IMG/VR virus record: IMGVR_UViG_2609459860_000002
Location: 1 to 8,929 of that record
Length of the DNA stretch: 8,929 nt
DNA from: a virus
Lineage: Duplodnaviria; Heunggongvirae; Uroviricota; Caudoviricetes
Direction: 5' to 3' (one strand)
Shown: piece by piece, positions 1-8,929 of the stretch
Position numbering within the stretch: the stretch's first letter is position 1
How the letters are laid out: each line of letters starts with the position of its first letter
Translations under genes and position numbers: made by a program
The notes under the pieces: generated by a model
Told to the model about the DNA's origin: nothing
Database searches by the model: none
The model's input: the letters and a program-made list of their open reading frames with translations, nothing else

Positions 1-153
1 CTGGATGACATCCGGGCGGGACGCATTGAGCGCGCCATTTCACGCTGTCGCAATATCTGGGCGTCCCTGCCGGGTGCCGGTTACGGTCAGCGTGAGCATT
101 CACTGGAAAAACTGGTCACCGTCTGGCGTACCGCTGGCGGCGTACCGGCTTAA
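1..153 (+). CDS. K: Endolysin (P2 gpK-like), 3' end only; 5' end lies outside the window
   Basis: Frame-1 reading frame open from the window edge to TAA at 151-153 (ends ...EHSLEKLVTVWRTAGGVPA). It sits immediately upstream of lysA/lysB/lysC, as K does in the P2 lysis cassette. The assignment rests on position and on my memory of P2 K, not on a search. The ORF-track entry 5..334 is a different frame and is not this gene. Confidence 0.55.
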   Translation: MDDIRAGRIERAISRCRNIWASLPGAGYGQREHSLEKLVTVWRTAGGVPA

Positions 154-167
154 ACGGAGTAAACACC

Positions 168-593
168 ATGAAGAAATTATCCCTTTCACTGATGCTGAAC
201 GTGTCGCTGGCGCTGATGCTGGCACTGTCCCTGATTTACCCGCAGAGCGTGGCCGTCAATTTTGTCGCTGCCTGGGCGATTCTGGCGACGGTTATCTGTG
301 TGGTTGCCGGTGGTGTCGGCGTGTATGCCACTGAGTATGTGCTGGAACGCTACGGGCGGGAGCTGCCGCCGGAATCGCTGGCCGTGAAGATTGTCACGGC
401 GCTGTTTTTGCAGCCGGTGCCGTGGCGCAGGCGGTCAGTGGCTCTGGTAGTGATGGTGGCGACGTTTATCTCGCTGGTCGCTGCCGGGTGGATTTTTACT
501 GCGCTGATTTATCTTGTGGCGTCGCTGTTTTTCCGGCTGATACGTACGGCCTGCCGTCAGCGTTTTGAGGGGCGGGAACCATGTCAAAGCTGA
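168..593 (+). CDS. lysA: LysA-like lysis accessory membrane protein (P2 LysA family)
   Basis: 141-aa ORF with a GGAG Shine-Dalgarno upstream (about 158-161). The protein is dominated by long hydrophobic stretches consistent with several transmembrane helices. Position between K and lysB matches P2. Confidence 0.8.
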   Translation: MKKLSLSLMLNVSLALMLALSLIYPQSVAVNFVAAWAILATVICVVAGGVGVYATEYVLERYGRELPPESLAVKIVTALFLQPVPWRRRSVALVVMVATFISLVAAGWIFTALIYLVASLFFRLIRTACRQRFEGREPCQS

Positions 594-1006
594 TGACTGT
601 GCTGGTTGTGTTGTTATCACTGGCGGTGGCCGGTCTGTTTCTGGTGAAACATAAAAATGCCAGCCTGCGCGCCTCGCTGGACAGGGCGAACAACGTCGCC
701 AGTGAACAGCAGACGACCATCACCATGCTGAAAAATCAGCTTCATGTTGCGCTCACCAGGGCAGACAAAAACGAGCTGGCGCAGGTGGCACTGCGTCAGG
801 AGCTGGAGAACGCCGCGAAGCGTGAAGCACAGCGCGAGAAAACCATCACGAGGTTACTGAATGAAAACGAAGATTTCCGCCGCTGGTACGGTGCTGACCT
901 GCCTGATGCTGTGCGCCGGTTGCACCAGCGCCCGGCCTGCGCAGACGCCAGTGATTGTCCACAACGCCTGCCCGAAAGTGAGTCTTTGCCCGATGCCGGG
1001 CAGTGA
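581..1006 (+). CDS. lysB: LysB, Rz-like inner-membrane spanin (i-spanin)
   Basis: 141-aa ORF overlapping the lysA 3' end by 13 nt. It has an N-terminal hydrophobic anchor (MSKLMTVLVVLLSLAVAGLFLV) followed by a charged, coiled-coil-like periplasmic region, which is typical Rz architecture. It contains lysC in another frame. Confidence 0.8.
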   Translation: MSKLMTVLVVLLSLAVAGLFLVKHKNASLRASLDRANNVASEQQTTITMLKNQLHVALTRADKNELAQVALRQELENAAKREAQREKTITRLLNENEDFRRWYGADLPDAVRRLHQRPACADASDCPQRLPESESLPDAGQ

Positions 1007-1151
1007 CCCGCAGACGAACGGCGATTTAAGTGCCGATATCCGGCAGCTTGAGAACGCGCTGGCACGCTGTGCCAGCCAGGTAAAAATGATTAAACACTGT
1101 CAGGACGAAAACGATGCTCAAACCCGACAGCCTGCGCAGGGCGCTGACTGA
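861..1151 (+). CDS. lysC: LysC, Rz1-like outer-membrane lipoprotein spanin (o-spanin)
   Basis: 96-aa ORF that starts inside lysB in a different frame and runs past the lysB stop into R. A GAGG Shine-Dalgarno sits about 6 nt upstream. The N-terminus is a signal-peptide-like segment ending in a lipobox-like LCAGC, followed by a proline-rich mature region (PAQTPVIV...CPMPGSDP), the hallmark of Rz1-type proteins. Confidence 0.75.
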   Translation: MKTKISAAGTVLTCLMLCAGCTSARPAQTPVIVHNACPKVSLCPMPGSDPQTNGDLSADIRQLENALARCASQVKMIKHCQDENDAQTRQPAQGAD

Positions 1152-1581
1152 TGCCGTCACGGTGCTGAAAACTAACCCCGATATGCTGCGGATATTCGTG
1201 GATAACGGGAGTATTGCCTCCACACTGGCGACGTCGCTGTCATTCGAAAAGCGTTACACGCTCAATGTCATTGTGACCGACTTTACCGGTGATTTTGACC
1301 TGCTCATTGTGCCGGTGCTGGCGTGGCTGCGGGAAAATCAGCCCGACATCATGACCACCGACGCAGGCCAGAAAAAGGGCTTCACATTTTATGCAGACAT
1401 CAACAATGACAGCAGCTTTGATATCAGTATCAGCCTGATGCTGACCGAGCGCACGCTGGTCAGTGAGGTGGACGGCGCGCTGCATGTGAAGAATATCCCG
1501 GAACCCCCGCCGCCGGAGCCGGTCAACCGCCCGATGGAGCTTTATATCAATGGCGAACTGGTGAGCAAGTGGGATGAATGA
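1114..1581 (+). CDS. R: Tail completion protein R (P2 gpR family)
   Basis: 155-aa ORF, the size I recall for P2 gpR, in the expected position after the lysis genes. Its stop overlaps the S start (ATGAATGA). Confidence 0.8.
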   Translation: MLKPDSLRRALTDAVTVLKTNPDMLRIFVDNGSIASTLATSLSFEKRYTLNVIVTDFTGDFDLLIVPVLAWLRENQPDIMTTDAGQKKGFTFYADINNDSSFDISISLMLTERTLVSEVDGALHVKNIPEPPPPEPVNRPMELYINGELVSKWDE

Positions 1582-2032
1582 GTTTAAGCGTTTTGAAGAC
1601 CGGCTGACCGGACTGATTGAGTCGCTGTCACCGTCAGGGCGTCGGCGACTGGCGGTAGATATTGCGAAGAAGCTGCGCCAGCGCCAGCAGCAGCGAATTA
1701 AATTACAAAAAGCCCCGGATGGTACGCCGTATGTACCGAGAAAAAACCAACCAGTACGAAATAAGAAAGGCCGGATAAAGCGGGAAATGTTTGTGAAATT
1801 ACGCACTAACCGGTTTATGAAAGCAACAGGTAGCGAGAGTGCGGCGGTGGTGGCGTTTGCCAGCGGAGTACAACGAATTGCGCGAGTACATCAATTAGGG
1901 CTTAGGGATAAGCCGGGGCGTAATAGTGCTGTGGTGGAATATCCTGTTCGTGAGTTATTTGGTTTTGACAAGGAATCTATACAATTGATAGAAAGGGAGT
2001 TATTAGTGATTCTATCGAAAGATGTTATATGA
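1574..2032 (+). CDS. S: Tail completion protein S (P2 gpS family)
   Basis: 152-aa ORF whose N-terminus (MNEFKRFEDRLTGLIESLSPSGRRRL...) matches my memory of P2 gpS. The last 40 or so codons (from about 1900) lie in AT-rich DNA continuous with the downstream insertion. Its TGA (2030-2032) overlaps the ATG of the next gene (ATGA). Confidence 0.8.
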   Translation: MNEFKRFEDRLTGLIESLSPSGRRRLAVDIAKKLRQRQQQRIKLQKAPDGTPYVPRKNQPVRNKKGRIKREMFVKLRTNRFMKATGSESAAVVAFASGVQRIARVHQLGLRDKPGRNSAVVEYPVRELFGFDKESIQLIERELLVILSKDVI

Positions 2033-2784
2033 GACGGGTGTTTGTGGATAAAAAGTTTTCCATTTTGAGAAAAAGAGTAAAGCATTCTCAAAAGAAAGTT
2101 ATGGATTGTATTATTGCTGACCATAATGCTGATATATGTGTGTTATGCGGGAGTTCTGACGATATTACTCGTGAGCACATTATTCCTCAGTGGGCCTTTG
2201 AGTCAAATGCTGAAAAATCTTTAATTAATAAAAAGAATAATCAGTCAACTCATTACATTAAAGCTACTGTACCAGCATGCAGAGTGTGCAATTCTGATTT
2301 GCTGGGAGCGTTTGAGTATAACCTGAAGAAATTTCTTACGGAAAAGAGGGGCGATGAGTTAACAGATTATGAATATGACTGCATCATATGGTGGTTGCAA
2401 TACATGGGCTTTAAGTTGCAATTAATGGATTTACGGACCCGCTTTCTCAGGTATAAAGGGGGGGATTATATCCCTTTCCTTGCAAACTTCCCGGTTGCAA
2501 TGTTTTGGGGGAATGTCGATACGACACCGGAGGATGTCTTCAGGATTATAAGAAAATCGCGACGCAATCTGATGTCGAAATGGAAGGATAAAAAACATAA
2601 TTCTTTGATGGTTTTTGAAACATCAAACAAGAGTTTTCATTTCTTTCATAAGGTTGATGAATTTATTTTTATTGAAATGCCTCAGGTTAAGAAGGCGTTT
2701 TTCTTCTTTTTTAATAAAGAATTTGACAGCCATGATTTAGCTCATGAGGAGTGTATGAAGATTATAGAGAAGTGCTACAACTAA
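2029..2784 (+). CDS. Low-GC cargo ('moron') protein with an N-terminal HNH (beta-beta-alpha-Me) nuclease-like domain and an uncharacterised C-terminal region; function unknown
   Basis: 251-aa ORF, the only long ORF on either strand of the AT-rich island. HNH signature by direct reading: C37-x2-C40-G ... E49-H50-I-I-P ... C84-x2-C87-N (CVLCGSSDDITREHIIPQW...PACRVCNSD), i.e. two CxxC zinc knuckles flanking an E-H-I-I-P catalytic-histidine motif. Hand-counted GC is about 27-38% in 60-nt samples against about 58% in V. The start at 2029 is chosen for the ATGA overlap with S; an internal ATG at 2101 (M25) is an alternative start. Confidence 0.75.
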   Translation: MRRVFVDKKFSILRKRVKHSQKKVMDCIIADHNADICVLCGSSDDITREHIIPQWAFESNAEKSLINKKNNQSTHYIKATVPACRVCNSDLLGAFEYNLKKFLTEKRGDELTDYEYDCIIWWLQYMGFKLQLMDLRTRFLRYKGGDYIPFLANFPVAMFWGNVDTTPEDVFRIIRKSRRNLMSKWKDKKHNSLMVFETSNKSFHFFHKVDEFIFIEMPQVKKAFFFFFNKEFDSHDLAHEECMKIIEKCYN

Positions 2785-2861
2785 TATTTATTATGTTGTA
2801 TCACAGCTGACAGAATCCTCCATGATTGCTGCTGGTATCATCCAGCGGCATCCTTCCCGTT
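2785..2861 (+). promoter_or_regulatory. Candidate late promoter for the V-W-J-I-H transcription unit (P2 P_V-like, Ogr/Delta-activated class)
   Basis: A 77-bp intergenic gap directly upstream of V. It contains an imperfect dyad TGT(2794-2796)-N13-ACA(2810-2812), resembling the TGT-N12-ACA activator element of P2-type late promoters, and a TATCAT -10-like hexamer at 2836-2841. The spacing is one base off consensus and no transcript data exist, so this is weak. Confidence 0.25.
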
Positions 2862-3497
2862 ATGAACACTCTCGCAAATATTCAGGAACTCGCGCGCGCA
2901 CTGCGCAACATGATTCGTACCGGCCTTGTCGTCGAAACCGACCTTAACGCCAGTCGCTGCCGTGTGCAGACCGGCGGCATGTGCACCGACTGGCTTCAGT
3001 GGCTGACCCATCGCGCCGGGCGTTCGCGCACATGGTGGGCACCTTCCGTGGGGGAACAGGTGCTGATTCTGTCCGTGGGCGGCGAACTCGACACGGCGTT
3101 TGTTCTGCCGGGGATTTATTCCGGCGATAACCCTGCGCCGTCTGCGTCGGCTGATGCCCTGCATATCCGTTTCCCTGACGGGGCGGTGATTGAGTATGAA
3201 CCCGAAACCAGTGCACTCACGGTAAGCGGAATTAAAACGGCCAGCGTGACGGCTTCTGATTCTGTTACTGCCACGGTGCCGGTGGTCATGGTGAAAGCAT
3301 CAACCCGCGTCACTCTGGACACGCCGGAGGTGGTCTGCACAAACAAGCTGATCACCGGCACGCTGGAAGTGCAGAAGGGCGGGACGATGCGCGGCAACAT
3401 TGAACACACCGGCGGTGAACTCTCATCAAACGGGAAGGTACTGCATACCCATAAACACCCCGGCGACAGCGGCGGCACAACCGGGAGTCCTCTATGA
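2862..3497 (+). CDS. V: Baseplate central spike protein V (P2 gpV family)
   Basis: 211 aa from ATG 2862 (MNTLANIQELARALRNMIRTG...HTHKHPGDSGGTTGSPL), matching my memory of P2 gpV in sequence and length. The ORF-track start at 2826 is a TTG in the same frame and is probably not the true start. The stop overlaps the W start (ATGA). Confidence 0.9.
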   Translation: MNTLANIQELARALRNMIRTGLVVETDLNASRCRVQTGGMCTDWLQWLTHRAGRSRTWWAPSVGEQVLILSVGGELDTAFVLPGIYSGDNPAPSASADALHIRFPDGAVIEYEPETSALTVSGIKTASVTASDSVTATVPVVMVKASTRVTLDTPEVVCTNKLITGTLEVQKGGTMRGNIEHTGGELSSNGKVLHTHKHPGDSGGTTGSPL

Positions 3498-3841
3498 CAG
3501 CGCGTTATCTCGGAATGAATCGCAGTGATGGCCTGACTGTCTCTGACCTTGAGCATATCAGCCAGGGTATCGGCGATATCCTGCGCACGCCGGTCGGCTC
3601 ACGGGTGATGCGTCGTGATTACGGCTCGTTGCTGGCGTCAATGATTGACCAGCCGCAGACCCCGGCGCTTGAGTTGCAGATTAAGGTCGCCTGTTACATG
3701 GCCGTGCTGAAATGGGAACCCCGCGTCACCCTGTCATCCGTCACCACGGCGCGCAGTTTTGACGGGCGAATGACGGTCACGTTAACCGGTCAGCACAACG
3801 ACACCGGCCAGCCACTTTCGTTAACCATCCATGTGAGTTGA
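3494..3841 (+). CDS. W: Baseplate wedge protein W (P2 gpW, T4 gp25-like)
   Basis: 115-aa ORF in the conserved position after V, translationally coupled to it (ATGA overlap). The size matches P2 gpW. Confidence 0.88.
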   Translation: MTARYLGMNRSDGLTVSDLEHISQGIGDILRTPVGSRVMRRDYGSLLASMIDQPQTPALELQIKVACYMAVLKWEPRVTLSSVTTARSFDGRMTVTLTGQHNDTGQPLSLTIHVS

Positions 3842-3845
3842 AACC

Positions 3846-4754
3846 ATGCCGATTATCGACCTGAACCAGCTACCCGCACCGGATGTGGTCGAGGAGCTGG
3901 ACTTTGAAACCATTCTTGCCGAACGCAAGGCGACACTGATTTCCCTTTACCCGGAAGACCAGCAGGAGGCGGTCGCCCGTACCCTGACGCTGGAATCTGA
4001 GCCTCTCGTCAAACTGCTGGAGGAAAATGCTTATCGTGAGCTTATCTGGCGTCAGCGTGTGAATGAGGCCGCACGGGCGGTGATGCTGGCTTGTGCCGCC
4101 GGTAATGACCTTGATGTGATTGGTGCCAATTACAACACCACGCGCCTGATTATCACCCCGGCAGATGATTCGACTATCCCGCCGACACCGGCAGTGATGG
4201 AGTCTGACACCGATTATCGTCTGCGTATTCAGCAGGCGTTTGAGGGCTTAAGCGTCGCCGGGTCGGTGGGAGCCTATCAGTATCATGGTCGCAGTGCCGA
4301 CGGGCGCGTCGCAGATATCTCTGTCACCAGTCCGTCTCCGGCCTGCGTCACCATCTCTGTGCTGTCACGTGAAAATAACGGCGTCGCATCCGAAGACCTG
4401 CTGGCCGTGGTGCGTAACGCCCTTAATGGCGAGGACGTCAGGCCGGTGGCCGACCGCGTGACCGTGCAGTCTGCCGCCATTGTTGAATATCAGATAAACG
4501 CCACGCTTTACCTTTACCCAGGTCCCGAAAGCGAACCCATCCGCGCTGCTGCCGTGAAAAAACTGGAAGCGTACATCACGGCACAGCACCGGCTTGGGCG
4601 CGACATCCGTCTGTCTGCCATTTATGCCGCTTTGCATGTGGAAGGCGTGCAGCGTGTCGAACTGACTGCACCTCTGGCTGACATCGTGCTCAACAGTACG
4701 CAGGCGTCTTTCTGTACTGAATACCGCGTCGTGACTGGAGGCTCGGATGAGTGA
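3846..4754 (+). CDS. J: Baseplate protein J (P2 gpJ, T4 gp6-like)
   Basis: 302-aa ORF in the conserved position after W. The size matches P2 gpJ. Its 3' end overlaps the I start by 8 nt. Confidence 0.88.
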   Translation: MPIIDLNQLPAPDVVEELDFETILAERKATLISLYPEDQQEAVARTLTLESEPLVKLLEENAYRELIWRQRVNEAARAVMLACAAGNDLDVIGANYNTTRLIITPADDSTIPPTPAVMESDTDYRLRIQQAFEGLSVAGSVGAYQYHGRSADGRVADISVTSPSPACVTISVLSRENNGVASEDLLAVVRNALNGEDVRPVADRVTVQSAAIVEYQINATLYLYPGPESEPIRAAAVKKLEAYITAQHRLGRDIRLSAIYAALHVEGVQRVELTAPLADIVLNSTQASFCTEYRVVTGGSDE

Positions 4755-5358
4755 TTCGCGCCTGCTGCCGACCGGCTCATCACCGCTTGAAGTCGCCGCC
4801 GCAAAAGCCTGTGCGGAAATTGAAAAAACGCCGGTCAGTATTCGTGAGCTGTGGAACCCGGATACCTGTCCGGCAAATCTGCTGCCGTGGCTGGCGTGGT
4901 CATTTTCGGTTGACCGCTGGGATGATAAGTGGCCGGAAGCGACAAAACGCGCTGTTATCCGCGATGCGTATTTCATTCACTGCCATAAGGGCACTATTGG
5001 TGCGATTCGCCGTGTGGTGGAGCCGCTCGGATATCTGATTGAGGTGAGGGAGTGGTGGCAGCTCAACGAGGAGCCGGGGACGTTCCGCATCGTTGTTGGC
5101 GTGCTTGAGCAGGGTATTACCGAGGAAATGTATCAGGAGCTGGAGCGCCTCGTTGCTGATGCAAAACCGGCGAGCCGCCATCTGACGGGACTGGCTATCA
5201 GTTTAAGTACAACCGGCAACATTTTTGCCGGTGCGGGATGCTATCACGGTGACGCCCTGACGGTTTATCCCTACACCCCGGAGGCCATTATTGTCGGAGG
5301 GGATTATTTCCCGGCCTCGGCCATTCATTTAATTGATAACCTGAGAGTAAACGCATGA
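4747..5358 (+). CDS. I: Baseplate protein I (P2 gpI family)
   Basis: 203-aa ORF between J and H in conserved synteny, with an ATGA overlap onto the H start. It is somewhat longer than the P2 gpI length I remember (about 176 aa), so the start codon choice is uncertain. Confidence 0.8.
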   Translation: MSDSRLLPTGSSPLEVAAAKACAEIEKTPVSIRELWNPDTCPANLLPWLAWSFSVDRWDDKWPEATKRAVIRDAYFIHCHKGTIGAIRRVVEPLGYLIEVREWWQLNEEPGTFRIVVGVLEQGITEEMYQELERLVADAKPASRHLTGLAISLSTTGNIFAGAGCYHGDALTVYPYTPEAIIVGGDYFPASAIHLIDNLRVNA

Positions 5359-6635
5359 CAGTGAAATACTACGCCATTCTGACTAATCAGGGCGCAGCAC
5401 GGCTGGCTAACGCGACGATGCTCGGCAGTAAGCTGAATCTGACGCAAATGGCCGTTGGTGATGCGAATGGTATCTTGCCGACACCAGACCCGGCACAGAC
5501 AAAACTGATTAATCAGAAACGCATTGCACCGCTGAATCTTCTGAGTGTTGACCCGAACAACCAGAGCCAGATTATTGCGGAGCAAATCATCCCTGAGAAC
5601 GAGGGCGGATTCTGGATCCGTGAGATTGGGCTTTATGATGATGAAGGCGTACTCATTGCGGTGGCGAACTGCCCGGAAACGTACAAACCGCAGTTGCAGG
5701 AAGGCAGTGGTCGTACCCAGACTATCCGCATGATTCTGGTTGTCACGAATACCGAAGCTATCACGCTGAAAATCGACCCGTCGGTGGTACTGGCGACCCG
5801 TAAATACGTGGATGATGAAGTCCTGGAATTAAGGCTGTATGTGGATGACCAAATGAGAAACCATATTGCCGCACAGGATCCTCATACCCAGTATGCACAG
5901 AAACATAATCCGACATTTACCGGAGAACCAAAAGCGCCGACGCCTGCTGCAGGAAATAACACCACGCGGATTGCGACCACTGCGTTTGTTCAGGCGGCTA
6001 TTACCGCTCTGATTAACGGTGCGCCTGCCACGCTGGATACACTGAAAGAAATTGCCGCAGCCATTAACAATGACCCGAAATTCAGCACCACCATTAACAA
6101 TGCGCTGGCAGGTAAACAACCGCTGGACAATACGCTGACTCATTTGAGTGGAAAGGATGTTGCCGGTCTTCTCGCATACCTTGGTTTGGGAGAAGCGGCA
6201 AAACGAAATGTGGGCAACGGGGAAAACCAAATCCCTGATATGTCTTTCTGGACGGTTACTGGTGGCAATGGAAATTTTGTGATTCGTCAACCTGACGGGC
6301 TAATCATTCAGATGGTTACTGTAAGTATAAGCGGTCCAGTGGCGATGAATGGAATGACTGATAATGCTTATGCCATTACAGGTTCTAATAAGTCTTATAT
6401 TGCCACAGCCACATTGCCCTTTGTATTTCCTAATAAGGTGCTGGGCGTTATCCCTCTGGTATCAACAACAGCTTATGGTGGTGTATCCAGTAATATTACA
6501 GGTTCATACGCGACGGCGGTTTGTTCTTTTGCCGCTGTCAGGGGGAATAATACGATTGTGTTCAAAGTCGACAAACCACTGAATGCAGCCTTTCCTTCAG
6601 ATACCAGCGTCTCAGCGTTAATCATTGGACGGTAA
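5355..6635 (+). CDS. H: Tail fiber protein H: conserved N-terminal baseplate-attachment region fused to a variable C-terminal tip in the currently expressed orientation
   Basis: 426-aa ORF whose N-terminus (MTVKYYAILTNQGAARLANA...) is the conserved P2 gpH start. GC drops to about 42% after roughly nt 6200. The 26-bp crossover site at 6169-6194 lies in frame within codons for LLAYLGLGE, so residues after about 280 are encoded inside the invertible segment. Confidence 0.9.
   Translation: MTVKYYAILTNQGAARLANATMLGSKLNLTQMAVGDANGILPTPDPAQTKLINQKRIAPLNLLSVDPNNQSQIIAEQIIPENEGGFWIREIGLYDDEGVLIAVANCPETYKPQLQEGSGRTQTIRMILVVTNTEAITLKIDPSVVLATRKYVDDEVLELRLYVDDQMRNHIAAQDPHTQYAQKHNPTFTGEPKAPTPAAGNNTTRIATTAFVQAAITALINGAPATLDTLKEIAAAINNDPKFSTTINNALAGKQPLDNTLTHLSGKDVAGLLAYLGLGEAAKRNVGNGENQIPDMSFWTVTGGNGNFVIRQPDGLIIQMVTVSISGPVAMNGMTDNAYAITGSNKSYIATATLPFVFPNKVLGVIPLVSTTAYGGVSSNITGSYATAVCSFAAVRGNNTIVFKVDKPLNAAFPSDTSVSALIIGR
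6169..6194. repeat. Left crossover site of the invertible tail-fiber segment (gix/cix/pix-like, 26 bp), inside H
   Basis: TTCTCGCATACCTTGGTTTGGGAGAA. Its partner at 8153-8178, read as reverse complement (TTTTCATAAACGTTGGTTTGGGAGAA), matches at 21 of 26 positions including the last 14 consecutive bases. The two sites are therefore in inverted orientation, as inversion requires. Confidence 0.75.
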
Positions 6636-6637
6636 GA

Positions 6638-7081
6638 ATGAACTCAGTATTCTTTTCACCCGGAAGTAAAAGTTTTTATCTGCAAGAATTGTTTCCAGAA
6701 TATGAGGATGCGGGAACGCTTCCTGATGATGTTATTGAAATTACCAGAGAAACATATGAGCAATTTCTTGGGCTGCATCCAGAAGGGAAAGAAATTGGCG
6801 CTGACAGTTCAGGACGACCAGTATGGATTAATTCCCCACCGCCTTCAAAAGAGGATGAGGTGCTGGCGGCTGAAATGAAAAAAATATCTTTGGTTTCAGA
6901 AGTCAATACCTACATCAATACCCATCAGTGGCCTGGCAAAGCTGCTATTGGTCGTCTGAAAGGTGACGAGCTGGAACAATATAATTTATGGCTGGATTAT
7001 CTGGACGCACTGGAACTGGTTGATATCTCCAGCGCTCCAGATATTGAATGGCCTACGCCTCCGGCAGTTCAGGCCAGATGA
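6638..7081 (+). CDS. G: Tail fiber assembly protein (Tfa, P2 gpG-like), partner of the currently expressed fiber tip
   Basis: 147-aa ORF directly after H. Its C-terminus (...LVDISSAPDIEWPTPP...) is the conserved Tfa C-terminal motif, also present in the opposing tfa' (...TDTSTAPDVIWPELPEA). Confidence 0.8.
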   Translation: MNSVFFSPGSKSFYLQELFPEYEDAGTLPDDVIEITRETYEQFLGLHPEGKEIGADSSGRPVWINSPPPSKEDEVLAAEMKKISLVSEVNTYINTHQWPGKAAIGRLKGDELEQYNLWLDYLDALELVDISSAPDIEWPTPPAVQAR

Positions 7082-7655
7082 CGTCCGGCGCTGTGCTGGT
7101 ATCTGTTGCCGTCACCGCGTCAATATAATCCAGCACAGCGTTAAGTCGGGTGTTTTCTGTCTGCATCAGCTTCCGCCCGGCCTGCAATTTCAGTTGAATC
7201 AGACTAATGGAAGCCATTGCAGTATCAATCAGTGACTGACGCTGTGCTTCTGCCGCGCCTACTGCGGCGCTATGCTGTGCCTCAGTATCGGTCACCCATT
7301 TCTCACCATCCCATTTATCGTATGGCGTTAACGGGGCGATAGTGGTTGTATTTTCAGGATAATCACCCGGAGCTGTGATTTCTTTCGATTCTCCTGTTTC
7401 GGTGCTATAGATGATTTCACCGCGATGGTCTGGCACATATTCCCATGAGTTAAAATCTGCAGAACGGCAGATTGCATAACCAGCTTTATGTGTAACTGGT
7501 GTATCTAAACAAGAACATGCCGGGATACCGACGCCAACCGCAAGATATTCAGTTGATGTGGAAATATATTCCCGTGTTTCACCATCATAATTATAAATGG
7601 TAATGACTCCCGCTTTTATGGCAATGAGTTCGTTATTTAATACGGCTTTATTCAT
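7053..7655 (-). CDS. Alternate tail fiber assembly protein (Tfa'), cognate to the inverted fiber tip
   Basis: 200-aa ORF on the - strand with the Tfa-type C-terminal motif. Its 3' end overlaps the + strand tfa 3' end by 29 bp (7053-7081). Its ATG overlaps the stop of the upstream - strand fiber-tip segment (TGATG). Confidence 0.82.
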   Translation of the reverse strand: MNKAVLNNELIAIKAGVITIYNYDGETREYISTSTEYLAVGVGIPACSCLDTPVTHKAGYAICRSADFNSWEYVPDHRGEIIYSTETGESKEITAPGDYPENTTTIAPLTPYDKWDGEKWVTDTEAQHSAAVGAAEAQRQSLIDTAMASISLIQLKLQAGRKLMQTENTRLNAVLDYIDAVTATDTSTAPDVIWPELPEA

Positions 7656-7657
7656 CA

Positions 7658-8167
7658 GGCAGCCCTCACGATATAATTAAAGGCAATGTTACGAGGACGG
7701 TTTTCGTTTGCAGTTGGAACAATTCTTGAAGCATCAAGGCCAATCACTTTTGGGTAAACAGCGCCATCTGTTCTTTCTGTCACCATACTTCTGATTAAGG
7801 AGAAATAACTATTGTTCGTTGAGGGGTTCAAAGGCACCACTGCCCCCTTAAAAGAGCCTGCTGATTCCCATATTGAATAATTTTCGGTGTTTACAGTCTT
7901 GAACTCACCATAGATATTACGTATGGCATCGCCCTGAGCTGATAATATTGTTCTCCCCGCATCCGCACTACGCCCATCATCCCAGCCACGAATAAATTCA
8001 CCGCGTAAATCAGGCAATTTATTTGTCGGGTAAGCCTTTGCCAGTTCCGGGTATTCTTCAGCAGAAAAAGCTGCTCCGTTGCATTTCAGCCAGCCTGTTG
8101 GCGGAGTGGCTGAGGGCCACGGAACAGGCACCCCAACAGGTAATGCAGAGCCTTCTCCCAAACCAAC
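7658..8167 (-). CDS. Alternate tail-fiber C-terminal tip (H', promoterless and startless; expressed only after inversion fuses it to the H N-terminal region)
   Basis: The - strand frame is open through the right crossover site, encoding ...VGLGEGSALPVGVPVPWPSATPPTGWLKCNG...NIAFNYIVRAA. The ending NIAFNYIVR(L/A)A is the canonical C-terminus of P2 H / Mu S-type fibers as I recall them. The ORF-track Met codons at 8201-8206 lie beyond the crossover and are not a real start. Confidence 0.82.
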
Positions 8168-8178
8168 GTTTATGAAAA
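8153..8178. repeat. Right crossover site of the invertible segment (26 bp)
   Basis: TTCTCCCAAACCAACGTTTATGAAAA, located about 55 bp upstream of the invertase start. Its left half-site TTCTCCCAAACC is the reverse complement of the right half-site of the 6169-6194 site. It closely resembles cix/gix-type sites from memory. Confidence 0.75.
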
Positions 8179-8233
8179 TGCAGAGATAACGGCTAACTGG
8201 CATCATCTCCGGTTTTTATTCAGGGGATCCATC

Positions 8234-8827
8234 ATGCTTATTGGCTATGTCCGCGTATCAACAAATGACCAGAACACGGAATTGCAGCGTAACGCGCTGG
8301 AATGCGCGGGATGTGAGCGGATTTTTGAGGACAAAATCAGCGGCACGAAGTCCGACAGGCCGGGACTGAAAAAACTGCTCAGGACATTATCGGATGGGGA
8401 TACACTGGTAGTCTGGAAGCTGGACCGGCTGGGGCGTAGTATGCGGCATCTGGTCATTCTAGTTGAGGAACTGCGCGAACGTGGCATTAATTTTCGCAGC
8501 CTGACGGATGCTATTGATACCAGCACGCCGATGGGGCGTTTTTTCTTTCATGTGATGGGTGCCCTGGCTGAAATGGAGCGAGAACTCATTGTCGAGCGGA
8601 CACGCGCCGGACTGGAAGCGGCCAGAGCCAAAGGTCGTATTGGTGGCAGACGTCCGAAACTCACCGCGAGTGAGTGGGAGCAGGTCGGACGGTTGCTGGC
8701 TGCGGGGGAATCTCGTCAACGCGTGGCGCTGATTTTTGATATTGGCCTGTCCACGCTCTATAAAAAATTCCCCTCATCAGCGACAAAGAATAAATTGTGT
8801 CATCCCTTAGCCAACCGGGACAAATAG
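8234..8827 (+). CDS. Serine DNA invertase, Gin/Pin/Cin/Hin family
   Basis: 197-aa ORF beginning MLIGYVRVSTNDQNT..., with the catalytic Ser at residue 9 (TCA, 8258-8260). It carries conserved invertase blocks (GDTLVVWKLDRLGRSM, GINFRSLTD, MGRFFFHVMGALAEMERELI, RIGGRRPKLT) and a C-terminal helix-turn-helix region (...RVALIFDIGLSTLYKK). An AGGGGA Shine-Dalgarno lies upstream. I cannot tell from sequence alone which named invertase it is closest to. Confidence 0.92.
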   Translation: MLIGYVRVSTNDQNTELQRNALECAGCERIFEDKISGTKSDRPGLKKLLRTLSDGDTLVVWKLDRLGRSMRHLVILVEELRERGINFRSLTDAIDTSTPMGRFFFHVMGALAEMERELIVERTRAGLEAARAKGRIGGRRPKLTASEWEQVGRLLAAGESRQRVALIFDIGLSTLYKKFPSSATKNKLCHPLANRDK

Positions 8828-8886
8828 CCTGACATCTCCGGCACAACTGAAAATACCACTCACCCATTAACCACGGAGTTAAACGG

Positions 8887-8929
8887 ATGAGTGACTATCA
8901 TCACGGCGTGCAGGTGCTGGAGATTAACG
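8887..8929 (+). CDS. FI: Tail sheath protein FI (P2 gpFI family), first 14 codons only; continues beyond the window
   Basis: ATG at 8887 preceded by a GGAG Shine-Dalgarno (8874-8877). It encodes MSDYHHGVQVLEIN, which matches my memory of the P2 FI N-terminus. It is too short for the ORF track. Confidence 0.6.
   Translation, partial: MSDYHHGVQVLEIN

Follow-up and report, generated by a model that had tools for sequence, protein, structure and literature searches.

A cargo gene in the S–V slot of P2-like phages encodes a predicted divergent HNH protein, possibly a single-protein conflict nuclease

Anti-phage systems have been demonstrated in P2-like prophages, where work has focused on the old/tin and Z/fun hotspots. 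The junction between tail genes S and V constitutes a third slot, which lies among the late genes and occurs in E. coli in no fewer than four states. In the window considered here (the whole stretch of 8,929 nucleotides that was analysed), which belongs to a P2-like E. coli prophage, this slot is occupied by a gene whose product carries an HNH-like motif. The question raised by this locus is what such a protein does there: attack competing DNA, promote its own spread by homing, assist the phage in its lytic cycle, or bind DNA or protein without cutting.

The cargo ORF covers positions 2029–2784 on the plus strand (251 aa from the ATG at 2029, with an ATGA overlap with the S stop codon), exactly as given by the initial annotation. 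The same annotation described an AT-rich insert amid GC-richer tail genes, and the composition agrees with it (36% versus 57–58% GC), with a GC content of 0.364 in 2029–2784 compared to 0.565 in 1–1858 and 0.583 in 2862–5300. The low GC content of the gene (33–36%) is kept in all carriers. Most homologues start with MDKKF, at a position corresponding to a GTG at 2044 of the window, and phage R18C possesses an ATG there. Judging from these starts, the product is probably a protein of 246 aa initiated at the GTG at 2044, compared to the 251 aa listed. The cargo protein had 45 homologues in a word-indexed search and 888 in an exhaustive profile search, and phrog_10503 matched it over its full length in a profile search (E 3.2e-181, positions 1–251 of 251). 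The dN/dS ratio relative to the R18C copy was 0.115, and between genera dS was saturated with a dN of only 0.14–0.39. The homologues, the PHROG match and the dN/dS ratio demonstrate that the ORF is a genuine gene and not a chance ORF; because dN/dS is about 0.12, the gene is under purifying selection. The foreign module extends beyond the ORF. Its left end is located at approximately position 1859, within gpS, and its right end is the cargo stop codon, 8 nt upstream of the pV activator-binding site at 2793.

The genes on both sides are typical tail genes. The flanking gpR matched PF06891 (E 3e-45), and gpS (tail completion/virion morphogenesis, 1574–2032, plus strand) matched PF05069 (E 2.5e-29). 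The gpS allele is a three-part mosaic: nucleotides 1–75 are identical to L-413C, nucleotides 76–285 are common to prophages with a different S–V cargo, and the sequence beyond nucleotide 285 is specific to carriers of the HNH cargo, the split from the carriers of the PDC-S59-like cargo starting at about this point. The cargo-linked 3' end of gpS, which forms the left part of the module (1859–2032, plus strand), comprises the last 57 codons or so with 41% GC, and its GC content ranges from 0.41 to 0.47 in all carriers. The full S allele was present in 79 E. coli genomes versus 77 with the cargo gene, and the same S C-terminal type (..SIQLIE.ELL..) was observed in carriers of other genera. On the right side, the cargo boundary is marked by a putative Ogr-type activator-binding site of the late pV promoter (2793–2820, plus strand), at which homology with the empty allele of L-413C restarts. 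This site is 69 nt from the V ATG and starts with ATGTTGT, both as in the annotated P2 site (NC_001895). The gpV baseplate spike gene follows (2862–3497, plus strand; PF04717, E 9e-21; PF18715, E 2e-28), with 95–98% identity to V in 1,581 E. coli genomes.

Across phages, the slot is indeed variable, as the initial annotation had stated, and is either empty or filled with orf30, the HNH cargo or a PDC-S59-like ATPase. Among the E. coli P2-type S–V slots, about 4% hold the HNH cargo and approximately 27% hold P2 orf30, the commonest cargo with 482 genome places; the others contain the ATPase, which matches the defence candidate PDC-S59 at E 6e-31, or are empty as in L-413C (S–V spacing of 66 bp) and many other phages. 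The PDC-S59-like cargo likewise brings its own gpS 3' end, so linkage of a cargo gene to its own gpS 3' end is a general trait of the slot. P2 Orf30, regarded as unrelated from the outset, gave an hhalign probability of 0.4%. It was discarded as a relative together with the Klebsiella 216-aa co-cargo, both being unrelated to the HNH cargo and to each other.

The predicted catalytic core is encoded by positions 2137–2316 (plus strand) and contains C37xxC40G, E49-H50, an insert with N70, C84xxC87-N88 and E96. The residues had been numbered correctly in the initial annotation (C37, C40, G41, E49, H50, I51, I52, P53, C84, C87, N88), and the HNH-type signature it reported proved to be conserved: in alignments, C37xxC40G, E49-H50 and C84xxC87-N88 were invariant in homologues down to 22% identity. 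E96 was nearly invariant across the family, and the positions invariant family-wide were the catalytic and zinc residues only. The word "textbook" overstates this signature, given scores below threshold and an atypical core interrupted by an insert of about 30 residues. The PF01844-type hit anticipated over residues 30–95 did not materialize. The best Pfam match, for this protein as for every family member tested, was HNH_5, with 16.6 bits for a cut-off of 27.5 and an alignment restricted to residues 37–54, and none of the curated Pfam HNH thresholds was passed by the cargo protein or by distant members. Trimming the insert raised HNH_5 to 24.3 bits (positions 1–43 of 56, E 3e-5) and gave PF01844 19.8 bits versus a cut-off of 21.4 (positions 1–42 of 47, E 9e-4), the HNH alignment being lengthened so as to span both motif halves.

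Structural comparisons pointed in the same direction. In the PDB profile search, the top match was the GVE2 HNH endonuclease 4h9d (E 0.02), whose two halves align in the order expected, and the top 12 included four further HNH chains; a sequence search of the PDB with the full-length profile returned spurious matches only. The AF2 model of the core shows a strand at 46–50, a strand at 80–84 and a helix at 85–105, with a pLDDT of about 90 except in the insert. E49-H50 is located at the end of the first strand (pLDDT about 93) and N88 in the first turn of the helix. This predicted beta-beta-alpha layout is in keeping with classic HNH nucleases such as 4h9d, and the CxxC ... [D/E]H ... CxxC-N order is common to the classic Group 1 HNH families (PF01844 and HNH_5, PF14279). 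The linker between EH and CxxCN differs, with about 27–30 residues in the cargo protein versus about 11 in 4h9d. On the combined evidence of alignments and model, we conclude that the cargo protein is built on a divergent HNH (His-Me finger) core, predicted to be interrupted by an atypical insert of about 30 residues. Group 1 of the His-Me finger nucleases includes McrA, the Cas9 HNH domain and the T4 Mob endonucleases (PMC5714182).

The remainder of the protein is family-specific. The C-terminal region (2317–2781, plus strand) is modelled as two long helices, a low-confidence linker (residues 139–161) and a four-stranded sheet with helices, and is rich in invariant aromatic residues. These residues, about 150 in number, are without counterpart in classic Group 1 HNH nucleases, and had no match by sequence or fold. 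Beyond the HNH motif, Pfam contained nothing at E values up to 1, including no NUMOD, IENR1, AP2 or HTH module, and the fold search with the cargo protein gave no significant match to solved structures.

The supposition that the protein might be undescribed was only partly right. The ORF was already known as ORF16 of phage R18C (YP_009883387.1), the same gene with 97% amino-acid identity at the same S–V position, and as PHROG 10503; it had no assigned function. ORF16 was reported in 2019 as a moron of unknown function replacing P2 orf30, for which PSI-BLAST was uninformative (PMC6823313). The R18C and PHROG records give no function and leave the HNH motif unmentioned, and a literature search (by accession, PHROG identifier, HNH_5 and P2 hotspots) retrieved the R18C description only. 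As the initial annotation had surmised, the protein corresponds to no named defence protein: the NCBIfam search gave no match, and no system of PADLOC-DB v2.0.0 was matched, the best scores being PDC-M01B (E 0.022) and Cas8c (E 0.035), which are spurious or motif-only. A search seeded with P0170, a distant relative of 315 aa, yielded five unannotated proteins.

The context of the gene bears on when it would be expressed. In every P2-like carrier it is co-oriented with gpS and 0–15 nt away, the junction being either an ATGA overlap or a gap of 12–15 nt. Simple promoter scans, which a weak or H-NS-regulated promoter could escape, found nothing above shuffled expectation upstream of the gene, and no well-spaced sigma-70 promoter was conserved in the gpS 3' ends of the carriers. 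A perfect TTGACA at 1964–1969 is without a well-spaced -10 and is not kept in other carriers. No terminator was detected flanking the gene, or between S and the gene. The PDC-S59-like cargo and P2 orf30 are on the opposite strand to gpS. The HNH cargo therefore has two features of a moron, a location between genes that are adjacent in relatives and a deviant GC content, and is without two others, its own promoter and terminator. By its arrangement, it resembles a terminal member of the late O operon, which is silent in lysogens. Such a promoterless late-operon position, overlooked in the initial annotation, counts somewhat against a classical defence moron expressed in the lysogen.

The family extends well beyond P2-like phages. 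An ICE, chromosomal islands and a lambda-like prophage carry relatives with about 40% identity, while the contigs of two distant members were too short to be informative. The ICE relative (Erwinia) adjoins an integrase and a KAP NTPase; those in chromosomal islands adjoin Mrr, an SF1 helicase, a RES toxin and an integrase, and a LysR gene is also among their neighbours. The lambda-like prophage homologue is embedded in a morphogenesis operon. Other homologues lie in a Bacteroidota chromosome and in many chromosomal loci without P2 genes. Matches to Mrr, mREase_IV, GajB, Mokosh and PDC occurred among 150 neighbours, a raw tally in which many neighbours are housekeeping genes. No recurring partner, antitoxin or immunity gene was seen in 26 non-P2 loci. 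Among 50,697 phage records, R18C was the sole carrier of the family, and searches of plasmid records gave no match to the cargo protein.

We tentatively favour, at odds somewhat short of even, a role of the cargo protein as a single-protein conflict nuclease, acting in defence or exclusion. The ORF product would be a stand-alone, zinc-stabilised HNH (His-Me finger) DNA endonuclease. In this model, the general base is likely to be His50, with which strand beta-1 ends; Asn88, probably with Glu96, would bind the catalytic metal from the following helix, and the two CxxC pairs would hold the finger together. The C-terminal half, helical and beta-sheet, would provide target choice or regulation. 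The gene would move among P2-like phages via recombination in gpS and at the pV promoter, and its product would cut competing foreign DNA, from other phages, satellites or elements. The absence of a methylase, immunity protein or ATPase sensor as partner implies that the protein itself discriminates self from non-self, which it might do by reading DNA modification or structure, in a type IV-like manner, or through activation during infection. The analysis shows that the gene is real and under purifying selection, that its catalytic residues are conserved, that the slot is variable, that relatives occur in mobile contexts and that a partner is lacking; we infer that the protein cuts DNA, what it cuts, and that it serves in defence. 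A conflict role is consistent with the invariance of the catalytic and zinc residues, with the purifying selection and the low GC content kept in all carriers, with the presence of a PDC-S59-like ATPase in the same slot, with an occurrence restricted to R18C among phage records, unlike typical phage homing endonucleases, and with relatives located beside integrase, KAP NTPase, Mrr, SF1 helicase and RES toxin genes and having no recurring partner. The lack of a PADLOC match, the sub-threshold HNH profiles, the lack of a fold match and the promoterless late-operon position co-oriented with gpS argue against it. If it is a defence or exclusion nuclease, it would add a new single-gene system, compact in size and equipped with a specificity or sensor domain that is likewise new, in a conserved, partner-less family of proteins of about 250 aa also found on an ICE, chromosomal islands and other prophages. 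The gene is small and easily cloned, and is available in the culturable phage R18C, which was isolated and propagated lytically.

The first alternative, which we hold to be doubtful, is that the gene encodes a free-standing HNH homing endonuclease, expressed with the late genes in lytic growth, which would cut the S–V region of cargo-less P2-like genomes, whether co-infecting or resident, and be copied in through recombinational repair along with the flanking 3' end of gpS as a co-conversion tract, the divergent gpS 3' end of the carrier conferring immunity to cutting. The HNH fold is a classic homing-endonuclease fold (PMC5714182), and the insertion is compact, limited to the ORF with about 12 nt before and 8 nt after the gene, co-oriented inside the late operon and devoid of its own promoter or terminator. 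Its sporadic distribution in about 4% of E. coli P2-type loci, and the homologue embedded among the morphogenesis genes of an operon in an unrelated lambda-like prophage, also speak for a homing gene. The presence/absence boundary, precise on the right (8 nt before the pV site) and inside gpS at about 1859 on the left, and the strict linkage to the divergent gpS 3' end, seen both in E. coli and in carriers of other genera, fit co-conversion; yet a boundary of this type, together with a gpS 3' end of its own, is also found for the PDC-S59-like cargo, which is not a nuclease. Several observations oppose this explanation. The relatives at about 40% identity reside in non-phage contexts (the ICE, and islands beside Mrr, helicase, RES and LysR genes), and the family, with its single carrier among phage records, is not confined to phages. 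None of the NUMOD, IENR1, AP2 or HTH modules was detected, purifying selection is strong over the whole length, and most copies are intact. In other genera, the HNH protein is 67–71% identical, compared to 62–72% for R, S and W, a divergence like that of the neighbouring tail genes which suggests long residence and not repeated invasion. Should the protein nonetheless prove to be a homing endonuclease, temperate P2-like phages would gain one of their few documented examples of homing, which would also account for the mosaic structure of gpS.

A more specific form of the conflict-nuclease proposal is rather improbable in our estimation. It holds that the protein is a new single-protein immune nuclease, in which the C-terminal domain would serve as a novel sensor or reader licensing the long-insert HNH core to cut invading DNA with no partner gene, and that S–V would be a previously unstudied defence slot at the end of a late operon. 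The nuclease could then target co-infecting phages or P4-type satellites while the prophage itself passes through its lytic cycle. No modified-DNA reader domain, as expected for a type IV enzyme, was found in the cargo protein by Pfam, PDB or fold search, and the C-terminal half may contain a novel reader.

It is unlikely that the protein is a nuclease aiding the phage's own lytic cycle, which would be produced late, alongside the tail proteins, and would for instance degrade the DNA of the host or of a competitor such as a resident prophage or a P4-type satellite, or counter a host defence, in place of benefiting the host from the lysogen. The junction with gpS looks translationally coupled in all P2-like carriers, without a terminator between S and the gene, and the gene is present in the lytically propagated R18C; against this, about 96% of E. 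coli P2-type prophages are without the gene, which is therefore dispensable, and relatives occur outside phages. P2 DNA is not known to carry a protective modification, so the phage would expose its own genome to any late nuclease that lacks specificity. It is very improbable that the protein is an HNH-like zinc finger that binds DNA or protein without catalysis, such as a regulator or an anti-defence binder: the sub-threshold level of all HNH profile matches, the atypical insert of about 30 residues and the lack of a fold match for the active-site geometry would suit it, but His50, Asn88 and Glu96 are invariant or nearly so beside the cysteines, and inactivated HNH domains usually lose these residues. 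A packaging HNH protein of the HK97 gp74 type was rejected, as most P2-like phages are without the gene and relatives exist outside phages.

The cargo gene and its product can be placed among known systems. P2 Orf30 (NP_046770.1) occupies the same S–V slot and is likewise non-essential and AT-rich; it lies on the opposite strand, downstream of the O-operon terminator, whereas the HNH cargo is co-oriented with gpS. PDC-M01B shows weak similarity in the N-terminal motif (E 0.022 with the cargo protein, E 9.7e-6 with P0170), but the value for the cargo protein is not significant, PDC-M01 is a candidate made up of two genes for which functional data are lacking, and the cargo gene has no partner here. 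The T4 MobA–E homing endonucleases resemble the cargo in their HNH domain, compact intergenic insertion in an operon, sporadic presence and co-inheritance of flanks; the cargo differs from them by having no known homing DNA-binding modules, by its relatives in non-phage islands and an ICE, by its absence from other sequenced phages and by strong purifying selection. E. coli McrA, from the e14 prophage, is an HNH type IV restriction enzyme acting on foreign DNA. Outside the HNH motif, no sequence similarity to McrA is detectable, and the domain order is reversed, the HNH being N-terminal in the cargo protein. Like the cargo protein, McrA is a single-gene, partner-less HNH protein, and it provides a model for stand-alone HNH defence without an immunity gene.

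An E. coli prophage of P2-like type (Peduovirus) is represented in the window by its late-gene region, in the order lysis genes, gpR (1114–1581), gpS (1574–2032), cargo ORF (2029–2784), gpV (2862–3497), W, J, I, tail-fibre region and invertase. The 251-aa ORF described in the initial annotation was present exactly at that position between gpS and gpV, and its reported AT-richness was borne out by a GC content of 0.364 versus 0.565 upstream and 0.583 downstream. The ORF is a real gene. Public databases list the identical protein from E. coli as a "hypothetical protein" (e.g., WP_248841599.1, in a 246-aa form), and PHROG family phrog_10503 matched over the full length (E 3e-181). An indexed search returned 45 homologues and an exhaustive profile search 888, 34 of the latter being full-length cluster representatives at E ≤ 1e-30. 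Comparison with the copy in phage R18C gave a dN of 0.012, a dS of 0.102 and an omega of 0.115, indicating purifying selection; across genera, dS was saturated and dN ranged from 0.14 to 0.39. At 2029, the ATG shares bases with the stop codon of gpS (ATGA). Translation probably yields 246 aa, because most homologues begin at MDKKF, which corresponds to a GTG at position 2044, where R18C has ATG.

Two other parts of the window could be recognized. Overlapping LysB/LysC-type spanin ORFs (861–1151 within 581–1006) and, upstream of them, a membrane-protein ORF (168–593) constitute an ordinary P2 lysis cassette. The segment 6169–8827 resembles the invertible host-range switch of the Mu G segment: 27-nt inverted repeats (6169–6195 and 8152–8178), similar to Gin/Cin/Hin crossover sites, flank a tail-fibre assembly gene (7053–7655, minus strand) and an alternative tail-fibre C-terminus (7655–8206, minus strand), and are followed by a 197-aa serine invertase ORF (8234–8827).

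The support for an HNH nuclease was consistent, no single test being decisive. The motif had been numbered correctly as C37xxC40G, E49-H50-IIP and C84xxC87-N88 (251-aa form). The clear match to a PF01844-type family that had been expected was not obtained, Pfam returning only a sub-threshold HNH_5 match over residues 37–54 (16.6 bits for a cut-off of 27.5), because an insert of about 30 residues separates E49-H50 from C84xxC87-N88. When the insert was shortened in silico, the HNH_5 alignment covered both halves (profile positions 1–43 of 56, E 3e-5) and PF01844 was matched as well (positions 1–42 of 47, E 9e-4), both matches still being under their cut-offs. HNH_5 was the top match in every distant member tested. 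In alignments down to 22% identity, the only invariant residues were C37, C40, E49, H50, P53, W55, C84, C87, N88 and W122, with N70 and E96 nearly so, and 171 of the 225 relatives collected had the pattern C..C-[EDH]H-insert-C..C[NH]. In the AlphaFold2 model (pTM 0.82, mean pLDDT 77.7), E49-H50 ends a strand (46–50), and a second strand (80–84) leads directly into the helix 85–105 carrying N88, so that the predicted layout is that of a canonical beta-beta-alpha-metal fold. Confidence was low only in the insert (residues 60–74) and in a linker (139–161). When PDB sequences were searched with a profile built on the catalytic region, the best match was the HNH endonuclease of phage GVE2 (4h9d, E 0.02), aligned with both motif halves in order, and four further HNH-domain chains were among the top twelve. 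Group 1 of the His-Me finger classification includes both HNH_5 and 4h9d, along with McrA, the Cas9 HNH domain and the T4 Mob endonucleases (PMC5714182).

The insertion could be delimited precisely on its right side. In most sequenced P2-like phages, such as L-413C, S and V are 66 bp apart, and in P2 the elements between S and V are, in this order, the O-operon terminator, Orf30 (261 aa, encoded on the opposite strand) and the pV activator-binding site. The window's cargo has the orientation of S, begins 0–12 nt past it, and stops 8 nt before segment 2793–2820, where homology to the empty allele restarts. This segment is a putative pV activator site which, like the annotated site of P2, starts with ATGTTGT and lies 69 nt from the V ATG. 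The left boundary lies inside gpS (1574–2032) and not at its end. This gene is a three-part mosaic: nucleotides 1–75 are universal and identical to L-413C, nucleotides 76 to about 285 form an allele common to HNH carriers and to E. coli prophages with PDC-S59-like cargo, and the AT-enriched part from nucleotide 286 to the end is cargo-specific, here (window position 1859 approximately and onward) of the type restricted to the HNH carriers. The breakpoints of recombination thus fall within a tail gene that is essential. The corresponding C-terminus (..SIQLIE.ELL..) is common to carriers in Klebsiella, Kosakonia and other genera and is absent from non-carriers; of the complete E. coli genomes, 79 have this gpS allele in full and 77 have the cargo gene. 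The boundaries and the linkage with the gpS allele thus indicate a transferred module of about 1859–2792. In every carrier, the GC content was 33–36% in the gene, 41–47% in the gpS 3' end and 57–60% in the surrounding phage. Simple scans found neither a promoter above shuffled expectation around the gene nor a terminator on either side, and no well-spaced sigma-70 promoter was conserved across the gpS 3' ends of carriers. Taken at face value, the late O operon ends with the cargo gene.

The S-V junction had been described as a variable slot, correctly, since its contents differ across the 5,426 complete E. coli genomes. The V gene of P2 type occurred at 1,810 places, orf30 at 482 places (464 genomes), the HNH gene at 79 places and an opposite-strand 414-aa AAA ATPase at 12 places, in addition to empty slots. 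This AAA/STAND-like ATPase, seen in 12 genomes (for example E. coli CFSAN061770, L014 2965–4209, and locus L015), matches the PADLOC defence candidate PDC-S59 (E 6e-31). Orf30 had been called unrelated-looking, and it is unrelated to the HNH protein. In a Klebsiella pneumoniae P2-like prophage (L008), the HNH gene is followed by another, convergent ORF of 216 aa (7926–8576), which has no Pfam or PADLOC match and is unrelated to Orf30. Another carrier, L019, holds about 1.1 kb of extra sequence in the slot. The slot is little studied so far: the R18C paper counts it among three moron regions (PMC6823313), and the large P2 hotspot studies, which treat old/tin, Z/fun and other sites, refer only briefly to hotspots "within the late genes". 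The R18C paper gives P2 ORF30 as "261-bp-long"; NC_001895 (P2 locus L057, 1140–1925) shows 786 bp, or 261 aa, on the minus strand.

All placeable homologues with at least 56% identity but one had the arrangement R-S-[gene]-V in Enterobacterales prophages of the P2-like type, some of them divergent and with other lysis cassettes; in these phages, the divergence of the gene is similar to that of R, S and W. The exception (62% identity) belongs to the cargo region of a conjugative element in Erwinia, with TraG on one side and integrase, KAP NTPase and ArdC genes on the other. Two GTDB genomes labelled as a Sporobacter termitidis MAG and Chryseobacterium sp. 18061 (L018 and L019) hold enterobacterial-type P2-like prophage DNA, with R, S, V, W and J 62–82% identical to the window, which is probably contamination or mis-binning. 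About 28 relatives at approximately 40% identity, with no P2 tail genes nearby, came from Vibrio, Photobacterium, Shewanella, Psychromonas, Halomonas, Paraglaciecola, Pseudomonas, Bacteroidota, Desulfobacterales, Dechloromonas and a Gracilibacteria genome. No neighbour family recurred at more than two of 26 loci, and the gene therefore stands alone. The neighbours included five integrases, two Mrr-type and one type IV restriction enzyme, GajB, Mokosh-like helicases, a RES toxin, DUF6161 and the PADLOC candidates PDC-M02, S31, S37 and HEC-06, together with ordinary housekeeping genes; this is an association, not an enrichment. In a Desulfobacterium MAG (L037, 7220–7969), an unrelated lambda-like prophage has a 40%-identical homologue, co-oriented, between its gpA-type terminase and its lambda-type portal genes, and so gives a second example of the gene sitting within a morphogenesis operon of a phage. 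The family was absent from 72,556 plasmid records and, among 50,697 phage records, was found in R18C only.

The gene is thus partner-less, conserved and under selection, with an intact HNH-type catalytic constellation, and is exchangeable cargo of several kinds of mobile elements. We infer DNA cleavage by the protein, directed at competing genetic elements. Since it has neither methylase nor immunity protein nor sensor ATPase as a partner, the protein must discriminate by itself: it might recognize a DNA modification or structure, as McrA and other type IV enzymes do, might cut a rare specific site, as do homing endonucleases, or might be activated only during infection. We tentatively rank a defence or exclusion nuclease first, owing to the distribution of the family in islands, an ICE and prophage hotspots, the defence-type neighbours, the defence-candidate alternative cargo of the slot, the strong full-length purifying selection, and the near absence from sequenced phages. 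Its main unexplained point is expression in the lysogen: a weak promoter may lie within the AT-enriched gpS 3' end, which accompanies the gene in every case, or the protein may act in the phage's own late phase. A homing endonuclease, which we consider rather unlikely, would account for an insertion that is compact, lacks a promoter and follows the orientation of the late operon it sits in, for the sporadic distribution and for the co-inherited gpS 3' end, but this reading is weakened by the same kind of gpS linkage in the non-nuclease PDC-S59-like cargo and by the relatives outside phages. A helper role in the lytic cycle appears less probable still, and a non-catalytic role is very improbable.

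As a sequence, the gene was already known: it is on record as R18C ORF16 (2019), as PHROG 10503 and in hundreds of "hypothetical protein" entries. The suggestion that it may be undescribed holds for its nature: the literature search found no paper describing the HNH character, limits, contexts or slot biology of the family. As had been noted for named defence proteins, it falls outside all named systems in PADLOC v2. It is a good and cheap experimental candidate, with no evidence so far of an unusual mechanism. The cargo belongs to a known kind, the HNH nuclease carried as an accessory gene by mobile elements; compared with known HNH nucleases, the protein is atypical in its long-insert core and its unmatched C-terminal domain.

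Follow-up and report, generated by a model that had tools for sequence, protein, structure and literature searches.

Why does a phage tail gene turn AT-rich before it has ended, and how did the gene that follows it come to be there? The question is raised by gene S in the window analysed here, the whole 8,929-nt stretch of a Caudoviricetes record (IMG/VR IMGVR_UViG_2609459860_000002, positions 1 to 8,929). S (1574-2032, plus strand, as are the other genes and sites of the window given below) encodes a 152-residue tail completion or virion morphogenesis protein (Pfam Phage_tail_S, E 2.5e-29). It is followed by a cargo gene (2044-2784; 246 residues from GTG 2044) and then by gene V (2862-3497), the baseplate spike gene (Pfam Phage_base_V and Phage_spike) that forms the right-hand flank of the slot. 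The arrangement is that of phage R18C, which carries the same element at 97.6% identity, and the position is that of orf30 in P2. In the R18C paper the same 741-bp ORF at the S-V site is described as a hypothetical protein without PSI-BLAST information (PMC6823313). We consider it likely that the locus shows the left boundary of an exchangeable cassette in the P2-like accessory-gene slot, recombined inside S and bearing a promoter-less, late-read HNH-like cargo.

Base composition changes abruptly within S. In 200-nt windows, the GC content is 0.585 at 1501-1700, 0.36 at 1901-2100 and 0.565 at 2801-3000, and the sliding-window composition gives 0.48 for 1701-2000. A two-change-point likelihood fit over 1101-3500 delimits a low-GC block at 1938-2827, with GC of 0.539 in the left flank, 0.356 in the block and 0.599 in the right flank; the left edge has a 2-lnL support interval of 1917-1964 and the right edge one of 2794-2892. 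A compositional shift of this size is not due to chance. The preliminary description had located the drop inside the 3' end of S, about 130 nt before the stop, and the end of the island at about 2820. The drop is real and its right edge agrees with the fit, but the left edge lies closer to the stop, about 95 nt (31 codons) 5' of it. A smaller step occurs earlier in S, from 0.55 (1574-1651) to 0.50 (1652-1853), and third-position GC declines along the gene from 0.58 (codons 1-26) through 0.51 and 0.38 to 0.27 (codons 123-152); it is 0.41 in the cargo and 0.67 in V.

It could be argued that the AT-rich 3' end is an intrinsic property of S, independent of the content of the slot, and the 25 C-terminal residues do vary across the S family. 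This reading is very improbable, since 25 non-redundant S alleles next to empty slots have 3' ends of 0.45-0.58 GC (mean 0.547), little below the 0.58 of their 5' parts, and intrinsic AT-richness of S is thereby refuted. The last 120 nt of S have a GC of 0.405 with the HNH-like cargo, 0.547 at empty slots and 0.466 with other cargos. A single recent transfer from an AT-rich host was also considered and rejected, as no cargo-bearing lineage turned up whose S is AT-rich throughout; the 5' parts of S range from 0.50 to 0.61 GC in all cargo-bearing lineages compared. The AT-rich S 3' end may stem from a donor lineage of that composition or from selection for AT-richness.

Alignments of S to its counterparts in P2, Wphi, 186, E. 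coli 258E, an IMG/VR locus (L114) and E. coli strain 1500 reveal a nested mosaic. Against alleles that border other slot contents, identity is 96-100% up to a break and then about 50%, and there are four such breaks: at about 1652 against P2 and Wphi, at about 1854 against 258E (another cargo, minus strand), at about 1890 against L114, and at about 1967 against strain 1500, in which a PCRF-domain gene occupies the slot on the minus strand. The first segment (1574-1651) is of P2 type, 97-100% identical to P2 and Wphi, and many E. coli genomes match a query spanning 1574-2900 only at query positions 1-78. The second segment (1652-1853; GC 0.495) is 186-like at the protein level; its identity to P2 is 30-70% in windows of 30 nt, and the S alleles beside three other cargos match it at about 98%. 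The third (1854-1966) is lost stepwise among 258E, L114 and strain 1500. What is left, by the strain 1500 junction, are the last 22 codons (1967-2032; DKESIQLIERELLVILSKDVI followed by the stop), very AT-rich and the minimal piece of S that is exclusive to the HNH-like cargo. We rejected the idea that the identity break is nothing else than the GC break, as the breaks are nested at 1652, 1854, 1890 and 1967, with the GC step (1938) lying between the third and the fourth.

The same pattern is found in other lineages, in which S breaks 52-171 nt before its stop, several times at 61-85 nt; in 10 or more further backbones, the nearest S allele without the cargo stays at 90% identity or above up to a point 61-157 nt from the stop and then drops to about 50%. 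The proposal that recombination within S brought in the cargo along with a foreign 3' end of that gene is borne out by these junctions and by the linkage described below, and the AT-rich 3' end shared regardless of slot content that would have contradicted it was absent from the alignments to other S genes. The recombination reading is thus supported by sequence comparison, and it holds beyond this phage.

The S 3' end and the cargo occur together. Of 5,426 complete E. coli genomes, 77 have the S 3' end and 77 have the cargo, a sporadic distribution when about 1,576 of these genomes have a P2-type S, and no S 3' end of this type was found at any of the cargo-less loci compared. Cargo-bearing alleles have the signature GFD..SIQLIE.ELL in S. 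When only loci at least 90% identical over the 5' 300 nt of S are considered, the S 3' identity is 0.99 between cargo-bearing pairs (n=111) and 0.56, never above 0.63, when a cargo-bearing locus is paired with one of another kind (n=182), the pairs being non-independent and the p-value nominal. Where the 5' parts of S are less than 80% identical, pairs of the cargo class have an S 3' amino-acid identity of 0.54, against 0.33 for the others. Relatives of the cargo, 55-72% identical, lie in the same slot and on the same strand in P2-like phages of Klebsiella, Kluyvera and Yersinia type, and in these diverged phages they always follow a related AT-rich S 3' end. Unrelated cargos on the opposite strand, too, bring AT-rich S 3' ends of their own.

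On the right-hand side, DNA specific to the cassette extends past the cargo stop (2785-2824), as seen in alignments to Wphi, P37, P2 and other lineages. According to these and to the P2 annotation, it includes GTTGT-N10-GACA (2795-2813), the Ogr-type activator site upstream in the V promoter. Identity to Wphi of about 90% restarts at 2825, in the conserved core and leader of the V promoter (2825-2861), and this is the right-hand junction. The empty slot measures only 66-68 nt and is made up of the V promoter.

From this map we propose that the cassette would consist of a diverged AT-rich S 3' end (the final 22 codons, 1967-2032, as a minimum; here it reaches back to 1652), the HNH-like nuclease gene (GTG 2044 to 2784) and about 40 nt with the V activator site (to about 2824). 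It would move between P2-like phages by homologous recombination, with the left crossover at variable points within S and the right one in the short conserved promoter and leader of V. Part of an essential gene would travel with the cargo because an empty slot has little neutral homologous DNA on either side.

P2-like phages have three classical variable regions, and the orf30 site between S and V is one of them. The present cassette resembles the orf30 moron in its slot, its low GC and its sporadic occurrence among near-identical phages, and likewise seems dispensable, given that empty slots exist. Orf30 and several other cargos are, however, on the opposite strand and have a terminator, whereas the HNH-like cargo is on the late-operon strand without a terminator or a clear promoter; its cassette also takes in some of the coding sequence of S and the site of the V-promoter activator, for which we found no description in the literature consulted. 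P2-like prophages are major vehicles for accessory and defence genes in enterobacteria. Rapid swapping of cargos at fixed positions between core genes has been described for the defence and accessory hotspots of these phages (Rousset et al., 2022, PMC9122126; bioRxiv 10.64898/2026.02.27.708500), and the recombination process behind it remains to be elucidated according to the preprint (bioRxiv 10.64898/2026.02.27.708500). Both studies focus on the gpA-portal hotspot and on recognised defence systems, whereas the cargo studied here matches no PADLOC model.

The hotspot itself was known, and what is added here is a nucleotide-level map of crossover points inside a flanking core gene. The unit exchanged at the S-V slot would not be bounded by gene ends, but would take in the last 22 to about 127 codons of S and the activator site of the next late promoter, with crossovers scattered through S, the C-terminus of which must tolerate many sequences. 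If so, hotspot boundaries set at gene borders will misplace the junctions, and analyses of cargo association should take the S 3' end to mark the type of cargo.

How is the cargo translated? An ATG at 2029-2031 overlaps the S stop TGA at 2030-2032 (a2029, t2030, g2031, a2032), and this ATGA (2029-2032) had been taken to couple the cargo to S. The overlap is there and is in frame, but it is probably not the real start, as the start common to the family is 15 nt downstream and no other clade has the overlap. In all clades the shared start is the codon opening the MDKKF N-terminus, GTG 2044 in the window and ATG in R18C, and the codon at this position varies solely between GTG and ATG. A Shine-Dalgarno-like GGGTG (2036-2040) lies 3 nt 5' of GTG 2044, a function that we infer from its sequence, and Klebsiella-type loci have GGTGAG at the matching position.

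The alternative that ATG 2029 is the true start, with the overlap coupling translation of the cargo to that of S, seems unlikely to us. In its favour, gene callers gave versions of 251 residues, the largest database cluster of the protein is 251 residues long, and ATG is a stronger start codon than GTG. Yet the ATG is confined to the E. coli clade and is not preceded by a Shine-Dalgarno sequence; in the clades outside E. coli there is no in-frame start at or before the S stop, and the starts lie after it, at the MDKKF codon. The five extra N-terminal residues are also missing from nearly all aligned homologues, one allele (L058) carries a radical R-to-W change within them, and both PGAP and the R18C authors place the start at 2044. 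Translation would then proceed from GTG 2044 and not from the ATGA overlap, although ATG 2029 may serve as an additional start. For PHROG 10503, a widespread and uncharacterised HNH-like family, the likely start codon is thereby corrected. The distance from the S stop to the cargo start is about 10-11 nt in the window and roughly 6-19 nt elsewhere, and with such close spacing co-transcription and some coupling are plausible.

The same region raises the question of transcription. A consensus TTGACA at 1965-1970 and a TACAAT at 1980-1985, 9 nt apart, were pointed out in the preliminary description and are both present as reported; the TTGACA derives from F-D-K codons and straddles a recombination junction. 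The best sigma-70-like site (1965-1994) combines it, over an 18-nt spacer, with TAGAAA at 1989-1994 and a TG at 1986-1987. This pairing was missing from the promoter scan, as the final base of its -10 is not T. It is not conserved, and its score of 10.1 is not above chance (best of shuffled sequences 8.0 +/- 2.0, 95th percentile 11.7). No conserved sigma-70 promoter was found in the S 3' end across the clades; scores fall within the shuffled range and the best sites differ by clade.

One could still suppose that the AT-rich S 3' end is retained as the cargo's own promoter, such that the S coding sequence doubles as a regulatory region and the cargo is expressed in the lysogen, as classical prophage defence genes are. 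We hold this for possible but doubtful. Cargo lineages whose proteins differ by 30-45% keep an AT-rich S 3' end, a perfect -35 is paired in the window with a weak, TG-extended -10, and TTGAT(T/A)-16/17-TAnnnT recurs in several other clades at a comparable place, about 20-25 nt upstream of the S stop. Weak promoters also arise readily in AT-rich DNA. Distant non-phage homologues have AT-rich upstream regions with their own promoters as well, for instance TTGAAG-17-TATATT and a palindrome in an Erwinia element. However, no one promoter is conserved across clades. Opposite-strand unrelated cargos also have AT-rich S 3' ends, and a sense-strand promoter would be useless there. Codon identity at conserved residues is 0.59 in S residues 131-152 and 0.47 in the cargo overall, but single blocks of the cargo range from 0.36 to 0.61, and there is no clear rise in synonymous-site conservation at the S 3' end. 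As to RNA structure occluding the start region, four of the five folds, including both window folds, were not significant (z -0.3 to +0.9); the fold of one segment (L077) gave z = -2.08.

In the P2 annotation, S is the last gene of the O operon and an activator-dependent promoter precedes V. A scan found no terminator between the S stop and V in the window. The "O-operon terminator" of P2 adjoins the 3' end of the convergent orf30, and phages with an empty slot have no room for one. With no room for a promoter outside S and no terminator on either side, the cassette appears to be promoter-less and to lie on the late O-operon transcript, from which the cargo is most likely read; expression in the lysogen may also occur. 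By these predictions, the cargo has neither the own promoter nor the own terminator of a classical moron. Unlike the opposite-strand cargos of the slot, the HNH-like family would be positioned for late-gene expression, and this bears on any role in defence in the lysogen.

As for the cargo protein, it matches a family of unknown function in PHROGs (PHROG 10503, E 1.5e-177), its sole match there. An HNH-like core is encoded at about 2137-2292. The cargo family has 49 invariant residues, including a CxxC, an EH, an N and a CxxCN; counted from GTG 2044, residues C32, C35, E44, H45, N65, C79, C82 and N83 are the same in all 32 sequences compared. The predicted model places strands at residues 41-45, 59-61 and 75-79, followed by a helix from residue 80, which fits a beta-beta-alpha-metal pattern. 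By its pN/pS of 0.08-0.45, mostly 0.08-0.23, the cargo is a functional gene under purifying selection.

The closest resemblance is to the HNH_5 or McrA-like zinc-finger nucleases, with which it shares the order CxxC ... EH..P ... N ... CxxCN, the key residues being invariant in the cargo family; distant relatives of 300-360 residues also match HNH_5 weakly. It differs from them in that its Pfam HNH_5 score (16.6 bits) is below the curated cutoff of 27.5, the last catalytic position is N and not H, and the approximately 150 C-terminal residues, a helical hairpin and a small beta sheet, are without a relative in the PDB or the viral structure set. There was no significant match to a curated HNH profile or a solved HNH structure, and fold searches of both structure collections found no relative. 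A sequence search of the PDB and one of NCBIfam gave no matches, and the best E-value against the PADLOC-DB 2.0 defence models was 0.022, not significant. From the conserved core we infer that the protein most likely cuts or nicks DNA.

A nuclease in this position brings to mind intronless homing and the free-standing HNH homing genes mobA-E of T4-like phages, which are intergenic and promoter-less within operons, combine an N-terminal HNH with a distinct C-terminal domain, and co-convert their flanks (PMC2988022). Could the cargo be a homing-type endonuclease of this kind, made late and cutting P2-like genomes, co-infecting or resident, at S-V junctions without the gene, with co-conversion during repair giving the variable junctions in S? 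The cargo is a sense-oriented, promoter-less gene flanked on either side by a conserved essential gene; it combines an N-terminal HNH-like domain with a distinct C-terminal region and a GTG start, and its features match those of the T4 mob and seg genes (PMC2988022). Its presence in 77 of the approximately 1,576 E. coli genomes with a P2-type S is sporadic, its left junctions in S vary in a manner compatible with co-conversion, and nuclease genes mark exchange boundaries in other phages (PMC10448857). Against this, its HNH type is nearest to HNH_5 and not to the HNH_3 usual in phage homing genes, and fold searches found no recognisable DNA-binding domain. Unlike mobA-E, the cargo has homologues (about 40% identity) that stand alone on the chromosomes of Vibrio, Shewanella, Halomonas, Dechloromonas and others, outside phages and without S upstream, and one homologue is on a conjugative element of Erwinia with its own promoter; no S remnant was found upstream of either. 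We therefore regard a homing function as improbable.

The wider version, in which a late-expressed homing-type or competitor-directed endonuclease would cut S-V junctions or genomes without the cassette, and the recoded S 3' end would be both co-conversion tract and immunity allele, seems to us no less of a long shot. If true, the tail operon of a temperate phage family would harbour a selfish nuclease cassette that helps to drive the turnover of the hotspot. An endonuclease is nonetheless unnecessary for the exchange seen at this slot, since its non-nuclease cargos replace the S 3' end in the same way.

By ORF calls and domain searches, the window is a late gene region from a P2-like (Peduovirus) phage. 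Besides lysis genes, it contains R (1114-1581), S (1574-2032) and V (2862-3497), then W, J and I, the tail-fibre genes H and G, an alternative fibre segment in inverted orientation, and a gene for a DNA invertase. Between S and V, a position counted among the three classical variable regions of this phage group, lies the AT-rich cargo gene (2044-2784, 246 aa). When 1400-3100 was used as a query, phage R18C matched with 97.6% identity and most other P2-like phages matched the flanks alone. The cassette, that is, the S 3' end, the cargo and the activator-site DNA of the V promoter, is carried by 77 of the 5,426 complete E. coli genomes, and a contig in IMG/VR encodes S and cargo proteins identical to those of the window. 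A two-change-point likelihood fit placed the low-GC block at 1938-2827 (support intervals: left edge 1917-1964, right edge 2794-2892), with a GC of 0.539 in the left flank, 0.356 within the block and 0.599 in the right flank; third-position GC declines from 0.58 to 0.27 along S. The preliminary description was thus right about the GC drop and about a left edge within S, although it put the edge at about 1900, slightly to the left of the fitted 1938, which is approximately 95 nt before the S stop.

It had also been proposed that a foreign S 3' end arrived with the cargo, and our comparisons support this. Many diverged P2-like phages, from hosts that include Klebsiella, Kluyvera and Yersinia, have cargo relatives with 55-72% protein identity in the same slot and strand, 6-19 nt past the S stop, at loci where S is 60-73% and V 61-86% identical to the window. 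At all of them the S 3' end is AT-rich (GC 0.35-0.475 in the last 120 nt versus 0.50-0.61 in the first 300 nt), and a C-terminal S signature, GFD..SIQLIE.ELL, is common to the cargo-bearing loci. For each lineage the nearest cargo-less S allele was identified and the break point fitted; in at least 10 backbones an identity of 0.90-0.98 drops to about 0.5 at a point 61-157 nt short of the S stop. S ends are not AT-rich regardless of slot content: among 80 further S loci sampled, the 25 non-redundant alleles adjoining empty slots of 66-68 nt have a normal 3' GC (mean 0.547, range 0.45-0.58). For loci with S 5' parts at least 90% identical, identity over the final 75 nt of the gene was 0.99 in pairs where both carry the cargo (n = 111) and 0.56, with a maximum of 0.63, in pairs where one of the two lacks it (n = 182). 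In the complete E. coli genomes, the full 1895-2032 segment is present in 77 and the cargo in 77, and two further genomes match the segment only to about 1970. The empty-slot GC, the pair identities and these matching counts therefore indicate that the AT-rich 3' end is not general to S but moves with the cargo.

Alignment with other S alleles, suggested in that description, revealed a nested set of identity breaks and not a single junction. S is 97-100% identical to those of P2 and Wphi over 1574-1651 and thereafter 30-70% identical in 30-nt windows; from codon 27 on it is a different allele, nearer at the protein level to the S homologue of phage 186. This second allele type is common, at about 98%, to phages with other cargos, each departing at its own point: at about 1854 in E. 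coli 258E (a 414-aa ATP-binding protein, minus strand), at about 1890 in the IMG/VR locus L114 (a 462-aa ORF, plus strand) and at about 1967, just 3' of the conserved Gly-Phe codons, in E. coli strain 1500 (a PCRF-domain protein, minus strand). The last break sets the smallest cargo-exclusive piece of S at its last 22 codons (1967-2032). In L067, a cargo-bearing E. coli-clade allele from IMG/VR, 16 differences cluster in the equivalent of 1652-1684 and agree with the P2/Wphi bases wherever comparable, which suggests that it would join the P2-type 5' part about 30 nt further right and, hence, that the outermost junction varies too. Between loci with different cargos and S 5' parts at least 90% identical, the S 3' ends are merely 0.59 identical, and some cargos sit behind an intact empty-slot allele, so that crossovers in S are a common but not the sole route of exchange. 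Many unrelated cargos have their own divergent AT-rich S 3' ends, with GC down to 0.33 (L007, L114, L138, L162, L169, L173, L191 and others), and others, e.g., at L132, L134 and L135, follow an S whose C-terminus equals that of empty-slot alleles; the slot thus gains cargo in two modes. In two loci of Klebsiella-type phages, L010 and L017, the HNH gene shares one slot with a second, opposite-strand gene of 216 aa (4926-5576, minus strand, in L010). P2 orf30-type slots fell into the same ORF cluster as these, and we suspect that the 216-aa gene is the cause, which would mean stacked cargos.

At the right-hand side, the S stop of empty-slot phages runs directly into GTTGT, the first half of the dyad to which the activator of the V promoter binds. 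In the window, 10 nt separate the cargo stop (2784) from GTTGT-N10-GACA (2795-2813), and identity of about 90% to Wphi returns only at about 2825; in other lineages homology to the nearest cargo-less relative returns at the dyad or just past it. The position of this junction implies that the cassette extends from inside S to about 2824. As the empty slot is essentially the promoter alone, it offers little neutral flanking homology, and we infer that this is why crossovers fall within S.

The cargo protein belongs to a small family: a homologue search gave 45 proteins and an exhaustive profile search 35 representative clusters at E ≤ 1e-30, and more distant proteins of 300-360 aa share the N-terminal 100 residues only. 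Its sole domain signal is a sub-threshold match to Pfam HNH_5, and a CxxC ... EH..P ... N ... CxxCN pattern is invariant across the family. The protein matches PHROG 10503, annotated as of unknown function, and no PADLOC or NCBIfam model. Its structure model is confident (pLDDT 81, pTM 0.83), and structure searches returned no meaningful neighbour. Purifying selection acts on the gene (pN/pS 0.08-0.45), yet some decay occurs: in otherwise intact cassettes the HNH ORF is split by a frameshift in E. coli 1604D011 (L008) and only partially matched in L093. In the chromosomes of Vibrio, Shewanella, Halomonas, Dechloromonas and further hosts, homologues at about 40% identity occur as solitary AT-rich genes (GC 0.23-0.38) that are not preceded by an S gene. 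At L020-L037, from marine and other Proteobacteria, Bacteroidota and a Gracilibacteria genome, the gene lies between unrelated chromosomal genes and is AT-rich in every host sampled, even on a Dechloromonas contig of 60% GC; it adjoins an SF1 helicase-like gene in one locus and lies near a DUF4062 protein in a viral contig. Another copy, 62% identical, is carried by a conjugative element of Erwinia sp. S59 (L013), where a promoter-like sequence of its own and a palindrome precede it. This near-perfect palindrome, GATGTCAAAATATTAATTTATATTTTGACATC (about 3935-3970), which may be an operator, lies upstream of the HNH gene and downstream of traG-like genes, overlapped by the promoter-like hexamers TTGAAG-17-TATATT. 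The S-less homologues and the Erwinia copy show that the gene is viable without the S fragment, which belongs to the phage-borne cassette and not to the gene. Could the cargo be a homing-type endonuclease whose co-conversion tracts produced the S junctions? Such an origin fits the features of T4 mob genes (PMC2988022), but the homologues outside phages and the identical behaviour of non-nuclease cargos make it improbable.

Reading of the sequence placed ATGA at 2029-2032, TTGACA at 1965-1970 and TACAAT at 1980-1985, exactly as first described. The ATGA overlap had been taken as a coupling device with ATG 2029 as the start, which we consider unlikely. An overlap-type start is confined to the E. 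coli clade, with no in-frame start at or before the S stop in the other clades, and alignment of 17 and then 32 family members gave a conserved N-terminus, M-D-K-K-F, which starts at GTG 2044 in the window and at ATG in R18C-type alleles. The 2044 start is annotated by PGAP and by the R18C authors, and has at suitable spacing the Shine-Dalgarno-like GGGTG (2036-2040; GGTGAG in Klebsiella-type loci), nothing comparable being read before 2029. One allele carries an Arg-to-Trp change within the five-codon extension. On these grounds the overlap is most likely incidental, and the short stop-to-start gap is the conserved feature.

A terminator scan found no terminator-like site between S and V; in P2, the terminator annotated behind S is adjacent to where the convergent orf30 ends. 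The near-invariant phenylalanine run KKAFFFFFNKEF (2693-2715) forms a long coding-strand T-run after a weak 4-bp stem; the T-run looks like a terminator tail, yet lies within a conserved coding segment. The top sigma-70-like site is TTGACA-18-TAGAAA with a preceding TG (1965-1994), scoring 10.1 against a best-in-shuffle of 8.0 ± 2.0. An embedded lysogenic promoter might explain why the AT-rich S end is retained, a tentative idea that we consider the less probable one: the site is not conserved in other clades, which have differing weak candidates, e.g., TTGATT-16-TATTTT. For conserved residues, the same codon is used at a rate of 0.59 across the 22 final S codons and 0.47 across the whole cargo; the S value falls within the spread of individual cargo blocks (0.36-0.61). 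RNA folds around the start region are non-significant in the window and two other clades (z -0.3 to +0.9); the L077 segment alone gave z = -2.08. The simplest reading is that the cassette is promoter-less and transcribed with the late O operon, the transcript running on into V, and there may be weak promoter activity in the lysogen. In the best-supported joint account, homologous recombination would exchange the cassette, crossing over within S on one side and within the V promoter and leader on the other, and the cargo would be co-transcribed late and translated from GTG 2044.

The R18C paper (PMC6823313) lists the same ORF in this slot as a hypothetical protein, and studies of P2-like prophage hotspots (PMC9122126; bioRxiv 10.64898/2026.02.27.708500) concentrate on other slots and do not settle how the recombination takes place. 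New here are the nucleotide-level anatomy, in which the cassette takes in a stretch of an essential gene together with a promoter element, and the nested left junctions, as well as, likely, the corrected start codon and a sense-strand, putatively promoter-less layout of the cargo.

Further right, the window has an invertible tail-fibre switch. Inverted repeats of 27 nt (6169-6195 and 8152-8178, 81% complementary) enclose the 3' end of H, G, and an alternative fibre end with its assembly gene on the minus strand (7053-8206), and a Hin/Cin-type invertase ORF (8234-8827) adjoins the segment. The right arm, CTTCTCCCAAACCAACGTTTATGAAAA, resembles the crossover sites of invertases, e.g., cix or gix.

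What the first reader, a model, noticed from the sequence alone, without database searches (positions are those of the whole stretch)
5355..8167. The two alternative fiber tips belong to different families; the currently expressed one is the non-canonical tip
The - strand tip (7658-8167) has the canonical P2 H / Mu S-type tip (PWPSATPPTGWLKCNG ... NIAFNYIVRAA). The tip now fused to H on the + strand (about residues 281-426, ...NGNFVIRQPDGLIIQMVTVSISG...SALIIGR) is shorter, lower in GC (about 42%) and lacks that C-terminal signature. The two Tfa proteins share only their C-terminal motif (SAPDIEWPTPP versus TAPDVIWPELP). This suggests the segment pairs two tip/chaperone cassettes of distinct origin, and that in this orientation the prophage presents the unusual tip.
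Basis: seen in the sequence. Interest (0 to 1): 0.45.

Follow-up and report, generated by a model that had tools for sequence, protein, structure and literature searches.

The report
Invertible phage tail-fibre tip switch
This is an ordinary Mu/P1/e14-style DNA-inversion switch in a P2-like E. coli prophage that swaps two unrelated but already known types of tail-fibre tip; the same module is present in about 4% of complete E. coli genomes.

Summary
The sequence facts hold. The tail-fibre gene H (5355-6635) is crossed at codons 272-280 by one of two 26-bp inverted crossover sites (6169-6194, 8153-8178). A Gin-like invertase gene (8234-8827, 80% identical to Mu Gin) lies just outside. In this orientation H ends in a 146-aa tip A followed by TfaA. 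A simulated inversion gives an intact 445-aa H ending in the 165-aa tip B followed by TfaB.

Tip B is a T4 gp37/gp12/lambda Stf/e14 "collar" tip and shows no similarity to the P2 H or Mu S/S' tips. Tip A is not an orphan. It is a divergent member of the gp53-like (PF21882) jelly-roll lectin knob family, which includes the AP22 gp53 and R-pyocin fibre "foot" domains.

The same pairing exists in the published phage pro483. The whole four-gene module occurs in 219 of 5426 complete E. coli genomes, in both orientations and in both P2-like and Mu-like prophages.

The two Tfa proteins share an 80-residue C-terminal domain. That fits the known TFA layout: a variable N-terminal domain that binds the fibre and a conserved C-terminal domain.

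Verdict: real, well explained, a new member of a known kind, low interest.

The parts
5355..6168 (+). Constant N-terminal part of tail-fibre gene H (about residues 1-271), attached to the baseplate
   Evidence: PF12571 Phage_tail_fib, E=4e-62 over residues 1-150. 42% identical to the P2 H N-terminal part. 95% DNA identity to pro483 ORF31.
6169..6194 (+). Left crossover site TTCTCGCATACC-TT-GGTTTGGGAGAA, inside H codons 272-280 (LLAYLGLGE)
   Evidence: Inverted repeat I1 and sequence. Pattern search gave 2 hits against 0.01 expected. The colinear block shared with L002 starts at 6178. Resembles Mu gixL TTATCCAAAACCTCGGTTTACAGGAA.
6195..6635 (+). Tip A: 146-aa gp53-like / R-pyocin-foot-type jelly-roll knob, currently fused to H (residues 281-426)
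   Evidence: PF21882 at 24.4 bits against a cut-off of 24.9, and all 7 relatives match. Family profile against PDB: 4mtm E=1.2e-9, 6cxb E=2.3e-6. Foldseek top five are 6ct8, 4mtm, 6cxb, 6cl5 and 6cl6. phrog_12714 E=1.5e-47.
6638..7081 (+). TfaA: tail-fibre assembly chaperone cognate to tip A (147 aa)
   Evidence: PF02413 Caudo_TAP E=7.6e-28; phrog_188. The N-terminal two thirds are swapped together with tip A relative to pro483; only 6926-7081 is conserved.
7053..7655 (-). TfaB: chaperone cognate to tip B (200 aa, e14 TfaE-like); silent in this orientation
   Evidence: PF02413 E=6.6e-31; phrog_105 E=1.9e-96. Matching regions in E. coli genomes are annotated tfaE.
7658..8152 (-). Tip B: 165-aa collar-type tip (T4 gp37/gp12, lambda Stf, e14 StfE type), promoterless in this orientation
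   Evidence: PF07484 Collar E=8e-16. PDB 9cuy E=1.4e-25 and 2xgf (T4 gp37) E=3.7e-17, including the NIAFNYIVR ending. 1048 phage records hold a match. The simulated inversion fuses it in frame to give a 445-aa H.
8153..8178 (-). Right crossover site (read on the - strand: TTTTCATAAACG-TT-GGTTTGGGAGAA)
   Evidence: The colinear block shared with L002 ends at 8166.
8234..8827 (+). Serine DNA invertase of the Gin/Cin/Pin/Hin family, outside the invertible segment
   Evidence: PF00239 + PF02796. PDB Gin 3uj3 E=2.9e-94. 80% identical to Mu Gin over 181 aa, with the N-terminal YVRVSTNDQ motif that holds the serine conserved.

Best explanation
A Gin/Pin-family serine invertase (8234-8827) flips the 1,984-bp segment between two 26-bp inverted crossover sites that lie inside the tail-fibre gene H.

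Transcription and translation enter from the constant part of H (residues 1-280, ending ...YLGLGE). Whichever tip lies downstream on the + strand is therefore made, together with the chaperone gene directly behind it.
- In the present orientation the fibre ends in tip A, a small gp53-like/R-pyocin-foot-type jelly-roll lectin knob, folded with TfaA.
- After inversion the fibre ends in tip B, a T4 gp37/gp12-type collar tip, folded with the e14-TfaE-like TfaB.

A lysogen population would thus release two virion types with different receptor specificities, as in the host-range switching of Mu G, P1 C and e14 P.

Shown here: the anatomy, in-frame fusion in both states, the family assignment of both tips, and natural occurrence of both orientations.

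Inferred: activity of this particular invertase, dependence on Fis and an enhancer, and the identity of the receptors. These are probably surface polysaccharide or LPS, by analogy with the lectin-fold relatives.
For: Anatomy:
- ORFs and Pfam hits.
- Exactly two crossover sites, against 0.01 expected by chance.
- Invertase 80% identical to Mu Gin.

Both states are readable:
- H is open through site L to tip A.
- The simulated inversion gives an intact 445-aa H::tip B.

Inversion happens in nature:
- In E. coli 22AR0118 the block 6178-8166 is 98.7% identical but inverted relative to H and the invertase. There the collar tip is fused to H and tip A is a 163-aa 'hypothetical protein'.
- H::knob junctions occur in 375 complete E. 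coli genomes and H::collar junctions in 543.

Tip families:
- Tip B: Collar, T4 gp37, gp12.
- Tip A: PF21882, 4mtm, R-pyocin foot. PMC6363177 describes the foot as a jelly-roll lectin fold and says the T4 and AP22 fibre structures show no evident similarity.

Chaperone logic:
- The Tfa N-terminal parts differ and the C-terminal 80 residues are shared.
- This matches the published TFA design: a variable N-terminal domain binds the fibre and a conserved C-terminal domain trimerises (PMC9608196, citing North et al. 2019).
- Relative to pro483, tip A and the TfaA N-terminal part are replaced as one unit.
Against: - No direct evidence that this copy inverts: a single assembled sequence shows one state only.
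- The tip A model is of modest confidence (mean pLDDT 60.6, 8-sequence alignment, monomer).
- Tip A on its own falls 0.5 bit below Pfam's gathering score.
- The enhancer was not tested beyond 85% DNA identity to the 5' end of Mu gin.
- The receptors are unknown.
Confidence: 0.88

Rival explanations
1. The switch is a frozen relic. The segment no longer inverts in this prophage, and tip A is simply the fixed fibre tip. The - strand tip B and TfaB would then be silent leftovers.
For: In the Mu-like prophage that carries the same module, the invertase is cut to a 42-aa fragment or the region is interrupted by an IS66 element. That copy is locked with tip A expressed. Nothing in the window shows activity directly.
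Against: - The invertase here is full length (197 aa), 80% identical to Gin, with the catalytic-serine motif.
- Both sites are intact with identical inner halves and the same TT core.
- Tip B and TfaB are uninterrupted ORFs.
- A near-identical module is found in the opposite orientation elsewhere.
Confidence: 0.08
2. The two tips are distant homologues whose apparent difference comes from a frameshift or assembly error in the + strand tip.
For: None found.
Against: - BLASTP between the tips gives E=0.7.
- They hit disjoint Pfam, PHROG and PDB families.
- The identical tip A protein recurs in hundreds of independent assemblies.
- Its C-terminus aligns with the terminus of its family.
Confidence: 0.01
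3. Tip A is a new kind of receptor-binding domain that only superficially resembles gp53-like knobs. It would be a genuinely 'non-canonical' tip with a novel fold in its inserted regions.
For: - Tip A carries two insertions relative to its relatives, and these are the low-confidence parts of the model.
- Only 31 representative clusters among 1.84 billion proteins match it directly.
- It has only weak hits in 7 phage records.
- It is 0.5 bit below the Pfam cut-off.
Against: - The conserved core aligns throughout with PF21882 members: GxGxNQIPDM ... LPxGLIIQ ... FPxxFPN ... AIG.
- The family profile hits 4mtm at E=1.2e-9.
- The model's five best structural matches are all pyocin-foot or gp53 structures.
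Confidence: 0.03

Closest known systems
Escherichia phage pro483 (Peduovirus, NC_028943) tail-fibre inversion region, ORF31-ORF35
   Same: Same gene order: H, tfa, tfa (-), collar tip (-), invertase. The H constant part is 95% identical, the invertase and collar side 95%, and TfaB 89%. Its expressed tip also starts GLGEAAKRDVGTGENQIPDM... and is therefore also of the gp53-like type.
   Different: The core of tip A and the N-terminal two thirds of TfaA (6243-6925), and the central part of tip B (7682-7960), are replaced by unrelated sequence.
Phage Mu G segment (gin, gix, S/U against S'/U')
   Same: Invertase 80% identical. 26-bp sites lie inside the fibre gene at a ...LGL(Q/G)E... junction. 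Two convergent tip+tfa cassettes, with the invertase just outside the segment. The Mu Sv and Sv' tips are also essentially unrelated beyond the first ~75 residues.
   Different: The Mu tips are of other families: tip B against S or S' gives E>1. The core dinucleotide is TC/GA in gix and TT/AA here. The G segment is about 3 kb; this one is 2.0 kb.
e14 P segment of E. coli K-12 (pinE, stfE/tfaE, tfaP)
   Same: The TfaB/tip B half (from the TfaA C-terminal part onwards) is about 90% identical in DNA to the e14-type tfaE region of K-12-lineage genomes (rows H169, H170).
   Different: The e14-type regions lack tip A and the TfaA N-terminal part: only about 50% of the segment is covered.
R1/R2 pyocin fibre foot domain and Acinetobacter phage AP22 gp53 (PDB 6cxb, 6cl5, 6ct8, 4mtm; Pfam PF21882)
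   Same: Tip A shares the jelly-roll knob core by family profile (E=1.2e-9 and 2.3e-6) and by model comparison. It likewise needs a downstream TFA-type chaperone (PMC6363177).
   Different: Only 16-19% identity to the solved structures. The largest insertion (about 24 against about 8 residues) maps to the position of distal loop L1 of the R1 foot. This is my inference and Table 2 of PMC6363177.
T4 gp37 collar / gp12 / lambda Stf tips (Pfam PF07484)
   Same: Tip B matches the gp37 collar at both ends, residues 2-78 and the C-terminal ENRPRNIAFNYIVRAA.
   Different: The long needle and head of gp37 are replaced by a roughly 70-residue insert. That insert is also the part that differs between otherwise similar modules.

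Membership tests
Gin/Cin/Pin/Hin (Din) tail-fibre inversion systems | Small serine recombinase with an N-terminal catalytic serine and a C-terminal HTH, closely related to Gin/Cin/Pin/Hin | tested here: met
   PF00239 + PF02796. 80% identical to Mu Gin, with MLIGYVRVSTNDQ conserved. PDB 3uj3 E=2.9e-94.
Gin/Cin/Pin/Hin (Din) tail-fibre inversion systems | Two 26-bp crossover sites in inverted orientation with the same central dinucleotide | tested here: met
   Sites at 6169-6194 and 8153-8178. Inner halves are identical and the core is TT in both. 2 matches against 0.01 expected.
Gin/Cin/Pin/Hin (Din) tail-fibre inversion systems | A crossover site inside the fibre gene, so that inversion exchanges the C-terminal part in frame, each tip being followed by its own tfa | tested here: met
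   H is open in the present state (426 aa) and in the simulated inverted state (445 aa). Tfa genes lie directly downstream of each tip.
Gin/Cin/Pin/Hin (Din) tail-fibre inversion systems | Both orientations occur | tested here: met
   Across genomes only. In L002 the block 6178-8166 is 98.7% identical and inverted relative to its flanks. Both junction types are common. Not testable within this strain from a single sequence.
Gin/Cin/Pin/Hin (Din) tail-fibre inversion systems | Fis-dependent recombinational enhancer in the 5' part of the invertase gene | tested here: inconclusive
   The 5' 196 bases are 85% identical to Mu gin. No Fis-site analysis or functional test was done.
Gp53-like_C (Pfam PF21882) / R-pyocin foot jelly-roll tips (for tip A) | Score at or above Pfam's gathering score (24.9 bits) | tested here: inconclusive
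   Tip A alone scores 24.4 bits, E=4.2e-5, just below the cut-off. Within full-length H it scores 19.5 bits. All 7 aligned relatives match, best E=1.2e-19. The top 120 of 2573 profile hits all carry PF21882.
Gp53-like_C (Pfam PF21882) / R-pyocin foot jelly-roll tips (for tip A) | Homology to, and fold of, the solved members (4mtm, 6cxb, 6cl5) | tested here: met
   Profile A1 against PDB: 4mtm E=1.2e-9, 6cxb 2.3e-6, 6cl5 1.1e-5. Foldseek top five are these structures, probability 1.00, TM-score 0.40-0.52 normalised to the query, using a model with mean pLDDT 60.6.
Gp53-like_C (Pfam PF21882) / R-pyocin foot jelly-roll tips (for tip A) | Trimeric knob that binds surface polysaccharide through its distal loops | not testable with these tools
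   Only a monomer model was made. Binding needs an experiment.
Phage tail collar tips (Pfam PF07484; T4 gp37/gp12 type) (for tip B) | Collar domain above the gathering score, and similarity to the gp37/gp12 collar including the C-terminal return strand | tested here: met
   58.2 bits against a cut-off of 24. 2xgf E=3.7e-17 with both the N-terminal and C-terminal segments aligned; 9cuy E=1.4e-25 over residues 4-163.
   BLASTP E=1.3, 2.4 and 1.2 respectively.
Caudo_TAP tail-fibre assembly proteins (TfaA, TfaB) | PF02413 above cut-off, with a variable N-terminal and a conserved C-terminal domain | tested here: met
   97.7 and 107.6 bits against a cut-off of 22.1. Only the C-terminal 80 residues are shared. 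Layout as described in PMC9608196.

The most novel reading that the evidence does not exclude
Tip A would define a distinct sub-branch of the gp53-like knobs. It has a roughly three-fold enlarged distal loop, only 31 representative clusters match it directly among 1.84 billion proteins, and sources name it 'hypothetical protein'. On this reading it recognises an E. coli surface receptor that no characterised fibre uses. The whole inversion module would be exchanged as a unit between P2-like and Mu-like prophages exactly at the invertase crossover sites. That would make the sites work as cassette-exchange points as well as inversion points.
Probability: 0.15. Interest if true: 0.4.

Novelty: new member of a known kind. 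Interest (0 to 1): 0.15.

Why it matters
The practical value is small.
- It gives a name and a fold (gp53-like / pyocin-foot lectin knob) to a tip that sources mostly call 'hypothetical protein' in the roughly 240 complete E. coli genomes that carry it.
- It corrects the assumption that the collar tip is 'P2 H/Mu S-type'.
- It documents a ready-made pair of tip+chaperone cassettes that could be used to retarget P2-like phages or tailocins.

Conceptually it adds nothing to the established picture of host-range switching by Gin/Pin-type inversion or of mosaic tail-fibre evolution.

Tried and rejected
- Direct sequence search of tip A against PDB found nothing meaningful (best E=1.5). Only the family profile reached 4mtm and the pyocin fibres.
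- DNA search of tip A + TfaA in the phage collection matched only the last 156 bases, the TfaA C-terminal part. tblastn of tip A found only 7 weak phage records.
- The first homologue search returned almost only copies at 98% identity or more, useless for an alignment. The representative search supplied the diverse relatives, some of which look garbled (P0128, P0129, P0135) and were left out of the alignment.
- PDB sequence searches with TfaA and TfaB gave no significant hit. NCBIfam has no model for either tip or either Tfa.
- A search for further crossover sites, which would indicate a multi-segment shufflon like Min of p15B, found none.
- Promoter and terminator scans were uninformative: promoter-like sites were at the chance level.
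- The reading 'tip B = P2 H/Mu S type' was rejected.
- The reading 'GC marks tip A as foreign relative to tip B' was rejected. Both tips and both Tfa N-terminal parts are low in GC (41-47%), while the Tfa C-terminal parts are 51-56%.
- The second structure prediction and the remaining fold searches were not used, because profile and fold evidence already agreed.
Full report
**What is there**

The window is the late region of a P2-like (Peduovirus) prophage of E. coli. It holds lysis genes, tail-completion genes, baseplate genes V, W, J and I, the fibre gene H, and then an inversion module.

H (5355-6635, 426 aa) starts with the Phage_tail_fib domain (PF12571, E=4e-62). Its N-terminal part is 42% identical to that of P2 H.

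A 27-nt inverted repeat lies at 6169-6195 and 8152-8178. Read as 26-bp sites, the two copies are:
- left: TTCTCGCATACC-TT-GGTTTGGGAGAA
- right, on the - strand: TTTTCATAAACG-TT-GGTTTGGGAGAA

The inner halves and the central TT are identical, and the outer halves differ. A degenerate search finds exactly these two copies, against 0.01 expected by chance. So this is a simple two-state switch, not a multi-site shufflon.

The left site encodes H residues 272-280 (...LLAYLGLGE). Just outside the right site lies a 197-aa serine recombinase (8234-8827). It is 80% identical to Mu Gin, with the MLIGYVRVSTNDQ motif. The sites resemble Mu gixL, TTATCCAAAACCTCGGTTTACAGGAA.

**Contents of the segment**

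Four convergent genes lie between the sites:
- tip A (6195-6635, +, 146 aa after GLGE)
- TfaA (6638-7081, +)
- TfaB (7053-7655, -)
- tip B (7658-8152, -, 165 aa after GLGE)

Inverting the segment in silico between the central dinucleotides gives an uninterrupted 445-aa H ending in tip B. Both states are therefore readable. In the given orientation tip A and TfaA are the expressed pair.

**Checking the observation**

The quoted sequences and coordinates are right. The tips show no similarity (BLASTP E=0.7). Three details need correcting.

1. Tip B has no similarity to the tips of P2 H, Mu S or Mu S' (E=1.3, 2.4 and 1.2).
   - It carries the tail-collar domain (PF07484, E=8e-16).
   - It matches the T4 gp37 collar at both its N-terminal part and its NIAFNYIVR ending (2xgf, E=3.7e-17).
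   - It matches a short tail fibre over its whole length (9cuy, E=1.4e-25) and T4 gp12.
   - 1048 phage records hold relatives, among them lambda Stf and T-even long and short fibres.
2. The GC contrast between the tips is marginal: 44.7% against 47.3%. Both tips and both Tfa N-terminal parts are low (41-47%) against a 58% backbone. The Tfa C-terminal parts are 51-56%.
3. The Tfa proteins share 33% identity over their C-terminal 80 residues (E=7e-10), not just a terminal motif.

**What tip A is**

Tip A is not an orphan.
- On its own it hits Pfam Gp53-like_C (PF21882) at 24.4 bits, against a cut-off of 24.9. It also hits PHROG 12714 at E=1.5e-47, and tail-fibre PHROGs more weakly.
- A search of 1.84 billion representatives gave only 31 clusters at E<=0.001.
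- The intact members of those clusters align with tip A throughout a conserved core: GLGEAAKRxVGxGxNQIPDM ... LPxGLIIQ ... FPxxFPN ... AIG[YDW] at the C-terminus. All seven aligned relatives match PF21882, best E=1.2e-19.
- The profile of that alignment hits solved fibres: AP22 gp53 (4mtm, E=1.2e-9) and the R1 pyocin fibre (6cxb, 2.3e-6; 6cl5, 1.1e-5).
- An AlphaFold2 model is all-beta with mean pLDDT 60.6, so only moderately reliable. Its five best Foldseek matches are exactly the R2/R1 pyocin fibres and 4mtm. Further down come the phi297 tailspike and Helix pomatia agglutinin.
- PMC6363177 lists that same set as sharing the jelly-roll lectin fold of the pyocin 'foot'.
- A profile search of 5.8 billion proteins returned 2573 hits at E<=1e-5. 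The top 120 all carry PF21882, and many are named 'gp53-like domain-containing protein'.

Tip A differs from its relatives by two insertions, which coincide with low-confidence parts of the model. The larger insertion sits where distal loop L1 lies in the R1 foot. That placement is my inference and Table 2 of PMC6363177.

Tip A's C-terminus aligns with the family terminus, and the identical protein recurs in hundreds of assemblies. A frameshift or assembly error is therefore excluded.

**The pairing is not special**

- PMC6363177 notes that the T4 gp37 tip and AP22 gp53 show no evident similarity in sequence or tertiary structure. This segment simply carries one tip of each kind.
- Phage pro483 has the same architecture: a different gp53-like tip fused to a 95%-identical H constant part, with a collar tip on the other strand.
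- Mu's own Sv and Sv' are also essentially unrelated beyond about 75 residues.
- The complete module (80% or more of 6182-8165) is in 219 of 5426 complete E. coli genomes. The tip A cassette is in 244.
- The TfaB/tip B half is far more widespread. In K-12-lineage genomes it corresponds to the e14-type tfaE region at about 90% identity.
- The same four-gene module, 94% identical over 6170-7700, also sits behind a Mu-type baseplate. There tip A is fused to a different 100-residue constant part through the same LGLGE junction (P0030, 247 aa).
- Other constant parts joined to the identical tip are seen in P0121 and P0122.

**Evidence for inversion and for modular exchange**

In E. coli 22AR0118 the block 6178-8166 is 98.7% identical but inverted relative to H and the invertase. 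Those flanks are only 84% identical to the window's. In that genome the collar tip is fused to H and tip A is annotated as a 163-aa hypothetical protein. The block boundaries coincide with the crossover sites.

Junction queries show H::knob-type junctions in 375 complete genomes and H::collar junctions in 543. The knob junction query also picks up other gp53-like tips, because their first 20 or so codons are conserved.

Relative to pro483, the replaced units are 6243-6925 (the tip A core plus the TfaA N-terminal part) and 7682-7960 (the central insert of tip B). The first replacement fits the published TFA design: a variable N-terminal domain binds the fibre tip and a conserved C-terminal helical domain drives trimerisation (PMC9608196, citing North et al. 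2019). This also explains why the two Tfa proteins share only their C-terminal domains.

**Mechanism and confidence**

This is a Gin/Pin-type inversion switch. It alternates two fibre tips of unrelated fold, each with its own chaperone, and so gives two virion host ranges from one prophage (confidence about 0.88).

The anatomy, the reading frames, the family assignments and the natural occurrence of both orientations are shown. Activity of this copy, the enhancer and the receptors are inferred.

**Verdict**

The tips do differ in family and tip A is the expressed one. However, 'canonical/non-canonical' and 'P2 H/Mu S-type' are wrong, and the pairing is a common conserved module. It is a new member of a known kind, of low interest.

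Noticed in passing
window 2029-2784 (+): A 251-aa ORF lies in a sharply low-GC island (36% against a 58% backbone) between the virion-morphogenesis gene (1574-2032) and baseplate gene V (2826-3497), which looks like a moron inserted in the late operon. It matches PHROG 10503 (unknown function) end to end at E=3e-181. It has only a sub-threshold HNH_5 hit and no PADLOC or NCBIfam match.
   Followed up: partly
window 7053-7081: The two convergent tfa genes overlap by 29 nt at their 3' ends. The conserved C-terminal motifs (APDIEWPTPP and APDVIWPELP) are therefore encoded close together on opposite strands. Short imperfect inverted repeats (6991-7008/7117-7134 and 7089-7111/7118-7140) reflect this.
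   Followed up: no
L006-L008, about 6001-8413 (Mu-type baseplate prophage of E. coli): The same inversion module sits in a prophage with a Mu-like tail. There the invertase is reduced to a 42-aa fragment next to a GmrSD gene (L007). In L008 no invertase gene is called at all, though the same DNA matches. In L006 the collar tip is displaced by an IS66 element. This copy is locked with tip A fused to a 247-aa fibre (P0030). That protein is indexed in 767 blocks of the collection.
   Followed up: partly
window 6178-8166 against L002 8983-10971: The invertible block is 98.7% identical between two P2-like prophages whose flanking H constant part and invertase are only 84% identical. The identity step falls at the crossover sites. 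This suggests that whole modules are exchanged at or near the sites.
   Followed up: partly
window 7682-7960 (-), central part of tip B: Between otherwise 89-95% identical modules (pro483, and L007 and L008 of the Mu-like prophage loci), only the stretch between the N-terminal collar part and the C-terminal return strand of tip B is replaced. This insert is probably the specificity-determining head of the collar-type tip.
   Followed up: no
L005 (P2 H) and L004 (Mu S): P2 H, which is not invertible, contains ...IEYLGLQETVNRAGNAVQKNGDTLSGG..., matching the Mu S sequence at the gix junction (...IQNLGLQETVNRARNAVQKNGDTL...). This is a relic of a crossover-site junction inside a fixed fibre gene.
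   Followed up: no

Follow-up and report, generated by a model that had tools for sequence, protein, structure and literature searches.

The 8,929-nucleotide stretch analysed here (the window; positions 1 to 8,929 of IMG/VR record IMGVR_UViG_2609459860_000002) very probably carries a two-state inversion switch of the Din type (Gin/Cin/Pin/Hin), by which a P2-type (Peduovirus) prophage can alternate between two tail-fibre tips. A mechanism of the Mu G, P1 C or e14 P type had been proposed for this DNA by an earlier examination made without database searches (the sequence-only reading), and it is now supported by component parts that all lie in register, by a homologue of Gin and Pin, and by relatives that occur in both orientations. 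The features of the module are collected in Table 1.

Table 1. Features of the tail-fibre inversion module (window coordinates)
Feature	Position	Strand	Length	Remarks
Constant N-terminal part of H	5355-6182	+	~276 codons	used in both orientations
Left crossover site	6169-6194		26 bp	inside H; pix/gix-like, 12-TT-12; central dinucleotide 6181-6182
Invertible segment	6183-8164		1982 bp	between the central dinucleotides; from the in silico flip
Tip A	6183-6635	+	150 aa	variable H C-terminus, in the orientation of the window
tfa	6638-7081	+	147 aa	tip A assembly chaperone; PF02413 Caudo_TAP, E 7.6e-28
tfa'	7053-7655	-	200 aa	tip B chaperone; PF02413, E 6.6e-31
Tip B	7655-8164	-	169 codons	silent alternative H C-terminus; PF07484 Collar domain, E 8e-16
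Right crossover site	8153-8178		26 bp	before the invertase gene; central dinucleotide 8165-8166, AA on the + strand
Invertase	8234-8827	+	197 aa	serine DNA invertase, Gin/Cin/Pin/Hin subfamily; PF00239 Resolvase, E 1.8e-52; PF02796 HTH_7
Putative recombinational enhancer	8252-8319			putatively Fis-dependent; 5' end of the invertase gene; assigned by position

The gene order surrounding the module, R-S-V-W-J-I-H...FI, is that of a P2-type (Peduovirus) late tail operon, and the closest genome is annotated as P2-family. The operon is apparently complete, with V, W, J, I, H and FI intact. Across V-W-J-I (2862-5183) the window shares 94.4% nucleotide identity with P2 (NC_001895), the amino acid identities being 96% for V, 97% for W, 99% for J and 82% for I, while the pF promoter region and the start of FI (8807-8929) are 99% identical to P2. 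Elsewhere in the window, an AT-rich open reading frame (2029-2784) displayed a sub-threshold Pfam match to HNH_5 and falls in a PHROGs family of unknown function; PADLOC, NCBIfam and PDB sequence searches with this frame returned no match.

The H reading frame extends from 5355 to 6635. Its constant part matches the PF12571 Phage_tail_fib N-terminal domain (Pfam, E 4e-62) and shows 42% amino acid identity to residues 27-256 of P2 H; residues 184-266 resemble part of P7 S, although the tips of the two proteins differ. Megablast matches to other P2-like H genes end at 6195. Open reading frames and Pfam domains place tip A and tfa on the plus strand and tfa' and tip B on the minus strand, as the sequence-only reading had it. 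Tip A yields a weak, sub-threshold Pfam match to Gp53-like_C, and in RefSeq relatives that carry this cassette on the silent strand it is annotated as 'gp53-like domain-containing protein'; the accompanying Tfa is 56% identical to e14 TfaP at the amino acid level. The second cassette is also e14-like: Tfa' shares 89.5% amino acid identity with e14 TfaE, and tip B 56% with e14 StfE, the first 78 and last 15 residues being almost identical. The two chaperone genes converge with an overlap of 29 bp, identical in size to that of e14 tfaP and tfaE. Tip B and Tfa' were also considered as a pair resembling P2 H and G, and this was rejected: both are StfE/TfaE-like, tip B exhibits no significant similarity to P2 H, and Tfa' matches P2 G weakly (E 0.006). 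A PADLOC search with tip B and the invertase found no match.

Both crossover sites are read in frame on the same peptide, as had been claimed: H reads ...LLAYLGLGEAAK at the left site, and the minus-strand frame reads ...NVGLGEGSAL. The predicted outcome of inversion, a fibre of about 445 residues ending in NIAFNYIVRAA with tfa' directly downstream, was reproduced by an in silico flip, which gives an in-frame H of exactly 445 residues with this C-terminus and a stop codon that overlaps the tfa' start codon as TGATG. The H variants are therefore 426 (tip A) and 445 (tip B) residues long, with two Caudo_TAP genes, one per tip. The tips are unrelated in sequence (Gp53-like versus Collar domain), which is consistent with different adsorption specificities, and possibly different host ranges, for the two orientations.

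The crossover sites, which the sequence-only reading had described as two inverted 26-bp sequences, form the top inverted pair reported by a repeat finder for the window (arms 6169-6195 and 8152-8178; 27 nt, 81% complementary, 1956 nt apart). Since further inverted pairs of 20-27 nt and 74-84% occur in the window, repeat length and identity are not decisive for the pair. The left 26-mer is TTCTCGCATACC TT GGTTTGGGAGAA and the right, in reverse complement, is TTTTCATAAACG TT GGTTTGGGAGAA; they are identical at 21 of 26 positions, including all of the inner 14 nt. Both are imperfect 12-2-12 dyads, inverted relative to each other, and their half-sites (TTCTCGCATACC, TTCTCCCAAACC twice, and TTTTCATAAACG) fit the family half-site (TTnTCnnAAACC). 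The Din-type pattern TTHTCNNAWACSNNSGTWTNNGADAA has two matches in the window, namely these sites, with 0 mismatches (chance expectation 0.00-0.01, 200 shuffles); because the two sites had already been seen when it was drawn up, independent confirmation comes from e14, to whose sites the right one is identical at 26/26 positions and the left at 23/26. On these sequence comparisons, it is the motif match, which is decisive, and the e14 identity that single out the pair; general inverted-repeat statistics do not do so strongly.

When aligned with known sites, as had been suggested, both fall in register with Mu gix, P7 cix and e14 pix, and the left site shares its register and its reading frame with Mu gixL and P7 cix. 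The left sequence is also identical to the left inversion endpoint in L002-L005. From coordinates, the centre of the right site lies 68.5 bp from the invertase ATG, a distance that is equal in e14 and 67.5 bp in Mu. The central dinucleotide is shared and asymmetric, being TT at the left site and AA (TT on the other strand) at the right. In the Din family, identical asymmetric central dinucleotides permit religation only after inversion. A pattern search of the window at 2 or 3 mismatches revealed no third site and, because the sites number only two, the module is a two-state switch and not a shufflon of the kind seen in one EPEC P2-like prophage.

The invertase is 80% identical to Mu Gin and 86% identical to e14 PinE at the amino acid level, and it matches the PDB entry for Gin (3uj3) at E 2.9e-94; in NCBIfam, its serine-recombinase matches were all sub-threshold. 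Its reading frame is intact and possesses the features of a Din-family serine recombinase: the resolvase catalytic domain, the active-site Ser9 within the catalytic motif YVRVSTNDQ, and a C-terminal helix-turn-helix. Within the gene, positions 8252-8319 align with nucleotides 19-86 of cin, annotated as the enhancer in P7. A strict Fis-consensus 15-mer at gene nucleotides 71-85 is common to the window invertase, gin, cin and pinE, and a second 15-mer of the form G-N13-C can be read at nucleotides 22-36. Synonymous-site conservation across seven invertase genes is 0.48 in the putative enhancer, barely higher than the 0.42 of the rest of the gene, and does not distinguish constraint on the DNA from constraint on the catalytic motif encoded there. 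By its position, the segment is a candidate enhancer, probably bound by Fis, on which inversion may depend.

Natural relatives carry the switch in both orientations. Among related E. coli genomes at a coverage of at least 80%, 23 match the query as it stands and 47 match the flipped query. The closest complete genome, that of E. coli BroCaecum-55 (98.6% identity over 5355-8929), has the orientation of the window. Within each of two isolate pairs, MEI2O1-23/MEI1A-0323 and 23CRST031/23CRST027, the locus is 99.9-100% identical apart from the inversion. An inner half-site of the 23CRST pair is polymorphic (A/G), and the variant base travels with the segment, so that the exchange falls within 6181-6190, an interval that includes the central TT. 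In close relatives of the window module, the segment thus inverts with exchange at the site centres.

Such orientation differences could, in principle, stem from RecA-dependent recombination at short inverted repeats, or from horizontal swapping of cassettes at a mosaic joint. Megablast matches to unrelated phages indeed stop exactly at the sites (6195; 8174-8178), so that the sites are mosaic joints, and tfa and tfa' share further short inverted repeats in their C-terminal coding parts. However, the inverted repeat shared by the sites spans only 14-15 bp, shorter than efficient RecA recombination usually requires. The confinement of the exchange to a 10-bp interval holding the site centre, the clean inversion that alone separates near-clonal isolates, and the dedicated invertase adjoining its cognate sites render this explanation hardly credible.

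Site-specific inversion being the preferred reading, the question arises as to whether the window copy may have become locked. The window itself shows a single orientation. No sigma-70-like promoter was detected by a promoter scan just upstream of the invertase gene, and the promoter and terminator scan, with counts near those of shuffled sequence, offered no usable signal for expression of the invertase. In the MEI strains, furthermore, the invertase is a pseudogene. One might propose, on these grounds, that the copy has kept the anatomy of a switch and no longer inverts, owing to weak or absent invertase expression or to drift in the outer half-sites, and displays tip A only. We consider this very unlikely. 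The window invertase is intact, with its catalytic Ser9 motif and close identity to PinE, and both sites match the family pattern perfectly. The left 26-mer of the window recurs at the left site of 23CRST031 and the right 26-mer at the right site of 23CRST027, so all outer half-sites match those that served as inversion endpoints in this pair; the 23CRST031 invertase is likewise intact and identical to that of the window at 190 of 197 residues. Moreover, Din invertases also act in trans, as indicated by the MEI pair and by the action of PinQ on e14 (PMC12529663), and a dead gene need not lock the segment. The window copy is accordingly expected to be active as a switch.

Comparison with characterized systems places the module closest to the e14 P segment of E. 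coli K-12 (stfP-tfaP / tfaE-stfE / pinE), which has the same gene order and strands and inverts experimentally (PMC4272514, PMC12529663). However, the constant fibre part of e14, a defective lambdoid element, is a different one, whereas the window module is joined to a P2-type H N-terminus within an intact P2 late operon, and tip A is unrelated to StfP. The Mu G segment and Gin share the architecture (Sc-Sv-U / U'-Sv' / gin), and the Mu fibre gene likewise contains its site, read in the frame that gives the LGL-x-E peptide. The Mu sites align in register as 26-bp 12-2-12 dyads, but Mu has perfect inverted repeats of 34 bp and a TC/GA core, and DNA similarity between Mu and the window was found in the invertase gene only. 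The cix sites of the P1/P7 C segment (Cin) have a TT core like those of the window; P7 cin, unlike the window gene, stands on the opposite side of its segment, with cixL at its 3' end. The segments also differ in size: ~3 kb in Mu, ~4 kb in P1/P7 and 2 kb in the window.

Reference P2 (NC_001895) lacks an invertase; it encodes a 669-residue H and one G, and its fun(Z) lies on the opposite strand. This confirms the fixed H-G pair on which the sequence-only reading had based its view that this prophage gained a switch. The lack of an invertase in P2 stands; the direction of change could be either. P2 H contains one lone gix-like sequence, TTATCGAATATCTCGGTTTACAGGAA, for which no partner was found in a 13-kb stretch from S to T. 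Because of this apparent relic, the P2 lineage may as readily have lost the switch as the lineage of the window gained it.

Nor is the arrangement novel, as had been implied, given that an invertase is a common and previously described feature of P2-like phages and prophages. Escherichia phage pro483 and Salmonella phage SEN8 have the identical placement, with H - tfa / tfa' - tip' / invertase directly before FI, and in pro483 both sites are identical to those of the window (93% nucleotide identity over 73% of the region). Escherichia phage P88 has the same cassette layout, although its invertase is followed by opposite-strand tail genes and not by FI. The window differs from these invertase-bearing Peduoviridae only in its particular tip A/Tfa cassette and in small sequence changes. 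Inversion has been observed in P2-like prophages of EPEC E2348/69 (PMC4272514) and between the LT2 and LT7 copies of Salmonella phage Fels-2, which carries fin (PMC7953296), and one survey remarks that the P2 Z/fun hotspot often holds an invertase with inverted neighbouring genes (bioRxiv 10.1101/2024.10.15.618418). In complete E. coli genomes, ~550 of 5426 have the invertase adjoining a P2-type sheath gene. The observation is confirmed, but the switch is ordinary and already known: the module is annotated and documented in many P2-like phages and is present in about one in ten complete E. coli genomes.

Close kinship to the e14 P segment in tfa', tip B, the invertase and the sites introduces another possible role. 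Following PinQ-driven inversion, e14 StfE2 reportedly masks host receptors and blocks superinfecting phages (PMC12529663), and such a receptor-masking tip protein, produced by inversion in the lysogen, might be the main selected function of the window module as well. This strikes us as most improbable: the late operon around the module is P2-type, apparently complete and ordered like that of the inducible phages pro483 and SEN8, H expression is expected solely from the Ogr-dependent late promoter, and the silent-cassette reading frame, which mechanically extends from tip B to an ATG at 8206, has a GGAG directly abutting that ATG, a poor spacing for a ribosome-binding site. The more modest proposal, that the switch would additionally serve in the lysogen as an anti-phage device activated by the resident invertase or by another of the Pin type acting in trans, has homology as its sole support and is highly doubtful; if true, a common P2-prophage module would be part of host defence.

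For the preferred reading, a two-state switch of the virion fibre, the following mechanism may be envisaged. Invertase dimers would bind both 26-bp sites, and these would come together with the putative enhancer early in the invertase coding sequence, to which Fis probably binds. The enzyme would cut both sites at the central TT/AA, rotate subunits by 180 degrees and religate, inverting the segment. In the window orientation, the late V operon would yield H(1-276) joined to tip A, together with Tfa; in the opposite orientation, it would yield H(1-276) joined to tip B, together with Tfa', the tfa' gene being translationally coupled. A lysogen population would hence release two virion types with differing receptor specificity.

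The module is a bet-hedging host-range switch of the textbook kind, in a phage family that has been sampled well, and carries little weight as a discovery. It does bear on how these phages are annotated and compared. The 183-residue 'phage tail protein' frame on the minus strand is the silent cassette and not a stand-alone gene, the H gene product varies with segment orientation, and prophage assemblies may differ by inversion in a manner devoid of phylogenetic meaning. For phage engineering and for the typing of P2-like prophages, the pairs of tip and chaperone constitute natural, exchangeable receptor-binding modules with their joints at the 26-bp sites.

The ORF list and a comparison with reference P2 place the window in the late tail region of a P2-type prophage (see the table below). 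The V, W, J and I proteins share 96%, 97%, 99% and 82% identity, respectively, with those of P2. At the DNA level, 2862-5183 is 94.4% identical to P2, and 8807-8929, covering the pF promoter region and the start of FI, is 99% identical, while between 5183 and 8807 P2 homology is replaced by other sequence.

Features of the late tail region and the inversion module
Feature	Position	Strand	Basis or remark
Lysis genes	before R		ORF list, comparison with P2
R	1114-1581		
S	1574-2032		
AT-rich extra ORF	2029-2784	+	
V	P2 homology starts 2862, gene end 3497		
W	3494-3841		
J	3846-4754		
I	4747-5358		
H	5355-6635		followed by the region under study
tfa, tail-fibre assembly	6638-7081	+	Caudo_TAP domain match
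tfa', tail-fibre assembly	7053-7655	-	Caudo_TAP domain match
Tip B ORF	7655-8206	-	phage tail Collar domain
Serine recombinase (invertase)	8234-8827	+	resolvase domain and HTH_7
FI (sheath), start only	ATG at 8888		

The extra ORF encodes 251 aa at about 36% GC, against roughly 58% in its surroundings, and occupies the S-V interval; at this place, P2 has orf30, a non-essential gene encoded on the other strand. The start codon of the extra ORF shares bases with the stop codon of S (ATGA). PHROG 10503 (function unknown) matches it over its full length; Pfam returned only a sub-threshold HNH_5 match around a CxxC...H motif, and PADLOC, NCBIfam and PDB sequence searches gave no match. Matches to at least 80% of window 1-5354 occur in at least 87 complete E. 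coli genomes, and among the matches listed this ORF is covered and annotated as hypothetical. It may be a moron or a defence gene. In the spacer ahead of V, 2794-2813 (ATGTTGTATCACAGCTGACA) is similar to the site in P2 pV to which the activator Ogr binds (ATGTTGTCTGGTAGTTCTACA), the remainder of the spacer being unlike P2.

The top inverted pair of the repeat finder, with arms at 6169-6195 and 8152-8178, corresponds to the two 26-bp inverted sites described in the sequence-only reading. The left site is TTCTCGCATACC-TT-GGTTTGGGAGAA and the right site, as reverse complement, TTTTCATAAACG-TT-GGTTTGGGAGAA; both are imperfect 12-2-12 dyads, identical to each other at 21 of 26 positions. Length and identity alone are unconvincing, since further inverted pairs (20-27 nt, 74-84%) occur in the window; the weight lies with the motif. 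A degenerate Din-type site pattern matched exactly these two sites without mismatch (chance expectation 0.00-0.01), and no third such site was found in the window with up to three mismatches allowed. This pattern had been drawn up with knowledge of the window sites, so independent evidence has to come from characterised systems. Indeed, when aligned with gix, cix and pix, as had been proposed, the sites fall in register with Mu gixL/gixR and P7 cixL/cixR, while in the e14 P segment the right-hand site is identical to the window right site (26/26) and the left-hand site agrees with the window left site at 23/26. The reading frame across the site is also alike in Mu S (...NLGLQE...) and window H (...YLGLGE...). 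The sites coincide, furthermore, with joints at which unrelated phages are horizontally mosaic: megablast alignments with H genes of other P2-like phages stop at 6195, and those with stf/tfa of Klebsiella phages and of the lambdoid phages HK97 and HK106 stop at 8174-8178.

The N-terminal fibre domain of H is of P2 type (PF12571, E 4e-62). The recombinase shares 80% identity with Mu Gin, 86% with e14 PinE and 78% with P7 Cin, matches the sequence of the Gin crystal structure (E 2.9e-94) and contains the active-site motif YVRVSTNDQ. Flipping 6183-8164 in silico yields an H of exactly 445 aa ending NIAFNYIVRAA, whose stop codon overlaps the tfa' ATG; the earlier estimate of about 445 aa, with tfa' directly downstream, was correct. 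The e14 TfaE is 89.5% identical to the tfa' product, StfE is 56% identical to tip B with nearly identical ends, and pinE shares 86% DNA identity with the window invertase gene. The 29-bp convergent overlap of the e14 chaperone genes tfaP/tfaE recurs in tfa/tfa' (7053-7081), and both modules place the invertase ATG 68.5 bp from the site centre, versus 67.5 bp in Mu. Judged by sequence, the whole right half of the region is an e14-type P-segment module. A mainly host-defence role, such as that of PinQ/StfE2 of e14 (PMC12529663), seems improbable for it. The homologous C-terminal parts of tfa and tfa' (LDYLDA/LDYIDA) give rise to short mid-segment inverted repeats (I13 and I4; 6991-7008/7117-7134 and 7089-7140).

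Din invertases require, in cis, an enhancer to which Fis binds; in gin, cin and hin, it lies within the 5' part of the recombinase gene. For Hin, this enhancer is documented (PMC3798978); the P7 annotation puts it at cin nt 19-86, the aligned counterpart of which, window 8252-8319, is a putative enhancer that would make inversion Fis-dependent. The window gene, gin, cin and pinE all have a strict Fis-consensus 15-mer at nt 71-85, and there is a G-N13-C 15-mer at nt 22-36. Synonymous-site conservation across seven invertase genes is 0.48 in this stretch and 0.42 in the rest of the gene, and the stretch also encodes the catalytic motif, so the assignment stays one of homology.

Inversion has occurred naturally in relatives. 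At coverage of at least 80%, complete E. coli genomes matched the region as is in 23 cases and the flipped query in 47. Two near-identical isolate pairs, each from one study (MEI2O1-23/MEI1A-0323 and 23CRST031/23CRST027), are 99.9-100% identical across 6.5-7.1 kb of the locus, bar the inverted segment between the sites. The window 26-mers recur in the second pair, the left site in 23CRST031 and the right one in 23CRST027, and hence all outer half-sites of this pair match the window. An A/G polymorphism in one inner half-site travels with the segment, which limits the exchange to window 6181-6190, central TT included. This is the footprint that a serine invertase should leave when it cuts at the central dinucleotide, and RecA recombination acting on a 14-15-bp repeat would be expected to leave a different one; RecA or mosaic exchange in place of site-specific recombination is therefore very improbable. 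In both MEI isolates, the adjoining invertase is a pseudogene (locus 4916-5541) through a tandem duplication, with LVVW*SGS occurring twice. The segment is nevertheless inverted between them, suggesting that another Pin-type invertase encoded in the genome acted in trans. Between right site and invertase, these prophages have an additional 318-nt ORF, and their outer right half-site differs.

The layout H - tfa / tfa' - tip' / invertase recurs in pro483 (Peduovirus), SEN8 (Felsduovirus) and P88 (Xuanwuvirus), all classified in the Peduoviridae. Both pro483 sites are identical to those of the window, and the invertase immediately precedes FI in pro483 and SEN8, and adjoins it in a Yersinia Peduoviridae phage. 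Inversion has been measured in P2-like prophages of EPEC E2348/69, among them a shufflon variant with three sites (PMC4272514); Fels-2 of LT2 and LT7 differs by such an inversion, adjoining fin (PMC7953296); and a recent survey often saw a DNA invertase with inverted neighbour genes at the P2 Z/fun hotspot (bioRxiv 10.1101/2024.10.15.618418). The junction of invertase 3' end and P2-type FI is present in 550 of 5426 complete E. coli genomes. The genome nearest to the window is 98.6% identical across the whole region in the same orientation. The switch is thus of a known kind, and public genomes contain near-identical copies of it, contrary to the rarity implied earlier. In the window, the invertase C-terminus is extended by 16 residues relative to PinE (8779-8827), and the codons at its very end run into the conserved site at which the activator Ogr binds the P2 late promoter pF (8795-8823; TTGTG...GGGACAA). 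P2 identity restarts within the 3' end of the gene, so that the recombinase gene is butted directly on the F-operon promoter.

In agreement with the sequence-only reading, the H of reference P2 (669 aa) is fixed, G is single and an invertase is absent; fun(Z) lies on the other strand. Its H nevertheless holds a lone gix-like 26-mer, TTATCGAATATCTCGGTTTACAGGAA (4858-4883 of the NC_001895 stretch compared), which is 23/26 identical to Mu gix and encodes ...EYLGLQE...; neither a partner site nor an invertase was found in the 13-kb stretch from S to T. This 26-mer is probably a relic of, or an entry point for, an invertible module. Hence, the P2 lineage may have lost the switch rather than the window prophage having gained one; the switch of the sequence-only reading stands, while its direction of change may be either.

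The window switch is real, complete and very probably active, and a locked relic that no longer inverts is unlikely. We consider a two-state tail-fibre tip switch the most likely mechanism, with high confidence. Late transcription of the V operon would run through H; the window orientation would give virions bearing H(1-276), the constant N-terminal part, joined to tip A and folded with the aid of Tfa, and the inverted orientation virions with H(1-276) and tip B, aided by Tfa'. The tips presumably differ in receptor specificity, and a lysogen culture would release both virion types mixed, thereby hedging host range.
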